This document shows, piece after piece, positions 1 through 64,000 of a stretch of 64,000 nucleotides of DNA. The notes under the pieces were generated by a model, which made no database searches, was not told the origin of the DNA, and saw nothing but the letters and a program-made list of their open reading frames with translations. Source of the DNA: Olivibacter ginsenosidimutans (lineage in GTDB: Bacteria; Bacteroidota; Bacteroidia; Sphingobacteriales; Sphingobacteriaceae); the NCBI RefSeq assembly GCF_039542865.1, contig NZ_BAABIQ010000002.1, positions 12,989 to 76,988 of the forward strand, written 5' to 3'. Each line of letters starts with the position of its first letter. The first letter of the stretch is position 1. The position numbers were made by a program, and so were the translations under genes.

Positions 1-281
1 CGGAAATCATGAACAATAAGCCGCGTAAAATGGTCTTTTTATAACCGAAAGCATTCACCCATTTACTGCCAAGTGTACCGTTAATTAAGTAACCTAAAAA
101 GAAAAAGAAAGAAATGAGGGTTGTTAACGTGTTCTTGAGCTGACCGGCATGCTGCAAAAAGGTAAATTGTAAGGGTGCCTGTAATTGTTCGTTAACAGTG
201 GTTAAGAAGCCGACGAGAAAATAGATAAAGGTAACGATGAGGAAGGGCAGCAGAGAGACTTTTTGCGTTGTTGATGTCATA
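1..281 (-). CDS. MFS sugar permease, N-terminal part (FucP / glucose-galactose transporter-like); the rest lies upstream of the window
   Basis: Reverse translation of 1..281 gives MTSTTQKVSLLPFLIVTFIYFLVGFLTTVNEQLQAPLQFTFLQHAGQLKNTLTTLISFFFFLGYLINGTLGSKWVNAFGYKKTILRGLLFMISG. This is the TM1-TM2 pattern of fucose/glucose-galactose MFS permeases. ATG at 279..281. The ORF runs off the window start. Confidence 0.55.
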
Positions 282-307
282 TACGTTGTCAGGTTTTGCG
301 TCTGCAA

Positions 308-1744
308 TTAATGAAGGATGGCGTTCAATGCAAGGGTGATGCCTTTTTCTTTTATGTTATTTACCATGCTGGTGAATAGAGAGACAAAGTGAGCTGCTGT
401 TTTTAGCGCTACACTTTGGAAGGCCGAAAGATTCAAAAAATCGATTGGATCGTCACTGGCGATGAACTTTTTATCGGCTGCCGTTAACCAAGGCTCGGCA
501 ATTTCAAAAGAATTTCCCTTTTCATCTATTTGATATTTTAGATAGTGTCTATAAGAAGCGAACAAAAAAGCAACGCGGCTAAGGTCTTTTTGGTCGCGCA
601 CCATCTTGGCAAGGTTGGGCATGAGGTATACCGGAAATTTGGAAATACCATCAAAACATAAACGGCTCACTTGGTCGCTTACAGACTTATTGGCAAAACG
701 TTCAAGGAGGGTTTGTTTATACGCATCGAGATCGGTATGGGGAGGTGCAGGTACATAGGGGGTGATATCCATATCCATGAATTGACGGATGTACCGAACA
801 ATAGCTTCATCCTGCATGGCTTCATCTACTTTGCGATAACCTTTAAGGAAAGAAGGATAAGACAGTAACACATGGGATGCATTTAAAAGGCTTAGCTTCA
901 TGTTTTCATAGACCGTAACGTCCTTAGTAAATGCTACGCCTACACGTTCTAAGGCAGGCCTGCCTGCTACGAAGTTATCTTCGATGACCCATTGGCAAAA
1001 ATCTTCGCAATAAACGGGCGCTTTATCGTCTAATCCGCTCAACTTATTCAGTTTGTTGACATCTTGGGCCGTGGTGGCCGGTGTGATGCGGTCTACCATG
1101 CTGTTGGGGAAGGTGACGTTGGCGCTTACCCATTGGGCTAGCAGCGGATCTTGTGCCTGTATAAAGGACAGAAAAGCTTCTTTTGCTGTATTTCCATTAT
1201 GCTGTAGGTTGTCGCACGATAGGATGGTAAGACCTCCATGCTTATTGGCCCGACGTTGACGTAGCCCGGCAGCGACAAAACCGAATACGGTGCTGGGTTG
1301 ATCCGGATGGGCAAGGTCTTGTTTGATTTTTTCATCATCGAGGTTAAATCGATTACTTTCTTTAATTAAGTTATAACCACCTTCAGTAATGGTCAGCGTC
1401 ATTATTTTAATGGAGGGGTCGGCAATTTTTTCGATAACTGCCGCTGGTTCTTCGATGCCCCAAATTAACGCGCCCAGGGATCCAATGTGATAACATTCAT
1501 CTTGGCCATCTCTTCCGAAAACGGTAAGACTATACTTCAGGTCTTGCGACCGGAGATTTTCGACAATTTGCTGATCGGATGGCAATAAGCAAATGCCACA
1601 TATGCCCCAAGTTTGCTGGTCGCTATCTGCTAATAATCGATTGATGTAATACTGCTGATGCGCCCGATGGAAGTTGCCGACGCCAATATGAACAATGCCT
1701 GTTTTAATCTGGTCTGGGGGATACGTATAGGAAATAATATTCAT
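308..1744 (-). CDS. mannitol dehydrogenase family oxidoreductase (fructuronate/tagaturonate reductase-like, UxuB/UxaB type)
   Basis: 478-aa ORF with an N-terminal Rossmann motif (GIVHIGVGNFHRAHQ) and length typical of the long-chain mannitol dehydrogenase family. It sits beside a sugar MFS permease. Confidence 0.8.
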   Translation of the reverse strand: MNIISYTYPPDQIKTGIVHIGVGNFHRAHQQYYINRLLADSDQQTWGICGICLLPSDQQIVENLRSQDLKYSLTVFGRDGQDECYHIGSLGALIWGIEEPAAVIEKIADPSIKIMTLTITEGGYNLIKESNRFNLDDEKIKQDLAHPDQPSTVFGFVAAGLRQRRANKHGGLTILSCDNLQHNGNTAKEAFLSFIQAQDPLLAQWVSANVTFPNSMVDRITPATTAQDVNKLNKLSGLDDKAPVYCEDFCQWVIEDNFVAGRPALERVGVAFTKDVTVYENMKLSLLNASHVLLSYPSFLKGYRKVDEAMQDEAIVRYIRQFMDMDITPYVPAPPHTDLDAYKQTLLERFANKSVSDQVSRLCFDGISKFPVYLMPNLAKMVRDQKDLSRVAFLFASYRHYLKYQIDEKGNSFEIAEPWLTAADKKFIASDDPIDFLNLSAFQSVALKTAAHFVSLFTSMVNNIKEKGITLALNAILH

Positions 1745-2080
1745 CTTAACTGCTTATTAATTGGTTTGTTGAGTCAATTTCAACACAACGGCGAGACATC
1801 TCAATGATGATCACCTAGCGTTTACTAATCTAAAAATAATGTTTATAGGTTTAAAATGTTTTTTAAGAATTACAGATTAGCCATTTTCTTGCATAAGGGC
1901 TAAAATCAAAAAAATGAAGGCCATTAAATTTAATATGGCACTAGTAGCATGAGAGAGCCCCCACTGATGAAACGCAAAATATCCAACCACATATTCTTCT
2001 TTGATTTGCTTATCCATAGTTTGTAATTACAAAAAACTTGCCATTCACATTGTATTCTACCAAAAAACGAATACCCACAG

Positions 2081-4336
2081 CTATTGTGTGACATACTCGC
2101 TGAGATATCTTGCTGTGGCGGGAGTTTTATTTTTCAATAGCTGTGCCACGGTTCCTTCAAACACAATTTCACCTCCATATTTTCCGGCTCCGGGCCCCAT
2201 ATCAATAATCCAATCGGCCTGGGCAATGATGTCAAGGTTATGCTCAATCACAATAAGCGTATTGTTTTGATCAACCAGCTGATTCAGAAAATGTAATAAT
2301 TTTTGGATGTCGCTTGGATGTAGGCCAGTGCTGGGTTCATCCAAAATAAGGAGGTGATCGGTACCATTTAATTCTTTTGTTAATTTTAGTCGTTGTCGTT
2401 CCCCGCCGGAAAAAGTATCTAATCGTTGCCCGAGTGTTAGGTATTCTAGTCCCAATTGGATTAATAAGTTGAATGCTTTTGAAAACGAAGCTTCGGAGAA
2501 AAATGAATTGGCTTCAGTTATCGTGAGCTTCATGACATCGGCAATGGTATGCTTGTGATAAGTGTATTCCAAAACCTTCGGGTCATATCCCGAACCACCA
2601 CATACTTCACAGGGCTGTTCGATATCGTCTATGAAAGCAAGATCAATTTTTTCAACTCCCAGTCCTTTGCAGTTTTTGCAGGCTCCCTCACTGTTCCTGC
2701 TAAATAGTTTTTCCGATACTTGATTGGCTTCAGAAAAAAGTTTTCTAACGGTATCTGACAAATGAAGGTATGTTAATACATTGGACCTCGCGCTGCTTAC
2801 AAAGGCAGATTGGTCGATAATCGTAGCTTGAGGATAAAAATTCGGGAGCACCCCGTGGATCAAAGTACTTTTTCCAGAACCTGCTACCCCTGTAACCACT
2901 GTGAATACACCTTTCGGTATGCGTACAGAGACGTTTTTTAAATTATTTTTGGTAGCGTTTTTAATGGTTAAATATCCCTTAGCCAAGCGTGGATTTGTAT
3001 TGAAAGAAGGTCGTTGTGCAAAATAGTGTCCCGTTTTTCCGGATGATTGTTGGAGACCGGCAACCTTACCCTGATAGATGATGTCGCCACCATTTTTACC
3101 CGATGCAGGCCCCATATCTACCACCCAGTCGGCGATCTTGATCAGATCGGGATCATGTTCTACGATCAAGACCGTATTGCCTTTGTCTTTTATCCGATGG
3201 ATAATCGAAGCAATATGCTGTACGTCTTTCGGGTGCAAACCAATACTGGGTTCATCAAAGATATAGAGCAAATCAACTAAACTGCTTCCGAGGTATTTAA
3301 CCATTTTGATCCGTTGCGACTCTCCGCCCGAAAGCGTATCTGTTCGTCTATCCAGCGTTAGATATTGTAAACCGATATCACGAATATGCTGCAATTTTTT
3401 TGATATCTCCTGTAGAATGATAGTATAGGGTTCGGATGGCAGACCGTTGATAAAATACAACAATTCGTCAATAGCTAATGCGGTACAATCTGCGATGTTT
3501 TTTCCATCTATTTTACAAGACAACACCTTGTTGTTTAACCGTTGTCCCTTACATGCAGGACAGGTTTGGGTGGTAACCACTTGTTTAAGTACACTTTTGC
3601 GTGTTTTGTACGTTTTGGCATCTTTTCGTAAAAATGCTTTTTCAATCCGTGGAATCACGCCTTGATATTTTACCGTTTTACCCCAATTTTTATCAGGGTG
3701 TGGGGGTTTATGCTCAGCAGCATAGAGCAAGGTATTCCACTCGTCTTCGGTGTAATCTTTCAGCTTCTTATCGTTATCAAAATATCCGGCATATACATAA
3801 CGTGTCCAACGCCAGCCACCGGGCTGAAAGGTTGGAAACAAAATAGCACCTTCATTCAGTGACTTTTCTTGATCAATAAGCGCGGGGATATTGATGGTCT
3901 GGACAAAACCTAATCCTTCACATTGAGGACACATTCCCTGAGGATTATTAAAGGAAAAGACATTGGAATATCCTACAAAAGGCTTGCCCATTCTGGAAAA
4001 TAACAACCGCAAAGGGGCGTATACATCGGTTGCCGTACCAACAGTAGAGCGCGCATTACCGCCTAACCTTTTTTGGTTGATGATAACTGGAACATTGAGG
4101 TTTTCGATTTGATCTACATCTGCAACGCCGTAGTGCTGCAAGCGATTTCGGATAAAACTGTGCTGCGTTTCGTTTATCTGCCGTTGTGCTTCCGCACCGA
4201 TTGTTTCAAACACCAAAGACGATTTGCCTGAACCAGATACTCCCGTAAAAACGGTAATACTTTTCTTAGGGATTTCTAACGAAATATTTTTAAGGTTGTT
4301 CTGCCGTGCATGAATGATTTTAATGAAAGAAGACAT
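2081..4336 (-). CDS. UvrA-like tandem ABC ATPase, short form (class II UvrA paralog)
   Basis: 751 aa. Two Walker A sites (GVSGSGKSSL and GVAGSGKSTL), two LSGGE signatures, and UvrA-type zinc modules (CPQCEGLG, CPACKGQ, CKNCKGLG, CEVCGGSG). It is about 190 aa shorter than canonical UvrA, consistent with loss of the UvrB-binding region. Confidence 0.85.
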   Translation of the reverse strand: MSSFIKIIHARQNNLKNISLEIPKKSITVFTGVSGSGKSSLVFETIGAEAQRQINETQHSFIRNRLQHYGVADVDQIENLNVPVIINQKRLGGNARSTVGTATDVYAPLRLLFSRMGKPFVGYSNVFSFNNPQGMCPQCEGLGFVQTINIPALIDQEKSLNEGAILFPTFQPGGWRWTRYVYAGYFDNDKKLKDYTEDEWNTLLYAAEHKPPHPDKNWGKTVKYQGVIPRIEKAFLRKDAKTYKTRKSVLKQVVTTQTCPACKGQRLNNKVLSCKIDGKNIADCTALAIDELLYFINGLPSEPYTIILQEISKKLQHIRDIGLQYLTLDRRTDTLSGGESQRIKMVKYLGSSLVDLLYIFDEPSIGLHPKDVQHIASIIHRIKDKGNTVLIVEHDPDLIKIADWVVDMGPASGKNGGDIIYQGKVAGLQQSSGKTGHYFAQRPSFNTNPRLAKGYLTIKNATKNNLKNVSVRIPKGVFTVVTGVAGSGKSTLIHGVLPNFYPQATIIDQSAFVSSARSNVLTYLHLSDTVRKLFSEANQVSEKLFSRNSEGACKNCKGLGVEKIDLAFIDDIEQPCEVCGGSGYDPKVLEYTYHKHTIADVMKLTITEANSFFSEASFSKAFNLLIQLGLEYLTLGQRLDTFSGGERQRLKLTKELNGTDHLLILDEPSTGLHPSDIQKLLHFLNQLVDQNNTLIVIEHNLDIIAQADWIIDMGPGAGKYGGEIVFEGTVAQLLKNKTPATARYLSEYVTQ

Positions 4337-4343
4337 ATTTTTA

Positions 4344-4372
4344 TTAACTTTGTTAATAGTTAACTAAGTTAA
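4344..4372. promoter_or_regulatory. two inverted repeats (TTAAC-TTT-GTTAA and TTAACT-A-AGTTAA) in the 49-bp divergent intergenic region; candidate MarR operator(s)
   Basis: Perfect 5-3-5 palindrome at 4344..4356 and perfect 6-1-6 palindrome at 4360..4372. They lie between the divergent uvrA-like and marR-like start codons. Confidence 0.4.
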
Positions 4373-4385
4373 TCATTTTTTATTT

Positions 4386-4811
4386 ATGACAAAAGCACAG
4401 GAGCGATTTTTTGAAGTTTTTACTGATTTTCAATGTTACATATTAGCTAATATGAACAAAGGTGACTTCAATGGCATCACGGCAACGCATTATAATCTAG
4501 TGGAGTATATATACCGAAAGGGTAAGACAACAGGAAAGAAGCTGGCAGCCGATTTTGGTATCAGCGCTCCGGCCATATCCAAACAGGTAAAGTTTTTATT
4601 GGAAAATGATTTGCTGTATCAGGAACAAAGTGACGAAGACCGACGGATTTTCTATCTAAAAGCAACCGATAAAGGAAAGCTTTTAATCAATACTTCGGAA
4701 AGTTTTCGCGGACAAGTTACTAAACAGGCGAGTACGGTGCTTTCTAAAAAGGAATTGGAAGATTTAACCCTTTTATTGGGCAAAGTGCTTGCTCAGATGA
4801 AATCGTTATAA
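4386..4811 (+). CDS. MarR family transcriptional regulator
   Basis: 141 aa. Winged-helix region typical of MarR (GITATHYNLVEYIYRKGKTTGKKLAADFGISAPAISKQVKFLLENDLLYQEQSDEDRRIFYLKATDKGK). Divergent from the UvrA-like gene. Confidence 0.8.
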   Translation: MTKAQERFFEVFTDFQCYILANMNKGDFNGITATHYNLVEYIYRKGKTTGKKLAADFGISAPAISKQVKFLLENDLLYQEQSDEDRRIFYLKATDKGKLLINTSESFRGQVTKQASTVLSKKELEDLTLLLGKVLAQMKSL

Positions 4812-5522
4812 CCCTTTTTTTCCTTGTAGCCAATATCCATGCGAAACGATTTTACCTTTACTTTTACCTTTTAGAACTTTACGGAACGTCCGTACCGATT
4901 GGGCATTTCCAGTTAGAATAAAGTTTGCCTGCTGCCATTCGGGCGATTGGACAAGGGGCAATGCGCTGATCCAGTTCTCGTTGCTAAATGAGCCATTTTT
5001 TGAAAATACAGCGTAATTTTTCAATTGTAAAAGATTCGGAATATGGTGGTTCTCTTCGTCCAGTTCTAAATAGAATTGGAAGGAATGCTGGTGCTGCGTC
5101 AGTACGGGTAAGAAGGAACAGACAAGCGCTAAAGAGGTTTCATCACCGAAAATAACGTACTTCTCTACTGATGAATCGTAATAGTTATAGGCTCTCGGCG
5201 GGTTAATATGAACATCATCTCCTACACCCAAACTGTCCATAAAACAGCTTCCGGGAGCATTTCCATGTAGGTGGACAATTAATTCCAACAGGCCGTTGGT
5301 AGTATCAACATAAGAAATGGTATATCTTCGTGCGTCTGTATCACTCACACGAAAATCGATGAAGCTTCCCATGCCAACATGTACATCTTTAAAATTCCCG
5401 CTGAATTGAATCCGTTTGATGGTTTCGGATAGATAATCGACCTTGGTAGTAATCATCGATAACGACTTGGCGGATAAGAGACGATCGAAAACATCAAATA
5501 CCCATTTTGGAGCGCTTGGCAT
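4806..5522 (-). CDS. siderophore-interacting protein (FAD-binding_9 / SIP ferric-reductase family)
   Basis: 238 aa with an N-terminal FAD-binding beta-barrel and a C-terminal NAD-binding-like region of the ViuB/SIP type. ATG at 5520..5522. Its stop overlaps the MarR stop convergently. Confidence 0.7.
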   Translation of the reverse strand: MPSAPKWVFDVFDRLLSAKSLSMITTKVDYLSETIKRIQFSGNFKDVHVGMGSFIDFRVSDTDARRYTISYVDTTNGLLELIVHLHGNAPGSCFMDSLGVGDDVHINPPRAYNYYDSSVEKYVIFGDETSLALVCSFLPVLTQHQHSFQFYLELDEENHHIPNLLQLKNYAVFSKNGSFSNENWISALPLVQSPEWQQANFILTGNAQSVRTFRKVLKGKSKGKIVSHGYWLQGKKGL

Positions 5523-5811
5523 AATCTTTAATTTTTTTCAAAGAAACCAAGAGTAAGCCCTCCAAAAAAGACTGATATAGGGTAAGTATTGGATTAATCG
5601 CGGTTTTTCTGTCGGAAAGATAAAGCGGTCATCCCAACAATTTTGGTAAATAGCCTGGAAAAGTAAGGATAATCGTCGTATCCCAATTGGAAAAAGATAC
5701 CATCTCGCACCTAAATTTATAACATTTCATTTCAATTCTAAGTCTCCAGAAAAAATCTACGAACTTATTCCGCATAAAAATGTTAGCCTAGTAGGTTTAA
5801 AAAAATATAGC

Positions 5812-6042
5812 ATGATAATGAAAAATCAATGTTTAACGAGTAAAATTGGAAGTGCCGCTGTGGGACAGGCCGCAGGTGGTCGGGTAGCGCTCGGAGCGAT
5901 GGTCATAGGAGCCTTGGCTGTTGGAGCAATGGCGATTGGTGCACTCGCAATCGGTGTACTTCGCATAGGGAAAGGAAAAATTGGTAGCTTGCATATTCAT
6001 GAGCTGAAAATCGACAAACTCATTGTAAAAGATCAAAAATAG
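5812..6042 (+). CDS. small glycine-zipper membrane peptide (hypothetical)
   Basis: 76 aa with a repeated GxxxG/AxxxG motif (GALAVGAMAIGALAIGVLRIG) forming one or two predicted TM helices. No other support. Confidence 0.3.
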   Translation: MIMKNQCLTSKIGSAAVGQAAGGRVALGAMVIGALAVGAMAIGALAIGVLRIGKGKIGSLHIHELKIDKLIVKDQK

Positions 6043-6238
6043 CACGACTAATTAATAACGGTGTTTATCCGCCGGAAGGATTACCCTATGAGCGACAGCT
6101 ACACACACTTTTCAAATCGATCATGAAAGGATATGGAGAAAAATAAAAGATGGACGAACTTGTAAAACCCCTTATCAAAGACGTGAATATAGATTTAACA
6201 CCTATTTAATACTGGTTATTTACTTTTGTGTCATTCGT

Positions 6239-6844
6239 ATGGCGCAACAAATAACAGACGAAATCATTGCTCAATTGAGAACCGGCAGCAAGCAGGCTTT
6301 TACACTAGTGTTTAAACAGTATTGGAAAAAACTATATGCCATTGCTTATCGACGTGTAGAAGACGAAGCCGCCGCCGAAGATATTGTACAGGAAATTTTT
6401 ATTGCTTTGTGGGATAAGCATAGTCAATTTACGATCAATAGCGCCAATATTGAATTTTATTTACTTAAAGCCGTAAAGAGCAGGGTGATCAATTACTATG
6501 TTTCGCAGAAAGTAAAAAGGGATATGTTGGCAATGGCTTTAATGCGAATGGAACAGTTTAGTGATCTTGAACAAGTAGGAGCAGGAGCACGTTATCAAGA
6601 GCTAGAAGCTTTAATCGATAAAGAGATTGATACTTTACCACCTACGATGAAGGCAATATTTTTAATGAAAAGTAATAATCACTCAATTGCCAGTATTTCC
6701 AGTACGTTAAACCTAGCCGAACAAACGGTAAAAAACAACCTCACCAAAGCTTCTCATCGCCTCCGGAAGTCACTTTTACAAAAATTTTCAGATGAGAAGC
6801 TGGCCACCATTATTGTCACTGCGTTTTTCTTCACAAAAAGTTAA
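6239..6844 (+). CDS. RNA polymerase ECF-type sigma-70 factor
   Basis: 201 aa with sigma region 2 (YWKKLYAIAYRRVEDEAAAEDIVQEIFIALW) and a C-terminal region-4 HTH. Followed by a FecR gene. A TAnnTTTG-like motif (tacttttg, 6221..6228) lies just upstream. Confidence 0.9.
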   Translation: MAQQITDEIIAQLRTGSKQAFTLVFKQYWKKLYAIAYRRVEDEAAAEDIVQEIFIALWDKHSQFTINSANIEFYLLKAVKSRVINYYVSQKVKRDMLAMALMRMEQFSDLEQVGAGARYQELEALIDKEIDTLPPTMKAIFLMKSNNHSIASISSTLNLAEQTVKNNLTKASHRLRKSLLQKFSDEKLATIIVTAFFFTKS

Positions 6845-6917
6845 CAAAAAAAACATCTGTATTGGAGGTACTTCTGGCCGGTCCGCTTGTATACCAGTAA
6901 AAGTAACATAAGTACAA

Positions 6918-7898
6918 GTGGATAAAGATCAATTTTTACTATTATTAAAAAAATACCAAGAAGATAATTTGAACGAAGAGGAGTGTGAGGTCCTGGAAAA
7001 TTGGTATAATTCTTATGGTTACAGCGAGGACATCAAACCACTGGAAAACCAATATAAAACAAAGTCCATTGAAAACCGCTTGTCTAAAAATATCTCCGGG
7101 CACATACAGCGGAAAAATACAGGCAGAATAAGGCAGGCAAGAAAATGGACAGTTGCAGCAAGCTTGCTATTGGGTTCAATTTTAGCCACTTATTGGTTTT
7201 TCCGTAGCAATATGGAAAGAACTGGTTTTGCTTCTGCAGGAGATAAAAAACCATTATACGACACAGTTTTGACGGCAATCGGAAAAATGAAAAAAATCAT
7301 TCTTCCGGATAGTTCGGAGGTTTGGCTTAATGCCAATAGCCAGATCCATTATGCCCCAACAAATTTCAGAGAAAAAAGAGACGTTTTTTTGGATAAAGGA
7401 GAAGCCTTTTTTGCTGTCGAAGAAAATCCGAAAAGTCCGTTTCAAGTTCATACCATCGATTTGAACACCCAGGTTTTAGGAACGAAGTTTAATGTGAAAG
7501 CTTATCCTGAATTGGATTACGCTACCGTCCACGTGAAAACAGGAAAGGTAAAAGTGACCACTAAACAAGGGGTTTTAATGGATACCATATCTGCAGGTAA
7601 CGGTCTGCGTTATGATCGCCTTAAAAATACCTGGCTCTCTGATAATCGTTTTGCACTACAAGCCGGGGAATGGATAGATGGCCGGATTACGCTTAATGAA
7701 GCGACTTTTGATGAGCTCGCTGCGGTGCTATATAACCGATTTCAGATTCGGTTAATCCGTGCTATGACCTTATCAAAGAATTACCGATATACCATTACTA
7801 TTTTACAGAATAAACCGTTGGAGGAAACGTTGCGGCTCATTTGTGCCGTACATCGCACTAACTACAAACAACATGGAAAAACAGTAACGATTTTTTAA
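6918..7898 (+). CDS. FecR family anti-sigma factor
   Basis: 326 aa with an N-terminal cytoplasmic segment, a single TM (WTVAASLLLGSILATYWFF), and a periplasmic FecR domain. GTG start. Confidence 0.9.
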   Translation: MDKDQFLLLLKKYQEDNLNEEECEVLENWYNSYGYSEDIKPLENQYKTKSIENRLSKNISGHIQRKNTGRIRQARKWTVAASLLLGSILATYWFFRSNMERTGFASAGDKKPLYDTVLTAIGKMKKIILPDSSEVWLNANSQIHYAPTNFREKRDVFLDKGEAFFAVEENPKSPFQVHTIDLNTQVLGTKFNVKAYPELDYATVHVKTGKVKVTTKQGVLMDTISAGNGLRYDRLKNTWLSDNRFALQAGEWIDGRITLNEATFDELAAVLYNRFQIRLIRAMTLSKNYRYTITILQNKPLEETLRLICAVHRTNYKQHGKTVTIF

Positions 7899-8016
7899 AA
7901 AAAACGGCAAGCTGCCCAGGGCTGCCTGCCGGTATCTCCATATAGCCCGTAGTCGCCAAATCACCGAGGCTATATGAATGAACCCGAATAGTTAACAATA
8001 ACGAGTATACAAATAT

Positions 8017-11000
8017 ATGAATTATGATCATAAGCTAAACCAGCTCATTATGAGAACTTTTTTGTTCGTCAGTTTCTTTTTTACCTGCGTCCAGATGCTA
8101 TTAGCCAGCCATTTGAGTGCCCAGGGAATACAAGAAAAAATTAATATTGATTTTAAAAATGAAAATTTAGCCGAGGCCATGGCTAAGTTCGGTAAGCTTA
8201 TTCCGGTACAAATGGCTTACGATGGCACGCTACTACAGCTCTCGAATCATCGCATAAAGGCAAAACATTTTGAAGAAACCGAAGCACAGGAAATATTAAC
8301 TTACCTCTTGTCTAATACTGGGATTACTTATCAAGAAAGTGATGGTAATATTGTGCTGATTAAACGCAATCAGTTGCAACAGTTGAGCAGCATTACTGGT
8401 CAAGTAAAAGATCAGTCTGGCGCACCGCTCCCAGGAGCTAATGTGACGCTCATTGAACTGCAAAAAACCGTGAGTACAGATGAGGAAGGTAATTTTCGAC
8501 TGAGCGTGCCACCAGGGACATATACCCTCGAAGTGAGTTATGTTTCCTATGAATCGCAACGACGAGAATCCATACAAATAACTGAAAATCAGAAATTAAC
8601 AATCAATTTTGATCTTAAAGAGGCAAAGGGCGTGCTTAGCGAGGTGGTGGTCATTGGTTATGGAGAGATGAAGAAAAGTGATTTATCGGCGGCTGTATCC
8701 ACCGTTCCAGATCTAGAGCAAGCCACTAAAAGACCCTTGGTAGATGTTCCCAGCATGATCCAGGGAAAAGTGCCTGGTGTAACGGTGGTTAGTAATGGAG
8801 GGCATCCCAATAGCACTCCTAAAATTACGATTCGAGGTACCGGATCCATTCAGAACGAAGATCCTTTAGTCGTTGTAGATGGTGTACCCAATGCGCCCTA
8901 TAACCCAGCAGATGTAGAATCGATCACGGTACTAAAAGATGCTGCTTCTGCTGCAATTTATGGTGCATTTGCCGGAGCATCGGGAGTTATACTCATCACC
9001 ACGAAACAGGCCAAAATCGGTGCACCGAGTATTCAGTATGATGCCTTTGCAGGCGCAAAAAGCGCTTGGCGATTACCACAATCGCTTACCGGCGAGCAGG
9101 AAGCCCAAGTGTACAACCAAGCTTATGCAACGGCAGGTCTAAATCTGCCTGATGGTTGGGATGCAACAAAAAATCCGGATGCGCAGATAACACGCACCGA
9201 TTGGATTAATGAGATTTTTCGTACTGGTTTAACTCACCGTCATACCCTAACAGTGAATGCGGGAACGGATAAATTTGCGACTCTCTTGCAAGGACGATAT
9301 GAAAAAAATGAAGGAACCTTATTAAATACCTTCAATGAAAACCTTTCTTTACGCTTTAATGCCCGTTACGATTTTACCGATCATCTGAAATTAAAGCAAG
9401 AGGTTTTTTATAATAACAATAGCAGCCGAGGTACCGAAACAGCCAGTGGGTACAGCGGTGCTATTATTTCGGCTATTTATATGCCACGATCAGCAAGCGT
9501 GTATTATCCTGACGGTAGCTTTGGGGGTGTAGGGCCAAAGGATTCGGAGTACCTTGGTATTTTTGGGGATGCCATTAATCCAGTAGCAACCTTATTACGA
9601 AATGATTCCTATAATAAAACAAATGATATTCAATCTATATCCGAATTATCATATTCCGATATTATCCCGGGATTGGATGTATTGTCTCGATTCTCGTACT
9701 ATCAATCAAATCTGTTTTACAAGAATTTCGATCCTCGTCGTACGGAACCGGGTAAACCCAACGATCAGAATATCCTGAGTTACGATGCCGATAAAAATTA
9801 CCATTGGATCTGGGAAAATACGCTGAACTATACCCGCTCTTTCGGAAAACACAATATAGGCGCCATGTTATCCACTACTGCTCAGACAGCTGTATTAAGG
9901 GGATTTGGTATTGCAGCCCGTGATTTTGAACGGGAAGATTATTGGGCACAATTTTTTATCAATGCCTCCGATTTTGATACCGATAGGCCTACGGATAGCC
10001 AAAGTGAAGACCGTAACGTGTCTTATGTCGGTCGTTTATCGTATAGCTGGGCCGATCGTTATTTTGTCACGGCAAGTTATCGAAAAGATATTGCCGGACG
10101 TTTGCCAAAAGGTTACCAAGGGAAGGGGCTCCCAGGTTTAACAGCGGCTTGGAAACTAAGTTCAGAACCATTTTTTAAGGTGTCTGGTATCGATTTATTG
10201 AAATTCCGGGCAAGCTGGGGACGCATCGGAAACTTGTCGACCATACCGATTAATTATGGTTACCAAACCTTGAGCAGTAACACCACGTACCAAATTGGGG
10301 ATGGAGCGCCTATTACCACCGCTTGGTATATTGCTAACCAGTTTAATCCTGCTCTTTCTTGGGAAACTTCCGAACAAATTGACATAGGAATGGACCTGAG
10401 TATACTACAGGAGCGTCTAACCATGACCGCCGACTATTTTAAAAAGAAAACGTATGATCTGATTCAAGATAAAACAACCGATTGGCCAAATACTTTCGGC
10501 TTAGGATCACCTAAAATTAACGAAGGAGAAATTCGCAATGAAGGTTTAGAATTAGCCTTAAACTGGAAAGACAAGATAGGCGAAGTATCGTACAATATTG
10601 GCGGCAATGTGGCCACCTTGAAAAACCGAGTCAGTTATATCTCTGAAGATCCGGATGCATTTTGGACCCACGGAGATGCATGGAGAGGTATTTTAACACC
10701 ATTCCGTTCAAAGGTTGGAGAACCATACTATTCTTATTGGTTGGTACAGACGAATGGATTATTCCAAAGCGATGCGGAAGCTCAATCCTATGTAGGTCCT
10801 GAAGGTACTCCCATACAACCAGATGCAAAAGCCGGCGATTTGAAGTTTGTTGACCAGAATAATGATGGACAGATTAATGATCTCGACCGCGTTTATATGG
10901 GCAATGCTTTTCCTAAATTTACCTATGGTTTTACAGCAAACCTGAACTGGAAAAACTTCGACCTTAGCTTATTTTTACAGGGTGTCGGTGGCGCGAAACT

Positions 11001-11385
11001 GTTCAACGCTTTTAAGCAATCTACCTTGAATGCCGGTGAACAAGGCTATAACCGTTGGGATAAAATCCTAGATGCTTGGTCTGCCTCAAACACCGATTCA
11101 GATATTCCGCGTATCAATGCGAAAGATCCTAACAAAAACTTTTCAACGAACTCAGACTGGTTTTTGGAGAGTGGAAATTACCTCCGTTTAAAAAATGTAA
11201 TGTTGGGTTATACTTTTTTCAAACTTCCGCGAAACATGAAATTACATGTTTACATCACCGGAGAAAATTTACTCACTTTTACCCAATATAGTGGAATGGA
11301 TCCAGAAGTAGGCGGAGTGGGGATGGACGGAGGACAATATCCGGTTTCCAGGTCCTATGCATTGGGTGTTAACTTAACGTTTTAA
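8017..11385 (+). CDS. SusC/RagA family TonB-linked outer membrane protein with N-terminal STN signalling domain
   Basis: 1122 aa with signal peptide, STN domain, carboxypeptidase-regulatory-like domain, plug and beta-barrel. It ends in Phe and is immediately followed by a SusD-like gene. Confidence 0.9.
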   Translation: MNYDHKLNQLIMRTFLFVSFFFTCVQMLLASHLSAQGIQEKINIDFKNENLAEAMAKFGKLIPVQMAYDGTLLQLSNHRIKAKHFEETEAQEILTYLLSNTGITYQESDGNIVLIKRNQLQQLSSITGQVKDQSGAPLPGANVTLIELQKTVSTDEEGNFRLSVPPGTYTLEVSYVSYESQRRESIQITENQKLTINFDLKEAKGVLSEVVVIGYGEMKKSDLSAAVSTVPDLEQATKRPLVDVPSMIQGKVPGVTVVSNGGHPNSTPKITIRGTGSIQNEDPLVVVDGVPNAPYNPADVESITVLKDAASAAIYGAFAGASGVILITTKQAKIGAPSIQYDAFAGAKSAWRLPQSLTGEQEAQVYNQAYATAGLNLPDGWDATKNPDAQITRTDWINEIFRTGLTHRHTLTVNAGTDKFATLLQGRYEKNEGTLLNTFNENLSLRFNARYDFTDHLKLKQEVFYNNNSSRGTETASGYSGAIISAIYMPRSASVYYPDGSFGGVGPKDSEYLGIFGDAINPVATLLRNDSYNKTNDIQSISELSYSDIIPGLDVLSRFSYYQSNLFYKNFDPRRTEPGKPNDQNILSYDADKNYHWIWENTLNYTRSFGKHNIGAMLSTTAQTAVLRGFGIAARDFEREDYWAQFFINASDFDTDRPTDSQSEDRNVSYVGRLSYSWADRYFVTASYRKDIAGRLPKGYQGKGLPGLTAAWKLSSEPFFKVSGIDLLKFRASWGRIGNLSTIPINYGYQTLSSNTTYQIGDGAPITTAWYIANQFNPALSWETSEQIDIGMDLSILQERLTMTADYFKKKTYDLIQDKTTDWPNTFGLGSPKINEGEIRNEGLELALNWKDKIGEVSYNIGGNVATLKNRVSYISEDPDAFWTHGDAWRGILTPFRSKVGEPYYSYWLVQTNGLFQSDAEAQSYVGPEGTPIQPDAKAGDLKFVDQNNDGQINDLDRVYMGNAFPKFTYGFTANLNWKNFDLSLFLQGVGGAKLFNAFKQSTLNAGEQGYNRWDKILDAWSASNTDSDIPRINAKDPNKNFSTNSDWFLESGNYLRLKNVMLGYTFFKLPRNMKLHVYITGENLLTFTQYSGMDPEVGGVGMDGGQYPVSRSYALGVNLTF

Positions 11386-11396
11386 TGATTTGATCC

Positions 11397-12999
11397 ATGA
11401 TAAAGATAATTCAATATAGCAAATATTTCCTGAGCGTGTTTACAACACTAACCCTGTGGTCTTGTTCGAAAGACTGGGTAGATACGAAACCTTACGGTAG
11501 TCCATCTACAGGAACATTTTGGCAAAGTGAAAAAGATATCGAGCAAGCTTTAAATGCCATGTATGTGCCCATGCGGTATGAATCAACTTGGGGGCGCGAC
11601 TTGTTTAGTATGCAAAATGCGAGCGACGACATTATCACCGGAAGGGTGAAGGCAGATTTCGATAATATTAAAAATTTTATTCCTACGGGAAGGGAAGGCT
11701 ATATGTCTGCGGGTTGGAATGATGTATACTGGATGATGAATAAAGCCAACCAAGCTATACAGGGCATACCAACAACAGAGAACGTTAGTGATGAGGTAAA
11801 AAACAAAGCATTGGGAGAAGCTTATTTTATGCGTGCCTTCGCTCATTTTTGGATGGCGTATTTGTGGGGACATAAAGATCAGGGTGTACCATTTGACGGG
11901 CCCGAAAATCCGGAATATGGTAACCGGATTGCGCCACAATTGCCCTCAGTTACCGATAACTATGCTCAAATTATCAGCGATCTCGAAAAAGCGGCTGATT
12001 TGCTACCCCTGTTTGCTACCTATTCGGATGCCCAAAAAGGCAGAGCACATAAGGTGGCAGCATGGGGATATATGGTAAAAACCTACGCGTATTGGGCACA
12101 ATACGATCCTTCTAAATGGGAATTGATCCCTGCTTTAGTTGACCGGATAAGGGATGAGGGTGGTCGAGCCTTGATTACCGGAAAAGGTAGCGGTAAAGAA
12201 AATTTTCGCGCGGTATTTAAAATTGAAAATAATTGGGGTTCGGAATATATATGGTCGGTAACCTCGGGCACCCAAGGTGGTTCGGAATTCCTAGGGGTTG
12301 TATTGGAAAATACAGGTTGGGGTGCTTATAACGGTTGGGGCTATTTTACGCCTACCGAAGAACTGTATGATGCCTTCGAAACGGGTGCCGAGGAGGGGTA
12401 TTACGGTGCTAAATTTTGGCGATAAGTTTACGTTTTTTGGACAGGAACGTGAATATTATTCAACCAATAGCCTTTCCGGTTTTATGATGGGCAAATACCT
12501 GGATCCCTATACGTATGGTTCAAATGGTGAATCAGGATCGAATGATATGATCAATCAAAATGGGGATTATCCTACCACTCGGCTAAACCTGCCCTTAATG
12601 CGTTATGCCGAGATGTTATTGTTTAAGGCAGAGGCATTGCTAATGACGGGTAGAAACAGTGATGCAGCAGAACCTCTGAACGAAATTCGAAATAGGGTAG
12701 GCTTACCCATTATTAGCAATCCAACACTCGCCGATTTAAAACATGAAAGGAGAGTGGAATTAGCCTGTGAATGGACCGATCGAGTGGCTGATTTAAAACG
12801 CTGGGGTGATTTTGACTATTTAAGGATGGCTTTGCATGGACGCGATCATGTGCGTAAAACCGATCCACATTCGGATTATAAGGTTATTGAAGTGTGGCCA
12901 GCGCGTAATTTCGATCCGAATAAACATATGGCTTGGCCAATTAACCCAGATGAGATTGCAAAAAGCAATGGTGTTTATAAACAAACACCTGGCTGGTAA
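11397..12999 (+). pseudogene. SusD/RagB family lipoprotein interrupted by a frameshift in a T4 run (12414..12417); may be a sequencing error rather than a true pseudogene
   Basis: ORF 11397..12425 has a lipoprotein signal (LWSC) and a SusD-like N-terminus. ORF 12298..12999 continues the SusD C-terminus in the +1 frame. Removing one T from aaatttt joins them as ...GAKFGDKFTFFGQ... to give a protein of about 530 aa. Confidence 0.7.
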
Positions 13000-13046
13000 A
13001 CAATAAATAAATAAAACATACCTTAGCACTACCAAATAATAGATTT

Positions 13047-14030
13047 ATGAAAACATTCATTTATGTCATCTCCATTCTAACTGCCATTTTTATGTGTTCT
13101 TCCTGTAGGAAAGAAAATGAATTATTGTCAGCACAAAAGACAACTACGTCAAATGCAAACGTCATGTCTACAGCTGTAACCATTCATATGGAAAATGCGG
13201 CAGATTGGATGTCTTATTTACCGGATACCGTATCAATCAATCAATTGAGCATACCTGGAACACACGATAGTGGGGCGAGACATGAACCTATTGGCGGTAC
13301 CGCAAAGACACAAAACCTGTCGATAGCCGACCAGCTGACAGCAGGGGTTCGTTTTTTAGATATCCGATGCCGTCATTATCAGGGCGCTTTTGTCATCCAT
13401 CACGGTTCGATTTATCAACAGTTAAACTTCGACGATGTATTACTCGCCTGCAAAACATTTTTGCAACAGCATCCTTCGGAGACAATTGTTATGAGTGTAA
13501 AAGAAGAATATAATGCGGAGGGTAATACGAAAACATTTGCCGAGGAGTTTGATCGTTATGTTGAGCAAGATCCGTCATTTTGGTATCTAGAAGCCGGAAT
13601 TCCTATTTTAGGGGAAACTCGAGGTAAAATAGTCTTGTTCAGGCGTTTTTCTGCTCCTGAAGCAAAAGGTATCGATGCCAGTCACGATTGGGCAGACAAA
13701 GCCACTTTTACCATTACTAATCAAAATTACACGCTTAGGATACAAGATCAATATGAAGTGAGCAACAATGACACTAAATTTCAAGCAGTTACTGATTTAT
13801 TTGAGGAAGCCTTGCAAGGCAATCAAGACGACCAAACATTGTTTGTTAATTTTACGAGTGGTTATAGAAATGTATTTTTGGGAATTCCAAATATTCCCGA
13901 TGTGGCCAATGCCATTAACCCGAAGTTATCGGCTTACTTCGATAATGCGATTGCCGGAAGATACGGTATAGTACCCATGGATTTTGTAAATGATGAATTC
14001 GCTTGGAAGATCATACAGAAAAATTTCTAA
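13047..14030 (+). CDS. phosphatidylinositol-specific phospholipase C X-domain protein (PLC-like phosphodiesterase), secreted
   Basis: 327 aa with signal peptide and the LSIPGTHDSGA motif characteristic of bacterial PI-PLC X domains. Confidence 0.8.
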   Translation: MKTFIYVISILTAIFMCSSCRKENELLSAQKTTTSNANVMSTAVTIHMENAADWMSYLPDTVSINQLSIPGTHDSGARHEPIGGTAKTQNLSIADQLTAGVRFLDIRCRHYQGAFVIHHGSIYQQLNFDDVLLACKTFLQQHPSETIVMSVKEEYNAEGNTKTFAEEFDRYVEQDPSFWYLEAGIPILGETRGKIVLFRRFSAPEAKGIDASHDWADKATFTITNQNYTLRIQDQYEVSNNDTKFQAVTDLFEEALQGNQDDQTLFVNFTSGYRNVFLGIPNIPDVANAINPKLSAYFDNAIAGRYGIVPMDFVNDEFAWKIIQKNF

Positions 14031-14031
14031 C

Positions 14032-15930
14032 ATGCGTAAAGTTATTTTATATGGTATTTTCTGGTTTTGTTTTGGGCCTTTACAGGCCCAAAACAAAGCA
14101 GATTTAGGTGAACTGTTTCACGAGTTGATGTTTGGTAACAAGCCATTAAAGACAGGGAACTTGCATGGCCACAGCCATAATGACTATAAGCAAGACATTC
14201 CCTTTCTTTCTGCCTATTATTCAGGAATGGAATCGATTGAAGCAGATGTATTCCTAAAAGATGGCGAACTTTACGTGGCGCATGAAGAAAGTGAGATTAC
14301 AGCCAATCGTACCCTAACTTCGCTGTACTTGGAACCGCTATATGCACGTTTTGTAGCAAATGGCTATCGTCCCTTCGCCGATAGTACCAAAAAATTGCAA
14401 CTGGTTATTGATATTAAAGAAAATTATCAAGTGGTAATACCTGCACTCATCCGGCAATTGAAACCGTATATGGAGATGATCGATGGGAAAAAACAGCAAC
14501 AGGTTGTTCGGATTGTGTTGAGCGGTGACATGCCTAAACCTGATCATTACCAAGATTATCCCGATTTTATTTCCTTTGATGGAAGACCGGGCGTTTTCTA
14601 TCGGCCTGATCAACTAAAACGGATAGCCATGATCAGTAATTCGATGGATGCCTATACCCATTGGAATGGCAAAGGCATACTTCCTGAAACGGATAGAAAA
14701 GAGATGGAAGCCGTCGTACAAGCAGCCAAGCAGATGGGTAAACCTTTTCGTTTTTGGGCGACCCCCGATAGCAAGAATACCTGGATTGTACTTGAAAAAT
14801 TGGGAGTAATCTGGATTAATACGGATCATCCCTTATTGCTAAATGAATGGTTAACCCATTTACCTTATAACCGTTTCCGTTTAACGACTCCTTTGTCGAT
14901 TTATCAACCGACGTATGCTTCCGATGGTAAAAATAGGGTGGCTAAAAATGTTATTTTATTGATCGGCGACGGCATGGGGTCAGGGCAGGTAAAGGCCGCC
15001 CTTTCTGTCAACCATGGTCAGCTTAATTTGTCCCAAATGCGTTATATGGGTTTTTCCCGTACCGAATCGGCTAATGCAGGCAACACGGATTCAGGTGCAG
15101 GAGCTTCCGCGATAGCTACGGGACAATCTACCAATAACGAAAGTATTAGCGTAGATACCGCAGGAAAACCTTTACTTCGGCTGACCGATATCTTGGCAAA
15201 AAAAGGAAAGAAAAATGGCTTGCTCAGCACCGGAGATCTAACAGATGCTACCCCTGCAGCTTTTTATGCGGCTAATATCGACCGTTCAGCTTCAGAAGCT
15301 ATCGCACAGGATTTGTTGCAAAGTCCAATTGCCTTTATCGGTGGCACACAACCTGGTTTTTTTCATGACTCGCAGAAAAGAAGAAGCTATTTCCAGCAAC
15401 TGAGGGCGAAAGGATTTAGTGTGCTGGAAGATGTTATGCAAATTAATACGCAGAAGAAAATTGCCTTATTTTTACCTGATTCGGTGACTCGTCCGGTAAA
15501 AGAAGGACGTGGAAACGTGCTACAACGTATGGTCAGTGAAAGTATAGTACGTTTGAAATCGCCAAACGGTTTCTTTTTGATGGCAGAAGGTGCCCAAATT
15601 GATTATGGTGGACATGCCAACGATCTCCCTTATGTAATTACCGAGACGCTCGATTTCGACCAAGCAGTGGGAGAGGCATTGCGTTTTGCAGATCAAGACG
15701 GAAACACGCTAGTAATTGTAACGGCAGATCATGAGACGGGAGGATTATCACTATTGGATGTAGATGAACAACAGGGATATGTAGAAGGAAATTTTTCTAC
15801 TAATGATCATACCAATCTGATGGTTCCGGTATTGGCCTATGGTCCAGGTGCAGAAAAATTTATCGGCATCTATAAAAATACCGCTTTATTCGACAAAATT
15901 TTAACTGCTGTAGGGGTGAAGGATGAATAA
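14032..15930 (+). CDS. fusion protein: PLC-like phosphodiesterase (HxHNDY type) N-terminal domain + alkaline phosphatase C-terminal domain, secreted
   Basis: Signal peptide MRKVILYGIFWFCFGPLQAQ, ATG at 14032. The N-terminal half has LHGHSHNDYKQD...EADVF. The C-terminal half has the alkaline phosphatase active-site region (LLIGDGMG...TDSGAGASAIATG) and metal-site residues (DHETGG). Confidence 0.75.
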   Translation: MRKVILYGIFWFCFGPLQAQNKADLGELFHELMFGNKPLKTGNLHGHSHNDYKQDIPFLSAYYSGMESIEADVFLKDGELYVAHEESEITANRTLTSLYLEPLYARFVANGYRPFADSTKKLQLVIDIKENYQVVIPALIRQLKPYMEMIDGKKQQQVVRIVLSGDMPKPDHYQDYPDFISFDGRPGVFYRPDQLKRIAMISNSMDAYTHWNGKGILPETDRKEMEAVVQAAKQMGKPFRFWATPDSKNTWIVLEKLGVIWINTDHPLLLNEWLTHLPYNRFRLTTPLSIYQPTYASDGKNRVAKNVILLIGDGMGSGQVKAALSVNHGQLNLSQMRYMGFSRTESANAGNTDSGAGASAIATGQSTNNESISVDTAGKPLLRLTDILAKKGKKNGLLSTGDLTDATPAAFYAANIDRSASEAIAQDLLQSPIAFIGGTQPGFFHDSQKRRSYFQQLRAKGFSVLEDVMQINTQKKIALFLPDSVTRPVKEGRGNVLQRMVSESIVRLKSPNGFFLMAEGAQIDYGGHANDLPYVITETLDFDQAVGEALRFADQDGNTLVIVTADHETGGLSLLDVDEQQGYVEGNFSTNDHTNLMVPVLAYGPGAEKFIGIYKNTALFDKILTAVGVKDE

Positions 15931-16020
15931 GTTGATTCAGTCCTACAGCAAAAAAAGTGTATAAAAAAAGTGTATAATAAAGTTCGGTAAATACGATAAC
16001 CCAATTTTACATTTCACTTG

Positions 16021-17031
16021 TTATTTACCTGCTGCTATATCTTTTTTAATCAACTCACGCGTGACTTCCAAAGCGTCTTTTCCCCTAGCAGGAACATCTG
16101 GAATTACACCGGTACCTTCCCAACCTTCTTCGCTGTTCGGACCAACAACCATTTTAACTGGGACAAAAGCGATGAGGTTATTTTTTAACGGAACAAACGA
16201 ACCAGCAATTCCTGCTCCGGCTGTGGTATCGCCAACAATGGTTGCCCGTTCTAATTTTTGCATCGCATAAGCTAAACCTTCAGAGGCAGAGCCCGTTCCA
16301 GGTCCCACTAAAATGTAAACTTTAGCATTTGGATTGCGTTTGCCTGGCACATAGGAATAGGTCCACTCTTGTTCATCCATTTTACGATCTTTATAGAAAC
16401 CGTTTAGGTAAAATTGCTCATTACCGGCATTGTAAAAATAAGAAGCAATGAAACGACCCATATGTCCCGTACCGCCCGGATTATGGCGAATATCCAAAAT
16501 GACGTACTTGCTATAAGCAGCCATATTCATCGCTGCTGCGGCCATTTCGAAAGCGTCCTGATTACCCCAAAAAGGACCAGGAACATCAAGGTAGGCAGTT
16601 GAGGTTTCGGCATCAATCTCCACCTTTTTAAATCCATAATTTTGCTTAATCATCCGCTCCTGTTCTGGATCACGATTACGAACACCACTGCGGCGTTCTT
16701 GTGGTTGAGTTAGTCGCTTATAGGTGTCTTCATCCTTCATTACACGCAAATGCACATCTTTGTGTACCTTTCTTAAATCGTTTGTTAACATCTTGCCTAA
16801 CGAATCTTCCGATAGATGCTTGTATTTTCCTGCTGCTTCATTGGCAAATAAAGCTACCTTATATTTTTCAGAAATTTCAGGAAAGGGATATACCGCTATT
16901 AACTTATTGGCCAAGGTTTGCACCAATTCATGTACATCGGTATCATTTACAAGCTGGGCCCTCAAAGGTAAGTAGCTGGTAAAAACGAACAGGAATATAC
17001 CAAATAAGGTCTTAGAATGGGATAATTTCAT
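16021..17031 (-). CDS. S41 family peptidase (C-terminal processing protease-like)
   Basis: Signal peptide MKLSHSKTLFGIFLFVFTSYLPLRAQ and S41 catalytic region (DIRHNPGGTG ... LVGPGTGSASEGLA). Start moved to the internal ATG at 17029..17031. Confidence 0.8.
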   Translation of the reverse strand: MKLSHSKTLFGIFLFVFTSYLPLRAQLVNDTDVHELVQTLANKLIAVYPFPEISEKYKVALFANEAAGKYKHLSEDSLGKMLTNDLRKVHKDVHLRVMKDEDTYKRLTQPQERRSGVRNRDPEQERMIKQNYGFKKVEIDAETSTAYLDVPGPFWGNQDAFEMAAAAMNMAAYSKYVILDIRHNPGGTGHMGRFIASYFYNAGNEQFYLNGFYKDRKMDEQEWTYSYVPGKRNPNAKVYILVGPGTGSASEGLAYAMQKLERATIVGDTTAGAGIAGSFVPLKNNLIAFVPVKMVVGPNSEEGWEGTGVIPDVPARGKDALEVTRELIKKDIAAGK

Positions 17032-17153
17032 AAAAAAGCAGGTTAAATTTGCAGCGCAAATATAGGAAAAGCGCGTGCTCATTCTGCTTTTGATGAAGGG
17101 TTTAACAATGTATTAACAAGGCAAATGCAGTTGAATCTGTGATAATAAACAAA

Positions 17154-17173
17154 AAAAGCCCCTAAGGGCTTTT
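17154..17173 (-). terminator. rho-independent terminator hairpin (AAAGCCC-CTAA-GGGCTTT) flanked by A and T runs
   Basis: 8-bp stem, 4-nt loop, T-run on the minus strand. It lies just downstream of the minus-strand gene that ends at 17200. Confidence 0.5.
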
Positions 17174-17199
17174 CTGCTACTTTTACGATAGCACACCTG

Positions 17200-17634
17200 T
17201 TATTCAAAGGTGGTTACGACTTGAGTAATCTGGTAATCGTCTTTGCTCTGTGCAACGGTTACATAGTCAACACGCGAGAACGTCGCATATTTCATGGTAA
17301 CTTTGGCAATAGCGACACCCTTATTCTCATCAACAATACTGTAATCGGTTTCGCAGTCTTGACGAATGTTTTTTTGTTTTTTCAAAAAGCCTAATACCTG
17401 TTCTTTACCGAAGGTATGACCTGCTTTTTTAGTGCTATACCGCTGCTGGAATTGTTCGCTGAACAGTTGGTCGAGTCCGGCTACTTGCCCATTCGTTAAC
17501 GCATCTGTATACAAGTCTAAGCTGTGGTTAATAGCAGCCACAGTAGAACGGTTAGCTTTACCTTCGGTGTTGGCAAATGCACTATTGCTTATGAAGATGA
17601 TAGCGGCTGCAATGGAGGTGATGAACGTTTTCAT
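17200..17634 (-). CDS. secreted NTF2-like/SnoaL-like fold protein (hypothetical)
   Basis: 144 aa with signal peptide MKTFITSIAAAIIFISNSAFA. Size and pattern are consistent with the NTF2-like superfamily. Confidence 0.45.
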   Translation of the reverse strand: MKTFITSIAAAIIFISNSAFANTEGKANRSTVAAINHSLDLYTDALTNGQVAGLDQLFSEQFQQRYSTKKAGHTFGKEQVLGFLKKQKNIRQDCETDYSIVDENKGVAIAKVTMKYATFSRVDYVTVAQSKDDYQITQVVTTFE

Positions 17635-18072
17635 ATTATTTTTTTTAAATTTGTTTACGATAATTTGTTATTCCTATACCAATTCTTAATAGAAGTGTTC
17701 CATTTTTTATAACTATTTGTATAACAATGTTTTGAGTTTTATCACATGCTACGTTTCTGTACGGAATCGTACACCGAGTGTTCTCTGGCGCACAGTTAAA
17801 CGATGATGCAATGTTTATTCATGAGTATTGTTTTAACGTGTATTTGTTGATTCAAAGCTAACTCGTAAAACAAGGCTAGCCTATAGGAAATAGGTAAAAG
17901 AATGCCTGTTTTCGGTTAATGGCAGATTTAGGTCGGTGAATAACTCACATGTGTTTTCATTTGTACCAGCAATTATGTTAACGGGATTATATGATCAACA
18001 CGCATATGGAAGGGCCGCATTACTACATGCGTTCGTTGGAAGCTAAAAAGAAATTTGTAAATTGGAAACGTT

Positions 18073-19314
18073 TTGGAAAACTACACCATCGTCCTGATTA
18101 TTATGGCCATCATGATTATAGCATCGGCCGTTGCGGATAAAATTAAATTTCCGATCCCGTTACTATTACTACTCGTCGGTATGGCTATCGGTTTTGTACC
18201 TGCTATGCCGGCTATTGATATCAATCCGGAGATCATTATGCTCTTATTCCTGCCGCCTTTATTGTATGATGCGGCCTTTAACATTTCCTTTCAAGAATTT
18301 AAATCCAACCTCAATACCATTGGTACACTAGCTATCGGACTCGTATTCATTACAACAGCCGGTATTGCAGCTGTAGCATATTATCTTATTCCGGGCATGA
18401 CTTGGCCCTTGGCCTTTGTGTTGGGGAGCATTCTTTCAGCAACGGATGCCGTTGCTGCCATCGGTATTACAAAAGGATTAGGACTTCCGCATAAAACGGT
18501 AACGATACTAGAGGGCGAGAGCTTGGTAAACGATGCCTCGGCCTTGGTGGCCTACCGTTTCGCTGTGGCTGCAGTGACCGGAACGGCTTTCGTTACCTGG
18601 AAAGCAGCATTGCAATTTTTGATTGTCTTGGGCGGTGGCTTTCTGATAGGAGCCATCTTGGCCAGGCTGCTAGGTTTCGTTATTCGCCTATTTCGTACCA
18701 ACGATATGGTTATTATTAGTTTAATGCTTCTTATGCCTTTTGTGACTTACTTACTGGCCGAACATTTTCAGGTTTCAGGGGTGATTGCTGTGGTAGTATT
18801 GGGTTTAGGAATGGCACGATTAAGTCGTGCAAAATTTCCAAACGGCATCAAAGAGCAATCTCGGCATTTTTGGGAGGTAATTATTTTCCTGCTTAACGGC
18901 TTGATCTTTCTGTTGATCGGTCTAGAATTTCCAGTGATACTGAAGAAAATGCAGGCCGTAGAAGTATGGCCGTATACCGGTTATGCCGTGCTAATCACAC
19001 TTACCGCATTACTTATACGATTGGTACGGGTGTATCTGCAACAATTTAACCTACAACGCGCCTTCAAAGGCAAACGGCCGATTAGCGAAGACGCATTGTT
19101 CGATTCCCGAACAAGTTTTATCATCACTTGGTCGGGTATGCGGGGCATTGTTTCCTTAGCGATTGCCATTGGTTTACCAGTAGCCCTCGATGATGGATCG
19201 CAATTTCCATTACGCAATGAGCTTATTTTTATCACCATTGCTGTAGTCTTACTATCGCTGTTGGGACAAGGCCTATCACTCCCGTGGGTGGTTCGGAAAT
19301 TGAATAAATCATAA
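18073..19314 (+). CDS. Na+/H+ antiporter, CPA1 family (NhaP-type)
   Basis: 413 aa polytopic membrane protein with CPA1-type motifs (SATDAVA, LEGESLVNDA). The ORF-track start is TTG at 18073. An ATG at 18103 is an alternative start. Confidence 0.85.
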   Translation: MENYTIVLIIMAIMIIASAVADKIKFPIPLLLLLVGMAIGFVPAMPAIDINPEIIMLLFLPPLLYDAAFNISFQEFKSNLNTIGTLAIGLVFITTAGIAAVAYYLIPGMTWPLAFVLGSILSATDAVAAIGITKGLGLPHKTVTILEGESLVNDASALVAYRFAVAAVTGTAFVTWKAALQFLIVLGGGFLIGAILARLLGFVIRLFRTNDMVIISLMLLMPFVTYLLAEHFQVSGVIAVVVLGLGMARLSRAKFPNGIKEQSRHFWEVIIFLLNGLIFLLIGLEFPVILKKMQAVEVWPYTGYAVLITLTALLIRLVRVYLQQFNLQRAFKGKRPISEDALFDSRTSFIITWSGMRGIVSLAIAIGLPVALDDGSQFPLRNELIFITIAVVLLSLLGQGLSLPWVVRKLNKS

Positions 19315-19324
19315 AGCCGACAAC

Positions 19325-22300
19325 CTATAACGTTTCCATAAACATTTTTCTAATCTGTTGGTGGTATTTTTGTGGACTTACTCGTAAAAAAATGGTAATT
19401 AAGTCGGTCGATATAGGTTTCAATGTAGCATAACGATACTGCATTAAAAATTGGTGTAGGGCATTATTCACGTTATCTTCACCAATAAGCTGGGCAAGCT
19501 TAACCATCACAACGGCACCCTTGGAATAGGATATATGCGTATTTTCATCGGTTACCCGATAAAGGGCTTGCGGTTTTGAAAAACCACTTGATGCCCTGTA
19601 AATCTGCTCGTGAACCTTTAAGTGTTGCAACATTTTTTCTCTCCCGTGCACCTGTTTATAAAGCATCATCTCGGTATACATGGCCAAGGTTTCGGTAAGC
19701 ATAGCTGCTCCTTCACGCTGATCTGGATCAATTTGGTTACCGCCCCACCACATATGTGAAAGTTCGTGTCCCACCAATTCGACAATCACATCTTGTTGTT
19801 CATCAGCATGTACGTTAGCATGAAAAAGCATATCTTCTGTCATAAAGACCGTGCTCGGATAGGCAGTAGCCGCAAAGCCACGGGTAAAGCTGGAAATTTC
19901 CGCAAAAGTAAGGGAATGAAATGGATAAGAACCAAAGTTCTGTTCGCAATAGGCTAAAGTACGTTTAGCATTTTGGATTAATTGAGACACGTTTTCGGTA
20001 TGTTCGGGATGATAATAGACAGAAATAGGCAAATCCTTGTAATGGTCTTTTTGAACACGATAGGTAGCTGATGACAATCCAAAACGAAAGGGTATAGGGC
20101 TGCTACTACGATATCGGAAGTAATTTCGGTGGTTTCGTGTCCAGGTCTGTATTAACTCGCCCGTACCCACAACATGCTGATCGCCTGAGGTGGAAACAAG
20201 CATATCCAAATGAATAAAATCATCGGTACTATCTCTTGGTGCATCGACTTTTTTATCTGGACTAACAGAACCTAAATCATATAGGGCACGTTGACTAGCT
20301 TGATCAATTTCACGGCTTCGCTGATAGCCAATTTGCGGAAAATATCTACTGATACGAATAAAGCTGCCATTGTTGACGATAGCATTAAATGATTGATGCC
20401 CATTGACCGCATGCCCAGTGAATGATAAATGAAACTGTAACTGTGCAGTAGCGCCGGGAGCTAGCGGATTGGTCAAGCATAATTCACTAACAGCCTTGTT
20501 AAAGGTATGTTTTTCCGCGGTAGAAGTGTATATGGCCCGAATAATATGGAAATCGTCAGGTATATTAATCAATATTCGATCGATATGGTGTTTACTTTTG
20601 TTTTGAAGCTGATACACACCTTTTAATTGATAAGCATGCTGCACCGGATAGAGTGCAATTTCTGTGCTTACATGGGTAATAGTAGGCTGAGGCAAGTGTT
20701 CATATATTTTATATCGCTTTTCATAGGTAGCTGATGCATATAAAACGGTCTGCTCATCACGTGGAAAATAACCTTGTTGAAAGGTGTAACCACTGTAAAG
20801 CCCAAATGCCAGCGAGCAGCATATGGCTAACAATGGGCGCCATCCAAGTTTTCGTCGCCTGATACTCCAATCGATTATAACTACGATAAGTAAGATGGAA
20901 AAACAAAAAAACATTCGGTAAATTGCACTGAACAAATAGAAATCATAACCGTTGAAATCGCTGAAGGGTCCGTGGTAGGTTGAAAAAAACTGGAATAAGG
21001 GAAAGGGAATCAGTTGTTTGTAAAAAGGGCTTTGCGCAAAGATCGCAATCGTTAGGGATAAGGTTAAAGCGAAATAACGCTGTTTCACCCAACTATGGAG
21101 CAATAACACTAGTACACTGAAAAACAATAGGGGCAAGGTATTAAAAACAAAAATGCCAAGATAGCCCCTCCAGTGAATATGAGGATAATGATAAGCATAT
21201 TGAAATAAGATACCTTCTATTACCATCAATAAGCTGAAGAACAGTAGTAGCAGAAATACCGATAGCATATGCCCTATCTGTTTTGTTTTGGCATAATAGG
21301 TAGCATTCTCCAATACATCAAATGCTGAAGCCTGACTGCGTGCATAAAGATCGTTGACGATATAAGCAAAAAGTAACATTGCTAATGGATGAAAACTTTC
21401 ACAGATGGTGGTTGTCATCAATCCGGTTCTGGCATACTGCTGTGGCAAGCGGATGCCCTGATCAATTGCTGCATACAACTCCATTCCAACATAAAATAAA
21501 ATGATGATGCTCATGCAAAACAAGATGATGCTCTTACCTATATATAAAAGATCCTTTTTCGTAAAAGACCAAATAGCACTTAGAAAATTTAAACGACGAA
21601 AGCTGGGTTCGATACCGACCAATGGCAATGTATGAGCGAGCTTTGTGGATATTGAAATTGGTTTGGCTTTGGCGCGCGACATTGTGCCATGAAAGGATAA
21701 GCGAAAATGGCCCGCAGCAATAAAAAACATGCTTAAAATCAGGATGATGCATCTATTGATGAGAAAATAGCCGCTTAAAGGAACAAGAAAATTATTACGC
21801 GCCACTACACTAAAATGGCTACTCTCAAAGAAATAGGCCGATAATCCATAAGGATCAACACATGCAGATAACCGTTGAACGAACAAAGATTGTGGTAAAC
21901 TACTGGCCATGAAAGGCGAATCGGAAAATACCAATAGTATTATATAGGGTATGTAAAGGCATAAACCACTAATGGCGGTTAATAGCTTTTTGCGCGTATG
22001 CCAAGCTATAAAATAGAGTACGCTACAGGTGAATAGCGTGTTAATAAAGCCAAACACCAAAAAAGCATAGCCGTAGTGAAAAAGATTTGAATGGACCTGT
22101 ATATCTGGCCCACTACGCAATTGTTGGCCAACAGTGAAACCGATGATTAGCCATAAAAAACTGCTGAAGACCAGACAGAAAAAAGAGGAGAATCGACCAA
22201 GGCTAAAGGTAAGTTTATTGATCGGTGTACTGAACAAAATGGCGTCAATATGTGTGTCCCACTCTTTAAACAGCAATTGGCAACCCAAAATAGTCGCTAT

Positions 22301-22495
22301 AAAAATGACCGACAGACTCAATATGCCGATTAAAAACCCAATAGTATAAGGCGAATTCACATAAATACCCTCACCAATTGAAAAATTAAATCGCATGCCT
22401 GCAAATAGTCCCATACCTATTAGCATGGATGCCAATAGGTATGCTGAAAAACGCCTAAGATAAGGAGTAATGTCAAAGCGAAAAATAGCGTTCAT
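19325..22495 (-). CDS. fusion protein: ABC-2 type transporter permease (about 12 TM) + M1-family gluzincin aminopeptidase domain
   Basis: 1056 aa. The N-terminal ~600 aa are highly hydrophobic multi-TM. The C-terminal ~450 aa have HELSHMWWGG (HExxH) and a downstream Glu ligand (AMLTETLAMYTE), the M1 zinc site. The start ATG overlaps the stop of the upstream ABC ATPase (ATGA). Confidence 0.8.
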   Translation of the reverse strand: MNAIFRFDITPYLRRFSAYLLASMLIGMGLFAGMRFNFSIGEGIYVNSPYTIGFLIGILSLSVIFIATILGCQLLFKEWDTHIDAILFSTPINKLTFSLGRFSSFFCLVFSSFLWLIIGFTVGQQLRSGPDIQVHSNLFHYGYAFLVFGFINTLFTCSVLYFIAWHTRKKLLTAISGLCLYIPYIILLVFSDSPFMASSLPQSLFVQRLSACVDPYGLSAYFFESSHFSVVARNNFLVPLSGYFLINRCIILILSMFFIAAGHFRLSFHGTMSRAKAKPISISTKLAHTLPLVGIEPSFRRLNFLSAIWSFTKKDLLYIGKSIILFCMSIIILFYVGMELYAAIDQGIRLPQQYARTGLMTTTICESFHPLAMLLFAYIVNDLYARSQASAFDVLENATYYAKTKQIGHMLSVFLLLLFFSLLMVIEGILFQYAYHYPHIHWRGYLGIFVFNTLPLLFFSVLVLLLHSWVKQRYFALTLSLTIAIFAQSPFYKQLIPFPLFQFFSTYHGPFSDFNGYDFYLFSAIYRMFFCFSILLIVVIIDWSIRRRKLGWRPLLAICCSLAFGLYSGYTFQQGYFPRDEQTVLYASATYEKRYKIYEHLPQPTITHVSTEIALYPVQHAYQLKGVYQLQNKSKHHIDRILINIPDDFHIIRAIYTSTAEKHTFNKAVSELCLTNPLAPGATAQLQFHLSFTGHAVNGHQSFNAIVNNGSFIRISRYFPQIGYQRSREIDQASQRALYDLGSVSPDKKVDAPRDSTDDFIHLDMLVSTSGDQHVVGTGELIQTWTRNHRNYFRYRSSSPIPFRFGLSSATYRVQKDHYKDLPISVYYHPEHTENVSQLIQNAKRTLAYCEQNFGSYPFHSLTFAEISSFTRGFAATAYPSTVFMTEDMLFHANVHADEQQDVIVELVGHELSHMWWGGNQIDPDQREGAAMLTETLAMYTEMMLYKQVHGREKMLQHLKVHEQIYRASSGFSKPQALYRVTDENTHISYSKGAVVMVKLAQLIGEDNVNNALHQFLMQYRYATLKPISTDLITIFLRVSPQKYHQQIRKMFMETL

Positions 22496-23418
22496 AAGCG
22501 TGCTTCAAAAGTATGTAAATAGGTGAAATAAACATGTTCTAGGGTAGGTTCGGCTAGTTGAAAATCTGTAAGTGGCACCGTTGAAAATACAGTGATATGT
22601 AGTTTTTTGGCAATCAATTGCTCGCTAATTATAGTATAACGAGAAGCATAATCTGACAGTGTTGATCGATCAATGGCTTTGGTCCATAGTTTACCGTTAA
22701 GTTTAGCAATTAACCGTCCGGGTTCTCCTGTGATCAATACCTCGCCATGTTGCATAATAGCCATTTGAGAACAAAGATGATACACATCCGTCACCAAATG
22801 TGTAGAAAGGATGACGACAATCTCTTCGCTGATTTCACCGAGCAAATTGTTCAACCGGTTTCGCTCCTCTGGGTCTAAACCTGCTGTAGGCTCGTCTACA
22901 ATGATCAGCTTAGGATTTCCTAACAGTGCCTGTGCAATGCCAAAACGCTGTTTCATACCTCCAGAAAATGTATGGACTTCCCGAGCCCCATGAGCGGTTA
23001 AATTGACTTTATCGAGCAAAGCGAGTATTTGTGTTTTGCGAGCAGTAACATCATGTACTCCCTTTTAAACGGCAAGATGTTGTAGGAGTTGATACGCGGA
23101 TAATTTGGGATAAACACCAAAATCTTGCGGCAGATACCCAAGGTTTTGCTTAACATAAGCCGGATCTCGAACGACATCGTGTTGGTTAAAATAAATTGAA
23201 CCCGAACTTGGTTGCTGCATACCTACAATTGTTTTCATCAAAGATGATTTACCGGCACCATTTGGTCCCAACAGGCCAAACATACCCTGACCAATCTCAA
23301 GCGAGACATTGTTTAAAGCCTGTACGCCATTTTTATACGTGAGACAAAGTTGTTGAATGGATAAGTTGTTCATAACAGTTAATTTTTGGACAATAGTATG
23401 GCAGGCAATGCAATACAT
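22492..23418 (-). pseudogene. ABC transporter ATP-binding protein interrupted by an in-frame TAA stop (codon at 23065..23067)
   Basis: N-terminal ORF 23065..23418 carries Walker A (GPNGAGKSS). C-terminal ORF 22492..23019 carries the signature FSGGMKQRF and Walker B (IIVDEPTAGLD). Both are in the same frame. Read-through gives ...QHLAV*KGVHDVTARKTQILALLDKVNL..., so a single TTA->TAA change would explain the stop. Confidence 0.75.
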
Positions 23419-23448
23419 CGCTTTTTTTGCAAATAAACTTTTATTAGT

Positions 23449-23655
23449 TTATTCCTCCACGTAGGCTAAAATATCCCCCGGTTGGCAATCTAGAATTTTA
23501 CAGATGGCCTCAAGGGTTTCAAAGCGAATACCTTTTGCTTTACCTGTTTTGAGAATAGATAAGTTGGCTTGTGTGATCCCTAGTAGCTCAGCCAATTCTT
23601 TGCTTTGCATTTTGCGCTTGGCAAGCATGACGTCTAAGTTTATAATAATCGGCAT
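23449..23655 (-). CDS. XRE/Cro-type HTH transcriptional regulator (YozG-like, HTH_26)
   Basis: 68 aa (MPIIINLDVMLAKRKMQSKELAELLGITQANLSILKTGKAKGIRFETLEAICKILDCQPGDIL). Starts 1 bp after the DUF2975-like gene. Confidence 0.8.
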   Translation of the reverse strand: MPIIINLDVMLAKRKMQSKELAELLGITQANLSILKTGKAKGIRFETLEAICKILDCQPGDILAYVEE

Positions 23656-23656
23656 G

Positions 23657-24193
23657 CTATATAATTAAATCTTGTTCGCGTTGTAAATAAAGACCCTGTG
23701 TAAAAATACTTGCTAAAAAGTAGCTAAATATACCTAAAATCAAATGTACAGATACCAAAGCCCAGATAACGCTTTCGATTGGTACAAAAAAACTTGCTAC
23801 GATGGTCGCAACACTTGGTATCCATACATTTAATTGATAAAACCTTTTTAGGTGCAGCACATGTGATGATATAAATAATTTTGCTTGGAAAAACACTTTA
23901 AACACATTTGCCGCCAACCAAAAGAAAATCCCATACAACATGATAGGCAATAAAAGGGAAAAGAGCATATACGACCAACTATTTTCCAATAAAAGAAACG
24001 CCTTTTGGGAAAAGGGGTAATTAATACGTAGGTATTGATTATTGCTATAACTTGCTATACTCCAACCACTGATTAAGCAGAGAGCACTGTAAATACCAGT
24101 GCCTAAATACGCAATAGCCGCTATGCGGGTAACGTAAAAAAGTATCTTGGATATTAATCTCGTTTGATTCATGGTAAAAAAATTATGATGCAA
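23657..24193 (-). CDS. DUF2975-like membrane protein (partner of YozG-type HTH)
   Basis: 178 aa with 4-5 predicted TM helices. It is the first gene of a tightly packed minus-strand operon. Confidence 0.55.
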   Translation of the reverse strand: MHHNFFTMNQTRLISKILFYVTRIAAIAYLGTGIYSALCLISGWSIASYSNNQYLRINYPFSQKAFLLLENSWSYMLFSLLLPIMLYGIFFWLAANVFKVFFQAKLFISSHVLHLKRFYQLNVWIPSVATIVASFFVPIESVIWALVSVHLILGIFSYFLASIFTQGLYLQREQDLII

Positions 24194-24464
24194 TAATAGC
24201 GAAAATTATTGTTTTACAATAATTTTTTAAAATAAAACAGTAATTCATAAAGATCACTGTTTTAAACAGGTACCTAAAATGATAAATGCTTAAGCCTGTT
24301 TCTGTAATAAGATGAACAATTGTTAACGGTGTAGATCTAGGATATGATCTGCTATAATACTTCTCAGGAAACGCGAAATTACAATCATGCGTGTTATAAA
24401 TTAGTTAATTGTTTGTAATAAATCTAAATAATATTAGATTTGCTAAGACAACGATCATCCAGAT

Positions 24465-24989
24465 ATGGAGACAGGCCAGTGGACATTTCAGAAAATAGCG
24501 TCATTTAAACGCCTATTCCAGTTTTATTGGGAAAGAGTGTTTGCACATTGTCTATTTTATTCAAAAGATCTGAATACCTCTAAAGATTTAACACAGAATA
24601 TTTTTCTCGATTTGTGGGAGAGGGGTAAGGAGTTTCCGGATCAAGAAAGTTTGGAAAAATACCTGTCTCGTTGTGCAAAATACCAAGTACTGAATTACTT
24701 TCACTATCAGAACACTACACAAAGATGCCCAATAGAGGATATACCCGAACAACCCGATTATCGGAATAATCCGGAATACCTATTTCAATATAAACAACTC
24801 GCCGAAAATCTTGAACGTTTGATTGATTCGCTACGAGAACCATGCCGTACGGTTTTTTGTATGAGTAGAAAACAAAATCTTAGCCATAAAGCCATCTCTA
24901 ACCAAATGGGCATATCCATTAGTACAGTGGAGTATCACATGAGCAATGCGCTACGTTACCTTCGAAAACAATTAGAAGCCCAACGCTAA
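24465..24989 (+). CDS. RNA polymerase ECF-type sigma-70 factor
   Basis: 174 aa with sigma region 2 (DLTQNIFLDLWERG) and region 4 (SHKAISNQMGISISTVEYHMSNALRYLRKQ). Followed by a FecR gene. Confidence 0.85.
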   Translation: METGQWTFQKIASFKRLFQFYWERVFAHCLFYSKDLNTSKDLTQNIFLDLWERGKEFPDQESLEKYLSRCAKYQVLNYFHYQNTTQRCPIEDIPEQPDYRNNPEYLFQYKQLAENLERLIDSLREPCRTVFCMSRKQNLSHKAISNQMGISISTVEYHMSNALRYLRKQLEAQR

Positions 24990-25155
24990 ACCTTTTTTAT
25001 TTTTTTTTAACTGATTTACAGTGCCTTGATAAAATCTTTTATTTTTTCACTGGGGTAACGCTTCCTTACTGTTAGATACCATAAATGGATGGAAGATTTG
25101 ACCTGCCAATGCATGCCCAGCCATGGCTGCGAAAGGTGGATAAAAACCAGGTGAA

Positions 25156-26100
25156 ATGGATAGAATAGATCCCGAGCTATTAAAAAGATATGCGGATGGA
25201 AGCTGCACAGATGAGGAACGCGCTATCGTGGAGGAGTGGTTAGATAAGGAGGATAATTTATTTGATCAAGAAGCTGAACCATTGCCGCAATACCAGTTGG
25301 ATAAACAGAAACGCGCACTATGGAATAGTTTTGTCGAAAAAGCTTTCCTGTACTCTGCAAGATTAAGATGGTGGAGATGGAGTTTGTATGTCAGTCTATT
25401 GGTATTGACAGGACTGGCCATACAAAGTATTTTCCACACCATACAGATCTATAAAGCTCCTGTAGTAATGCATACTCAAGAAGTACCACCGGGTAAAAAT
25501 TTGAAGCTCGTTTTGCCGGATAGCAGTACTGTTTGGCTTGCTGGGGGAAGCACATTGCGTTACCCGGAAACGTTTGCCGACTCTTTGCGTGAATTAAATT
25601 TGGTAGATGGAGAAATCTATTTACATGTTGTGCAAAAAAAGAACCAACCCTTCCGGCTTATTACCGATGGGGCGGTCATTCAGGTTTTGGGTACGCGTTT
25701 CTATGTAGAAAATCGACAGCATAATACACGTATGCGGATTGCACTTGAAGAGGGCAGCATTCGCTTTAGCCGAGGTACTAGTCGACAACTCCTTCAGCCA
25801 GGCGATCAATTGAGCTATTGGAAAGCAGATAGTACGTTCGAGATGCACCGCATTGCTCCAACTGATATTGCTAGATGGAGCAATGGCTTAATCCAATTTA
25901 ATCATACCGTCTTGCAGGAAGCGCTAGAAAAATTGGAAAACCATTACGGGGTTCGGTTTTTAATAGAGGGAAATCCAAACCTGAAACAACCGATAACAGG
26001 CAAATTTGATAACCTTCCGCTATCCCGTGTACTGCATCTTATGGAAGGCGTAACCAACCTGCACTTTAAGCAAGAGGGAAAAACAATAAAAATCAATTAA
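25156..26100 (+). CDS. FecR family anti-sigma factor
   Basis: 314 aa with a zinc-finger-like N-terminus (DGSCTDEERAIVEEWL), a single TM and a FecR periplasmic domain. Confidence 0.9.
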   Translation: MDRIDPELLKRYADGSCTDEERAIVEEWLDKEDNLFDQEAEPLPQYQLDKQKRALWNSFVEKAFLYSARLRWWRWSLYVSLLVLTGLAIQSIFHTIQIYKAPVVMHTQEVPPGKNLKLVLPDSSTVWLAGGSTLRYPETFADSLRELNLVDGEIYLHVVQKKNQPFRLITDGAVIQVLGTRFYVENRQHNTRMRIALEEGSIRFSRGTSRQLLQPGDQLSYWKADSTFEMHRIAPTDIARWSNGLIQFNHTVLQEALEKLENHYGVRFLIEGNPNLKQPITGKFDNLPLSRVLHLMEGVTNLHFKQEGKTIKIN

Positions 26101-26256
26101 TAAAAAAGAGGTATGACGAAAAAAAATAGGGCTAGCCCTGCCATTGGCTTGTTAAGCAATTCAGTTACATAAAAAGTACCGTCAGCGTGTTCCAGCACGC
26201 CGACGGATAAATACATCAATTTTTCAATTCATGATTTAATTAAGAACTTAAAACTA

Positions 26257-28915
26257 ATGAAATTATTTCAACTTCAAAACCCATTATTTGCTTTTGCATT
26301 AAGTCTCAGCCTTACCTTATATTCCTTTACTTACACATTAGCACAGGATCAACCAACACAACGCATTGTTTTAAAAGCGAATACAGCTTCTGTTGAAGAG
26401 TTAATTGCAGCATTAGCGAAACAAGCGGGTTTGAATGTTGTGTATAGTGATATTTCCAGTGAATTACCGAAAAGTGAATATCGGATCCAAGGAAACGAAT
26501 GTGCGGCAATTGTTACAACGAATGTCAGACCAAACTAACCTTAAGATAAGTCTGACCGGTCGTGATGTAATGCTTAAATTAGTACAGAAAGGTACTGTGC
26601 AAGGGGCCGTACACGATAAAAACGGGGAGCCGATTGCCTATGTGAGCATTGCCATACGTGGAAAACAACATACACAAACCGATCAGCAGGGGCGATATTT
26701 ATTGAAGAATGTTGAAGAAGGAACGCATACAATAACGGCCAGCTATATTGGATTAAAAACACAGCAAGGGGTTGTAAAAGTTGTCAATAATGAGGTTGTG
26801 ACGCTAGATTTTACCTTTGACGAAGAGTCGCTGGCATTAGAAGAGACGGAAGTTTTTGGCGTACGGAATCAACAACCTGAAAAATTGGATGACATTACCC
26901 GTTTGCCATTAAAACCGTCTGATCAAATTCAGAGCATATCCATCATTTCTGATAAATTGATTCACCAACAGGGAACACTGACCGTTAGGGATGCCGTACA
27001 GAATGTACCGGGTGTCTATACCTTTTCTACCTATGCTAACACGAAGGAGAGTATCGCTTCACGTGGATTCCGGGGTATACCAACGCTCAAGAATGGTGTA
27101 CGGGTTTATGAAGATGGTTTAGGACAAGGATTCATAACAGACATGGAAGGGGTGGAGAGTATACAGGTATTGAAAGGTTCAAATGCAATTACACAAGGCC
27201 TATCAGCCGATGTGGGTAATTCTGGTGGTGTGGTAAATATCGTTACGAAAACACCTAAGTTCGAAAATAGTGGATATGTATCCATGCGGGTAGGTAGTTG
27301 GGGCTTGGTAAGGCCTGCTTTTGATGTACAGGGCTTGTTGAGCGAGGATAAAAAGGTTGGTTTCCGTATGAATGGTGCGTACGAACGTCGTGATAGCTAT
27401 CGCGCATTGGTTAGTGGTGAGAAAATATATGTGAACCCCTCACTGGCTTGGCGCCCTGATGAAAAGACGAAGCTCATTTTGGAAATGGATTACCTGAATG
27501 ATAGTCGTACGCCGGATGCGGGCACAGTAAACTTGGGAGACTTGGGAACTGACGCGATTTATAATTTACCATACAATCAGTATCTAGGTTTTGAAAATGA
27601 TCGTTATACGACTAAGAACCTGACGTATGCCTTGCGGTTTAACAGGGAACTTACGGATCAGTTAAATCTGAGGGTAGCCTATTTTGGCTCTACGCTGCGC
27701 ACCAATAGTCAAAGTGTAAATTTGGGAACATTGCGTGATACGGCAGTGAATATCCGCACCCGCAACATTATAGGCTCCACAGTAGAAAATAATAATACCG
27801 CACTTCAAATCGACTTGGTGGGCACGGAAATAGAGACTGGGCCTTTCAAACATACGTTTCAGGTAGGCGTAGATTATAAAACCGCGCTCATCAAAACCTA
27901 TCTGCCAGAAAACAATATGCTGCGCATCGACACCGTGGATGTTTACCAACCCTTGACCAACACGTTGCCGGTAAGTGCACGGTTTAATTGGAATGGGACA
28001 CCTGTATCGGATGTCCATATCAATTCCTACGGTTTAATGGCGCAAGATGTAGTGACAATCGGCGCTTATGTAAAAGCAATTATGGGTTTACGCTATAGCA
28101 CGTCAGAGACAGAGAGCAACGGTAACTACGGCACAACCCGAGGGAATGCCTGGAATCCACAACTTGGTGTGATCGTTTCGCCCATGGAGGGCTTCAATGT
28201 GTTTGGGTCTTATACCAGCAATACCAATATCAATGCGGCAGGAATCATTGACCGCGAAGGTAAACCACTTGGCCGTTCGCGTTATGATCAGTTTGAAGTA
28301 GGGACAAAAACGGAATGGTTTGATAATAGGCTTCGTTTCAACCTAACGCTTTATAAAATTAATAACCGAAACCTGCCGATGCGTATCTATGAAGGTAATA
28401 TTCCGACACCTTTCTATGAAAAAGGAGGGAATGACGAGCGTAAAGGTTTGGAAGCAGAGCTCACAGGTAGGCTATTACCGCAATTGGATATTATTGCTGG
28501 TTATGCTTATATCGATGCTAAATACAAGGACCATACTTCCTATTACTACAATTCGGCTCCGCTAAATACACCTAAACACACATATAACCTATACCTTAAT
28601 TATCGTGTTGATAGAGGAACACTGGAGGGACTTTCAGTAGGGGCAGGTATCTATTATCTAGGGAAGCGGCCGATAAGCGATTGGTCGAGAGTGGTTGACG
28701 AGCAGCATGGTATCCAGCCTGGACAAAAACCTTTTGATATGAAGAGTATCACAACGGTTAATGCACAAGCAGGTTATTTATTTAACCAGCGGTGGGATCT
28801 ACGTGTTTTTGTAAACAATATATTCGACGAAATTGGTTACAATGCTTACCGCAGTTTATATATTAACCAAACGGATCCACGAAATGTGTCGGCTATCCTT
28901 ACCTACCATTTTTAG
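26257..28915 (+). pseudogene. TonB-dependent receptor with N-terminal STN domain (FecA-like transducer), interrupted by a frameshift in an A4 run (26470..26473); may be a sequencing error
   Basis: ORF 26257..26538 has a signal peptide and the first half of the STN domain. ORF 26435..28915 in the +1 frame continues STN (VNIGSKETNVRQLLQRMSDQTNLKISL), then carboxypeptidase-regulatory-like, plug and barrel, ending in Phe. Deleting one A gives ...SSELPKVNIGSKE... as a single protein of about 885 aa. Confidence 0.75.
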
Positions 28916-28923
28916 TTCAGCCT

Positions 28924-30063
28924 ATGCAGATCATCAAAACAATACACCTGTGGCTCGGAATTGCTTCCGGGCTAGTGGTGTTTCTCGTTAGTATCACCGG
29001 GGCCCTTTTGGTATTTGAGGAAGATATAACGTTGTGGGGGCACAAATATGCTTTCATTCCACAGGAAGAAAAGGCTTTTATGACACCAACTGCTTTACTG
29101 CAAAAAGCAGAAAGTAGCGCTCCAAAAGGGATGAAGGTTGCCAGTATTTGGTATGGAACAAAGGTACGAAGCGCCCGCATAAGTTTTCGGGCAAATCAGG
29201 GGTCTGCTCATGCGGATGTATACCTGAACCCCTATAATGCCGAGGTACTGAATGTTGATGTAGAAGAGGATGACCATCACGAGGAGAATTTTTTCCATTT
29301 CATGGAAGACGGACATGTGCGTTTGTGGCTTCCCGAATCGATAGGCAAACCGTTGGTTGGCTACGGTACGCTTGCTTTTATCGTGACATTAATTACCGGA
29401 TTGATTTGGTGGTATCCAGCGAAATGGAATCGCGGAACGGTAAAGAAATCATTCTTGATCAAATGGAAGGCAAGATTTAAGCGATTAACGATTGATCTAC
29501 ATAATGTACCTGGTTTTTATTCGTTTCTTATTGCTATTTTGTTAGCCATTACGGGATTATATTTTAGTTTTCCATGGGTGGGTAAGGCTTCTTATTGGAT
29601 GTTCTCCGGAGGAAAAGAACAGGTACAAGTTCAGTTTCCTACTTCTGATACAAGCAGTACTGCCATATTAGATAGGAGCGAGCTATTGGATAGGATTTGG
29701 AAGGCACAGGGGGGCGGCATGAACCGGAATTGGAAACAGCTTTTTATAAGCTTTCCGATAGGACCGACAGCTACCTGGGTGGTAGCAGCAAATAAGTATA
29801 GCGTAAGTTCACACGCGACTGACCTGCATTTTTATGATCAGTATTCGGGCCGCGAATTACATAAACAGGACAAAACCACTGGGGAAATACTGAAAAGCGA
29901 TTTATCTTATCGCATTTTGCTTTATAATTACAATATCCATTTAGGGCGTATTGGTGGAGTGTTTACCAAATGGTTGGCTTTCGTCATTTGCTTAATATGT
30001 GCTTCTCTACCAGTTACTGGTGTGCTCATCTGGTATAACCGGAAATGGAAGCGCCTTGGTTAA
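28924..30063 (+). CDS. PepSY-associated TM helix domain protein (PiuB-like)
   Basis: 379 aa with the N-terminal motif IHLWLGIASGLVVFLVSITGALLVFEEDI, TM helices at both ends and a C-terminal WYNRKWKR. Immediately downstream of the TonB-dependent receptor. Confidence 0.8.
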   Translation: MQIIKTIHLWLGIASGLVVFLVSITGALLVFEEDITLWGHKYAFIPQEEKAFMTPTALLQKAESSAPKGMKVASIWYGTKVRSARISFRANQGSAHADVYLNPYNAEVLNVDVEEDDHHEENFFHFMEDGHVRLWLPESIGKPLVGYGTLAFIVTLITGLIWWYPAKWNRGTVKKSFLIKWKARFKRLTIDLHNVPGFYSFLIAILLAITGLYFSFPWVGKASYWMFSGGKEQVQVQFPTSDTSSTAILDRSELLDRIWKAQGGGMNRNWKQLFISFPIGPTATWVVAANKYSVSSHATDLHFYDQYSGRELHKQDKTTGEILKSDLSYRILLYNYNIHLGRIGGVFTKWLAFVICLICASLPVTGVLIWYNRKWKRLG

Positions 30064-30141
30064 TTTATTGTATATTTGCCATATTTCGTAAGTCGAAAAC
30101 AGTCTTTTTAGACAAAATAACTAGTCTGCTTTAACAAATAA

Positions 30142-31488
30142 ATGGCAAAACGAATAAAGGCAATTAAATGTCCGCATTGTGGTAGTATTGAGAACACCCA
30201 GTTAAAGGACGATTATTACCGCTGTAATAGTTGTGGTACCGAGTATTTTCTAGATAATGACGATGTAAACATCAATTATACCTATCGTTACGAGCACGGC
30301 CAAAGGTTAGCACCCGAAACAAAAAAGCTCATTAAAACGATTTCGATAATTATTGGTGGACTATTTTTATTTTTTGTGATCATCAACATAGTAGGCGCAT
30401 TGGTTGGTAGCCGTTCCAACAGTAAACCAATAGAAACGAATGTGAGCACATCGTATGCACCAACGGTTCCTAAGGTACCGGAAAAGAAGTATTACTGGTA
30501 TAGTAAATCAGATTATTTTTTTGAAGATGCTAACCATAAATTGGTCTATGTACTGGTGGGGGTTAGACGATTGCTTGGAGGTGCATCAGATGATGGTAAC
30601 GTTTTAGCCATTTTCTATGATGTGCAAAACAAAAATAAGGAATTGGCCAAGAGCGAGTTACCCCTAAAATCTGAAAGCCTCAATACCCGCTTCCGCGAAT
30701 TTGAAAATGGTGATTTATATTTCATTGTCGACAATAAACGCCTATTCAAAATAAATCGAAACGATAAATTGATTACCGAAATAACGGCAGAAAAACTAGG
30801 CGAGGTGCCTGAATTGCATGTGGGCTTTGCGAAGATAGAATTTGCGTACGAAAGTGAGGGAGACGGATTCCGCATATTAACGAACGAGGGTAAGCAAGTG
30901 TTTTATTATCCTATAACGGGTAAGGTTTATGACAAGGATGCTTTGTATCGTGCTCAAGGCGAAAGAGCTAGTATTCCAAAAGATACGCCGATCCGTACGG
31001 CGTTTAAATTTTCGGATGAAAGCTTTGAATATCCTGATGAAAAACTTCAATTAATCCAATACCGGTATCGGTCTCCCATGGGTTATCCAAAAAATGAGCC
31101 CCATTTCCGTTGGTCAAAAGATTTTGGCGGTTCAGGGATTTTTACAGAACGCGACCCTTACAAAAAGGTATTGATTAATTCATTTCAGCAGAAAAGAGCA
31201 AGGATTATCGATTTTAAGGATTTTACACCTGGCCGCCTTTATTTTAGTGCGTCAGTATTAGATTTCAACGATAAGTATGTGTTGATTTCTTTTAAACCTA
31301 CACCTGCAGAAGATGAAACCTGTTCGGTGCAATTATTGGATGCTAAAACGGCAGCCATTATATGGACATATGCTACCGATAAAAAATATGTTTCGGCAGG
31401 CCATATCATGACCGACGGATATCGAATAGACAATGAACTGTTAGGCGCTGATGGTAAAGTCAAACAAACGCTTACTATACCGGATTAA
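30142..31488 (+). CDS. membrane protein with N-terminal zinc ribbon (CPHCG...CNSCG), one TM helix and a large C-terminal extracytoplasmic domain (hypothetical; YdjG-like topology)
   Basis: 448 aa. The first 35 aa hold two CxxC pairs. The TM helix is IIIGGLFLFFVIINIVGALVG. Directly upstream of an SPFH-SHOCT gene. Confidence 0.5.
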   Translation: MAKRIKAIKCPHCGSIENTQLKDDYYRCNSCGTEYFLDNDDVNINYTYRYEHGQRLAPETKKLIKTISIIIGGLFLFFVIINIVGALVGSRSNSKPIETNVSTSYAPTVPKVPEKKYYWYSKSDYFFEDANHKLVYVLVGVRRLLGGASDDGNVLAIFYDVQNKNKELAKSELPLKSESLNTRFREFENGDLYFIVDNKRLFKINRNDKLITEITAEKLGEVPELHVGFAKIEFAYESEGDGFRILTNEGKQVFYYPITGKVYDKDALYRAQGERASIPKDTPIRTAFKFSDESFEYPDEKLQLIQYRYRSPMGYPKNEPHFRWSKDFGGSGIFTERDPYKKVLINSFQQKRARIIDFKDFTPGRLYFSASVLDFNDKYVLISFKPTPAEDETCSVQLLDAKTAAIIWTYATDKKYVSAGHIMTDGYRIDNELLGADGKVKQTLTIPD

Positions 31489-31499
31489 AAAATAGATTT

Positions 31500-32501
31500 A
31501 TGAGTATATTCAATGTTTTCAATAATCAGTTGGCTCAAGTAATACAATGGGAGCAGCAAGCCCCTGAGCTATTATGGTATCGATTTCCCTCCTCTAGGAA
31601 TGAAGTAAAAAATGCCAGCAAATTAATTGTAGCACCAGGCCAAGGCTGCGTTCTGGTTTACGAAGGGAAAGTAGCAGATGTGATTGAAGAGGAAGGCATA
31701 TTTAATTTGAAAACGGATAACCATCCATTTATCACCACATTGTTGAACATCCGCAAGAACTTTGAAAGTGAACACAAATTATTTGTCTATTTTTTCCGTA
31801 AAGCGGATGTATTGAATCAGGCTTGGGGAACAGCAACGCCGGTAAAATATGTGGATGGCACATATGGTATCCCCATCAGCATGGGAGCTAATGGAAATTT
31901 TTCCTACCGCATTAGCGATGTGTCGAAACTGTTTAAGCAAGTGATCGGAAATAAGCCATCGTTTACCACAGTAGAGATGAAAGCCATTATCAGTAACCGC
32001 ATCCAAGAGGCTATAGCGGCTTATCTAGCATCTAAAAGCTATTCCTTTCAGGAAATTGATGCACAGTTAGCTAACATGGCGAAGGATATTCAGCAGCAGC
32101 TAGACAAGGAATTTCTAGCGCTTGGCTTGAATCTTTTGGATTTGAAAATTAGCGGAACGCAGTTTGACGAAAAGACACAGTCCCGTATTGCTCGTGTAGC
32201 AGATGTAACAACAGATGTTTTTGCCGCTAAGCAAGCTGGATTGGATTATGTTGATCTGGAAAAATTACGGGCTCTGCGGGATGCCGCACGCAATGAGGGT
32301 GGGCTGGCTGGTGCTGGTTTGCAATTGGGAGCTGGTTTGGAGTTAGGCAAAAAATTTCAGGAAGAAAAGGAAGCGCTACTCAATAAAGATGGTGCAGACG
32401 TAGTCGAAAAATTACGTAAATTGCAATTGCTACATGCAGAAGGTATTATCACTGAGGAGGAGTTTCAGGCAAAGAAAAAGGAACTATTAGCTAATCTTTA
32501 A
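31500..32501 (+). CDS. SPFH/Band-7-like (Band_7_1, YdjI-like) protein with C-terminal SHOCT motif
   Basis: 333 aa. The N-terminus resembles the Band_7_1 family (WEQQAPELLWYRFPSS...IVAPGQGCVLVYEGKV). There is a Gly/Ala-rich linker and a C-terminal SHOCT-like LHAEGIITEEEFQAKKKELL. Confidence 0.65.
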   Translation: MSIFNVFNNQLAQVIQWEQQAPELLWYRFPSSRNEVKNASKLIVAPGQGCVLVYEGKVADVIEEEGIFNLKTDNHPFITTLLNIRKNFESEHKLFVYFFRKADVLNQAWGTATPVKYVDGTYGIPISMGANGNFSYRISDVSKLFKQVIGNKPSFTTVEMKAIISNRIQEAIAAYLASKSYSFQEIDAQLANMAKDIQQQLDKEFLALGLNLLDLKISGTQFDEKTQSRIARVADVTTDVFAAKQAGLDYVDLEKLRALRDAARNEGGLAGAGLQLGAGLELGKKFQEEKEALLNKDGADVVEKLRKLQLLHAEGIITEEEFQAKKKELLANL

Positions 32502-32512
32502 ATAAACACGCC

Positions 32513-32767
32513 ATGAAGAAGGTAATTGGCATTATAGCGGTTTTCATTGTACTTGTTATATTGGCTTATATTGTTTTACAAGTTATTTGGGGTATTGACG
32601 TAGTGCGGGCGGAGACCATTACCAAGTCAATAACTTCCTTGTGCGTATTGGCTATTGGAGCTTTTTTATTAACCTTAATCTTAGCTTTCTTCTTTCGAAA
32701 AGAAGATAGAGGATATCATCAAACAACAGACGGTGTTGCCCAACGAAAATTGGATAACCAAAAGTGA
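32513..32767 (+). CDS. small two-TM membrane protein (hypothetical)
   Basis: 84 aa with two hydrophobic helices. It follows the SPFH-SHOCT gene after an 11-bp gap. Confidence 0.35.
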   Translation: MKKVIGIIAVFIVLVILAYIVLQVIWGIDVVRAETITKSITSLCVLAIGAFLLTLILAFFFRKEDRGYHQTTDGVAQRKLDNQK

Positions 32768-32779
32768 GTACCGTTGTAC

Positions 32780-33193
32780 TATGACGACGATTTTACCTGC
32801 TCCTTATTTTTCTGCTGCTCAAGGTTCCAGTTTCTGCGCAATATGGCATTCAGGATATCCCCAGTCCAAAACAAAAAGGGCAAGACTATTTTGTCAGCAA
32901 CCCAGACGGTATCTTAAGTGGAGATGTCGTTACAACCTTAGATTCGATTGCCAAGAATATTGAGCAGCAAACCAGTGCTGAAGTTGCGATCGCGGTAGCA
33001 AGCGATTTTAAAGGAGAGGATGACTTCGAATTTGCACTTGAACTTTTTAATACCTGGGGCCTAGGAAAGAAGACAAATGATAATGGTCTACTTTTATTTG
33101 TGGCTAAAGATAGACGAGCATACCAGAGGGAGTAGTAGCGGAAGTTTCGGCGGCGGCAGTAGTGGCGGTGGTGGTGCTGGCGGCCGATGGTAG
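32780..33193 (+). pseudogene. remnant of a TPM-domain (TLP18.3/Psb32/MOLO-1-like) gene with frameshifts and an internal deletion
   Basis: One frame gives ...LLLKVPVSAQYGIQDIPSPKQKGQDYFVSNPDGILSGDVVTTLDSIAKNIEQQTSAEVAIAVASDFKGEDDFEFALELFNTWGLGKKTNDNGLLLFVAKDRRAYQ, an N-terminal TPM domain with no in-frame ATG. The ATG at 32780 is in another frame. After a stop, a third frame gives SSGSFGGGSSGGGGAGGRW*, the Gly-rich tail typical of TPM proteins. The TM helix and domain centre are missing. Confidence 0.5.
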
Positions 33194-33287
33194 TTTGTTT
33201 TACTCCTGTTCCAAGGAAGGCATCATCAAAGCGAGCAGCCAAATGAATTAATTATTTTGATATTGCTTTTCGATACTACCGCTTCTG

Positions 33288-33812
33288 TTAGATATCTAAT
33301 TTTCCCTCAATGCTATCATCAATGGTTTTACCTAGTACAGCACCAATAGACTGTTTGACAAAAGCAACAGCATCGCCATGTTTATTATCCCAGTAATAGG
33401 CTTCTGTCGGCTCTACTTTAATTATCGTAATACGTGGATCGTCAACGCCTTCGGTAAACCATGTTTTTGCCAAAGGTGTCCAAAGTTCTTTTATCTTTTC
33501 TTTATCCTCCTGTATACTTGCAAGGCCATAGATATTTAGGAAGTCGGCATAATGAGAACCTTGAAACAAGAGGTGCACAAAAGGGTCATCACTTAACTCT
33601 TGATTTTTGTGGCTATCGCTTGCACTTAAAAACCACAAATTACCTTCATCATCTACTTGTTGGACAGCCATTGGCCTAATAGATAGTGGTACACCTACCT
33701 TATTTAGATCGGTGCAAAAAAAACAAGCTTCTGCAACACGTACTAATTCTTTCACCTTATTAATTGCTTCTTCTCCGTGTAGGTCCTGATGGTGTTCATT
33801 TGAATGATCCAT
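33288..33812 (-). CDS. pyridoxamine 5'-phosphate oxidase-like FMN-binding protein (general stress protein 26 family)
   Basis: 174 aa with a PNPOx-like split-barrel pattern (NLWFLSASDSHKNQEL...ITIIKVEPTEAYYWDNK). Confidence 0.65.
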   Translation of the reverse strand: MDHSNEHHQDLHGEEAINKVKELVRVAEACFFCTDLNKVGVPLSIRPMAVQQVDDEGNLWFLSASDSHKNQELSDDPFVHLLFQGSHYADFLNIYGLASIQEDKEKIKELWTPLAKTWFTEGVDDPRITIIKVEPTEAYYWDNKHGDAVAFVKQSIGAVLGKTIDDSIEGKLDI

Positions 33813-33860
33813 AATATCTTTTTTAATAGTATAACAATATTCACGTGTTTTTGTGCGCCA

Positions 33861-34586
33861 CTAAGGCCAAGATGTTTCTGTCATGGGCAATACCATAACT
33901 TCGGGTATCACCGTTTCATCCGGCTGTAGAAGTACATACTTGACGGTATCGGCAACATTTTTAGGATCCTGCAATAAGTTCGTATCAATATCTGGAAAGC
34001 GATCCAATAAAAATGGAGTTTTCATCCCACCAGCAATGACCGCGGTTACTTTAATGTTTTCTTGGCGTCCTTCAACATGTAAAGCGTGACTTAGTCCTAA
34101 CAATCCCCACTTACTGGCGTGGTAAGGTGATGCATTGGCCCATGCGCGTTTACTTGCCGTAGAAACAATATTGACGATATGGCCACTTTTGTTCTCTTTT
34201 AAATATGGAAAGACAGTTTTTGAAACCAAGAATGGGCCACGCAAATTTACGCTCATCACGCGGTCCCACTCATCGAGACTCAACTCATCTACAGCCTTGG
34301 TATAATCAACACCTGCATTATTAATGACAACATCTAGCTTACCAAATTGTTGAATAACTTGTTCAATAACATGCCGTACACTTTCTTCGTTACTTACATC
34401 CATTACATAGCTTTTAGCGGTATAGCCGCTAGCTAAAATACTTTTTTCGGTTTGCTCTAAGCCTTTTACCTGTATATCAGTTAAAATAGTTATTGCCCCT
34501 GCTTCGGAAAGTGTTTTACAGATAGCGGCGCCCAAACCTTGCCCAGCGCCGGTTATTACTACAACTTTATCTTTTAATGTATCCAT
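33861..34586 (-). CDS. SDR family oxidoreductase (short-chain dehydrogenase/reductase)
   Basis: TGAGQGLGAAI cofactor motif, NNAG, and a catalytic YHASK (YxxxK). Start set at the internal ATG (MDTLKDKVVVITGAG) to avoid overlap with the upstream glycosyltransferase gene. Confidence 0.85.
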   Translation of the reverse strand: MDTLKDKVVVITGAGQGLGAAICKTLSEAGAITILTDIQVKGLEQTEKSILASGYTAKSYVMDVSNEESVRHVIEQVIQQFGKLDVVINNAGVDYTKAVDELSLDEWDRVMSVNLRGPFLVSKTVFPYLKENKSGHIVNIVSTASKRAWANASPYHASKWGLLGLSHALHVEGRQENIKVTAVIAGGMKTPFLLDRFPDIDTNLLQDPKNVADTVKYVLLQPDETVIPEVMVLPMTETSWP

Positions 34587-34606
34587 AGGTATAATTTTAT
34601 GTGTGT

Positions 34607-35599
34607 TTACGATAGAGATAAGCTTTGTTGGGAAGTATTTCCTGCTGTCTCCTGCTGAAAGGTCTCCAACCAATCGGCCACAAAGCGTTGGATGTTGAAC
34701 TGTCGTTCGGCAGCAGCTTTGGCCCCTTGACTAAGTTTTTGGCTATGGGATAAATCGTTCAGCAAAAGTTTCATTTTATAAATAAGGTCATCTACATTCG
34801 TATGAATATAACCTGAAACCCCGTTTTCTATGGCAACGGCCATCTCCGTTGTTGCTAAACCGACAATGGGCATCCCTGCAAGCATAGCCTCACAAACGGC
34901 TAAGCCCATGCTGGTGTAACGGATCGGATTGAAGAAGAAACGATATTGCGTTAAAAATGCTGGAAGCTCGGGGAGAGGAATTTCGCCTAAACCACCCACT
35001 TCTTTGGAGTTCATACCCACTAGATCAAGTGGAATCTTTTGACGTACTTCCTGAAAAATGTCGAGACCAAGCCGTCGCCTCCGTTTAGCGATGTTGTTGA
35101 TTACCACAATGCCACGTGCTTTAGTACCTGTATACGATATTTTTTCGGGTAAGATTACGCCATGTTCAATGACCCTTGTTGGTGTACGGTTATTGTTCCA
35201 CATTAAACGGTTAAAATGGGTGACATGCACCAATAGCATATTTGGATCATCAACCGGATGGCGGGTATCGGTGGGTACCTCACGGGGAGGATCATGCTCC
35301 AGATATATTTTTGGTAATTCCCGCTGCTTTTCGGTTAAAATTTCATATTGGTCTATTAAATAGTTCTTATGCGATTGGAAAAGTATACAATCGAAAGCGA
35401 TATTTTTAATCTCATCTATCGATACTTCGATAACATTATCTCCCCACGGAAAGGTACCTCCTCGACCATTGTAACCTTCAGATGGGTCTGTTTTCACCGG
35501 CAAATAAAAGATACAAGGCGTCTGAGTGAGGTAATATAGGTAGCTACCATGGATATGCCACGTCAATATCCTAAGTGGTTTTGTGGTGTCTAGTTGCAT
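34607..35599 (-). CDS. glycosyltransferase family 1 (GT4-like)
   Basis: 330 aa with the C-terminal GT1 EX7E region (GLAVCEAMLAGMPIVGLATTEMAVAIENGVSGYI). Confidence 0.8.
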   Translation of the reverse strand: MQLDTTKPLRILTWHIHGSYLYYLTQTPCIFYLPVKTDPSEGYNGRGGTFPWGDNVIEVSIDEIKNIAFDCILFQSHKNYLIDQYEILTEKQRELPKIYLEHDPPREVPTDTRHPVDDPNMLLVHVTHFNRLMWNNNRTPTRVIEHGVILPEKISYTGTKARGIVVINNIAKRRRRLGLDIFQEVRQKIPLDLVGMNSKEVGGLGEIPLPELPAFLTQYRFFFNPIRYTSMGLAVCEAMLAGMPIVGLATTEMAVAIENGVSGYIHTNVDDLIYKMKLLLNDLSHSQKLSQGAKAAAERQFNIQRFVADWLETFQQETAGNTSQQSLSLS

Positions 35600-35614
35600 G
35601 TTTTGTCTCCTTTA

Positions 35615-36061
35615 TTATTTATCGCTAGTACAGGTCCCCATTAATTCGGCTACAGCCAATACATGTCCATCCATCTGTTGCAATACCTCTTCCGGTTCAG
35701 AAGCGGGAGGTAGCGCTAACAGCGTATCGACAGCATATAAACGGAACCGATAATGATGGGTACCTTTGAAATATTTAGGGCAGGGACCTTCGTAACCAAA
35801 AGTGTGGTTATTACATAATCCCTCAACACCTCCCTGGGGTACTTGCCCTTCCTGAATACTTGTTGTACTGGCTGGGATATTGAATACATGCCAATGTCGC
35901 CAAGGTATAGGTTCGGCATCGACATCTTCTATCAATAAAACGAAACTTTGGGTTTGCTCAGGAACGGACTCTATATGTAAATGTGGACTGATATTTTGCC
36001 CCAAACACGTGTACTTGATTGGGATTTCTTCTTGTTGTTCAAAAATGCTTCTCAATTTCAT
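35615..36061 (-). CDS. YbhB/YbcL family Raf-kinase-inhibitor-like (PEBP) protein
   Basis: 148 aa with PEBP hallmarks (HWHVFNIP, GYEGPCP...HHYRFRLYAVD). Confidence 0.8.
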   Translation of the reverse strand: MKLRSIFEQQEEIPIKYTCLGQNISPHLHIESVPEQTQSFVLLIEDVDAEPIPWRHWHVFNIPASTTSIQEGQVPQGGVEGLCNNHTFGYEGPCPKYFKGTHHYRFRLYAVDTLLALPPASEPEEVLQQMDGHVLAVAELMGTCTSDK

Positions 36062-36281
36062 CCTTTTATTTTTTTAATGGCTGATAAGCGTTCGGGTAAA
36101 TAATGATTCGTTTATCTTTATTTCACTACCGATACTTCTACACACCAAGCGTTTTTTCCGATTGGTCAATTGGATTATCTTATCTTACTTCTATACCAAA
36201 CCCTTGCCAAAATCTGCTGTTATAACTAAACAATAAAATATTAGGCTATTTACCAGCATCAGCAACGAGACGATAACGCAT

Positions 36282-36482
36282 ATGAAAATTTATCCCGAAC
36301 AGCATAAAAAATGGACAATTCATAATTTTCCCTTTCCGGAACAGGAGCTTGACCCAGCCGTGAAAGAAAAAGCCGTAGCAATTGCGAATCAATTATATCA
36401 TGAGGGTGAACCTGAAGGGGAAAAGCTTTTCAAAAAAGCAATCAACGGCGCTAAAGAATGGTTTCTGGAGATGGAGGGATAA
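36282..36482 (+). CDS. small hypothetical protein
   Basis: 66-aa ORF whose stop overlaps the CDF transporter start (TAATG). No recognisable domain. Confidence 0.3.
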   Translation: MKIYPEQHKKWTIHNFPFPEQELDPAVKEKAVAIANQLYHEGEPEGEKLFKKAINGAKEWFLEMEG

Positions 36483-37381
36483 TGAAGCCTATCAATAACC
36501 AAAAATCAATATATAGTGCTTTGATTGCCAATATATTGATTGCTATAACGAAATTCATCGCCGGCTTTTTCACCAACAGTTCATCGATGATTTCAGAAGG
36601 TATCCATTCGACTGTTGATACGAGCAATCAACTACTTATTTTATATGGAATCAAACAGAGCAAGAAAAAAGCAGATCGCCATCATCCATTTGGCTATGGT
36701 AAGGAGCTGTACTTTTGGTCCTTTATCGTATCTATCCTCATTTTTTCCCTTGGTGGAGCTTTATCAATCTATCAAGGCGTAACCCATATCATTCATCCAC
36801 TGCATATGGGCAATCCACTATGGAATTATGTGGTATTGCTATTGTCACTCATTTTTGAAGGCAGCTCGCTGATTATCGCTGCCAAAGAATTCAATAAAAC
36901 CCGTGGTGAGATGAGTTGGTGGAATGCCATCGTGAATAGTAAAGATCCAACAAGCTTCCTAGTGGTTTTTGAAGATGGGGCCGCAGTATTGGGTTTACTC
37001 ATTGTCATGCTATTAATGGGCTTAAGCCATATCTTGAATATACCTGAATTGGACGGTCTAGCGTCCGTACTCGTTGGATTATTGCTTGTTGGTGCTTCCT
37101 TCATTCTGGCCCGAGAAAGCAGGAGTTTATTGATGGGAGAAGGAATAGCCATTGAAACACAAAAGAAAATAAGTCAGCTAGTACTAAAGGACAACGCAGC
37201 ATTAGCCGTAAAGAATATGTTATCCACCTACCAATCACCCAATGAGGTGATTTTAATGCTGGTCGTAGATTTTGAAGACAATCTGGATACGGAAGAAATC
37301 ACTGCAGCTATTGATCGGATTACGGCAAGCATCAAGTCTACTTTTCCTTTGGTGCGCTTTGTTTTTATCCAGCCCAGTTAA
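36482..37381 (+). CDS. cation diffusion facilitator (CDF) family transporter
   Basis: CDF motifs (SEGIHSTVDTSNQLLIL, HHPFGYGKELYFWSF), six TM helices and a C-terminal cytoplasmic domain. Start set to ATG 36482 (MKPINNQKS). Confidence 0.85.
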   Translation: MKPINNQKSIYSALIANILIAITKFIAGFFTNSSSMISEGIHSTVDTSNQLLILYGIKQSKKKADRHHPFGYGKELYFWSFIVSILIFSLGGALSIYQGVTHIIHPLHMGNPLWNYVVLLLSLIFEGSSLIIAAKEFNKTRGEMSWWNAIVNSKDPTSFLVVFEDGAAVLGLLIVMLLMGLSHILNIPELDGLASVLVGLLLVGASFILARESRSLLMGEGIAIETQKKISQLVLKDNAALAVKNMLSTYQSPNEVILMLVVDFEDNLDTEEITAAIDRITASIKSTFPLVRFVFIQPS

Positions 37382-37463
37382 GTACTGGCCAAGGCCAAGC
37401 ATATATAGCATACCTTGAGTTTTGCTATCGCATAGCTATTGTGTGTTCCTACGTGTTTTGTAT

Positions 37464-37697
37464 CTACCCAACAGCAATTAACGATAAGTTAAAAGATAGA
37501 CAAATAGTAGCACGGGTAAGTTGTTTAATAAATAAGGAAAACTTGACAACGACAAAACCAAGTCCCATAAAGGTTAAGCTGGTTCTGATCCACGCAAGGA
37601 ATGTGCGCTCATTAGCCAAGTGATCATTGGGTATTATCTTACGGTCTTGATTGTCGTACATGTTATGAATATTTTTGTTGTTTAACATATAGTTCAT
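37464..37697 (-). CDS. DUF202 (YidH-like) domain membrane protein, possibly C-terminally truncated
   Basis: Contains the DUF202 signature [20 protein letters not shown]. At 77 aa it is shorter than the typical ~115 aa with 3 TM. Its 5' end overlaps the end of the AI-2E gene by 35 nt. Confidence 0.45.
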
Positions 37698-38700
37698 CTA
37701 CAATAACGATAACAACAATTAAAAGTGGTGTTGCCAAAATAATACCCAGAGCACCAGTTAAGGTTCCGAATAACACCTGACTAATAATGATCAGTGCTGG
37801 TGGAATTTTGATCATGACATTCTGGATCATGGGAGTGACGATATTACTTTCAATAGCTTGAATAGCGATATATAATAAGGCAATCAATAAGGCCGTATTT
37901 GCACTTTCGGTAAAGCCAATTAAAACAGCAGGTAACATAGCGATAAGCGGACCGAAATTAGGAATAAAGTTGAGTAAACCGGCTAAAAATGCCAAAGCCA
38001 AACTCATGGGAACCCCAATGATGGTAAGACCAATAAAAGATAGGGCGGCAATAAAAAACATGGCAATAAGCATTCCTTTTAACCAACCTTTTAACGTAAA
38101 ATCAAGTCGCCTTAATACATTCCGCGCGCGTTCCTTTCCTTTAGAAGGAATTAATTTGATAATGCCTTCGCGATATAAACCTGGGTTGACGGTAAAGAAT
38201 ATACCAATGAATAAAACAATGTATATATCACCAACTACCCCAAAGCTGGTTCTGAAAATCTCCTGAAATGATCCCATCATTTTATCGCCACTTCCATCGG
38301 TTAAATAATGGAGTAACTTGCGGCCTATATCTGTTCTACCCAGACGGTTTTCTACACTGGCTAAAATCTTAGGCATATCTTGGGTAAGCTCACCTACCTG
38401 AAGTGAAATTTTAGCCCCTAAAAACCAGAAAAGTGCTCCGATGAGCAGGAGCGTGAGTATGACGCCTACCAGCAGGCACCATCGATGGCCGATTTTAATT
38501 TTCCGCTCTAGCAAATTGGCTAAACCATGAAAATAAACCGCCAATAATGCACCAGCAAATACCATGAGTAGTACATTAAAAGCGGCTTTAAGGATAAATA
38601 TGATGATGACCAATAGCGTAATAACGCCTACGGTAATCCATACTTTCTTCGTGAATAAACTAATGTCTTCTTTTTCTGGAAGCGGTTCTTGATTTGCCAT
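37663..38700 (-). CDS. AI-2E family transporter (PerM/UPF0118)
   Basis: 345 aa polytopic membrane protein with the characteristic C-terminal region ([21 protein letters not shown]...[10 protein letters not shown]). Confidence 0.85.
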
Positions 38701-38769
38701 CGTGGAAACTTGTTGTATATAATATAGCGAAATAACGTTCCAATTGTTTGATGGCGCAATTATTTGAAT

Positions 38770-39264
38770 CTACGCCTGATTGGCTAGCGTTTTTGTGATG
38801 GTTCTACTAATTTGCTCAATTGTCTGGCCAATAATGGAATCTTCCGATCCTGTGAAATGTTCGACACAGCAAGAAATTTGATCTTTTTGTGCAATACAGA
38901 AAAAGATCGTTCCAACAGGTTTTTCTTCACTTTCGCTTCCCCCAGGACGCGTTAACCCTGTTACAGCAACATAGATATCTGCAAGCATCACTTTCTTCAA
39001 TCCGATAACCATTTCACGTGTTACTTCCGTGGATTCAGGTGTATGCGTTTCAATCGTTTCCTTTGCCACTCCTAATAAATCTTCCTTCAAGCAGGCATCA
39101 TAACATACAATTCCTCCTTTTAAGAAGTTTCCAGCTTCGGGTAACTTGGAGAAAGCCGCTGCTAAGCTACCTCCCGTTGCACTTTCTGCAAAAGCAATCG
39201 TTAATTGATGATCTAGTAATAATTTTCCACACTGCTCAATGGCAGCAGAATCCGTATCTATCAT
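38770..39264 (-). CDS. CinA C-terminal domain protein (nicotinamide-nucleotide amidohydrolase PncC-like)
   Basis: LTIAFAESATGGSLAA motif and a GTIFFCI region typical of the CinA C-terminal domain. Start set to the internal ATG (MIDTDSAAIE). Confidence 0.8.
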   Translation of the reverse strand: MIDTDSAAIEQCGKLLLDHQLTIAFAESATGGSLAAAFSKLPEAGNFLKGGIVCYDACLKEDLLGVAKETIETHTPESTEVTREMVIGLKKVMLADIYVAVTGLTRPGGSESEEKPVGTIFFCIAQKDQISCCVEHFTGSEDSIIGQTIEQISRTITKTLANQA

Positions 39265-39652
39265 AGGTAATTTATTTGTTAGATTAACCAAATGACTTCC
39301 ATTTTGTTCTGATGGCCGTAAAATTTTAGTATAGAGCAAATGACGGTATATATATTTATTCGGAAAACTTACCATTATTGAGTAAAACCTACAAAATGAT
39401 AAAATTTAGGACACTATTAAAATACTGCCAAAAAATTAAAATAATCAAAAACATCCTTAATAGGACTGATTGCACAAATTTTAGTCAAAAGCATTGGTGT
39501 GCACTTAGATTAAAAGATAACAAAACAATACGACCAATGCTTCATGGGTCAAGCCTAATTAAACAAAATGCTATTATTCATGTTCTTATTATAATTGCAT
39601 TTCCTAAAAGGAAACTGCCTAACAAACGTGCTTAATTAGATAAACTCCTACC

Positions 39653-41530
39653 ATGGAAACCATAGCAGATAAATATTGCTTGTTAGTCAACAGTATGACC
39701 CAAGGCTTTTGTATTATTGAAGTCTTATGGCAGGATGATAAGGCTGTTGATTATCGGTTTCTAGAAATTAATAAAGCTTTTGAAAGACAGACAGGTATCG
39801 AAAATGCCATTGGTAAAACGATGCGGCAAATTGAACCTTTTCATGAGGATCATTGGTTTGAACTTTATGGAGAGGTTGCCAAAACGGGTAAAAGTGTGCA
39901 AACGGAAGCAGTGGCAGCACAATTGCACCGGTGGTATGAAGTCAACGCTTTCCCCATAGCGGGAGAAAAAAACCTAGTAGCCATTCTTTTTAATGACATT
40001 TCTGAACGAAAAATTGGGGAACAGTTATCGAAAGAATTTACGATCCAATTAGAGTATCAAGTGGCCGAACGAACGCTTGCTTTACAAGAAAGTCGAGAAC
40101 TCCTAAAAACTACGCTTGATAGTGCTAACCATCTTACGGAAGTGTTGCAAGCTGTTCGGAATGAACAACACGAAATAGTGGATTTTCGTTGGATTTTTAT
40201 CAATAGACTGGCCGAACGCATGTTGGGTAAAGTAATCGGAAGATATTTGCGAAAAGTTAACGACAACTCCATTGATTTTGATCGTTATGTATGGGTAACC
40301 GAAACGGGAAACAGTGTTATGTTTGAGCAATTGTTAACCATCGATAATGCGCAACGTTGGTACGATATTAACTTGGTAAAACTAAATGATGGTATTGTTG
40401 TGAAAGGTATTGACATAACAGAACGTAAAGAGGCTGAATTAAATTTAAAGCAAAATAATCAGTTGCTCCAATCTATATTTGATACTAGTTTAATAGGTAT
40501 GGCTGTGCTGGAAGCTATACGAGACAAACAAAAAAACCGTATTATTGATTTCAAAATCAAAGTCGTCAATAAGAAATTAGAAGATGAAACCCAACGTACC
40601 GATCTCATTGGAAAAAATTATTTAAAAGAATATCCGTTTGTAAAACAAGCCGGTTTATTCGACGTGATGTTACGGGTGATGAAGACAGGTAAAGCTGAAC
40701 AATTGGAATACCACGTTAATGACGGGAAATGGGATGCTTGGTTCACCTTCATGTTCGTGAAAATGGATGATGGTTTGGTAGTAACCAATCTAGATATTAC
40801 ACAACGTAAACTGGCCGAAAAAAAGATCAGAGAAGATGACGAGCGTTTAAAAGAACTTGAAAAGCGCCAACGTCAAGAGCTTTTTATGGCAACCTTGAAA
40901 ACACAGGAGGAGGAACGTACACGTATTGCTGAAAATCTGCATAATGGTTTAGGGCAATTATTATATAGTGTAAAATTGAGTCTAGACCAATTGAAGGTCG
41001 GTACAAATAATCGCTCCAATCAAGCCATCTTACAAGCTGAACGTTTACTTATTGATGCCATACGGGAAAGCAGGAGAATATCTCATGAACTAATGCCTAC
41101 TATTTTGGAAGATTTTGGTCTTCAGACTGCCATACAGGATATTTGTGATCAGTTCAATAAGACGATACATTTCAACTGCCATTTTATAGGCGATGAAGAA
41201 AAGTTGGATAAATACACCAAAATTGCCATATACCGAATGGTACAAGAACTCATCATGAATATTATTAAGCATGCTCATGCAGATGAGGCATCAGTTGCTA
41301 TTGAACTAAGCAGGGCTTATGTAGACATTACCATAAAAGATAATGGAAAAGGGTTTAAGTCAGAAACCACTAAAAAAAAGGAGAAAGGAATTGGTATTAA
41401 TACCATACAAAATAAAATCAAACTACTAAATGGTACCTTTGAAATTGCTACAGCAAAAAATAAGGGTACACAAATTTATATACGCTTTCCGAATAAGGAT
41501 GTCACGGAAAGTATTGAGCTACATAAATAA
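39653..41530 (+). CDS. cytoplasmic PAS-domain sensor histidine kinase (HisKA_3 / NarL-partner type)
   Basis: 625 aa with no TM segment and several PAS-like repeats. HisKA_3 H-box (ERTRIAENLHNGLGQLL) and HATPase_c G-boxes (IKDNGKGF, GIGINTIQNKIKLLNG). No response regulator lies within several kb. Confidence 0.85.
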   Translation: METIADKYCLLVNSMTQGFCIIEVLWQDDKAVDYRFLEINKAFERQTGIENAIGKTMRQIEPFHEDHWFELYGEVAKTGKSVQTEAVAAQLHRWYEVNAFPIAGEKNLVAILFNDISERKIGEQLSKEFTIQLEYQVAERTLALQESRELLKTTLDSANHLTEVLQAVRNEQHEIVDFRWIFINRLAERMLGKVIGRYLRKVNDNSIDFDRYVWVTETGNSVMFEQLLTIDNAQRWYDINLVKLNDGIVVKGIDITERKEAELNLKQNNQLLQSIFDTSLIGMAVLEAIRDKQKNRIIDFKIKVVNKKLEDETQRTDLIGKNYLKEYPFVKQAGLFDVMLRVMKTGKAEQLEYHVNDGKWDAWFTFMFVKMDDGLVVTNLDITQRKLAEKKIREDDERLKELEKRQRQELFMATLKTQEEERTRIAENLHNGLGQLLYSVKLSLDQLKVGTNNRSNQAILQAERLLIDAIRESRRISHELMPTILEDFGLQTAIQDICDQFNKTIHFNCHFIGDEEKLDKYTKIAIYRMVQELIMNIIKHAHADEASVAIELSRAYVDITIKDNGKGFKSETTKKKEKGIGINTIQNKIKLLNGTFEIATAKNKGTQIYIRFPNKDVTESIELHK

Positions 41531-41710
41531 AAAATACACAATAAGTAAGACGATCACCACCATCAAAATTACCCAATTCATCACATTACTAGCCCCTTTA
41601 TCGTTTTTTTCTTCTATAGCTACTTTTGGCGGTCCAGGGTTTTCCTCATGAGCTGCATAATCTGTTTCTACTGTTGTTTTTGTGCTATTTTTTCTATTAT
41701 CCTCTTCCAT
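41519..41710 (-). CDS. small C-terminal-TM protein (hypothetical)
   Basis: ORF encoding MEEDNRKNSTKTTVETDYAAHEENPGPPK... with a C-terminal TM helix (WVILMVVIVLLIVYFLF). Convergent 12-nt overlap with the histidine kinase stop. Start uncertain. Confidence 0.25.
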   Translation of the reverse strand: MEEDNRKNSTKTTVETDYAAHEENPGPPKVAIEEKNDKGASNVMNWVILMVVIVLLIVYFLFM

Positions 41711-42041
41711 GTTAATTTTTTCGTTTTGTGTTCTCCTATAATAACAGGATAACACCAGAACTGTTTAGATTTCTTTGTTTAGATTTTTTTTTCAAAAGAA
41801 TAAAAGATGGAATGGTTTTTAGGCTGTCCAAAATTAAAGATATGCTGTGCAGATTTTAATAAGTCGTTCGGACACTAAAAGAAGTAACGCTAGTCTTAAT
41901 CTACTTTTTCATTTTGGCAAAGCTATTGCCCTTTTTAATAGCGGATAAAAGTTCCGTCTATGCCGCAAACATGTTCTTGATTTAATTCAGATGAATAGCG
42001 CTGCATAAAAATGAATGGTTGAATAGTTAAATGATTTTGTT

Positions 42042-42263
42042 ATGGCTTTAGTGAAAGTAATTGAAGTAATCGCCTCGTCAGAACTCAGTTTTGATGATGC
42101 CGTAAAAAATGCAGTAAAAGAAGTTTGTACCACCATTAATCATGTTGATTCGGTATTCGTAAAAGATTTTAAGGTCCATCTACAGGATGGCGAAATAAAA
42201 AGCTATGGTGCTATTTGTAAAGTTTCCTTCCGGATAGATCGGGAACTTCAACAGCAAGCATAA
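42042..42263 (+). CDS. dodecin family flavin-binding protein
   Basis: 73 aa (MALVKVIEVIASSELSFDDAVKNAVKEVCTTINHVDSVFVKDFKVHLQDGEIKSYGAICKVSF) matches the dodecin beta-alpha-beta-beta pattern in size and motif spacing. Confidence 0.65.
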   Translation: MALVKVIEVIASSELSFDDAVKNAVKEVCTTINHVDSVFVKDFKVHLQDGEIKSYGAICKVSFRIDRELQQQA

Positions 42264-42337
42264 GAAGAAAATGGGGTAGAGGGTATTGATTTCATAAATA
42301 AAAACGGAATTAGGAGGGTTTACGATAACGAACAATT

Positions 42338-42565
42338 ATGAAAAAATGGGTAACGGAAATTATAGCAATGGATCCGGATACAAATGAATTAAAGAAGTGG
42401 TTAGGACCATATATCACAGCACCAACTTGGCAAGATGCTGAAATTTATTGCCAAGAAAATGGTCTGGGATATTGTAAAATTAGCGGACAGCTAATTAGTG
42501 AATTCCTTGCTTACCGAACAGAAGGGAAGCAGACTGGGCTCGAAAAATTGATTTCGATTGTTTAA
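42338..42565 (+). CDS. hypothetical protein
   Basis: 75-aa ORF in normal coding context. No domain recognised. Confidence 0.3.
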   Translation: MKKWVTEIIAMDPDTNELKKWLGPYITAPTWQDAEIYCQENGLGYCKISGQLISEFLAYRTEGKQTGLEKLISIV

Positions 42566-42670
42566 ATTAAGGTGAGTCGAAATGGTATGAACCACCTAAA
42601 TTAAATTTCTAGAGAAACAAAAAAAACGCTAATTTGTTTAGTTAATAGATGCCTATGAACAAGGAACGGT

Positions 42671-42964
42671 ATGGCAACAATTAGTCGAAACGATCTTTTA
42701 AAACTCGGCTTTGAAGACGAGGGTGGACCGGTAATCAACGATTATCAACAGTATATCGTATTGCGCTATTATATTCATAAAGACCGACCTTGGATTAGAA
42801 TCGAAGAGCATTATCCAAAACAATATTTGGATCACATGGATAAGAGACATATTGTTTCTACTGTGATTAATTATGGAACTAAAGATGGAGAAATCGTTTA
42901 CTCAAGTGAAGAAGTAAAACGTTACCTATTGCATCACCGAGGGCTACCGAATCGCTCCCATTAA
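42671..42964 (+). CDS. hypothetical protein
   Basis: 97-aa ORF. No domain recognised. Confidence 0.3.
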   Translation: MATISRNDLLKLGFEDEGGPVINDYQQYIVLRYYIHKDRPWIRIEEHYPKQYLDHMDKRHIVSTVINYGTKDGEIVYSSEEVKRYLLHHRGLPNRSH

Positions 42965-43008
42965 CCGAACATAAAAATACATAGACATAGGGGTATTACA
43001 AATGTCGA

Positions 43009-45354
43009 TTGTCATACATTAAAATAAAATGTATGATGAAATCGACTTTTTGCTTACTACTTCACTTACTCCTCTTTTTATCACTAAGTGCACAACATCG
43101 ATTCACCATTAGTGGTACCGTAAAATCTGCCAGCAAAGGAGAAACAGTTATCGGGGCCACGGTGAGCATTGGTGCATATCAAACAAAAACCAATGATTAT
43201 GGCTTTTATTCACTCACCTTACCGCCTGGAAATTATACCTTAACCGTTAGCAATGTAGCCTTTGCTACCTATGATCAATCCGTCACGTTGAATGCTAATA
43301 AGACCTTAAATATCGACCTCATGGACGAAGCACAGGCACTGGACGAGGTAGTGATTTCATCCAACAGGGGGCGTAGTTTAAAAAGCCCACAAATGGGTAT
43401 GGAACAATTAACACCCAAAGAGATTAAAAATGTTCCTGTATTGATGGGTGAAAAAGATGTCGTGAAGGTCTTGCAACTATTACCTGGGATCAAATCGGCC
43501 GGTGATGGAAATAGCGGAATGTATGTACGGGGCGGCGGTGCCGATCAAAATTTAATATTACTCGACGAAGCAACTGTTTATAACGCCTCTCATTTATTAG
43601 GATTCTTTTCCACCTTCAACGCTGATGCATTGAAAGATGTAGCCGTCTATAAATCGGGGATGCCGGCACAATACGGGGGTCGCTTATCTTCTGTTTTGGA
43701 TATTAAAATGAACGATGGAAATAATCAGGATTTTAATGTAAGTGGCGGACTTGGTTTAATTTCGGCGAAATTAAATGTGGAGGGACCAGTGCAAAGAGAC
43801 CAATCGTCATTTCTTATTTCCGGAAGAAGAACCTATGCCGATATGTTTCTAAAGCTTTCCAACGATTCGTCTATTAACAATAACCAGCTCTATTTTTATG
43901 ATCTGAATGCGAAATTAAATTATCAGCTGGGAGAAAAAGATCGTTTATATTTTTCTGGATACTTAGGCAAAGATCATTTAGGCTTCGGTGACCTATTTGG
44001 TTTAGATTGGGGAAATAAAACAGCTACGGTACGTTGGAATCATCTTTTTAATAGTAGACTGTTCTCCAATACATCCTTGATTTACAGCAATTATGACTAT
44101 AAGATCTCCATTAATAGTGGAACGAATAATTTTGATATTTTCTCCAATATTCAGGATTATAACCTGAAACAAGAATTTCAATGGTTTCCAAATAGTAGAA
44201 ATCAAGTCCGTTTTGGTCTGAACTCGGCGTATCATGCCTTAAGGCCTGGTGAGGTCACTGGCAAAGGCGAGAACTCGTCGATTAATGATGTGTTTTTACA
44301 AAAAAGATATTCTTGGGAAAACGGTCTGTATGCCAGTAATACTTGGAATGCTTCAGATAAACTTAACTTAACTTATGGACTACGTCTAAGTACGTTTAGC
44401 ATATTAGGTGCAGGTGATTTTTATAACCTTGATCAAGAGGGAAAAGTTGTGGATACTATGCGTTATAAGAAAGGAGAATTTGTAAAAACGTACCTCAACC
44501 TAGAACCGAGACTAGCGCTAAGCTACCCGTTAAATAACTTGTCGTCGGTAAAAGCATCGTACGTACGCAATACCCAGTACTTACATCTCATTTCAAACAG
44601 CACCAGTACAAGTCCAACAGATAAATGGATTGCAAGCACCAATATCATAAAGCCCGGTATATCAGATCAGTTTTCTTTAGGATATTATCGAAATTTAAAT
44701 GACAATAAGTATTCCCTGAATATCGAAACCTATTACAAAGCTTTACAGCACCAAATTGATTATAAAGATGGCGCAGAAGTGTATAGTAGTAACAATGCTA
44801 TTGAGACGGAATTACTTTTTGGTAAGGGGAGAGCATATGGTGCGGAATGGCTATTAAAGAAAAATACAGGACGGTTAACTGGCTGGATTAGCTATACCCT
44901 GTCAAAAACAGAAAGGCAGATTGATGGTATAAATAACAATGAATGGTATAATGCTCGTCAAGATCGGACACATGATATAGCAATAGTAGCTATGTACCAG
45001 CTAAATAAGAAATGGACATTATCGGCTAATTGGGTTTTCTATACCGGCGATGCCGTAACTGTTCCCGCAGGTAAATACATAATAGATGACCAAACGACTT
45101 ATTATTATACCCAGCGAAACAGTTATAGGATGCCCAATTATCACCGCTTGGATCTCGGTGCAACGCTGCAACTCAAACAGAAAAAGCGATGGAGTTCTGA
45201 ACTCAGCTTTAGTCTATACAACGCTTATGGAAGAGAAAATGCATACTTGATTGAGTTTATGGATAGTAAGGATGATCCCAATAGAACCGTGGCTAACCAA
45301 ATCTCACTTTTCAAATTCATTCCATCGGTATCTTACAATTTCAGATTTAAATAA
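43009..45354 (+). CDS. TonB-dependent receptor (carboxypeptidase-regulatory-like + plug + beta-barrel)
   Basis: 781 aa with signal peptide (MMKSTFCLLLHLLLFLSLSAQ, alternative start ATG 43033), a CarbopepD_reg-like region (FTISGTVKSASKGETVIGATVSIG...TNDYGFYSL) and a plug (VISSNRG). It ends in Phe. Confidence 0.85.
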   Translation: MSYIKIKCMMKSTFCLLLHLLLFLSLSAQHRFTISGTVKSASKGETVIGATVSIGAYQTKTNDYGFYSLTLPPGNYTLTVSNVAFATYDQSVTLNANKTLNIDLMDEAQALDEVVISSNRGRSLKSPQMGMEQLTPKEIKNVPVLMGEKDVVKVLQLLPGIKSAGDGNSGMYVRGGGADQNLILLDEATVYNASHLLGFFSTFNADALKDVAVYKSGMPAQYGGRLSSVLDIKMNDGNNQDFNVSGGLGLISAKLNVEGPVQRDQSSFLISGRRTYADMFLKLSNDSSINNNQLYFYDLNAKLNYQLGEKDRLYFSGYLGKDHLGFGDLFGLDWGNKTATVRWNHLFNSRLFSNTSLIYSNYDYKISINSGTNNFDIFSNIQDYNLKQEFQWFPNSRNQVRFGLNSAYHALRPGEVTGKGENSSINDVFLQKRYSWENGLYASNTWNASDKLNLTYGLRLSTFSILGAGDFYNLDQEGKVVDTMRYKKGEFVKTYLNLEPRLALSYPLNNLSSVKASYVRNTQYLHLISNSTSTSPTDKWIASTNIIKPGISDQFSLGYYRNLNDNKYSLNIETYYKALQHQIDYKDGAEVYSSNNAIETELLFGKGRAYGAEWLLKKNTGRLTGWISYTLSKTERQIDGINNNEWYNARQDRTHDIAIVAMYQLNKKWTLSANWVFYTGDAVTVPAGKYIIDDQTTYYYTQRNSYRMPNYHRLDLGATLQLKQKKRWSSELSFSLYNAYGRENAYLIEFMDSKDDPNRTVANQISLFKFIPSVSYNFRFK

Positions 45355-45415
45355 AATGATTATATGACCCGAGGGTTTAGATAAACATTATAGTCAATTT
45401 AAACAATAAGCATCT

Positions 45416-46309
45416 ATGAAATATTATCAGCAATTAAGCTCTATAAATAAAAAAGAAATGTACATCGATTATTTTTCACTATTCTATAAAGGCTGGAAAA
45501 ACTTATTCCGATTGATTACGGTATCCATTTGTCTATTCTCCCTGTTTGCCTGCGAGAAAGAAATCGACCTTGACTTAAAAGGGACAGAACAAAAATATGT
45601 CATCGAAGCAGTTTTGACCGATCAGGAGGGAGGGTGCAGGGTTCTCATCAGCAAGACCAAAGATTTTAAGGAAGACAACAGCAGGATACAGGTTAGCGAT
45701 GCCCTTGTAACGATAAATGACGATACACAAACATACCACTTGACCGAAACCAGCACTGGCGTATACGAATTAGCTTCTTTAAAAGGGGTTACGCACAAAA
45801 CCTATCAATTAAACGTACAGATTGGAGATGAGATCTTTACCGCACATGCTACCATGCCGGCGCGGGTTAACATGGATAGCTTGTATATAGCGGAAGAATT
45901 TGTTTATGACAAAACTTATAAACTGCCAACGGTAGATTTCATTGATCCCGCTCAGGAAACCAATCAATATCGCTTTGTAATTTACGTGAATAACCAGAAG
46001 AAGAAACAGTTGTTTCCTATAAACGATGACTTATCTGATGGACGGGCAAATTCCATTCGATTATACTTGCATGTCGGCGAAGACGAGGATAATCCCGAAA
46101 ATAAACGGATTGAATCTGGGGATTTGCTTAAGGTTGAAATGTTGACGATTGATTTGCCGGTTTATAAGTACTTTTTTAGTTTACAGAATAGCGCAACGGG
46201 CGAAAATCAGTCGGCAACACCTGCAAATCCGGTGAGTAATATTACGGGGGGAGCCTTGGGTTATTTCAGTGCACATACCCTGCAATCTAAAGAGATTCGT
46301 GTACCGTAG
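45416..46309 (+). CDS. DUF4249-like lipoprotein (frequent partner of Bacteroidota TonB-dependent receptors)
   Basis: Lipoprotein signal (LFSLFACEKE) and size, in the position typical of DUF4249 after a TonB-dependent receptor. Start may be an internal ATG (about 45458). Confidence 0.55.
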   Translation: MKYYQQLSSINKKEMYIDYFSLFYKGWKNLFRLITVSICLFSLFACEKEIDLDLKGTEQKYVIEAVLTDQEGGCRVLISKTKDFKEDNSRIQVSDALVTINDDTQTYHLTETSTGVYELASLKGVTHKTYQLNVQIGDEIFTAHATMPARVNMDSLYIAEEFVYDKTYKLPTVDFIDPAQETNQYRFVIYVNNQKKKQLFPINDDLSDGRANSIRLYLHVGEDEDNPENKRIESGDLLKVEMLTIDLPVYKYFFSLQNSATGENQSATPANPVSNITGGALGYFSAHTLQSKEIRVP

Positions 46310-46411
46310 GTTATTTTTTCCCCGACAACAAGAACAATATAAATTAAAAAAAATGACGTGTTTTGGAATCTATATGTTTTCTTTGCACTATAGATTCCTT
46401 ACACACAAATT

Positions 46412-47644
46412 ATGGATCAAGAAAAAGCTGATCAGAAACAGCCCGCAGCATTAGGTTTTATTTTTGTTACCCTACTTATTGATGTGATCGGCCTAGCTAT
46501 TATTATTCCGGTGTTTCCGAAGTTAATTGAAAATTTAATTTCGGGCTCTTTAAGTGATGCATCAAGAATTTCAGGATTATTATTGGTGGCCTACGCGGTC
46601 ATGCAATTTCTATTTTCGCCTTTGGTGGGTAATTTAAGCGATCGTTATGGACGTCGACCTGTTCTACTCATTTCTTTATTAGGTTTTGGCGTCGATTATC
46701 TCTTTTTAGCCTTTGCACCCACAATCGGTTGGTTATTTGTAGGGCGGATTATTGCTGGCATTACCGGAGCCAGTTTTACAACAGCCTCTGCCTACATCGC
46801 TGATGTAAGCAGCCCGGAAAAACGCGCACAGAATTTTGGTATGATTGGTGTCGCTTTTGGATTAGGCTTTATTATCGGACCGGTTATTGGAGGGGTGCTG
46901 GGTAAAATGGATGTTCATTACCCGTTTTATGCGGCAGCTGCTTTAGCACTTCTTAATGCAACTTATGGCTTTTTTATTCTACCCGAATCGTTGGCTAAAG
47001 AGCACCGACGTGCCTTCAGCTGGAGTCGTTCAAACCCGATAGGTACCTTAGTACAACTTAAGAAATATCCAACGGTAATTGGCCTAGCCGTTTGTTTATT
47101 TATTGTGTATTTCGCCGGTCATGCTGTACAAAGTGTCTGGACATTTTATACCATGCAGAAATTTAATTGGGATGAAGATATCGTCGGTTATTCACTCGGT
47201 TTTATTGGTTTGCTAATTGCCTTAGTGCAGGGTGGCCTTATTCGAATCGTTATCCCCAAACTTGGACAAGAACGCAGCATATGGATTGGCTTGGTGCTGT
47301 ACGCCATCGGTATGCTACTTTTTGCCTTTGCCGATAAAAGTTGGATGATGTTTGCATACATGATTCCATATGCATTAGGAGGAATAGCAGGGCCGGCACT
47401 TCAAGGAGTGATGACGAATGAGGTACCAGCGAACGAACAAGGTGAATTGCAGGGTGGATTGATGAGCTTAATGAGCCTAAGTTCAATCTTCGGTCCTTGG
47501 TTTATGACCTACGTATTTTATTATTTTACGAGCAATAAATCAACCATATATCTCCCTGAGGCACCTTATTACATTGCGGCCGTATTAATGTTTATAGGTG
47601 CTTTAATGGCAATTAAAAGTTTTAAACAGCGCAAAACAACTTAG
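46412..47644 (+). CDS. MFS transporter, TetA/TCR-family drug:H+ antiporter-like
   Basis: 410 aa, 12 TM. N-terminal motifs of the Tet/TCR subfamily ([35 protein letters not shown] motif A). Confidence 0.85.
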
Positions 47645-47657
47645 TTATCATTGTCTT

Positions 47658-48518
47658 ATGCGTAAGAGGCAATCTGTTCCAGTACATTTGTTAAAAGAAC
47701 GTTCTCCTTTGGGAATCGATATCCGTTACCTGGATAGCCAAATGGATCGTGAAGTTTCAACGACAGACGCACACCGGGACGATCACTATATTTTCATATT
47801 TCTGGAAAAGGGAACGGCCCATTTCGTTATTGATTTTAAAGAATTTCATGTGGCAGGGCCACTCGTACTCTGTATTTTACCGGGTCAGGTACATCATATT
47901 CTTTCCCATAGCCGTGCTTCGGGATGGTTTCTTGCTGCAGAAACCACGTTCGTACCGATCGAACATCGAAAAGTTTTTGAACATCAAATGTTTACACCAA
48001 TTAATACCCTATCTGCCGTTTTATTTAATCTTTGTCAGCAAAGTTTACAATTAATAGACCAATATGTATCATCGATAAACAAGGATCTACCTTATAATAA
48101 AGACATCTTGTCTTCTTCAATCAGTACATTTACTGGTTTTATTGTTGAAGCAACTAACATTCAACAGACACAACAGGCAACCTATAATTCAAGGGCTTCC
48201 ACTATACTGACTTCTTTTAGGGAAGTCTTGTCCATACATTTTTCAACCCTTAAAAAACCATCGGATTATGCCAGTTTGCTTTGTTTATCACCTGCTTATC
48301 TTAATGAAGCCATTAAACAGGCTACAGGGTTTTCAGTTACCTATTGGATTCGAAACGAGATTATATTGGAAGCAAAACGTCTACTTTTTTATACCGATAT
48401 GACGGTCAAAGAAATTGCCCAGCAATTGGGTTATACAGACTATGCCTATTTTACACGATTATTTAAACAAGACACCAAACGTTCTCCAACACAATTCAGA
48501 AAAGAACACCATAAATAA
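47658..48518 (+). CDS. AraC family transcriptional regulator
   Basis: 286 aa with an N-terminal cupin-like sensor region and a C-terminal AraC dual HTH (PAYLNEAIKQATGFSVTYWIRNEIILEAKRLL...TVKEIAQQLGYTDYAYFTRLFKQDTKRSP). Confidence 0.85.
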   Translation: MRKRQSVPVHLLKERSPLGIDIRYLDSQMDREVSTTDAHRDDHYIFIFLEKGTAHFVIDFKEFHVAGPLVLCILPGQVHHILSHSRASGWFLAAETTFVPIEHRKVFEHQMFTPINTLSAVLFNLCQQSLQLIDQYVSSINKDLPYNKDILSSSISTFTGFIVEATNIQQTQQATYNSRASTILTSFREVLSIHFSTLKKPSDYASLLCLSPAYLNEAIKQATGFSVTYWIRNEIILEAKRLLFYTDMTVKEIAQQLGYTDYAYFTRLFKQDTKRSPTQFRKEHHK

Positions 48519-48592
48519 TCCAACTTTTACCGTTTATTATCTATTTTTCTGTTGCCTAAAATCCCGTTGTTTTGCTATATAAAAGTGACGTG

Positions 48593-48964
48593 ATGAATAA
48601 AGCAATCGTACAACAAATGTTTCAGGACGTTTGGAAAAGTGCAAACCCTGATCCTAAAAATATCCTAAAATACTTTTCAAGCAATTTTATCCAGGAAATT
48701 GATAGTAAGAGCTATACCCGAACGGAATTTCTGCACAACTTAGGGGTGCTTAAAAAAACGACGCTTGCCATTGATATCGCTATTAAATCATTACAAGAAA
48801 TTGGTCATACCGTTTTTTCCAACCACATCATTAGGCTATCATTTCACGACGGAACGACAAATTTAATCCATGTCATCGCATCTTTTCAATTGGAGAACCA
48901 CCAAATCACATCGAGTGATGAGCTGACATTTGTTGAACAACCCACAAGTAGTTATCTGCATTAA
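48593..48964 (+). CDS. hypothetical protein (NTF2/SnoaL-like size and pattern)
   Basis: The ORF-track start is TTG at 48572. The first ATG at 48593 gives MNKAIVQQMFQDVW..., 123 aa. Confidence 0.4.
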   Translation: MNKAIVQQMFQDVWKSANPDPKNILKYFSSNFIQEIDSKSYTRTEFLHNLGVLKKTTLAIDIAIKSLQEIGHTVFSNHIIRLSFHDGTTNLIHVIASFQLENHQITSSDELTFVEQPTSSYLH

Positions 48965-48974
48965 GTTGAATAAT

Positions 48975-49655
48975 ATGAATATTATTAAGAAGAAAATAGT
49001 TTCTGTTTTAGAGCGGAAAATGATAAAAACTGCAAGAGTATTAGCTATACGTTATTGGTATGATCAAAGCATGGTAGAAATAGATCTTCATGTGCCAGAC
49101 ATGAAACCGGCAGACTGGACAAGTGTTCAACATATGAAAATTAAAGTTGCGGAAGGAACATATAGGGATTATTCGCCAACCATGTGGGATATAGAGACTA
49201 AAACTTGTTCATTGATTATCGATACTTCGCATGATGGTCGTGGGGCCCATTGGGCTCTTCAATTAAATAGCGGAGACCTGATTGAATACCTAGGTATAGG
49301 AAGCACTGGACATCGATATGTCGAAAAACAACCCATTATTTGTATCGGAGACGAAAGTAGTCTAGCGCACTTTATCGCCCTAATGCAACTTATTGGAAAG
49401 GATAATGAATTAAAGGGAACAATTGGTTTTTCCAATCCTAATCACCTGACAGAATACCAAGCAAATATACGGGCACCATTTGTCCCATTGCCGAAAGATG
49501 TTGAAGTTATAAAACAATGGATTATTAGCGAATCGCCTAAAAATCATCTCGTGTATATTGCAGGTAGCTATCAGTTGGTATCCGAAATGAAACGTTTCGT
49601 CCGGAATGTACCCGGTTTTCGCGGTACCATAAAAGGCCAAGGCTTCTGGAAATAG
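48975..49655 (+). CDS. siderophore-interacting protein (SIP/ViuB-like FAD-binding reductase)
   Basis: Start moved to ATG 48975. Domain order resembles the protein at 4806..5522 (beta-barrel, then ICIGDESSLAHFIALMQ NAD-binding-like segment). Confidence 0.65.
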   Translation: MNIIKKKIVSVLERKMIKTARVLAIRYWYDQSMVEIDLHVPDMKPADWTSVQHMKIKVAEGTYRDYSPTMWDIETKTCSLIIDTSHDGRGAHWALQLNSGDLIEYLGIGSTGHRYVEKQPIICIGDESSLAHFIALMQLIGKDNELKGTIGFSNPNHLTEYQANIRAPFVPLPKDVEVIKQWIISESPKNHLVYIAGSYQLVSEMKRFVRNVPGFRGTIKGQGFWK

Positions 49656-49801
49656 CCGGAGTAGAACAGTTGCAATCCTTCCTATTGTAGTCACTTTGTA
49701 GCCATTAATCACCACACATGTAGCCACTCCGTATACCTCAATAATCGTCTGACAGGATAGGTAAACTTATCTTTGGTGAACGTTTTTCAAAATTTTGAGT
49801 A

Positions 49802-50788
49802 ATGAGTAAGCCAACATCAAGATTACCTTTCATAGAGATTATTGAATGGGAAGCCCATGACCCCAATCTCTTAATGTGGAAGACTCCAGACGGAGATCGA
49901 GAAATAAAAAATGGTGCAAAACTTATTGTGCGGGATAGCCAGTTGGCTATGCTCATAAGTGAGGGGCAGTTAGCTGGAGTTTTTAAAGCCGGTACACACA
50001 CGTTACATACACAGAATATCCCGATTTTAACACGACTTAAGGGATGGAAATATGGTTTCGAAAGTCCGTTTAAAATAGATGTTTACTTCTTTTCCAATAA
50101 ACAATTTGTAAATCTAAAATGGGGAACACCATCTCCCATAATACTTCGCGATCCGCAATTCGGTCAGGTACGTATAAGGGCTTTTGGAACCTATAATGTG
50201 CGCGTAACAGATGTTGATTTGTTCTTTAAAGAATATGCGGGAAATCGTGAACAACTTGACATTACCGAGTTCGAAAAAAAATTGCGTGATTTTATTGCTC
50301 CTAAATTCGGAGAGGCATTAGCCCTTTCTAAAATAGCCACATTGGATATTTCACAAAATCTTTCGGCATTAAATGCACGTATTCAACCCCTCATTCAACC
50401 TTATTTTGAAAACTTCGGTGTAGAGATTACGCAGTTTACTGTGACAGCCGTTAATTTACCAGAAGAAGTAATAAGCTATTACGATAAGGTAACGGGTATG
50501 AACATGGTGAACAATTTGGAAAATTTCCAGAAATTCAATACGGCCATTGCCACGAGCAATGAGCATAGTAGGATAGGTGAGGGTGCACAACAAGGGCTTG
50601 CCATGGGGATGCTGCTAACGCAGTTGAACCAAACACAAGAACAACAGAAAACAGCATATACATCCACCCAAGAAAATGAAGATGCCATAGCTGATCGTTT
50701 ACAGAAACTTAAAAATTTATTTGATAACGGTTTGATCGATGAATCGGAATATAAGGCTAAGAAAGAAGTTATTTTGGGAGAACTTTAA
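49802..50788 (+). CDS. SPFH/Band-7-like (Band_7_1, YdjI-like) protein with C-terminal SHOCT motif (second copy)
   Basis: 328 aa, paralogous in layout to 31500..32501 (IIEWEAHDPNLLMWKTPDGDREIKNGAKLIVRDSQLAMLISEGQ). C-terminal SHOCT-like LKNLFDNGLIDESEYKAKKEVILGEL. Confidence 0.65.
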   Translation: MSKPTSRLPFIEIIEWEAHDPNLLMWKTPDGDREIKNGAKLIVRDSQLAMLISEGQLAGVFKAGTHTLHTQNIPILTRLKGWKYGFESPFKIDVYFFSNKQFVNLKWGTPSPIILRDPQFGQVRIRAFGTYNVRVTDVDLFFKEYAGNREQLDITEFEKKLRDFIAPKFGEALALSKIATLDISQNLSALNARIQPLIQPYFENFGVEITQFTVTAVNLPEEVISYYDKVTGMNMVNNLENFQKFNTAIATSNEHSRIGEGAQQGLAMGMLLTQLNQTQEQQKTAYTSTQENEDAIADRLQKLKNLFDNGLIDESEYKAKKEVILGEL

Positions 50789-50916
50789 GCGAATGTTCTA
50801 AGAGTTATAACGAAGCAATCTAAAGCCATAGTGATCATTTTTGATCAACGTTTAGATAATCTCTAAGCTGCTTATTTAAATCTGATAACCCAAAACTGCA
50901 TCAATAAATTCAATCA

Positions 50917-51156
50917 ATGAAAGAACATAAATCGTCATCAAGTATAGTGGAACGCCTGAAAGCTCGAGCATTGGCCCAACAGAAAGATACTGTAAAAGTG
51001 GAACTAGCCAAAACAACGGTAAGGACATGCCCGAATTGTGGTGCCGGGAGGGCAAAACAGGATGGACTAACCCATTGCGCTTATTGTGGCTATTGCTTTA
51101 GTGCGCATACACTCGTAGATGGCATACAGATAAAACAAAGTGATAACTCAAAATAG
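50917..51156 (+). CDS. small zinc-ribbon protein
   Basis: 79 aa with CPNCG...CAYCGYC (two CxxC pairs). Confidence 0.45.
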   Translation: MKEHKSSSSIVERLKARALAQQKDTVKVELAKTTVRTCPNCGAGRAKQDGLTHCAYCGYCFSAHTLVDGIQIKQSDNSK

Positions 51157-51217
51157 ATTCAGATAATAGGTATCAAGATAAAAGACCAGTATCACGACAA
51201 GGCACTTGCAACATATA

Positions 51218-52051
51218 ATGGCTAATCAGCTGGTTGATATTTTTTTTACTTTTTACTTTAAGCTAATGGCTCTTTTTTTTAGAAAAAAACAACATAGTAA
51301 CAACGCAAATGCTGAGCAGCGTGAGGATATCGTATCACGTCTACAGGTATTTTTGGCCAGACTAGATGAGAAAGCAAAGCTATTGTATGATGAGGCGAAA
51401 GAAAGTGCACAATCGATAGCTGATGCTGATCCAGATCCTTTCAAGCGTTCTTATTACCAGTTTAAGACAGGTATACAAGGACAATTCCAGGCGTTGTTGC
51501 AAAAGGCTAATACGACTTATCAATCGCAGGTATTACCAAAAGCAAATATGTTTGAACAGATGAAAGTGATGACAATCTTTGCAGCTTGGCATAGTAACTT
51601 TTTACACCTGATGACGGATGTATTTGAAGGGGTGCAGTTGCGCGACCTGGAAAAAGAATATCGGGAAATTATGGACGACTATACGTTGGCCAAAGAGAAA
51701 TTTCATTGTTCGCAATGTGGTGGCAAATTGGAAATCGATCAGTTTTATTACATTTCTACCTACATTACTTGTCCATATTGCAAAACACAAAATACGTTTC
51801 ATCCTGGCACGAAAACACGCTTATTGGAGTTAATTGCTCGTGATTTGGCGGAATATAGGCATCGAGATTTGAAGGAAAACTACCAAAAAGTGCGTAGAGA
51901 ATATGGCGTAAAAGAAGCGGAGCAAGCTTTCAAAAGCTATATGCGTGCCGTTATTGATGAGATGAATCGTATTCAACCCGGAATGGAAATACAGAACGAT
52001 AGGTTTTATGAACGTATAATAGAAGAATATACCCATCACGGAATAGGTTAA
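51218..52051 (+). CDS. hypothetical protein with internal zinc ribbon (CSQCGG...CPYCKT)
   Basis: The ORF-track start is TTG at 51206. ATG at 51218 gives MANQLVDIFF.... Two CxxC pairs about 20 aa apart. Confidence 0.45.
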   Translation: MANQLVDIFFTFYFKLMALFFRKKQHSNNANAEQREDIVSRLQVFLARLDEKAKLLYDEAKESAQSIADADPDPFKRSYYQFKTGIQGQFQALLQKANTTYQSQVLPKANMFEQMKVMTIFAAWHSNFLHLMTDVFEGVQLRDLEKEYREIMDDYTLAKEKFHCSQCGGKLEIDQFYYISTYITCPYCKTQNTFHPGTKTRLLELIARDLAEYRHRDLKENYQKVRREYGVKEAEQAFKSYMRAVIDEMNRIQPGMEIQNDRFYERIIEEYTHHGIG

Positions 52052-52086
52052 ATAACTTTATATATAAATCTTTAAAACAATACGTT

Positions 52087-52869
52087 ATGTTTAAGAAAAT
52101 GTTTAAAAATCTGACAGATAATTTAACGGAGAAGTTAACGGACAATTTAATGAATAACCAAACTTCTAAAAGCCAAGAGAATTACGCCGAGCAAATGAGG
52201 CAGGCTTATGGTGGTCAGATCGATCAACAAAAGTTTGACAGTCAAGTCTCTGCAATGGGGTATACCACTATAAATTCTGCGAAAGAAGACCCCAATGACC
52301 CGCTAATGCAACCCATTCATGGCGTTACCCTTTTTGATTATGCAGCGGGTGCTGGAAAAATGGGTGAAGGTGTTTCTGAAGATCAAATTTGTGTCGCTTT
52401 GGGTATAGAACGCCCCATGTGGGATGAAGCACGTAAACTTTGGGAAGCCCGGATGAAAGAAGACAAAAGTTTCAACGTAGCTAATGTCTATGCAAAGTAT
52501 TACGGAGAATATAAAAAACATGAGAAATTGGGTTCACTTACTCCACTTCCCGGTGCCGCTCCGCAAACAAATGTTCCATCGGAAGAGATCGAAGCGAATT
52601 TGAAACGTATTGAGGAAGACAAATATTTCTTTTTTGAAATGCAAGCGGCCATGCAAGCGGCCTATGATAACGGAATAGATGGAGCGCAATGGTTGCTTGA
52701 AACGATTGGTATTACCGTTTCCCAATTCAATAGCACGGGAGCTAAATATATGACGGATTTTGGTTTGGTGGCACAAATGATGGATTTTCAAGACCAAAAA
52801 CAAAAAGAATATAGTGCAAAGTTTGCTCAGGATTTAGGTGGTAGTATTGCCGACGATGTGCAATTCTAA
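52087..52869 (+). CDS. hypothetical protein
   Basis: 260-aa ORF in an operon-like array with the SPFH-SHOCT and Zn-ribbon genes. No domain recognised. Confidence 0.4.
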   Translation: MFKKMFKNLTDNLTEKLTDNLMNNQTSKSQENYAEQMRQAYGGQIDQQKFDSQVSAMGYTTINSAKEDPNDPLMQPIHGVTLFDYAAGAGKMGEGVSEDQICVALGIERPMWDEARKLWEARMKEDKSFNVANVYAKYYGEYKKHEKLGSLTPLPGAAPQTNVPSEEIEANLKRIEEDKYFFFEMQAAMQAAYDNGIDGAQWLLETIGITVSQFNSTGAKYMTDFGLVAQMMDFQDQKQKEYSAKFAQDLGGSIADDVQF

Positions 52870-52876
52870 TCGAATA

Positions 52877-54790
52877 CTATACCAAATCTTGTAAAAAAGT
52901 ATCCAACTCCACTTCTTTAGGTAAGTGGAGTTTTTGTTTAATACGGTACTTACTCACACGAATGCTTTTAGGTTCTACATTAAAAACAGAAGCCATTTCT
53001 TTCGTAGATAATCTTAAGTGCATATAGGCACAGTACTTGAGATCTAGGGGAGTCAGTTTATGATCAGACAGTTCCTTAAGCTTTTGAAAGAAGCTGGAAT
53101 GGATTTCCTGAAATTCCTTTGTTGATTTGTTAAGGGTTTCCTCATGGCGCAATTCCGTACGGATTATCTTGGCAATCACTCCCTTGTCTTCTTCATCTAC
53201 GAAAGTTTCTAATCTATCTTTTAGCTGTAGGAGTAATTCATTCTTCCGCTCAATTTGCAAGGCATCTGCCAGAGCCTCTCGTTCCATTTGTTCTTTCTGA
53301 ATTTTTAATAGCTCTTGTTCGGCTTTTAGACGTGCCTGCTCCTCCTGTTCCAGTCGCAATTGCATACGAGCATGTCGCTCAGCCTCGGCTTTTTCAACTA
53401 AAAGAAAGCGCTTTTCTTTTTCCCGCATTTGTGCAATGGCTAAGGCGTCTTCTTTTTCCTTTTGCAAATTTAATTGCTGTTCGGTATGCAAACGTATTTT
53501 GTTACGGTAACTGTAATAAAGTAAAATGAGCGAAATGAGGGCTAATACTGCGACACTAGCATACAATATATTTTGAATTTTTCGGCTTTGCTGTTGGGCC
53601 TTAATGTTTTTCATCTCTAACAAAATCCGCTGATTCTCATATTGCGCTTCCAGTTTGTGGGATTGTACGATTTGATTTTGGTCAAAGAGCTTACTATTGT
53701 ACATCTCCTTTTTCCTTAGAAAAGAAAGAGCTTTTTGGTCTTGTCCAATCTTTTCATAAAGTCGGCTCAAACCTTCCGTTACTTGCGTTAACGCATAATA
53801 CTGTGGAAGTTCTGCTTCAGCCAAATGGACATAAGAGTCTTGTAAATAGATCTCTGCCTGCTTATAATTACCATTATGCGTCTCAAGTTCGGCCAATAAA
53901 CCATTAACATTACCATGAATAAGGTAATTCAAATCCTGATCTGCTACCGCTTGTTGAGCGCGAAGTGCATATTTACGGATACTGTCTTGTACGTACTGAT
54001 GGCTTAATTCATGATATTGAAAATAGTGGTTAGCAATATTTAAATTAGCAATAGCATAGGTATTGTTGCCAACAGCTCCTGGATATAGCTTAAACAAATT
54101 AGCTGCTTGATGTAACTTATATAACATACTATCTAAAAGCAATTGATTCTTACGTTGCTGATAGTCCATTTCTATGGCCACAGACTGCGCCGTATAACTA
54201 TTGCTGAGCAGATCGTAATCTTTGGCTCGTTGAGCATATGTTGTACTTAACTGCGCATATTTAGTCGTTAATTTGAGATCATTCCAGCTAGAGTAGACGG
54301 TATAGAGTAAATAATAAAGTCGGGATTTTAAATCATCATCTTTGTTTGCTGGTATAAGAGCAAGGGCGTCTTGTGCGTTTTTTACAGCGAGATCCCGGAT
54401 GTTCAAATAGTTATAATAATTGGCTAAGGCCATTTTTCCCCAAATCTTGGCATACACCTCTTTGGAGTCAGAAGCCATCTTAGCGGCAGAATCAGCATAT
54501 TTTTTTGCTAAATCAAAGTCATTATCGTATAACTTCTGTCTGCTTAATTCTCCAAAAATCTGTACCTGCTGTGTACGGTTTTGTGCTTGTTCGGCTATTT
54601 TTTTTGCAATGACGATCGTTTGTAAATTTGCTTTGAAATGACCACTTAAACGATACCGTTTTGCCTGCTTTAATAGAGAGTCTACCTGTTGTTCTTTTGT
54701 TTCCACTTGTGCTAACGAGATAGCTGGGCCAAATAGCAGTCCGCAAAAGAAAATGATCCGTAGAAGATGCCGGCAACTCATATTTTGCAT
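52877..54790 (-). CDS. TPR-repeat / single-TM / coiled-coil regulator with C-terminal LuxR(GerE)-type HTH
   Basis: 637 aa with signal peptide, TPR-like repeats over about 400 aa, a TM helix (ILYASVAVLALISLILLYY) and an E/K/Q-rich coiled coil. C-terminal HTH: LTPLDLKYCAYMHLRLSTKEMASVFNVEPKSIRVSKYRIKQKL. Confidence 0.75.
   Translation of the reverse strand: MQNMSCRHLLRIIFFCGLLFGPAISLAQVETKEQQVDSLLKQAKRYRLSGHFKANLQTIVIAKKIAEQAQNRTQQVQIFGELSRQKLYDNDFDLAKKYADSAAKMASDSKEVYAKIWGKMALANYYNYLNIRDLAVKNAQDALALIPANKDDDLKSRLYYLLYTVYSSWNDLKLTTKYAQLSTTYAQRAKDYDLLSNSYTAQSVAIEMDYQQRKNQLLLDSMLYKLHQAANLFKLYPGAVGNNTYAIANLNIANHYFQYHELSHQYVQDSIRKYALRAQQAVADQDLNYLIHGNVNGLLAELETHNGNYKQAEIYLQDSYVHLAEAELPQYYALTQVTEGLSRLYEKIGQDQKALSFLRKKEMYNSKLFDQNQIVQSHKLEAQYENQRILLEMKNIKAQQQSRKIQNILYASVAVLALISLILLYYSYRNKIRLHTEQQLNLQKEKEDALAIAQMREKEKRFLLVEKAEAERHARMQLRLEQEEQARLKAEQELLKIQKEQMEREALADALQIERKNELLLQLKDRLETFVDEEDKGVIAKIIRTELRHEETLNKSTKEFQEIHSSFFQKLKELSDHKLTPLDLKYCAYMHLRLSTKEMASVFNVEPKSIRVSKYRIKQKLHLPKEVELDTFLQDLV
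52906..52935 (+). terminator. rho-independent terminator hairpin (ACTCCACTT-8nt-AAGTGGAGT followed by TTTTT)
   Basis: 9-bp perfect stem, 8-nt loop and a T-run. It lies 37 nt after the stop of 52087..52869 and inside the last codons of the convergent LuxR-type gene. Confidence 0.45.
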
Positions 54791-54893
54791 AGGTGTTTAT
54801 TGGCTAAGTTAAAAAAATATCGTACACTAAAGAAAAGAGCTGTTGATATACCTCAAAAAATACTATCTTGAACTGTTTTTCAATGGGCATAAA

Positions 54894-55484
54894 ATGAATA
54901 CTAAACTACAACAGGCTTTTGAACGGTTTGATCAGTATAATCAGCAAGATCCGAATGCATTGATCTGGGAAGAAAAAACCTATCCACAAGAGTATTTTTT
55001 AGCACTTAAACTACATGATTGGGTACTTCGATTAAAACCTGATGCAAATGAAGCTTTACGATTAGCTTCTCGCAGCCAGCATATCGGAAGGTGGAAAATT
55101 GCCCGTAAAGATTATCCGGCAGGAAGAGAGGGTTATCTAAAATGGCGAAAGGAATTGGCCAATTTTCATGCCGACAAATCAGCGTCTATCCTTCAAGAAG
55201 TGGGCTATAGTGAGGAAATTATTCAGAAAGTTCGAAGCATTATTCTTAAAAAAAGAATAAAAGTAGATCAAGACGTACAGACCATGGAAAACGCGTTATG
55301 TTTAGTATTTTTAGCTTATCAGTATGAAACATTTTATCCCAAATACAGGACTAAAATCGTTACTATTTTAAAGAAATCTCTACTGAAGATGGATAGCCAT
55401 GGTCATCAATTTGCGCTAGCTTTACCTTATTCAGAAGAGGGTCTACAATATATCAAAGAAGCATTGCGCTTGATCCAATCGTAA
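54894..55484 (+). CDS. hypothetical conserved protein
   Basis: The ORF-track start is 54843. Internal ATG 54894 gives MNTKLQQAFERFDQYNQQDPN.... Soluble, no motif recognised. Confidence 0.4.
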   Translation: MNTKLQQAFERFDQYNQQDPNALIWEEKTYPQEYFLALKLHDWVLRLKPDANEALRLASRSQHIGRWKIARKDYPAGREGYLKWRKELANFHADKSASILQEVGYSEEIIQKVRSIILKKRIKVDQDVQTMENALCLVFLAYQYETFYPKYRTKIVTILKKSLLKMDSHGHQFALALPYSEEGLQYIKEALRLIQS

Positions 55485-55509
55485 GGCCATTCATTCAGCT
55501 AATGCAATC

Positions 55510-55833
55510 ATGTTGAGGCAGTTTTTTAAAATTTATTTCTCTTCTTTTACCCTCTTGATTGGCTTTAACCTTTTTATGAGTGTGCTAGCTGTTCTCCTGT
55601 TTTTGCAAGAGGGCTTCGATCTATACGGTGTCTACCTCATTAGTGTGCTAATTAAAAGCGTTGGCTATTTATTTTCTGTAGCCATCGAACGTATGTTCTA
55701 TGCTAACCGCGTATATTTCTTTAAAAACTTAGGGCTAAGTTACCGTTGGATTTTCACTTATCTATTTTTATTGGATTTTGGATACTACCTATTAATCTTA
55801 ATTGGATGTCGGATTATCGGGAACTTTACTTAG
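55510..55833 (+). CDS. small 3-TM membrane protein (hypothetical)
   Basis: 107 aa, hydrophobic. Overlaps the start of the following ABC ATPase gene. Confidence 0.35.
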   Translation: MLRQFFKIYFSSFTLLIGFNLFMSVLAVLLFLQEGFDLYGVYLISVLIKSVGYLFSVAIERMFYANRVYFFKNLGLSYRWIFTYLFLLDFGYYLLILIGCRIIGNFT

Positions 55834-56471
55834 ATAGCGTTTCGCATCGCTATGGTACAAAACAAATATTGAGCAGTGTATACCTGAGCTGTAAAATAGG
55901 AGAGACTGTTGGCCTATTGGGCAGAAATGGTTCTGGAAAATCGACCTTGCTTAAAGTAATTTTTGGAACATTAAATCCTCATTTTAAATATGCACGATTG
56001 AACGGAAAACCTTTTAAGAAGGGATATCTGACAGGACAAATCGCGTATTTGCCTCAAGAACGTTTTGTGCCACTGCATGTGAAAATAGAAAAGCTATTCC
56101 ATCTTTTTGTTCACACACATCGTGATTTGGTTTTTTCGACAGACTTCATTCGCGATCATCTTCGTTACACCGCTGACCAGCTTTCCGGTGGACTGCAACG
56201 ATTGATTGAATGTTTTTTAATCCTTTATAGCGACGCCTCATTTGTACTATTGGATGAACCCTTCTCTCAGATTGCACCGATTTATGTAGAAGAGATTCAG
56301 GATCATATGCAACTGCTTAAAGCGAAGAAAGGATTTATTGTAACCGATCACTATTATGAACGTATTCTTGAAGTTAGTGACCGTATTGTATTGATAAACA
56401 ATGGGTGTAACTATAAAATAACAACTAAGGAAGATCTTGCTTTACACGGCTATATTCCATCCATGAAATAA
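55806..56471 (+). CDS. ABC transporter ATP-binding protein (single NBD, no cognate permease adjacent)
   Basis: Walker A GRNGSGKSTL, signature LSGGLQR and Walker B LLDEPFS. Start set at ATG 55806 (MSDYRELYLDSVSHRYG). Confidence 0.8.
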   Translation: MSDYRELYLDSVSHRYGTKQILSSVYLSCKIGETVGLLGRNGSGKSTLLKVIFGTLNPHFKYARLNGKPFKKGYLTGQIAYLPQERFVPLHVKIEKLFHLFVHTHRDLVFSTDFIRDHLRYTADQLSGGLQRLIECFLILYSDASFVLLDEPFSQIAPIYVEEIQDHMQLLKAKKGFIVTDHYYERILEVSDRIVLINNGCNYKITTKEDLALHGYIPSMK

Positions 56472-56474
56472 GTC

Positions 56475-57521
56475 CTACAATGCTTCAAAAGGGACAATGC
56501 GATTCCAATCCACATGCTTAAGCCCTATCCCCGGTGTTTCATCTACTGGGATTACATCACCTTTACAAATGAAGCCGGTGAAGGGGTCATTCGTTACGCC
56601 TAAATTACCATCCAGATCAATATAATCCGCTAAGCTGCCCAATTGTGCTGCTGCTGAAATGGCACAAGATGTTTCAGACATACACCCAATCATGGTTTGT
56701 AGACCTAACCTTTTAGCTTCCATCAACATTTCAAAAGCTTCCTTTATTCCGGTGGATTTCATAAGCTTTACGTTAATACCGTGGTAATAGGAGCTTGCTG
56801 TTTCGAGATCTGCAAAACGTTGAATCCCTTCATCTCCAATAAGGGGGAGCGGACTCCTTTCCTTTAACCAATACATGCCTTCGTAATCGTTTTTTGGAAG
56901 CGGTTGTTCAATAAAAACACAGTTCTGTTCGGACAACCATTCAATCAAACGGATAGCTATTTCAGGATCTTTCCATCCTTGATTGGCATCAATATATAAA
57001 GGTTTGTCTGTTTCTCTCCGTATCGCCTCAATCAATGTTCGATCATGAGAAGTACCCAGTTTTACTTTAAGGTAACGAAATGCTGTTGCCTCCTTTACCC
57101 GTTGGGCCATAATTTCCGGCGCTTCTATCGTAATGGTTTGAGCAGTTACCAAAGATGCCGCTGGGAGATGGTATAGTTGATGTACTGGCTGCTTTAAAAA
57201 TTTCCCCAAGAGATCATGCAACGCTATATCTAAGGCCGCTTTTATCGCTGCATTTCCCGGAGCAATTCCGTCGATATAGGATAATAGGGGCGAAAGATCG
57301 GGAAAACAATCAAAAGTATTTAGATCTACCTTCTCCAAAAACAGCTGAGCAGTATTAAGGTCTTCCCCGTAACGTGGCGGCATGGAAGCCTCTCCATAGC
57401 CGGTATATCCTTTATAGCTAAGCTTAATTAGCATCAAAGGTGTACCTGTTCGCACATTATCTGCAATGCGAAACGGATGCCGCATGTGAAGGAAATACGG
57501 TTTGTATGCTAACTCAAACAT
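56475..57521 (-). CDS. dipeptide epimerase (enolase superfamily, L-Ala-D/L-Glu epimerase-like)
   Basis: 348 aa with a capping domain and a TIM barrel with metal ligands (KVKLG, IDANQGW, IEQP, GDEG) typical of the mandelate racemase/muconate lactonizing enzyme subgroup. Confidence 0.8.
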   Translation of the reverse strand: MFELAYKPYFLHMRHPFRIADNVRTGTPLMLIKLSYKGYTGYGEASMPPRYGEDLNTAQLFLEKVDLNTFDCFPDLSPLLSYIDGIAPGNAAIKAALDIALHDLLGKFLKQPVHQLYHLPAASLVTAQTITIEAPEIMAQRVKEATAFRYLKVKLGTSHDRTLIEAIRRETDKPLYIDANQGWKDPEIAIRLIEWLSEQNCVFIEQPLPKNDYEGMYWLKERSPLPLIGDEGIQRFADLETASSYYHGINVKLMKSTGIKEAFEMLMEAKRLGLQTMIGCMSETSCAISAAAQLGSLADYIDLDGNLGVTNDPFTGFICKGDVIPVDETPGIGLKHVDWNRIVPFEAL

Positions 57522-57594
57522 GGTGTATGGTTTGATTTACACAATCACTGTTTCCGCAGTAAATCTACAATTTTTCTGTTAACGAAACAGGTCA

Positions 57595-57969
57595 TTAATT
57601 ATCCACGATTGTCTTTCCAAAAGGCATCAAAGAAAGTTCCAATAACTTTAGATGCTGCTTTGCAAAGGGAATACCTATAATGGTAATGGCTAGAATTACA
57701 GCCCAGAAAAGATGGTTAAGCGCCGTATACAATCCACCAAATAAAATCCAAATGATATTGGCCATCACATTTAAACAACCTGATGCAGAAGGTCTATTAA
57801 CTACCCGTTTTCCAAATGGAAATAAAACCATTCCTGCTAATTTAAAGCACTGGATACCAAATGGAATACCTATAACGGTTAAACAAAGGATCAATCCACC
57901 AAAAAGATAACCAAGTGCAGCAAAAAATCCACCAAAAATAAACCAAATAATATTGCCTATGATATTCAT
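57595..57969 (-). CDS. YccF domain-containing inner membrane protein (DUF307)
   Basis: 124 aa made of two repeats of the GNIIWFIFGG...IGIPFG motif. Confidence 0.8.
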   Translation of the reverse strand: MNIIGNIIWFIFGGFFAALGYLFGGLILCLTVIGIPFGIQCFKLAGMVLFPFGKRVVNRPSASGCLNVMANIIWILFGGLYTALNHLFWAVILAITIIGIPFAKQHLKLLELSLMPFGKTIVDN

Positions 57970-58381
57970 TGCTTCTTATACCTGATGTTTACCATAAGTA
58001 AGACCTCTAAAGTGCAGTAATGTTACAACTAAAGAATGGATAATAAAAACCGCAACTTATTTAGCATCAACGCTGAGGCGGTTATATGCCATTTTAACCT
58101 TGTTATTTTTTATTGGTCATGAAGGTATATGATTACCGACGCAAAACTGCTAAATTTAGGCGAATAATTCATTATAAACCAACAATATATAATTTTCTAA
58201 ACAATTAATCCGGGTATTTGTACCTTAAATAAGTAAAACGGACTTTATCGTATGCCGCTGATTAATTATAATGGCTGTATAGGGTTAGTCGGCCAATTTT
58301 AAAAACGATACGATAACTTCATTAACGCTATTTAAACGATCTGTGAGTTCAATATCAACAACTAATAAATCCACTACAAAT

Positions 58382-59698
58382 ATGCCCAGAAAAATATTGG
58401 GTACTACGGATGCAATCGCATTAATTGTAGGTATTGTTATCGGTGCTGGCGTTTTTAAAACTCCTGCTTTAGTAGCTAGCCATACGGAAGATGATGTTAT
58501 GTTTATATTAGCCTGGTTACTAGGTGGTATAGTCTCTTTAATTGGCGCATTAAATTATGCTGAATTAACAACAGCTTACCCTCATACCGGTGGTGATTAT
58601 CATTTTCTTTATCGCGCATATGGGAAACGTTTGGCTTTTTTATTTGCTTGGTCGCGTATGAGTGTTATTCAAACGGGTTCAATTGCTTTATTAGCGTTCA
58701 TTTTTGGCGATTATGCATCCCAATTTTATAGCCTTGGTTCCTATTCGGAGAGTATATATACGCTTGGCATCATCATTATACTCACCTTGATTAACATCCT
58801 AGGATTAACTTTTGGTGCCACTGCCCAAAAAATATTTACCGTTTTAGAAGTTGCTGGAATCTTAATGGTTATCTTATCCGGTTTGTTTTTTGCAACACCT
58901 GTAATACCGCAAAACGTTACAGCCACTGTTCATACTACACCGCCCTCATCGTCTTTTGGGATGGCAATGGTGTTTGTTTTATTAACCTTTGGAGGATGGA
59001 ACGAAGCGGCCTACATTTCTGCTGAACTTAAATCAGGTGCGAAGAGTATGGCAAAAGCAATGATCTGGAGTATGGTTATTATAACGCTCGTTTATTTACT
59101 CGTTAATTTTACATATCTCTATATCATGGGGCATCAAGGTATTGCTCATTCTAATGCGGTTGCCGCTGATCTGATGCAACTCGTTTGGGGACCAAAGGCC
59201 TCTCGGTTCATTGGTCTTCTCGTAGCGATATCAGCCTTGACTTCTGCTAATGCCACCATTATAACCGGCGCCCGTTCAAATTATGCCTTGGGTAAAGATT
59301 TTCCTTTTTTTAAAGAAATAGGTATCTGGAATCAGCGTTCAACTTCTCCTATTCGTGCTCTTTTATTGCAGGGTATTATTGCCATCGTACTGGTTGGATT
59401 GGGGCTGTTAACCCGTAATGGCTTTGAGACTATTGTTGATTATACAGCGCCCGTATTTTGGTTTTTCTTACTAATGGTTGGCATAGCTGTTTTAATCATG
59501 AGAGTGAAAGACCCCAAACGGGAGCGCCCATTCAAGGTCCCGCTATATCCCATTTTACCGATTTTATTCTGCTTAAGCAGCACATTCCTTTTATATAGCA
59601 GTCTCACTTATACCGGTGTTGGTGCATTGGTAGGCGTTGGGGTACTTATTATCGGATTGATTGTTTATTTGGTTATGCCAACAGTTAATGCAAGGTAA
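58382..59698 (+). CDS. APC family amino acid permease
   Basis: 12-TM protein with an N-terminal (A/G)IGAGVF-type motif (IVGIVIGAGVFKTPA). The ORF-track start is GTG 58343. ATG 58382 is preferred. Confidence 0.85.
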   Translation: MPRKILGTTDAIALIVGIVIGAGVFKTPALVASHTEDDVMFILAWLLGGIVSLIGALNYAELTTAYPHTGGDYHFLYRAYGKRLAFLFAWSRMSVIQTGSIALLAFIFGDYASQFYSLGSYSESIYTLGIIIILTLINILGLTFGATAQKIFTVLEVAGILMVILSGLFFATPVIPQNVTATVHTTPPSSSFGMAMVFVLLTFGGWNEAAYISAELKSGAKSMAKAMIWSMVIITLVYLLVNFTYLYIMGHQGIAHSNAVAADLMQLVWGPKASRFIGLLVAISALTSANATIITGARSNYALGKDFPFFKEIGIWNQRSTSPIRALLLQGIIAIVLVGLGLLTRNGFETIVDYTAPVFWFFLLMVGIAVLIMRVKDPKRERPFKVPLYPILPILFCLSSTFLLYSSLTYTGVGALVGVGVLIIGLIVYLVMPTVNAR

Positions 59699-59757
59699 AA
59701 AAAACAAAATTACTTGATGAAATGTTAAGATAATCAGGTTGTTAAATAATTTTAAAG

Positions 59758-60297
59758 ATGATGAAAAGAGTAAAGATTCAAGTGGCAAGTTTGTTTTTCA
59801 TCCTCACTTCCTTGCAAACAGTTTTTGCACAAGAACCAGTGAAGAAGGATGTTCCTTACGTCCCAACCGATCAAGAGATCGTAAATGCCATGCTCACCTT
59901 GGCTAAGGTTGATAAAAATGATGTTCTATATGATTTGGGTTGTGGTGACGGACGTATTGTGGTGACCGCTGCAAAGCAATTTGGAGCAACTGCCGTGGGA
60001 ATCGATATTGATCCCCAGCGGATTCGGGAGGCTAATGAGAATGCACAAAAGGCACAAGTAGAAGATAAGGTTAAATTCATCCAACAGGATCTTTTTACAG
60101 CCGACTTTAGTGATGCATCTGTCGTTTCATTATACTTATTACCTTCTGTTAATTTAAAACTGCGTCCTAAGCTGCTTAAACTGAAACCGGGGACGCGTAT
60201 TGTTTCACATGCATTTACGATGGGCGATTGGAAACCCGACAAAAAAATGGATGTGGGAGGGGCTACTATTTATTTATGGACTGTTCCAGAAAGCTAA
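59758..60297 (+). CDS. class I SAM-dependent methyltransferase-fold protein with N-terminal signal peptide
   Basis: Signal peptide MMKRVKIQVASLFFILTSLQTVFAQ, then motif I (VLYDLGCGDGRIVV), motif II (VGIDID) and motif III (FTADFSDASVVSLYL). Confidence 0.7.
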   Translation: MMKRVKIQVASLFFILTSLQTVFAQEPVKKDVPYVPTDQEIVNAMLTLAKVDKNDVLYDLGCGDGRIVVTAAKQFGATAVGIDIDPQRIREANENAQKAQVEDKVKFIQQDLFTADFSDASVVSLYLLPSVNLKLRPKLLKLKPGTRIVSHAFTMGDWKPDKKMDVGGATIYLWTVPES

Positions 60298-60466
60298 TTA
60301 ATGGAATTTCTTAGGGTATTTATCGTTTGAATTGGGGTAACTTAACCGTACTAAGCGAATTTAATGTGTGGTTATCCCAGGTAATTTAATTTGCTATCCA
60401 ATTTTTTGATTTTTATACTATATTGCAAGCATTTTAATTCTCAACGCGTTTAATATCGTTTTTTCT

Positions 60467-61009
60467 ATGCAGCCTAGGTATTTAATTCGGAGCGTATTAT
60501 TCATCGCTTCTGCCTGTTTTTATAGTCAATGCCATCCACCAACTACCAACGGAAATGATGAGCAACAAGAAAGCACTCAAGATACTATTCCACTACCTGT
60601 AAAAACAGAAAAACTAGGAAATCACGGTAAGGTTTTTTATATAGATGGCAAAAGTATCCTACAGGATACCCTTGTAAATGGCGATAAACGGTTACGCATA
60701 AATGGCGATCTATTTTTACACATTACAGGAGATCATTTTCCGCTCTATATTTACACCAGTCTCATGCAACTTGAGGTAATTAGTCCCTCTGCATTTCGAA
60801 TAAGTGCTTATGACAAAGACCAAGGACAATCGGTAGAATCCTTATCGGGTGAAATTAGAATTGCCAAAAATTACGATTCGCCATTTCCAGAACCAGACAC
60901 CCTTCGTGAAAACAATCTTTACATGATTAATAGGAGTATAGATTTATCAGAAAAAGAAAACCTGGATGATGATAAGTTAGCCCAATGGTGGAAACGGGTT
61001 GGCAATTGA
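60467..61009 (+). CDS. hypothetical secreted/lipoprotein
   Basis: 180 aa with an N-terminal hydrophobic segment containing Cys (LFIASACFYSQC). No domain recognised. Confidence 0.35.
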   Translation: MQPRYLIRSVLFIASACFYSQCHPPTTNGNDEQQESTQDTIPLPVKTEKLGNHGKVFYIDGKSILQDTLVNGDKRLRINGDLFLHITGDHFPLYIYTSLMQLEVISPSAFRISAYDKDQGQSVESLSGEIRIAKNYDSPFPEPDTLRENNLYMINRSIDLSEKENLDDDKLAQWWKRVGN

Positions 61010-61157
61010 GTTGAACCGACGCAATACCTCATGCTTTCATCAGATCAACACTTATGGATACGATCTTTTCTTCAAAACATATTTTGTATTATTTTGTTGG
61101 ATGTACACAGCACAAAATAAAAATACAGGTGGTGGAGCCTAAACAAAATTCAAACAA

Positions 61158-62900
61158 ATGCATATCCTTTGGAAATATCTAAAGCCTCAGCAAAACTTAA
61201 TTTTCCTTTCGTTACTTTTAGCAGCCGCTGCCCAACTGATGAACTTAATTGACCCGGTAATTTTCGGAAAAATTATCGATGAATATGGAAACAATAGTAA
61301 ACAGTTACCGGCATCACAACTCGTACAAGGTGCATTGTATTGGTTGTTTTTAGCGCTTATCATTGCCTTTTCTGCGAAGTTATTTAAATCACTTCAGGAT
61401 TATACAACACGTAAGGCCGTTGCTACCTTTGGCATGCATATTTTCAATGATGGACTAAAGCAAACATTACGGCTGTCTTTTCAGGAGTTCGAAGAAAGTA
61501 AAAGCGGGGTAACACTATCAGTTCTGCAAAAAGTGAAAACCGATGCCGAACGTTTTATTAACGCTTTTATTAATGTGCTTTTTTCTTCGCTGGTAGGCGT
61601 ATGTTTTTTATTATGGTATAGCCTTACCAAGAACTGGCTGTTAATACCCGTTTTCTTTGTTGGTGTGGTATTGTTAGGATCACTTACGGGCTTATTGTCT
61701 AGAAGAATTAAAACCATCCAACGTTCCATTAACCGGCAAACAGACAAACAAGCAGGCGTCATTACGGAGAGTCTGCGTAATATTGAACTGGTGAAAAGTT
61801 TGGGATTAACCTTTGCTGAAATCAGGCGATTAAAAGAGCAGACGCTTAAGATTTTTAATTTAGAAATGCTGAAAGCAAAAAAGGTTAGCTCTTTATCCTT
61901 TTTACAAGGTAACATGCTTAACCTATTGAAACAATCGGTTCTATTTATTTTATTGTGGCTAATTTTTCATCAAGTCTTAAGCACAGGAGAACTTATTGCC
62001 ATGCAGTTCATTTCTACGGCGATTTTTGTACCGCTGCAAGATTTGGGTAATATGATTTTACTATACCGAGAAGCAGATGCATCGTTGCGAAATTTCGATA
62101 AATTGATGGCTAAACCTATTGAACGAAGACCAGAAAATCCGATAGAAATTGGCGATTTACACCGTCTACGTTTTGATCAAGTCGTTTTTAGACATAAAAC
62201 GGCAAATTACAATGCTATCGATAATATTTCATTTTCTATACGTTCAGGGCAGACTATTGCTTTTGTAGGCCCTTCTGGATCGGGAAAATCCACCTTAGTA
62301 AAATTACTCGTTGGATTGTACACTCCCGTGCAGGGAGATATCTATTTTAATGATGCAGATTCAACAGCCATACGTTATAATCCCTTACGAAGACAAATTG
62401 GTTTTGTAACCCAAGATACACAGCTATATGCAGGTACCATTAGGGATAATCTCTTGTTTGTCAAACCAGGTGCAAGCGATGATGAAATCATGGAAGCGCT
62501 TAAAAAAGCTTCGGCTATTCATCTTATTCAAAAAACCTCCCATGGTATACATACCTTATTGGGCGAAAATGGTATGAAGTTATCTGGAGGTGAAAAACAG
62601 AGGTTATCGATTGCGCGAGCCTTATTACGTAAACCACAGTTGCTTATTTTTGATGAGGCTACTTCAGCATTAGACTCACTAACAGAAGATGAAATTACCA
62701 AAACGGTACGCGAAATTTCAACCAACCGCGAACAAATGACCATTCTTATCGCACATCGTCTATCCACCGTTATGCATGCTGATGTTATTTATGTGCTGGA
62801 AAAAGGAAAAATTGTAGAGTCCGGCAATCACCAAAAATTAATCGATGAAGGCGGACTCTATTATGCCATGTGGCGACAACAAATCGGTGAAAGGAGATAG
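61158..62900 (+). CDS. ABC transporter permease/ATP-binding fusion protein (type I exporter, MsbA/MdlB-like)
   Basis: 580 aa with an N-terminal 6-TM domain and a C-terminal NBD (GPSGSGKSTL, LSGGEKQRLSIARAL, LIFDEATSALD). Confidence 0.9.
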   Translation: MHILWKYLKPQQNLIFLSLLLAAAAQLMNLIDPVIFGKIIDEYGNNSKQLPASQLVQGALYWLFLALIIAFSAKLFKSLQDYTTRKAVATFGMHIFNDGLKQTLRLSFQEFEESKSGVTLSVLQKVKTDAERFINAFINVLFSSLVGVCFLLWYSLTKNWLLIPVFFVGVVLLGSLTGLLSRRIKTIQRSINRQTDKQAGVITESLRNIELVKSLGLTFAEIRRLKEQTLKIFNLEMLKAKKVSSLSFLQGNMLNLLKQSVLFILLWLIFHQVLSTGELIAMQFISTAIFVPLQDLGNMILLYREADASLRNFDKLMAKPIERRPENPIEIGDLHRLRFDQVVFRHKTANYNAIDNISFSIRSGQTIAFVGPSGSGKSTLVKLLVGLYTPVQGDIYFNDADSTAIRYNPLRRQIGFVTQDTQLYAGTIRDNLLFVKPGASDDEIMEALKKASAIHLIQKTSHGIHTLLGENGMKLSGGEKQRLSIARALLRKPQLLIFDEATSALDSLTEDEITKTVREISTNREQMTILIAHRLSTVMHADVIYVLEKGKIVESGNHQKLIDEGGLYYAMWRQQIGERR

Positions 62901-62910
62901 ATTTTTCGAT

Positions 62911-64000
62911 TTACACGGTAGTGCTTTTCGCTTTTGTACCTTCAATATTAGGTAACAAACCCGTTATTATACCAATTAATGGCAAATAGGCACATACATG
63001 AAATACGTATTCAATGTTCGTTCGATCCGCAAGCTTACCCAAGATAGCTGATCCTAAGCCACCCATACCAAAAGCGAAACCAAAAAATAGACCTGCAATC
63101 ATTCCAACCTTTCCTGGAACCAGATCAGTGGCGTATACGAGTATGGCCGAGAAGGCTGAAGAGAGAATTAAGCCGATGATTACGGCCAGTACAGCTGTCC
63201 AAAACAGGCTGGCATGCGGTAACAGTAAGGAAAAAGGGGCGACTCCCAAAATGGAAACCCAGATAATGTGTTTTCTTCCAAAGCGATCACCAAGCGGACC
63301 ACCCACCATAGTTCCTGCAGCCACTGCACCCATAAAAGCAAATAAATAAAACTGCGATTGTTGTACGGTAACATGAAATTTATCGATAAGATAAAAAGTA
63401 AAGTAACTGGTCATGCTGGCCATGTAAAAATATTTTGAAAAAATAAGGATTAGTAAGATCACGAGTGATGATATCACCGTTTTACGTGGTAATGCAATCG
63501 CTGAGGTAGCCTGACGGGGCTTCTTGAGAAACTCCTTCAAATAAAGATGTTCTCCATACCATTTTCCAATGCGGATAAGCACAAAAATCGCTAAAATAGC
63601 AGCGAGGGCAAAGCAACTAATATAGCGTTGACCATGCGGTATAACGATAAGGGCCGCCAATAGTGGTCCTATTGCACTTCCAGCATTTCCACCTAGTTGG
63701 AAAATGGACTGCGCCAAGCCTTTTTGTCCACCAGAAGCCATATGTGCCACGCGAGATGATTCTGGATGGAAGACTGACGAGCCAAGACCGATAAAACTTA
63801 CAGAAACGAGCAACATCCAAAAGGTACCGGCAAAGGATAGGAGAATTAGCCCAATGAGTGTACAGGTCATACCAACAGCCAGTGAATAGGGGCGGGGCGT
63901 TCGATCGGTATAAAATCCGACAAAAGGTTGTAACAGCGAAGCCGTTAGCTGAAAAGTAAAGGTAATCATACCAATCTGACTGAATGATAATGTAAAGTTG
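62911..64000 (-). CDS. MFS transporter (Fsr/fosmidomycin-resistance-like), 5' end beyond window
   Basis: Polytopic membrane protein. The reading frame stays open upstream of the first in-window Met through to position 64000, so the N-terminus is truncated by the window edge. Confidence 0.8.
   Translation of the reverse strand, partial: NFTLSFSQIGMITFTFQLTASLLQPFVGFYTDRTPRPYSLAVGMTCTLIGLILLSFAGTFWMLLVSVSFIGLGSSVFHPESSRVAHMASGGQKGLAQSIFQLGGNAGSAIGPLLAALIVIPHGQRYISCFALAAILAIFVLIRIGKWYGEHLYLKEFLKKPRQATSAIALPRKTVISSLVILLILIFSKYFYMASMTSYFTFYLIDKFHVTVQQSQFYLFAFMGAVAAGTMVGGPLGDRFGRKHIIWVSILGVAPFSLLLPHASLFWTAVLAVIIGLILSSAFSAILVYATDLVPGKVGMIAGLFFGFAFGMGGLGSAILGKLADRTNIEYVFHVCAYLPLIGIITGLLPNIEGTKAKSTTV

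Follow-up and report, generated by a model that had tools for sequence, protein, structure and literature searches.

Gene organization of the cluster

Olivibacter ginsenosidimutans carries a real gene cluster on the minus strand of the window (the whole stretch of DNA that was analysed, 64,000 nucleotides), as located by the ORF listing of the window. The module is compact and composed of two gene pairs, one encoding a DUF2975 protein and an HTH regulator, and the other encoding an ABC ATPase and a 1056-aa fusion of a permease with a peptidase. The genes and their main parts are as follows.

23657-24193, minus strand: DUF2975-like ORF, extending to TTG 24193
23657-24172, minus strand: YoaS-like DUF2975 membrane protein, 171 aa from ATG 24172 (Pfam of orthologues, synteny)
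23449-23655, minus strand: HTH ORF, YozG-type Cro/C1 HTH regulator, 68 aa (ORF listing; Pfam HTH_26, E 5.9e-25)
22492-23373, minus strand: ABC ATPase, DrrA/GldA/LanF type, 293 codons, interrupted by TAA (Pfam, NCBIfam, orthologue alignment)
23065-23067, minus strand: premature in-frame stop TAA (orthologue alignment)
19325-22495, minus strand: fusion ORF, 1056 aa (ORF listing)
20771-22495, minus strand: fusion aa 1-575, tandem ABC-2 (type V) permease, 6+6 transmembrane helices and helix 13
19328-20770, minus strand: fusion aa 576-1056, two-domain M1-type zinc metallopeptidase, predicted periplasmic

The DUF2975 and HTH genes are separated by 1 nt, and the ATPase and fusion genes are translationally coupled via an ATGA overlap that joins the ATPase stop to the fusion start. 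A four-gene unit with gaps of 1-30 bp and an ATGA overlap had been reported in the preliminary description. The ORF coordinates, the 1-nt gap, the overlap and the conservation of the unit all stood, but the ABC ATPase gene is interrupted and the 30-nt gap between the HTH and ATPase genes did not hold. That value rested on ATG 23418; the orthologues begin at the MNxL residues, corresponding to ATG 23373, and therefore the gap is 75 nt.

Interrupted ABC ATPase gene

The ATPase matched ABC_tran in Pfam (E 5.6e-31) and drrA, GldA and lantibiotic-protection ATPase in NCBIfam; these families are its nearest in sequence. It is adjacent to the fusion gene and highly conserved, but here the gene is broken by the in-frame TAA, which truncates it after 101 codons and leaves two ORFs, 117 aa and 175 aa long; this nonsense codon had been overlooked when a single ATPase gene was described. 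The TAA position is Leu in 13 of 13 aligned orthologues (the invariant Leu of the 'LKG' residues), and most simply the stop would be derived from TTA (Leu). Otherwise the Walker A, signature motif, Walker B and H-loop are intact, and other departures from conserved columns are not in excess. The nonsense codon probably disables the pump in this genome. Because the ATPase is truncated, the module is probably inactive here unless the TAA is a sequencing error, and the Olivibacter copy is ill suited to experiments.

Pseudogenisation of the module was also observed at one related locus (L012). The two cases indicate that the module is dispensable, which fits an accessory resistance role, but many other roles too.

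Permease part and membrane topology

The six-helix unit of the permease agrees in fold with solved ABC-2 permeases. The window fusion gave no match to the Pfam ABC2_membrane families at E<0.01, and among 30 homologues between 5 and 13 matched each of PF13346, PF12698, PF12730 and PF12679 (best E 6.8e-9). Weak sequence similarity was found to PmtD and NosY (E about 0.01-0.03), and the fold shared with these two does not fix the substrate. The conserved permease residues, such as D214-P215-F216-G217 and S512-D513-x-x-G516, appear to lie mostly on the periplasmic side when the list of conserved columns is read against the model helices.

Roughly 12 transmembrane helices had been counted before; the topology check gave 13. 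Helix 13 (aa 552-572) leads the chain out to the periplasm in the structure model, and over 85 sequences the Lys+Arg bias is 29.6 inside vs 9.1 outside. Because the permease has 13 helices, and in agreement with this bias, the peptidase domain is predicted to be periplasmic. The cluster is a widely conserved one that encodes a membrane pump with its own zinc protease at the outer face of the inner membrane.

Peptidase domain

The peptidase part is composed of a beta-rich N-terminal domain, too divergent for detection by Pfam, and a thermolysin-like catalytic domain, which matched Peptidase_M1 (PF01433) at aa 841-1038 with E 2e-17 and 63.9 bits vs a cut-off of 27.7. Three motifs were placed in the catalytic domain.

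19754-19768, minus strand: HELSH zinc-binding and catalytic motif, aa 910-914 (H910, E911, H914), at least 90% conserved in the family
19691-19693, minus strand: E935, third zinc ligand, within LTETLA and 20 residues past H914, invariant in 85 sequences
19865-19879, minus strand: GFAAT, aa 873-877, at the position of the GxMEN exopeptidase motif, with the Glu and Asn gone (HMMER alignment to IRAP)

The zinc site aligns to that of IRAP, E935 falling on the Glu of its NEG residues, and the catalytic tyrosine of YxKG is present (Y990-S-K992-G993, at least 90% conserved, aligned to 'syfkg' of IRAP). The catalytic residues H910, E911, H914, E935 and Y990 are therefore all retained, which upholds the HELSH...E zinc site noted earlier. 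Pfam, the IRAP alignment and the structural comparison all agree with an M1 fold for the HExxH region. The domain had also been called complete-looking; this is right for the beta-rich N-terminal and the catalytic domains, but two elements of M1 enzymes are lacking. The C-terminal helical lid domain (ERAP1_C-like) is missing, the chain stopping 142 residues past HExxH; such a lid is not universal in M1, and distant relatives have a C-terminal extension of 100-118 aa. GxMEN, which in M1 aminopeptidases holds the free N-terminus of the substrate, its Glu binding the free alpha-amino group, is absent in 76 of 76 family members and replaced by GFAAT, FAQ[SA]F or FGGFA.

With GxMEN absent family-wide and the lid missing, "aminopeptidase", "N-terminal processing" and "trimming", as proposed in the preliminary description, are unsupported. 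Judged from its sequence, the protein is an M1-fold peptidase that should not be filed as an aminopeptidase. Loss of GxMEN alone falls short of proving endopeptidase action, and the role of the missing Glu might be taken by E866 or E887, both of them invariant.

Regulatory genes and non-coding elements

The DUF2975 gene likely starts at ATG 24172 instead of TTG 24193. The copy in the window scored below the Pfam cut-off (18.8 bits vs 27, E 1.6e-3), so its DUF2975 membership stands only via its orthologues, of which five out of seven exceed the cut-off and which share a conserved NEQDLxI-type tail at the end. About four hydrophobic stretches were revealed in the protein by a crude hydropathy scan. 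Of 14 close loci, 13 have the DUF2975 gene upstream and 12 have the HTH gene; the HTH protein shows no departure at the columns conserved in its orthologues. Four non-coding elements were found around these genes.

24205-24223, no strand assigned: palindrome ATTATTGT-TTT-ACAATAAT, candidate operator for the HTH repressor (inverted-repeat scan, orthologue loci)
24233-24264, no strand assigned: second, weaker inverted repeat TAAAACAGTAAT / ATCACTGTTTTA, further upstream (inverted-repeat scan)
23405-23421, minus strand: small conserved hairpin GCGATG-TATTG-CATTGC in the spacer between the HTH and ATPase genes, with an A7 run in front of it (spacer alignment)
23388-23396, minus strand: conserved motif CTATTGTCC (yTATTGyC), about 17 nt upstream of the ATPase start codon (10 orthologous spacers aligned)

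The palindrome is located 33-51 nt upstream of ATG 24172, is part of a perfect 11-nt inverted repeat at 24202-24226, and is the sole match to its pattern within the window. It is kept across genera: ATTATYGT-N3-ACRATAAT is exact upstream of the DUF2975 gene in eight related loci and near-exact in most others. A DUF2975 gene beside an HTH_26 regulator with an upstream inverted repeat is the arrangement of the YoaS-YozG pair, the operator role of the repeat being that of a candidate. Control by the YozG-type HTH and its DUF2975 partner, already suggested in the preliminary description, is backed by the synteny in close loci and by the conserved palindrome and seems plausible on this basis.

The pairing of the spacer hairpin is kept in 88.9% of cells, against 24-44% with the partner slid; compensatory changes occur in four of its six pairs, and its covariation score was reached by none of 500 shuffles. 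No Rfam family matched it. CTATTGTCC may be a promoter element or a repressor half-site.

In about 14 distant loci a LytTR two-component system is found instead of the DUF2975 and HTH genes. A LytS-type kinase and a LytTR regulator would there fill the equivalent role, and two kinds of membrane-embedded sensor, DUF2975/HTH and the LytTR two-component system, may regulate the family.

Distribution of the family and reality of the fusion

Relatives of the fusion are encoded at no fewer than 424 genome loci in many Gram-negative phyla, including Bacteroidota, Acidobacteriota, Pseudomonadota, Gemmatimonadota, Planctomycetota and others, and at E<=1e-10 the permease part has matches in 380 protein clusters (50% identity). 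The 80 genome loci fetched gave 76 near-full-length ORFs, every one of them fused, and in 67 loci from many phyla the gene immediately upstream encodes an ABC ATPase. Conservation of the neighbourhood extends widely for the ATPase-fusion pair; the DUF2975 and HTH genes belong to the close loci. About 100 homologues cover the full length of the fusion, 107 of the 150 best representatives from a permease-only search are 1000 aa or longer, and the structure model is confident across the permease-peptidase junction. The public record annotates only 719 aa for the fusion gene, with the start placed too late. The fusion is genuine and ancient, not a missed stop, and the two parts are not separate genes in the relatives.

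No functional study of the permease/M1 fusion family was found in the literature, in line with its earlier description as uncharacterised. The RefSeq family name "ABC transporter permease/M1 family aminopeptidase" already exists. In the 80 loci we found no recurring precursor peptide or biosynthetic gene near the fusion, the only conserved small ORF being the HTH gene. A PADLOC search gave no specific match to anti-phage systems; only generic similarities of the ABC ATPase and HTH were returned, and the fusion and the DUF2975 protein had no match at all.

Possible function

Tentatively, and at somewhat less than even probability, we favour an inducible device that extracts and degrades: ATP-driven removal of membrane-active peptides followed by their cleavage. 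One fusion protein would pair with two ATPase copies. The HTH protein would repress the operon at the palindrome, and the DUF2975 protein would pass on a membrane signal. The pump, acting like PmtCD, would draw amphipathic or hydrophobic peptides from the inner membrane or the cytoplasm and set them free on the periplasmic side, onto the tethered peptidase with its open cleft, which would cut them. Since no conserved precursor or biosynthetic gene was found nearby, substrates that are exogenous or general are favoured.

Another possibility, on the improbable side, is mechanotransmission, in which ATP binding and hydrolysis switch or gate the tethered peptidase on periplasmic or envelope substrates with no transport of a substrate. 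FtsEX-EnvC, and NosDFY by current models, work in this way. However, the type V fold also serves true exporters (PmtCD, ABCG, Wzm), the ATPase is nearest to resistance and export families, and no conserved periplasmic partner or target gene was found nearby.

Export-coupled maturation, as first proposed, would have the pump export an endogenous peptide or protein and the peptidase trim its emerging N-terminus. The exporter-peptidase fusion recalls the peptidase-containing ABC transporters and the M1 fold is confirmed, but the motif that anchors the N-terminus is absent family-wide, a dedicated product is left without any conserved precursor or biosynthetic gene in the 80 loci, and the recurring neighbours are regulators, more typical of stress and resistance modules; we regard this reading as clearly unlikely. 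An M1 domain serving as a non-catalytic binding or scaffold module on an ordinary ABC-2 exporter, like the M1-fold domain of TAF2, is very improbable, since the conservation of the catalytic residues described above, down to sequences of 17% identity, is the pattern expected from purifying selection on catalysis. That a missed stop or a faulty assembly merged two genes, an artefact to which the 719-aa annotation might point, is practically refuted by the full-length homologues, the fused ORFs, the permease-only search and the junction model.

The extract-and-degrade reading might be widened, rather doubtfully, to an unrecognised class widespread in Gram-negative environmental bacteria. Here the type V pump would extract membrane-embedded amphipathic peptides, antimicrobial or leftover signal peptides, and pass them for internal cuts to a tethered lid-less M1-type peptidase that has lost the aminopeptidase motif, with expression switched on by a membrane sensor (DUF2975/YozG or LytS/LytTR). 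If true, this would give the YoaS-YozG pair its first function. Should pump and peptidase act in sequence, the protein would be the first known ABC exporter that destroys what it has carried across the membrane, and could mean a new resistance route against membrane-active peptides. The family is large, yet its name is derived from the architecture only and the word "aminopeptidase" in it may be wrong. The predicted periplasmic topology, the intact catalytic site without the aminopeptidase motif, the candidate operator and the intercistronic hairpin offer experimental handles. Taken together, the observations of the preliminary description were partly confirmed and its interpretation was partly supported.

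Comparison with known systems

The members of the RefSeq/UniRef family (e.g. Pedobacter, Chitinophaga, Chryseobacterium, Sinomicrobium and Maribacter) have the same architecture of about 1056 aa, with 38-53% identity over the full length; the upstream ATPase is shared, and in the close clade also the DUF2975 and HTH genes. Structurally there is no difference; the Olivibacter fusion follows a nonsense-broken ATPase gene. The activity implied by the family name, that of an aminopeptidase, finds no support in the sequence.

NosY of NosDFY, the machine of nitrous oxide reductase maturation (PDB 7o0y), is the best structural match of the permease. That machine is generally regarded as acting on a periplasmic partner and not as a peptide exporter, which counts against the extract-and-degrade reading. 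NosD is a separate beta-helix protein and not a peptidase, NosDFY serves copper-site assembly, and no nos genes were found at the Olivibacter cluster. A close structural relative is PmtCD, the phenol-soluble modulin exporter of Staphylococcus aureus (PDB 6xjh). PmtD, with marginal sequence similarity to the fusion (E 0.012), is a six-helix homodimer subunit without a peptidase, whereas in the fusion two units follow one another in one chain, with helix 13 and the predicted periplasmic zinc peptidase after them. PmtCD exports amphipathic peptides out of the membrane and shields cells from them (PMC9974410, PMC12623860, PMC7527219).

The peptidase-containing ABC transporters (PCAT1, ComA, LahT) are alike in that an ABC exporter is covalently tied to a peptidase. 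Their peptidase is a C39 cysteine peptidase, cytoplasmic and at the N-terminus of a type IV exporter whose ATPase is part of the same chain, and the leader is cut before export. The Olivibacter fusion has an M1-type zinc peptidase, predicted to be periplasmic, at the C-terminus of a type V permease, and this peptidase would act once transport is over or apart from it. In Pfam the fusion matched only Peptidase_M1 and no C39 domain, and the ATPase is a separate gene; identity with these transporters was rejected for want of an N-terminal C39 domain and a fused ATPase domain.

With the M1 aminopeptidases (PepN, ERAP1, IRAP) the fusion shares the N-terminal beta domain, the thermolysin-like domain, HExxH...E and the YxKG tyrosine, but it has GFAAT for GxMEN and is tethered to a transporter. 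The spacing from the second His to the Glu is 20 residues, and 18 in canonical M1. The best architectural match is the two-domain M1 enzyme of Deinococcus radiodurans (PDB 6a8z), which likewise has no C-terminal helical lid.

The YoaS-YozG operon has the same two genes, likewise ordered, and an AT-rich inverted repeat upstream of it has been noted across phyla (bioRxiv 10.64898/2026.09.15.751765); here the pair is linked to an ABC/peptidase pair, with a conserved hairpin between the two pairs.

Gene layout of the operon

The ORF listing placed the operon genes as follows.

23657-24193, minus strand, DUF2975-like ORF
23449-23655, minus strand, HTH protein (68 aa)
23065-23418 and 22492-23019, minus strand, ABC ATPase, in two fragments
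19325-22495, minus strand, fusion ORF of permease and zinc peptidase (1056 aa)

Through direct reading of the DNA, we confirmed the close spacing given in the preliminary description at two junctions: the DUF2975-like gene and the HTH gene are 1 nt apart, and the ATPase stop overlaps the fusion start as ATGA. The third spacing had to be corrected. Homology places the ATPase start at ATG 23373 (MNNLSIQ) and not at 23418, which makes the HTH-ATPase spacer 75 nt instead of 30 nt. The operon ends at the fusion gene, because a convergent Na+/H+ exchanger gene lies only 10 nt from the end of this ORF. The public record of the fusion protein (P0001), which is the best database match and bears the species name Olivibacter ginsenosidimutans, is 100% identical yet annotated as 719 aa, which puts its start within the seventh transmembrane helix; a length of 1056 aa is supported by the ORF and by all homologues.

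On the plus strand, divergent from the operon (24465-28915), we found an ECF-type sigma factor with Pfam matches to Sigma70_r2/r4, and two ORFs that by appearance encode a FecR-type anti-sigma factor (25156-26100) and a TonB-dependent receptor (26435-28915). These genes seem to make up a regulatory unit of their own. A 353-aa ORF on the minus strand (16021-17082) contains an N-terminal hydrophobic stretch and the sequence GPGTGSASE, which we take to recall S41-type (tail-specific) peptidases.

Distribution of the permease-peptidase fusion

A word-indexed search revealed about 100 full-length homologues with 38-53% identity in Pedobacter, Chitinophaga, Chryseobacterium, Sinomicrobium, Maribacter and others, and also matched more distant fusion forms of about 1190 aa. 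Scanning one genome per species, we found at least 424 fusion loci, and those listed included Bacteroidota, Acidobacteriota, Pseudomonadota (Janthinobacterium, Massilia), Gemmatimonadota, Planctomycetota, Ignavibacteria, Calditrichia and others. Eighty loci were fetched, and the two parts were fused in all 76 near-full-length ORFs, so the fusion proposed earlier is real and its parts are not separate genes in relatives. With the membrane part alone as query (aa 1-580), an exhaustive HMMER search matched 380 cluster representatives at E≤1e-10; among the best 150 of these, 107 were at least 1000 aa long and the others look like fragments. An artefactual fusion or missed stop is ruled out by these results.

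Many homologues already carry the name "ABC transporter permease/M1 family aminopeptidase" in RefSeq/UniRef. The architecture is thus catalogued, and the family is known but uncharacterised, as the preliminary description held; a literature search on the fusion turned up no relevant paper.

The forms of about 1160-1210 aa (P0097, P0099-P0109 and most of the distant loci) have a C-terminal extension of 100-118 aa past the catalytic domain, which might be a small lid, and in most of them the cytoplasmic loop that precedes the 13th helix is longer by an insertion of 15-16 aa.

No conserved precursor peptide or biosynthetic gene was found near the loci. A dedicated precursor peptide nearby was ruled out, the HTH gene being the only conserved small ORF and the others antisense shadows of coding regions. 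An anti-phage defence system was also ruled out, with no specific PADLOC match. Beta-lactamase-like genes are scattered near the loci at varying positions, which was taken as chance.

Permease fold and membrane topology

The AlphaFold2 model of the fusion, built on an 85-sequence alignment, reached a mean pLDDT of 87.7 and a pTM of 0.81, with disorder only at the linker 272-287 between the permease halves. In the PDB, the membrane-part profile matched PmtD with its second half (E 0.012) and NosY with its first half (E 0.034). Aligned by hhalign, the first half is colinear with the second (E 5.9e-4), and several homologues match the Pfam ABC2_membrane families, which the window protein does not. 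Therefore the permease is a tandem duplication of a six-helix ABC-2 unit, which would presumably require two ATPase copies.

The permease is of ABC-2 type as described before, but the model contains 13 long hydrophobic helices instead of about twelve; the 13th (aa 552-572) comes after a strongly basic loop, SIRRRKLGWR. A topology with the N-terminus inside, 13 helices and the C-terminus outside was tested for charge bias on 85 family members, and the mean Lys+Arg was 29.6 for the predicted cytoplasmic loops against 9.1 for the periplasmic ones. The side on which the peptidase lies, which had been left for topology prediction, is therefore predicted to be periplasmic, with the domain tethered to the inner membrane. 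Compared with the helices by eye, most of the highly conserved permease residues are on the periplasmic side (e.g. D214-P215-F216-G217 and S512-D513-x-x-G516), which points to a function at the periplasmic face. The predicted periplasmic topology through the 13th helix and the predicted type V fold are new here.

Peptidase domain

H910, E911, H914 and Y990 (YSKG) are at least 90% conserved and E935 is invariant, even where identity falls to 17%; in the alignment to the M1 aminopeptidase IRAP they coincide with its zinc ligands, general base and catalytic Tyr. The domain is thus probably an active M1-fold zinc peptidase, judged from its residues. It is not the complete M1 enzyme that it first seemed, since the C-terminal lid of canonical M1 enzymes and the exopeptidase motif GxMEN are both missing. 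GxMEN was found in none of 76 family members; its position holds GFAAT in the window fusion and FAQ[SA]F or FGGFA in other branches. The counterpart of E121 of E. coli PepN, presumably the second N-terminus-binding Glu (N-domain motif), may also be replaced. Two further glutamates, E866 and E887, are invariant. On the motif evidence the name "aminopeptidase", also used in the preliminary description, has no basis for this fusion, and its apparent family-wide loss of the aminopeptidase motif is new here.

ATPase gene and its premature stop

The ATPase is nearest in similarity to the DrrA, GldA and lantibiotic-protection ATPase families. It had been taken as a single intact gene, which was not borne out: translation of 22440-23460 (...LLQHLAV*KGVHD...) meets a stop in frame, the TAA at 23065-23067 (minus strand). 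The position is the invariant Leu of "LKG" across 13 aligned orthologues, and TTA to TAA would be the simplest history. In the same alignment the Walker A, signature motif, Walker B and H-loop are intact. The window ATPase and fusion depart from orthologue-conserved columns at 3/102 and 5/118 positions, no more than the orthologues themselves, so the relaxed selection expected of an old pseudogene was not seen. Because neither protein shows excess decay, the stop is either a nonsense mutation of very recent date or an error in sequencing. For an independent copy of the stop-codon region, we obtained 0 metagenome matches, and exact-protein look-ups of P0001 and the HTH protein gave no contig. 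The nonsense codon, if genuine, probably makes the window copy non-functional.

In Chryseobacterium proteolyticum (L012:6001-9169) two ORFs, 6001-7800 and 8141-9169, stand in place of a single fusion gene. This second apparent decay suggests that the module is dispensable.

Regulators, candidate operator and spacer hairpin

Control by the HTH protein and its DUF2975 partner, as proposed earlier, agrees with both synteny and upstream DNA. Among the 14 close-clade loci (at least 32% identity) that include upstream DNA, the DUF2975 gene was present in 13/14 and the HTH gene in 12/14, in the same order. The window copy scores 18.8 bits against the Pfam DUF2975 cut-off of 27, and its label rests on the orthologues, 5/7 of which pass. 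The following elements were found around these genes.

24205-24223, palindrome ATTATTGT-TTT-ACAATAAT, 33-51 nt upstream of ATG 24172, the only match in the window
23405-23421, minus strand, hairpin in the HTH-ATPase spacer, preceded by an A7 run
23388-23396, minus strand, conserved motif yTATTGyC, after the hairpin and about 17 nt before the ATPase ATG

The palindrome is a strong candidate operator: ATTATYGT-N3-ACRATAAT is exact at the equivalent site in 8 loci of different genera and near-exact in most others. It agrees with the upstream inverted repeats carried by YoaS-YozG operons (bioRxiv 10.64898/2026.09.15.751765). A second inverted repeat, TAAAACAGTAAT / ATCACTGTTTTA with arms 8 nt apart, lies upstream of the candidate operator at 24233-24264.

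The hairpin stem varies in sequence between genera with pairing kept (88.9% of cells, against 24-44% in slid controls), and several loops are GNRA-type. Both-side changes occurred in 4/6 pairs, and the covariation score was reached by 0/500 shuffles. No Rfam family matched the hairpin or operon RNA at E≤1. The hairpin may serve as a processing site or attenuator, or it may fold at the 5' end of a second transcript. The Bacteroidota -7 box is TAnnTTTG, and yTATTGyC was dropped as such a box for the inconsistent fit of its orthologues. Promoter-like sites were no commoner than in shuffles in a sigma-70 promoter/terminator scan, which is not modelled on Bacteroidota promoters.

The DUF2975/HTH pair is absent from the distant forms of about 1190 aa, and about 14 of these have instead the only other conserved neighbours among the loci compared.

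LytTR response regulator and PF06580 histidine kinase, mostly divergent, about 1-3 kb upstream of the ATPase, in L009, L016, L017, L019, L021, L022, L026, L027, L029, L031, L032, L039, L043 and L050

L009 has both kinds of regulator. Two unrelated sensor-regulator modules, each with a membrane-embedded sensor, would thus control the same pump, which by inference suggests induction by an envelope signal. The candidate operator, the spacer hairpin and the LytTR control in distant relatives are new here.

Possible function and comparison with known systems

Considering the likeness to PmtCD, the DrrA/GldA/lantibiotic-type ATPase, the lack of a local precursor, the lid-less cleft and the membrane-sensor control, we tentatively favour, with less than even confidence, an inducible extract-and-degrade device, in which membrane-active or hydrophobic peptides would be removed by the pump and passed on to the tethered peptidase in the periplasm. 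Its chief competitor is mechanotransmission, in which ATP would gate the peptidase with no transport, as in FtsEX-EnvC; current models give NosDFY this mechanism too, and we consider it unlikely here though worth keeping in view. Two findings speak against the original proposal of export-coupled N-terminal maturation, namely the missing GxMEN and the absence of a substrate gene nearby, and it seems improbable.

A parallel for the extract-and-degrade reading is PmtCD, which is among the two structurally closest relatives. This exporter takes amphipathic peptides out of the membrane and shields the cell from them (PMC9974410, PMC12623860, PMC7527219).

Follow-up and report, generated by a model that had tools for sequence, protein, structure and literature searches.

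SPFH proteins are, to our knowledge, universal, and most of the bacterial members have no assigned function. The only Band_7_1 system that we know to have been studied is YdjGHI (also described as SamGHI) of B. subtilis, which has recently come to be seen as a membrane sensor complex that its SPFH subunit keeps in check. YdjI is a soluble protein with no membrane anchor of its own and it depends on the membrane proteins YdjG and YdjH for its localisation to the membrane (PMC8581546). YdjG has two zinc ribbons, an NTF2-like domain and a C-terminal transmembrane (TM) helix (PMC11237479), and in our Pfam search the B. subtilis protein matched Zn_Ribbon_TF only. [quoted passage not shown] Other described systems are the SPFH-NfeD pairs (E. 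coli QmcA-YbbJ and flotillin-YuaF/YqiJ), in which a protein of SPFH fold is co-transcribed with a small membrane protein, and the cages of HflK/C-FtsH, prohibitin, stomatin and erlin. A survey of the SPFH proteins of P. aeruginosa does not mention YdjI-type proteins (PMC13086221).

In this paper we looked at a three-gene operon in a stretch of 64,000 nucleotides from Olivibacter ginsenosidimutans (the window), which by analogy seems to be a counterpart of YdjGHI/SamGHI, with a different build and without PspA. The three open reading frames were confirmed on the forward strand at 30142-31488, 31500-32501 and 32513-32767, with gaps of 11 nt each between genes 1 and 2 and between genes 2 and 3. 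They encode a 448 amino acid bitopic membrane protein, a 333 amino acid soluble SPFH protein of the YdjI type and an 84 amino acid membrane protein with two TM helices. This order and the first of the two gaps, like the double-CxxC ribbon, single TM helix and large extracytoplasmic domain of the first protein, had been described in an earlier note on this DNA, and the coordinates, the TM scan and the structural model agree with it.

At the N-terminus of the first protein (gene 1, 30142..31488) is a C4 zinc ribbon (aa 8-34, nt 30163-30243) with the cysteines C10, C13, C28 and C31. In 29 homologs C28 and C31 never vary, and C10 and C13 hardly ever do. After the ribbon comes a conserved acidic segment, EYFLDNDD(I/V)NIN. 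A hydrophobicity scan places the TM helix at aa 69-87 (nt 30346-30402), and in the AF2 model a helix at 58-88 spans this segment. The C-terminal domain of ~330 amino acids is all-beta in the model and is assigned as a divergent beta-propeller (aa 117-443, nt 30490-31470). Topology signals predict that the protein is N-in, with its ribbon on the cytoplasmic side and the propeller in the periplasm. The family of ~560 representatives carries no annotation and has no Pfam model, and a search of PDB sequences gave just generic ribbon matches and sub-threshold blades of BamB. A transposase zinc ribbon profile scores 23.5 bits in this protein, under the cutoff of 25.4, and the remainder of the protein is the TM helix and the beta-propeller, where such a transposase would have a DDE catalytic domain; the identity of an IS1595-type transposase was rejected on these grounds, and the 'transposase' labels of the relatives P0042, P0089, P0095 and P0111 look like misannotation.

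The second protein (gene 2, 31500..32501) contains a Band_7_1 domain (Pfam PF13421, aa 27-231, nt 31578-32192) with an E-value of 1.2e-38 and 133.3 bits against a cutoff of 24, covering profile positions 2-204 of 211. It ends in a bihelical SHOCT domain (PF09851, aa 303-330, nt 32406-32489; E 1.5e-8, 34.5 bits against a cutoff of 27), so that both domains proposed in the earlier note stand above their cutoffs. The AF2 model gives the two SHOCT helices at 298-313 and 319-332 with a pLDDT of about 90. Band_7_1 is the commonest partner of SHOCT, and an isolated SHOCT domain showed no oligomerisation in the single published test (PMC3581485). Between the two domains lies a highly conserved helical, Gly/Ala-rich segment (aa ~252-284), with the family consensus LEKLRALRDAARNEGGLAGAGxQLGxGxELGK. 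No TM helix was found in the SPFH protein, in which no 19-residue window reaches a Kyte-Doolittle value of 1.6. Against the YdjI sequence taken from a Bacillus genome, it gives a BLASTP E-value of 2e-28 with 26% identity over 232 amino acids and a phmmer E-value of 2.7e-28, and these alignments make it a genuine homolog of B. subtilis YdjI/SamI. In Foldseek its AF2 model, with a pLDDT of 77 and more than 90 in the core, pairs at probability 1.0 with stomatin, prohibitin, HflK/C, erlin, QmcA and flotillin. Searching PDB sequences for relatives of solved structure returned for this protein one weak match, to a chain named CapW (E 0.004), and for the Band_7_1 profile nothing.

The third protein (gene 3, 32513..32767) has TM segments at aa 4-22 and 43-61. 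Its predicted topology places a short loop with a conserved WGI in the periplasm and a basic tail with a conserved G-x-V-A-Q-x-K motif in the cytoplasm, and across the family the tail has a mean of 5.35 Lys and Arg residues. No significant family was found for it in Pfam or NCBIfam.

TAnnTTTG is the promoter consensus of Bacteroides and Flavobacterium. A candidate Bacteroidota-type -7 element that matches it, TATATTTG, was read from the sequence at 30071..30078 (+), 64 nt 5' of the start codon of gene 1. The motif occurs in 19 of the 80 upstream regions of the family (24%) versus 7.6% of random 150-nt windows; this enrichment is modest, and we keep the element only as a lead for a possible promoter. 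Since no terminator-like site was found between the upstream PepSY_TM gene and gene 1, read-through from the PepSY_TM gene is possible.

The neighbourhoods of the operon were compared in 80 loci from as many Bacteroidota genomes, each covering up to 6 kb on either side. In 77 of the 80 the SPFH gene comes after the ribbon gene, and in at least 70 the small TM gene is next (66 by phmmer and four with a small TM open reading frame at that place), directly 3' of the SPFH gene with a median gap of 12 nt. The proposal of the earlier note was to fall if the first two genes were not co-conserved in relatives. It withstands this test, with the two genes paired in 77 of the 80 loci, and what is conserved is actually a trio. 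The adjacency spans at least five orders, and no genes besides the trio are conserved across genera. One locus (L006) has the same three genes in permuted order, and each of the two clear 'orphan' ribbon genes (L073 and L082) is an additional copy, its genome having a complete operon at another locus (L052 and L043). The carriers include soil Sphingobacteriia, Hymenobacter, Flavobacteriia and host-associated Bacteroidales, among them the periodontal Tannerella and Porphyromonas. Two 'Janthinobacterium' MAG contigs, the candidates for an occurrence outside Bacteroidota, resemble Hymenobacter in their sequence and GC content and were probably binned wrongly. The chance adjacency of three unrelated genes is hardly credible with such counts, with gaps of about 12 nt at the median and with other neighbours that change.

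Conservation within the operon is mosaic, with mean pairwise identities of 67% for the ribbon, 23% for the TM/linker region, 37% for the propeller and 57% for the SPFH protein. Eleven loci carry two or three paralogous ribbon-propeller genes for a single SPFH gene. Every one of these tandem paralogs retains both CxxC pairs and the TM helix, and the identity between ribbons (53-96%) is always higher than that between propellers (26-58%). This contrast fits a cytoplasmic docking by the ribbon and the tail of the 84 amino acid protein, together with periplasmic sensing by variable propellers.

The likeness to YdjG/YdjH/YdjI that was proposed earlier holds in part. Both systems have a soluble Band_7_1 SPFH protein whose own anchor is absent, and each is one operon that also encodes another membrane protein of small or medium size. 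YdjG and the 448 amino acid protein are both membrane proteins with a C4 zinc ribbon from residue ~2-5, and the two ribbons align by hhalign over 30 columns with a probability of 88.5%. Homology past the ribbon was rejected, as phmmer found nothing and hhalign aligned the ribbon columns only, and the layout is the opposite one: an N-in ribbon, a TM helix and a periplasmic propeller stand here in place of two ribbons, an NTF2-like domain and a C-terminal TM helix. The second membrane partner is a hairpin of 84 amino acids here and the TPM-domain protein YdjH in Bacillus, the SPFH protein ends in SHOCT here and in a double zinc ribbon in YdjI, and the host is a diderm whereas Bacillus is a monoderm. 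Another difference is pspA, which is part of the B. subtilis operon (pspA-ydjGHI) while phmmer with B. subtilis PspA, a single-sequence query of limited sensitivity, gave nothing at E<=0.01 in all six-frame segments of the window or in the 80 loci, in line with the earlier note, which had seen no PspA homolog here. The SPFH-NfeD pairs likewise combine an SPFH fold with a small membrane protein. Unlike them, the operon encodes an SPFH protein with no TM helix and an obligatory third component, the ribbon-TM-propeller protein; in the 84 amino acid protein there is no Pfam match to NfeD and no room for an OB-fold domain. With the HflK/C-FtsH, prohibitin, stomatin and erlin cages the SPFH core and its following helices are shared, but the TM anchor, a linked protease and any detectable sequence relation to the solved chains are missing. 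By analogy, an oligomeric scaffold close to the membrane would be the natural expectation for the SPFH protein.

Our preferred reading, which we hold with middling confidence, is that the trio encodes one inner-membrane complex around a cytoplasmic SPFH oligomer, with a likely role in monitoring or maintaining the membrane or envelope. Starting from the observed gene structure, the assigned domains and folds, the topology signals, the operon conservation, the YdjI homology and the mosaic conservation, we infer that the three proteins interact physically through docking surfaces, that the SPFH protein oligomerises and that the complex acts in envelope stress. The anchorless Band_7_1-SHOCT protein would be held under the inner membrane by its two integral partners, docking on the zinc ribbon and acidic linker of the 448 amino acid protein and on the basic tail of the 84 amino acid hairpin; in the predicted topology the ribbon and this tail are both on the cytoplasmic side, which is that of the SPFH protein. 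The beta-propeller would bind or sense an envelope component in the periplasm, and the SPFH ring or dome may scaffold or restrain its membrane partners. Such a complex would follow the same logic as SamI/YdjI acting on SamG/SamH, without an operonic PspA and with a periplasmic sensor that suits a diderm envelope, an analogy whose base is one experimentally studied system in a monoderm. A compact PspA-free version with a periplasmic propeller would mean that soluble SPFH proteins pair with ribbon-anchored membrane partners outside Firmicutes too, in a form adapted to a diderm envelope, and the trio offers concrete predicted docking surfaces that can be tested. The ribbon could instead bind nucleic acid or another ligand rather than the SPFH protein. 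A bolder version, which we regard as rather unlikely, is a Bacteroidota-specific transmembrane signalling device, in which interchangeable propeller receptors (up to three paralogs per operon) would signal envelope events to the cytoplasm by controlling the assembly state of the SPFH cage through ribbon docking, and the hairpin would be a co-anchor or a gated membrane effector. If true, sensing would here be based on an SPFH protein and would need neither PspA nor kinases nor sigma factors.

The homology to YdjI also raises the reading that the trio acts as YdjGHI was originally described to act, by bringing to damaged membrane a PspA/IM30 protein whose gene lies elsewhere in the genome. PspA foci in B. 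subtilis need YdjI (PMC8581546), and Band-7 genes adjoin pspA in some Bacteroidota (PMC9239133). Such a tether is nevertheless doubtful, with no PspA match in the window or within up to 6 kb on either side of the operon in the 80 loci and with PspA dispensable in the Bacillus SamGHI phenotype (bioRxiv 10.64898/2026.02.06.704340). It is likewise unlikely, although the fold does match HflK/C, prohibitin and erlin, which are gatekeepers of proteases or ligases, that the trio forms a quality-control cage, in which the SPFH assembly would surround its clients, the ribbon-propeller and hairpin proteins, and regulate, as HflK/C does, how they reach a protease such as FtsH that is encoded elsewhere. 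A protease is linked in 0 of the 80 loci, the TM anchor of HflK/C is missing from the SPFH protein, and sequence searches detect no relative of solved structure for Band_7_1 proteins.

The earlier note had further suggested a defence cassette. In an anti-phage or abortive-infection system the propellers would detect phage at the envelope and the 84 amino acid protein would be a holin-like effector restrained by the SPFH protein. In its favour are the tandem duplication and divergence of the sensor gene, the differences in genomic context between genera and the holin-like shape of the small two-TM protein with its charged tail, whose Pfam holin match, however, has an E-value of only 0.03. PADLOC-DB 2.0 gave nothing for the SPFH or the 84 amino acid protein, and for the 448 amino acid protein only noise between its ribbon and a Cas12 ribbon (E>=4.5e-4, ~27 residues). 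No homologs were found in 50,697 phage or 72,556 plasmid records, on which ground carriage by mobile elements was also rejected. The flanking genes in this window, in Tannerella and in Parapedobacter are housekeeping, transport or regulatory genes, the GC content of the operon equals that of the window, and the SPFH and ribbon parts are strongly conserved and not diversifying. No linked regulator or effector was found across the loci. A defence role is thus very improbable.

A second Band_7_1 and SHOCT gene, which the earlier note took as part of another copy of the cassette, is real (49802-50788; Pfam E 3e-72), yet it is not a copy but a paralog. The two SPFH proteins of the window are 28% identical, a distance about equal to that of each one from Bacillus YdjI. 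The second cassette (49802-52869) likewise has its Band_7_1 and SHOCT protein followed by zinc-ribbon-containing proteins; it consists of four genes, and the partners are a soluble ribbon protein of 80 amino acids, a one-ribbon protein of 260-310 amino acids and a DUF6620 protein, all without a TM helix. Two copies of one recurring cassette is therefore not the right description, as the partner genes are unrelated and each cassette is separately conserved across Bacteroidota. The SPFH family of the second cassette is far larger, with >6,900 matches. When the seven proteins of the two cassettes were scanned against PADLOC and NCBIfam, nothing meaningful came up.

Directly 3' of the 84 amino acid gene, on the same strand, lies a decayed fourth gene, the remnant of a TPM-domain membrane protein (32781..33193), which is absent from the lists of open reading frames and was missed by the earlier note. 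In the three-frame translation an ATG at 32781 is immediately followed by a frameshift, 32785-33132 is in frame and encodes a signal peptide and TPM positions 1-77 of 125, and a Ser/Gly tail (RGSSSGSFGGGSSGGGGAGGRW*) persists in a different frame at 33125-33193. The partial profile match to Pfam TPM_phosphatase has an E-value of 1.3e-17. A minus-strand open reading frame of 118 amino acids (32886-33242) is antisense to the remnant and is regarded as spurious. There is no pairwise similarity between the remnant and YdjH, though both match Pfam TPM. Intact relatives are adjacent to the operon in one of the 80 loci and within 4 kb in one more; with two loci and this window, TPM was rejected as a general fourth core component and is kept as a weak lead. 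The remnant is 45% identical to the intact protein of 497 amino acids that adjoins the operon in Mucilaginibacter (L022) and 31% identical to the one 3.7 kb upstream of the operon in Hymenobacter (L030), and is short of ~354 codons (~1.06 kb) in comparison with intact relatives. In each of these two intact relatives the TPM domain is complete and is accompanied by several TM helices, by CxxC pairs and by the same tail as in the remnant, ...GGGAGGSW.

Gene 1 of the trio (30142-31488) encodes a 448 amino acid protein with an N-terminal C4 zinc ribbon (C10, C13, C28 and C31) and one hydrophobic helix (residues 69-87), followed by ~360 residues; this product shows 100% identity to a protein of Olivibacter ginsenosidimutans (Sphingobacteriaceae), the source of the window. 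Gene 2 (31500-32501) encodes an SPFH protein that matches Pfam Band_7_1 (E 1.2e-38) and SHOCT (E 1.5e-8), both above the curated cutoffs, and a TM scan found no transmembrane helix in it, and gene 3 (32513-32767) encodes an 84 amino acid protein with two transmembrane helices. The spacers between gene 1 and gene 2 and between gene 2 and gene 3 are 11 nt each, and the three ORFs lie exactly where the earlier note had placed them. For the gene 1 family, the positive-inside rule puts the predicted ribbon in the cytoplasm and the predicted propeller in the periplasm: the mean number of Lys and Arg residues is 2.57 before the helix versus 1.64 after it, with the side before the helix higher in 55 sequences and the side after it in 11. 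Both ends of the 84 amino acid protein are assigned to the cytoplasm and its tail is basic (mean 5.35 Lys and Arg). The AF2 model of the SPFH protein (pLDDT 77, core >90) resembles stomatin, prohibitin, HflK/C, erlin, QmcA and flotillin in structural matches (probability 1.0); by sequence, comparison of the Band_7_1 profile with solved chains detected none.

A word-indexed search returned 239 relatives of the 448 amino acid protein. The named ones are all from Bacteroidota and none has a Pfam annotation, except for a precomputed PF28099 on one relative (P0114) that was not reproduced with the local copy of Pfam. Among 1.84 billion representatives, an exhaustive profile search detected 557 relatives, 240 of them at E ≤ 1e-30, and nearly all of the 557 have the ribbon at their very start (residue 1) and a length of 390-470 amino acids. 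In public records four relatives (P0042, P0089, P0095 and P0111) are labeled "transposase", apparently owing to a weak likeness between the N-terminal ribbon and that of the IS1595 transposase (23.5 bits, below the cutoff); beyond the ribbon the protein consists of a transmembrane helix and a β-propeller, so this label looks wrong.

The gene neighborhoods were surveyed in 80 loci from species-level genomes of Sphingobacterium, Pedobacter, Mucilaginibacter, Niabella, Hymenobacter, Flavobacteriaceae, Chryseobacterium, Tannerella, Porphyromonas, Dysgonomonas, Prevotella and others. In 77 of them a gene 2 homolog comes after the ribbon gene; of the three exceptions, two are additional ribbon genes whose genomes have a complete operon at another site, and the third lies on a 5.7-kb contig. 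A gene 3 homolog follows the ribbon gene in 66 loci and a small transmembrane ORF takes its place in four more, and the median gap between genes 2 and 3 is 12 nt. When all ORFs of the 80 loci were clustered all-versus-all, the trio members were the only families common to different genera, and the remaining clusters reflect synteny inside one genus or a few close genera. The gene pair proposed earlier is therefore co-conserved, and the trio is a self-contained three-gene operon. One Dysgonamonadaceae MAG (L006, 714-3395) keeps the same three genes together in the permuted order SPFH, small transmembrane gene, ribbon-propeller gene. Besides TPM, the only extra neighbor that recurs between genera is DUF1266, a gene of this family abutting the ribbon gene upstream on the same strand in Parapedobacter (L005, 5275-6000) and likewise in two Bacteroidales/Bacteroidota MAGs (L037 and L045). 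Two MAGs titled Janthinobacterium lividum (L079 and L084) have contigs with the Bacteroidota operon; their SPFH protein shows 72% identity to that of Hymenobacter bucti and their GC content (0.62-0.63) is as in Hymenobacter loci, and these contigs are probably mis-binned rather than a proteobacterial occurrence.

It had been suggested that the module might serve in envelope stress or defense. The defense role finds no support: PADLOC returned ribbon noise only, the phage and plasmid records encode no relative of the 448 amino acid protein, the GC content of the module equals that of the window (0.397), and the flanks are ordinary, with housekeeping or regulatory genes around the trio in Tannerella and Parapedobacter and transporters and metabolic genes elsewhere in the window. 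Neither a defense island nor a recent transfer is supported by these data. Directly upstream, genes for an ECF sigma factor, a FecR-type anti-sigma factor, a TonB-dependent receptor and PepSY_TM stand in a row (24465-30063, + strand); the 78-nt gap before the trio is free of terminator-like sites, so in this genome transcription may run into the trio from this iron- or siderophore-regulated unit.

The trio had also been likened to the Bacillus proteins YdjG, YdjH and YdjI. To localize to the membrane, the soluble YdjI requires YdjG and YdjH, and it recruits PspA (PMC8581546); YdjG consists of two ribbons, an NTF2-like domain and a transmembrane helix, and YdjH of a TPM domain and a low-complexity tail (PMC11237479). 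In a 2026 preprint the genes were renamed samGHI, and it was argued that SamI restrains a SamGH sensor and that PspA is dispensable (10.64898/2026.02.06.704340). We recovered the B. subtilis reference locus (PspA; YdjG, Zn_Ribbon_TF; YdjH, TPM; YdjI, Band_7_1 and ribbon) and used each of its four proteins as a single-sequence query on six-frame segments from the window and from the 80 loci. YdjI matches both window SPFH proteins (E 2.7e-28 for gene 2 and 2.4e-30) and 79 loci, which bears out the likeness for the SPFH protein. PspA, YdjG and YdjH gave zero matches at E ≤ 0.01 in the window and the 80 loci, in agreement with the earlier observation that no PspA homolog is present. In a profile comparison of the 448 amino acid family with YdjG, the N-terminal ribbon alone aligns (30 columns, probability 88.5%), and the SPFH proteins end in SHOCT in Bacteroidota but in a double ribbon in Bacillus. 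The resemblance thus holds for the SPFH protein and the ribbon and fails for the rest of gene 1 and PspA; the two systems have in common an SPFH protein and the principle of a membrane partner that bears a ribbon, but they are not orthologous. The most fitting description of the trio is a PspA-free, YdjI-type variant that combines a soluble SPFH protein with ribbon-anchored membrane partners and a periplasmic propeller. Proteins of Band_7_1-SHOCT architecture have been on record since 2013 (PMC3581485), and the partner family and the trio were not found in the literature searched; the trio is a real, strongly conserved and uncharacterized operon.

Conservation is distributed unevenly over the trio. 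Mean pairwise identity is 67% in the ribbon with its acidic EYFLDNDD(I/V)NIN extension, 23% in the linker and transmembrane helix, 37% in the propeller, 57% in the SPFH protein and 39% in the 84 amino acid hairpin protein, which has a conserved cytoplasmic G-x-V-A-Q-x-K tail. The SPFH protein contains a very conserved LEKLRALRDAARNEGGLAGAGxQLGxGxELGK motif, within a region that AF2 cannot place. Eleven loci have two to three full ribbon-TM-propeller paralogs per single SPFH gene, and in every pair the ribbons are more similar (53-96%) than the propellers (26-58%). The simplest reading of this mosaic is that the conserved cytoplasmic elements would dock a conserved cytoplasmic SPFH oligomer and that the variable propellers would face the periplasm.

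The second Band_7_1 and SHOCT gene of the window (49802-50788) is real by its Pfam match. It opens a cassette (49802-52869, + strand) that continues with a ribbon protein of ~79-80 amino acids, a 281 amino acid one-ribbon protein and a 260 amino acid DUF6620 protein, none of the cassette's proteins having a transmembrane helix. This cassette had been taken for a second copy of the module. The two window SPFH proteins share 28% identity, about as distant from each other as each is from Bacillus YdjI, and the downstream genes differ; it is a different conserved cassette and not a duplicate. Its SPFH family is much larger (>6,900 matches), and the partners across genomes are a ribbon protein of ~80 amino acids, a 260-310 amino acid protein and a DUF6620 protein. 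The four-gene order is kept in Niabella (L086) and Flavobacterium (L088), and the partner genes do not recur in Capnocytophaga. Convergent with the cassette (52877-54790, − strand) is a gene for a 637 amino acid protein without a Pfam match at E ≤ 1e-5, with a signal or transmembrane start, a long repeat-rich region, a transmembrane helix, a coiled coil and, at the C-terminus, a stretch resembling a LuxR-type HTH.

The earlier note recognized three genes at the trio locus and overlooked a decayed one downstream on the same strand (32781-33193, +), a pseudogene of a ~500 amino acid membrane protein with a TPM domain, several transmembrane helices, CxxC pairs and a Ser/Gly tail. This gene is of interest here since YdjH of Bacillus also has a TPM domain. 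Three-frame translation recovers the signal peptide plus the initial 77 of the 125 TPM positions (Pfam E 1.3e-17), after which the frame breaks, and the tail ...GGGGAGGRW* follows in a different frame; owing to a frameshift directly after it, the ATG at 32781 does not share the frame of the remainder. In intact relatives of ~500 amino acids the TPM domain is complete and is accompanied by a signal peptide, several transmembrane helices, CxxC pairs and a ...GGGAGGSW tail, so the window copy has lost ~354 codons (~1.06 kb, internal). The remnant starts 14 nt past the stop of the 84 amino acid gene, from which former co-transcription is probable, and a 118 amino acid minus-strand ORF antisense to it (32886-33242) is likely spurious. 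Among the 80 loci, an intact relative divergently adjoins the trio in Mucilaginibacter (L022), a second lies 3.7 kb upstream of it in Hymenobacter (L030), and no other locus has one. The linkage of TPM to the trio is sporadic and the gene is dead in Olivibacter ginsenosidimutans. In Flavobacterium the DUF6620 gene of a cassette of the second type is followed, ~1.1 kb downstream, by a short TPM_phosphatase gene (L088, 9250-9741), and together with Bacillus YdjH and the window remnant this makes three loose proximities of TPM and Band_7_1.

Follow-up and report, generated by a model that had tools for sequence, protein, structure and literature searches.

A conserved operon of an SPFH protein and zinc-ribbon proteins in Bacteroidota, a putative relative of the Bacillus subtilis YdjG/YdjI membrane-stress module

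What do an SPFH protein, two zinc-ribbon proteins and a further helical protein do together in one operon of Olivibacter ginsenosidimutans, and could the convergent gene beside them be its regulator? The partnership of Band_7_1 and zinc-ribbon proteins as such is already known, from ydjGHI of B. subtilis (PMC8581546; PMC11237479). We have computed the gene content of the locus, the conservation of the set with its order variants and fusions, a cis-element with constant spacing, and the way in which this element co-varies with the regulator gene. With a confidence a little above even, we lean towards a soluble SPFH scaffold complex, docked by zinc ribbons beneath the membrane and induced by an envelope-sensing one-component regulator.

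The four genes and their products

All five open reading frames that an earlier note had described were found where it placed them and in the order it gave: SPFH-SHOCT, two zinc-ribbon genes, a fourth gene and a convergent TPR gene. The first four form an operon at 49802-52869 (+) of the window, which is the whole 64-kb stretch of DNA analysed:

49802..50788, + strand: Band_7_1-SHOCT SPFH protein, 328 aa (Pfam Band_7_1 E 3e-72, SHOCT E 1.6e-8)
50917..51156, + strand: ZnS, small soluble zinc-ribbon protein, 79 aa (CPNC...CAYC ribbon)
51266..52051, + strand: ZnL, soluble helical protein with an inserted zinc ribbon, 261 aa (CSQC...CPYC ribbon)
52087..52869, + strand: DUF6620 protein, 260 aa (Pfam DUF6620 E 7e-23)
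52905..52932, no strand: bidirectional terminator-like hairpin (10-bp stem, 8-nt loop, T-run)

The profile match leaves the SPFH homology of the 328-aa protein unambiguous. Band_7_1 covers residues 26-234 and is followed by a Gly/Met/Gln-rich linker and a C-terminal SHOCT domain (298-325), and the orthologues across all cassette loci are 50-79% identical. The ZnS gene comes directly after each type-2 SPFH gene; its product gives only sub-threshold matches to Pfam and has a basic N-terminal helix, the ribbon CPNCGAGRAKxDGLTHCAYCG with invariant Cys38/41/54/57, and a conserved tail, LTDGIxIKxxDNS. The ribbon cysteines of ZnL are C148/C151/C169/C172. Its reading frame reaches upstream to 51206 (TTG, 281 aa) or 51218 (ATG, 277 aa), an extension that is not conserved; M21 is the first residue of the orthologues as well as of the NCBI protein (261 aa, P0041), and the likely gene is therefore 51266-52051, so that the length of 277 aa given earlier should probably read 261. 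The fourth product, formerly called hypothetical, is a DUF6620 protein, whose match takes in just the C-terminal stretch of that profile, 266-450 of its 450 positions. Its N-terminus is variable and amphipathic (MFKKMFKNL...), and its conserved, all-helical C-terminal domain of roughly 190 aa has the invariant end ADDVQF. The hairpin 36 nt past its stop codon (-13.7 kcal/mol, z = -2.2, with a U-tract) was rightly seen as a terminator, but it overlaps the convergent TPR reading frame, lying in the final codons at its 3' end because the two stops are only 7 nt apart.

A scan for hydrophobic segments found no transmembrane segment in any of the four operon proteins, and contact with the membrane would thus fall to the SHOCT domain and to the short hydrophobic-basic N-termini of ZnL and the DUF6620 protein. 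This suggestion draws on those short motifs and on a prediction in the literature for SHOCT, a domain for which the sole published test saw no oligomerisation (PMC3581485).

In hhalign comparisons the ZnL ribbon matched ribbon 1 of the YdjG type (E 2.7e-7) and the ZnS ribbon matched ribbon 2 (Prob 88%, E 3e-6), matches that span only 36-44 cysteine-rich columns and whose pairwise E-values could be inflated; ZnS and ZnL gave no significant match to each other. Each of the two proteins would thus hold one of the ribbon types that elsewhere occur together on the membrane protein YdjG/SamG, the established recruiter of YdjI/SamI, and we propose that they are docking modules which link ZnL and its partner, the DUF6620 protein, to the SPFH scaffold. 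The ribbons might instead bind DNA or RNA in a cytoplasmic nucleic-acid-binding or transcription complex, with DUF6620 as a helical DNA-binding protein and the SPFH protein as a mere chaperone, a reading that we hold to be improbable.

Conservation of the gene set and a second module

The four-gene operon is real and conserved across Bacteroidota. The order SPFH-ZnS-ZnL-DUF6620 is found in about 50 loci of Sphingobacteriia, Chitinophagia, Cytophagia and Flavobacteriia. In this same order, with most gaps measuring 2-40 nt, the set recurs in 31 of the 34 genome loci found via DUF6620 and in every metagenome locus of sufficient length with a type-2 SPFH gene (L047-L084), an association far beyond chance. 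One locus (L046) has the order ZnS-like / 145 aa / ZnL / SPFH-SHOCT / full-length DUF6620 / 4-TM protein, and an Alteromonadales MAG (L045) has DUF6620 / ZnS-like ribbon protein / ZnL::SPFH-SHOCT fusion. Fusions join ZnL to Band_7_1 and SHOCT (P0169) and the ZnL ribbon to DUF6620 (P0142). Beside distant Band_7_1 genes, zinc-ribbon proteins were encoded by 13/40 adjacent reading frames compared with 8/160 others (Fisher p = 8.6e-6), and a YdjG-type gene, the usual neighbour, follows the Band_7_1 gene in at least 12 distant loci.

Many of the loci come from related families and the statistics ignore kinship, so it could be argued that the cluster is kept by vertical inheritance among Bacteroidota, its products not cooperating and the TPR gene being an unrelated neighbour. 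We regard this as very improbable, since the set spans four classes and a gammaproteobacterial MAG and survives altered order, two different fusions and changing surroundings, and since the cis-element remains before the operon whether the regulator gene is upstream, divergent or convergent.

Zinc ribbons and SPFH domains are known in some phage and defence contexts. A compact four-gene cassette that has no housekeeping neighbours, flanking genes that vary by taxon and a patchy distribution, the Alteromonadales variant included, could belong to anti-phage defence or abortive infection; the SPFH complex would then be an effector or sensor that acts on the membrane, and the ribbon proteins would recognise phage components. 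The searches speak against it: PADLOC gave just generic ribbon matches (E > 4e-4), matches to PHROGs were marginal or limited to SHOCT, and IMG/VR contigs yielded no relative of ZnL. Nuclease, NTPase, protease and pore-forming domains are all absent from the cassette proteins, the cassette showed no signature of defence, phage or enzymatic function, and its surroundings gave no sign of a defence island. Its dedicated regulator facing the periplasm and its fixed promoter architecture suit a stress regulon better, and we find a role in defence improbable.

The window holds a second Band_7_1-SHOCT paralogue beside a ribbon protein:

30142-32767: copy 1, zinc-ribbon/TM/periplasmic domain protein, Band_7_1-SHOCT protein, 84-aa 2-TM protein

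The earlier view of two diverged instances of one association, differing in gene order, is borne out. In copy 1 the ribbon gene comes first, the two SPFH proteins are 28% identical, and both modules are independently conserved operons and not chance neighbours, copy 1 recurring in Tannerella, Hymenobacter, Chitinophaga and a Flavobacteriaceae MAG, that is, like the four-gene operon, across Bacteroidota. Its ribbon protein has an N-terminal ribbon resembling ribbon 1 of YdjG and a periplasmic domain of roughly 360 aa. This partner is transmembrane and accompanied by a small 2-TM protein, and the module is therefore membrane-anchored like YdjG/YdjH; unlike the four-gene operon it is without ZnS, ZnL, DUF6620 and an adjacent TPR regulator.

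The promoter element and the candidate regulator

What is new at this locus is an element of 17 bp with direct repeats, GTAGTCACTTTGTAGYC, whose distance from the -7 box upstream of the operon is fixed. The features are:

49686..49703, + strand: distal operator-like element, 17/18 bp, TGTAGTCACTTTGTAGCC, two direct GTAGYC units 11 bp apart
49719..49736, + strand: proximal degenerate copy of the element, TGTAGCCACTCCGTATAC, from an alignment of upstream regions
49768..49775, + strand: predicted Bacteroidetes-type -7 box, TATCTTTG, 27 nt before the ATG
52877..54790, - strand: candidate membrane one-component regulator, 637 aa, hydrophobic segments 9-27 and 408-426

The consensus TAnnTTTG is well established for the -7 box of Bacteroidetes promoters. 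From the distal element to the box (TAnnTTT[GA]) the distance is a constant 81-82 nt in 11 loci, and from the single or proximal element it is 49-50 nt in 11 others. The proximal copy here, 33 bp downstream of the distal element and 49 nt ahead of the box, occupies the place of the single site in Sphingobacterium-type promoters. The 64-kb window has one exact match (49686..49703), and all Sphingobacteriaceae loci have the element ahead of the SPFH gene and on its strand; F. muglaense and L058-type loci have a variant form. In 792 kb, 16 of 18 matches are upstream of an SPFH cassette, 15 of them directly ahead of the SPFH gene and one (F. muglaense) ahead of a small preceding gene, and the remaining two are upstream of an operon with the regulator gene.

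The candidate regulator has an N-terminal signal or anchor (9-27), predicted periplasmic TPR repeats (about 28-407), a TM segment (408-426), a cytoplasmic coiled coil of roughly 150 residues and a divergent LuxR/GerE-like HTH (about 575-630). Among 13 orthologues, TPR_12 was matched in 11 and GerE in 12 (best E 4.4e-5). In the window protein both matches are weak; the LuxR-type HTH first described is detectable just weakly, under the Pfam cut-off and with no match in a PDB profile search. We found no studied member of such regulators, with a TPR sensor and a C-terminal HTH, in the searchable literature. This is the only neighbour kept across the cassette loci, in three orientations (upstream, divergent, convergent), and while its gene changes position the cis-element stays ahead of the operon. 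The motif co-varies with regulator adjacency, 27/30 versus 1/29 loci (27/3 versus 1/28; Fisher p = 2e-12, kinship ignored). The adjacency and the co-variation strengthen the earlier guess of a regulatory role, although the co-variation could reflect a lineage-specific promoter under another factor. Most cassettes of Chitinophagia and Cytophagia have neither an adjacent regulator nor the motif, and regulation is therefore not intrinsic to the system.

The SPFH complex could instead act as a brake on the TPR regulator and not be its target, holding it inactive through its cytoplasmic coiled coil until the membrane is stressed, after the logic of PspA/PspF and SamI/SamGH. The length of the coiled coil, the three orientations in which the regulator adjoins the cassette, the published brake logic for SamI and a minimal variant of TPR-SPFH-ZnS alone (L053-L063) agree with this; the many cassettes with no adjacent regulator do not, and the complex must therefore have a function independent of it. 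We consider the brake rather unlikely, and it is compatible with the induced scaffold complex and not exclusive of it, in which case the two would form a feedback loop.

A possible mechanism and its relation to known systems

We read the assembly of the complex, its place at the membrane, the part of the regulator in activating the operon and the physiological role as follows. The four products would form one peripheral complex beneath the membrane around an oligomeric SPFH scaffold without TM segments. The TPR/TM/coiled-coil/HTH protein next to the operon in Sphingobacteriia and some Flavobacteriia may sense a periplasmic or envelope signal and activate transcription by binding GTAGTC direct repeats, which lie about 50 nt ahead of the -7 box, with a putative second site about 80 nt ahead of it in this genome. 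By analogy with SamGHI, the system probably serves to maintain the membrane or to signal stress.

HflK/C-FtsH, QmcA-YbbJ/NfeD and the flotillins likewise belong to the SPFH superfamily and are operonic oligomeric scaffolds with a client or adaptor, but they have a TM or hairpin anchor of their own and proteases or NfeD as partners, and no gene for either is present at the operon. With regulators of the ToxR/CadC type and the PspBC-PspA-PspF logic the candidate shares a periplasmic sensor, one TM segment and a cytoplasmic DNA-binding domain in one polypeptide, as well as direct-repeat sites upstream of a weak promoter. It differs in its TPR sensor, in the long coiled coil between TM and HTH, and in an HTH that is C-terminal and LuxR/GerE-like and not N-terminal and OmpR-type. 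In diverse metagenomic bacteria (L088-L125) a Band_7_1-GYF_2, -ZnR or -SHOCT gene, i.e. with an interchangeable C-terminal adaptor, is followed at once by the gene of a zinc-ribbon partner, as here; unlike here, each partner is one membrane-anchored protein of the YdjG type, about 365 aa long, that has both ribbons, and ZnL and DUF6620 are absent.

The closest comparison is SamGHI. In B. subtilis, whose ydj operon has a Band-7 plus zinc-ribbon architecture (PMC11237479), cytosolic YdjI depends on YdjG/YdjH for reaching the membrane and restrains their signalling (PMC8581546; bioRxiv 10.64898/2026.02.06.704340). Both systems have a cytosolic Band_7_1 SPFH core without TM segments, operonic with one or more zinc-ribbon partners (PMC8581546; PMC11237479), ribbons 1 and 2 of the YdjG family that align with those of ZnL and ZnS, and envelope-linked control of transcription, by sigma-W in B. 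subtilis and by a putative periplasm-facing TPR regulator here. Compared with PspA-YdjGHI the operon is without PspA, the TPM-domain protein YdjH and the body of YdjG (NTF2-like domain and TM), so that the SPFH protein and the ribbons are what carries the analogy. The two ribbon types are divided here between two soluble proteins, the SPFH protein ends in SHOCT and not in a double zinc ribbon, the ZnL helical scaffold and DUF6620 are additional components, and phylum and regulator type differ. By this analogy, the operon is most likely an undescribed relative of the YdjG/YdjI (SamG/SamI) membrane-stress module.

The cassette and its convergent neighbour

The open reading frames that the earlier note had named between 49802 and 54790 are exactly those present, and the region's proteins have identical (100%) counterparts among the NCBI proteins of Olivibacter ginsenosidimutans.

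Features of the cassette region
49802-52869, plus strand: cassette with the genes for an SPFH protein, ZnS, ZnL and a DUF6620 protein, in this order
First gene: SPFH protein of 328 aa; Band_7_1 domain (PF13421; 243 bits, cut-off 24, E 3e-72, profile positions 2-210 of 211) and a C-terminal bihelical SHOCT motif at residues 298-325 (PF09851; 34.5 bits, cut-off 27, E 1.6e-8)
Second gene: ZnS, 79 aa, with a CPNC...CAYC zinc ribbon
Third gene, 51266-52051: ZnL, helical protein with a CSQC...CPYC zinc ribbon, 261 aa when begun at the third in-frame Met
Fourth gene: protein of 260 aa; DUF6620 (PF20325; 81.3 bits, cut-off 27, E 7e-23), profile positions 266-450 only, the C-terminal 185
52877-54790, minus strand: candidate TPR regulator, 637 aa; N-terminal signal or anchor, TPR region of about 380 residues, transmembrane segment 408-426, long coiled coil, putative C-terminal LuxR/GerE-like HTH

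The SPFH homology proposed for the first protein is borne out by its Band_7_1 match. The zinc ribbon of the third protein was also read correctly, but not its length of about 277 aa, as both the orthologues and the NCBI model begin at the third in-frame Met. The 20 extra codons 5' of this conserved start (51206-51265) encode a hydrophobic stretch, MQHIMANQLVDIFFTFYFKL, which is present in no orthologue; in an annotation of the longest ORF it would wrongly pass for a membrane anchor. The fourth gene stands as described, but its product is no longer hypothetical now that it matches DUF6620. The hairpin taken for a terminator exists at 52905-52932, but it falls within the final codons of the convergent gene, since only 7 nt separate the two stop codons. 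Two spacers are long, 128 nt between SPFH and ZnS (50789-50916) and about 109 nt from ZnS to ZnL (51157-51265), where most other loci have 2-40 nt; neither matches an Rfam family, and nor does anything else in 49000-55500.

The N-terminal 265 profile positions of DUF6620 are variable or absent among the cassette members. The C-terminal tail, ADD[VI]xF-COOH (52852-52869), is invariant in the Bacteroidota proteins and in that of the Alteromonadales locus, and it looks like a docking peptide. Acidic-aromatic docking tails that it resembles occur in other proteins, for instance at the C-terminus of SSB. ZnL and the long forms of DUF6620 have short hydrophobic-basic N-termini (MxLFxFNKK, MFKKMFKNL), which could bind a membrane or a partner. 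The MxLF... start recalls helix alpha-0 of PspA, and ZnL was considered as a divergent PspA/ESCRT-III protein, a candidate that found no profile or fold support. The 281-aa form of ZnL was likewise considered, and rejected, as the N-terminal part that DUF6620 lacks: Pfam gives no match for it, and long DUF6620 proteins have unrelated N-termini of their own, even though a fusion of the ZnL ribbon with DUF6620 does exist (P0142).

A search for hydrophobic segments revealed no transmembrane segment in any of the four cassette proteins, and Pfam, NCBIfam, PADLOC, PHROGs, IMG/VR and Rfam gave no match to an enzymatic domain, a defence model, a phage family or an RNA family. Sequence searches of the PDB with ZnL, DUF6620, the SPFH protein and the TPR protein found no informative relatives. 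Two rival readings, that the cassette is a defence system or a nucleic-acid-binding complex, are unlikely. In PADLOC-DB 2.0 the ribbon proteins match Cas12 zinc fingers, only generically (E >= 4e-4), and the SPFH and DUF6620 proteins match nothing; the scan of PADLOC, PHROGs and IMG/VR gave no link to defence or phages.

Conservation of the gene set

With the DUF6620 alignment as seed, a scan of genomes gave 34 loci in Sphingobacteriaceae, Chitinophagaceae, Cytophagales and Flavobacteriales. According to local HMMs, the SPFH, ZnS, ZnL and DUF6620 genes stand next to each other with short gaps and in this order in 31 of them, and the exceptions are a locus at a contig edge, a locus on a short contig without a ZnS or SPFH match, and an orphan DUF6620 gene. 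The orphan is a short form in Sphingobacterium sp. LRF_L2 (L028:9968-10609) with no SPFH, ZnS or ZnL within 10 kb. A scan of metagenomes with the SPFH alignment as seed added 80 loci, in which ZnS is the next gene after every SPFH orthologue of this type with enough flank, and in most of them ZnL and DUF6620 are there too. Co-occurrence beyond chance, the lack of which would have refuted the earlier note, is found in both scans. One subgroup (L053-L063) has only the TPR regulator, SPFH and ZnS, without ZnL or DUF6620, so that of all partners ZnS is the one coupled most closely to the SPFH protein. In this minimal variant (e.g. L058:3028-6281) the TPR regulator, a GTAGAC repeat, SPFH-SHOCT and a 91-aa ZnS are followed by a secreted protein of 321 aa.

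That the association is mere synteny is very unlikely, and the rearranged loci speak against it. Two distant loci keep all four components in another gene order: L045 has DUF6620, a protein with a ZnS-like ribbon and then ZnL fused to SPFH-SHOCT, and L046 has a ZnS-like gene, a 145-aa gene, ZnL, SPFH-SHOCT, a 443-aa DUF6620 protein and a 4-TM protein of 139 aa. In the L045 fusion (P0169, L045:1610-3397, MCP4326537.1, from an Alteromonadales MAG) ZnL, Band_7_1 and SHOCT are one protein. When a gene set stays together although its order changes, genes fuse and the phylum differs, this is the classical sign that the products function jointly; the cassette proteins probably do so, and a single complex would be the simplest form of it.

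ZnL is a small family of 198 representatives (out of 1.84 billion clusters), one of which (P0138, 435 aa) carries a further C-terminal domain. In Flavobacterium muglaense the GTAGAC repeat and the SPFH gene are separated by a gene for a 110-aa multi-TM protein (L036:7359-7691), so that a membrane subunit may have been added to this cassette, and L046 likewise ends in its 4-TM protein.

The candidate TPR regulator and the repeats upstream of the operon

The TPR protein is the sole neighbour that is conserved between loci. Its gene is upstream and in the orientation of the cassette in most Sphingobacteriaceae, convergent and downstream in O. ginsenosidimutans, its closest relatives and Parapedobacter lycopersici, and divergent and upstream in F. 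muglaense. The layout that had been described for it, with TPRs, one membrane segment, a coiled coil and a LuxR-type HTH, holds, except that the HTH is below threshold in the protein of the window (GerE, PF00196, 13.5 bits against a cut-off of 23.5, E 0.056). A GerE match recurs in 12 of the 13 orthologues, each time at this place in the C-terminus, with a best E of 4.4e-5. A PDB profile search with the C-terminal profile found nothing, and the NCBIfam 'BT3442 family' was discarded as an identification, with a score far below the cut-off and an uninformative literature.

Alignment of the upstream regions revealed a conserved element, TGTAGTCACTTTGTAGYC, in which two GTAGYC units stand 11 bp apart.

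Features upstream of the SPFH gene in the window
49686-49703: distal copy of the element, TGTAGTCACTTTGTAGCC, with one occurrence in the 64-kb window
49719-49736: proximal, degenerate copy of the element
49768-49775: Bacteroidetes -7 box, TATCTTTG

With up to two mismatches the element has 18 matches in 792 kb (the window plus the loci), 15 of them directly upstream of an SPFH gene on the same strand and one between the cassette and the divergent TPR gene in F. muglaense; the other two precede an operon of a lipoprotein, a membrane protein and the TPR regulator. These two are in Sphingobacterium shayense and Sphingobacterium sp. JB170 (L013:1989-3749, L020:3934 onward), where a second GTAGTC repeat stands before the genes of a 236-aa lipoprotein and a 336-aa multi-TM protein, both without a Pfam match, just upstream of the regulator gene. 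The second copy suggests that the regulator may control its own gene and that the regulon may have further members. L058-type loci have the GTAGAC variant. Over about 60 loci the presence of the element goes with that of an adjacent regulator (27/3 versus 1/28, Fisher p = 2e-12, a statistic that ignores phylogeny).

The -7 box, TAnnTTT[GA], keeps a fixed distance of 49-50 nt to the start of the element in the promoters of Sphingobacterium type, F. muglaense and L058 type. In the Olivibacter/Parapedobacter type the distance is 81-82 nt, and a degenerate second copy lies 32-33 nt downstream of the first. No -33 element is visible at these promoters. A sigma-70 promoter scan gave no more matches than shuffled sequence, and its model is unsuited to Bacteroidota. 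A site whose centre is about 50 nt ahead of the -7 box, optionally joined by another three helical turns farther out, is, in the absence of a visible -33 element, what one would expect of an activator-dependent promoter. We infer that the TPR/TM/HTH protein binds the repeats, with GTAGTCACTTTGTAGYC as its proposed target, and would switch the operon on upon a periplasmic signal. It is rather unlikely that the SPFH complex acts as a brake on this regulator, a possibility that is compatible with the model proposed below and may form a part of it.

A zinc-ribbon pair with Band_7_1, and comparison with known systems

The other SPFH module of the window, copy 1, is organized differently.

Feature
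30142-32767: copy 1, with a 448-aa protein (zinc ribbon, TM, periplasmic domain), a 333-aa Band_7_1-SHOCT protein and an 84-aa 2-TM protein

As had been claimed, the copies are diverged (the SPFH proteins are 28% identical) and the ribbon gene leads copy 1. A first metagenome scan with the 448-aa protein found nothing, but a protein search found its homologues widespread in Bacteroidota, and contig look-ups showed that the operon, with Band_7_1(-SHOCT) and a gene of 80-85 aa after the ribbon gene, is kept in Tannerella, Hymenobacter, Chitinophaga and a Flavobacteriaceae MAG. Hymenobacter has the gene of about 450 aa in two tandem copies.

Band_7_1 loci that are further removed (37-47% identity) have GYF_2, a double zinc ribbon or SHOCT as the C-terminus of the SPFH protein, and CxxC...CxxC ORFs are enriched beside Band_7_1 genes (13/40 versus 8/160, Fisher p = 8.6e-6). 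Very often the next gene encodes a protein of about 365 aa with two N-terminal ribbons and a C-terminal TM. Many uncultured bacteria (L088-L125, e.g. L097:4971-7373) have, immediately after Band_7_1-GYF_2, a gene of YdjG type, whose product has two zinc ribbons, a central domain and a C-terminal TM; YdjG is the two-ribbon protein of the Bacillus subtilis membrane-stress module YdjGHI (SamGHI). The 365-aa family aligns over 299 columns (E 5e-42) with a sequence, not drawn from a database, that we take to be B. subtilis YdjG. Its first 10 and last 5 residues match the primers printed in PMC8581546. There is thus a strong lead that these partners are YdjG relatives.

In profile-profile comparisons the ZnL ribbon aligns with ribbon 1 of the YdjG type (probability 93%, E 2.7e-7), the ZnS ribbon with ribbon 2 (88%, E 3e-6) and the N-terminal ribbon of copy 1 with ribbon 1 (73%, E 3e-5), and ZnS and ZnL do not match each other. 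That the two modules are instances of a single functional association is borne out by these matches, and it becomes more general, since Band_7_1 proteins travel with a specific pair of ribbons. In the cassette this pair appears to be split over two soluble proteins. Judged from this locus, an SPFH protein with two zinc ribbons seems to be a rule for the whole family, which survives repackaging into one membrane protein, two soluble proteins or fusions.

We propose that the Olivibacter cassette is a soluble version of this partnership. An oligomer of the SPFH-SHOCT protein would be the core onto which ZnS and ZnL dock by their ribbons, ZnL would bring DUF6620 in, and the complex would act at the inner membrane face, with its expression under an envelope-sensing regulator. 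A bolder reading, which we consider rather unlikely, is that of an unrecognised SPFH machine free of TM subunits, in which ZnL and DUF6620 are new effector or adaptor folds for membrane repair or remodelling and would fill in Bacteroidota the PspA/ESCRT-III role of Bacillus SamGHI; the SPFH complex would feed back on the TPR/coiled-coil/HTH regulator, and the whole would be a new phylum-wide envelope-stress circuit with the operator GTAGTC-N5-GTAGTC.

To our knowledge, Band_7_1 proteins are among the commonest bacterial SPFH proteins, YdjI/SamI of B. subtilis is the only one studied, and envelope-stress responses in Bacteroidota are poorly understood. In the searchable literature we found no mention of DUF6620, and none of SPFH combined with SHOCT beyond the domain description of 2013. 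The general theme, in which envelope stress controls a Band_7_1 protein and its zinc-ribbon partners, is already known; the four-component cassette, the ZnL family, the split ribbons and the GTAGTC operator-like element appear to be undescribed there. The locus gives DUF6620 a genomic context and defines the unannotated ZnL family. It is also a complete, testable regulatory unit of Bacteroidota, with a candidate sensor-regulator, an operator-like element, a promoter and an operon, and with the ribbon cysteines, the ADDxxF tail and the 17-bp repeats as experimental handles.

Unlike the SPFH proteins of stomatin/NfeD and HflK/C-FtsH operons, that of the cassette has no TM, and there is no NfeD or FtsH nearby; the hflC model matches copy 1 only, far below the cut-off. 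Band_7_1-SHOCT is the commonest SHOCT architecture (PMC3581485), and the Band-7/zinc-ribbon architecture of the ydj operon has been noted before (PMC11237479). YdjI/SamI is a cytosolic SPFH protein whose sole route to the membrane is through YdjG and YdjH; it builds higher-order assemblies, brings in PspA and holds SamGH signalling in check (PMC8581546; bioRxiv 10.64898/2026.02.06.704340). The cassette SPFH is likewise a Band_7_1 protein without a membrane anchor of its own, by its Pfam match and the lack of a hydrophobic segment. Unlike SamGHI, the cassette has no YdjG-type partner, in which one protein combines two N-terminal ribbons, an NTF2-like centre and a C-terminal TM; the alignments of ZnL and ZnS to the YdjG family span the ribbon segments only (36-39 columns), and neither has the TM or the central domain. 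There is also no TPM domain of YdjH type among its proteins (Pfam, NCBIfam), and no PspA/IM30 gene in the operon. The cassette has neither the YdjG body nor YdjH/TPM or PspA and is not a member of SamGHI; by analogy it would work like SamGHI while standing outside that system.
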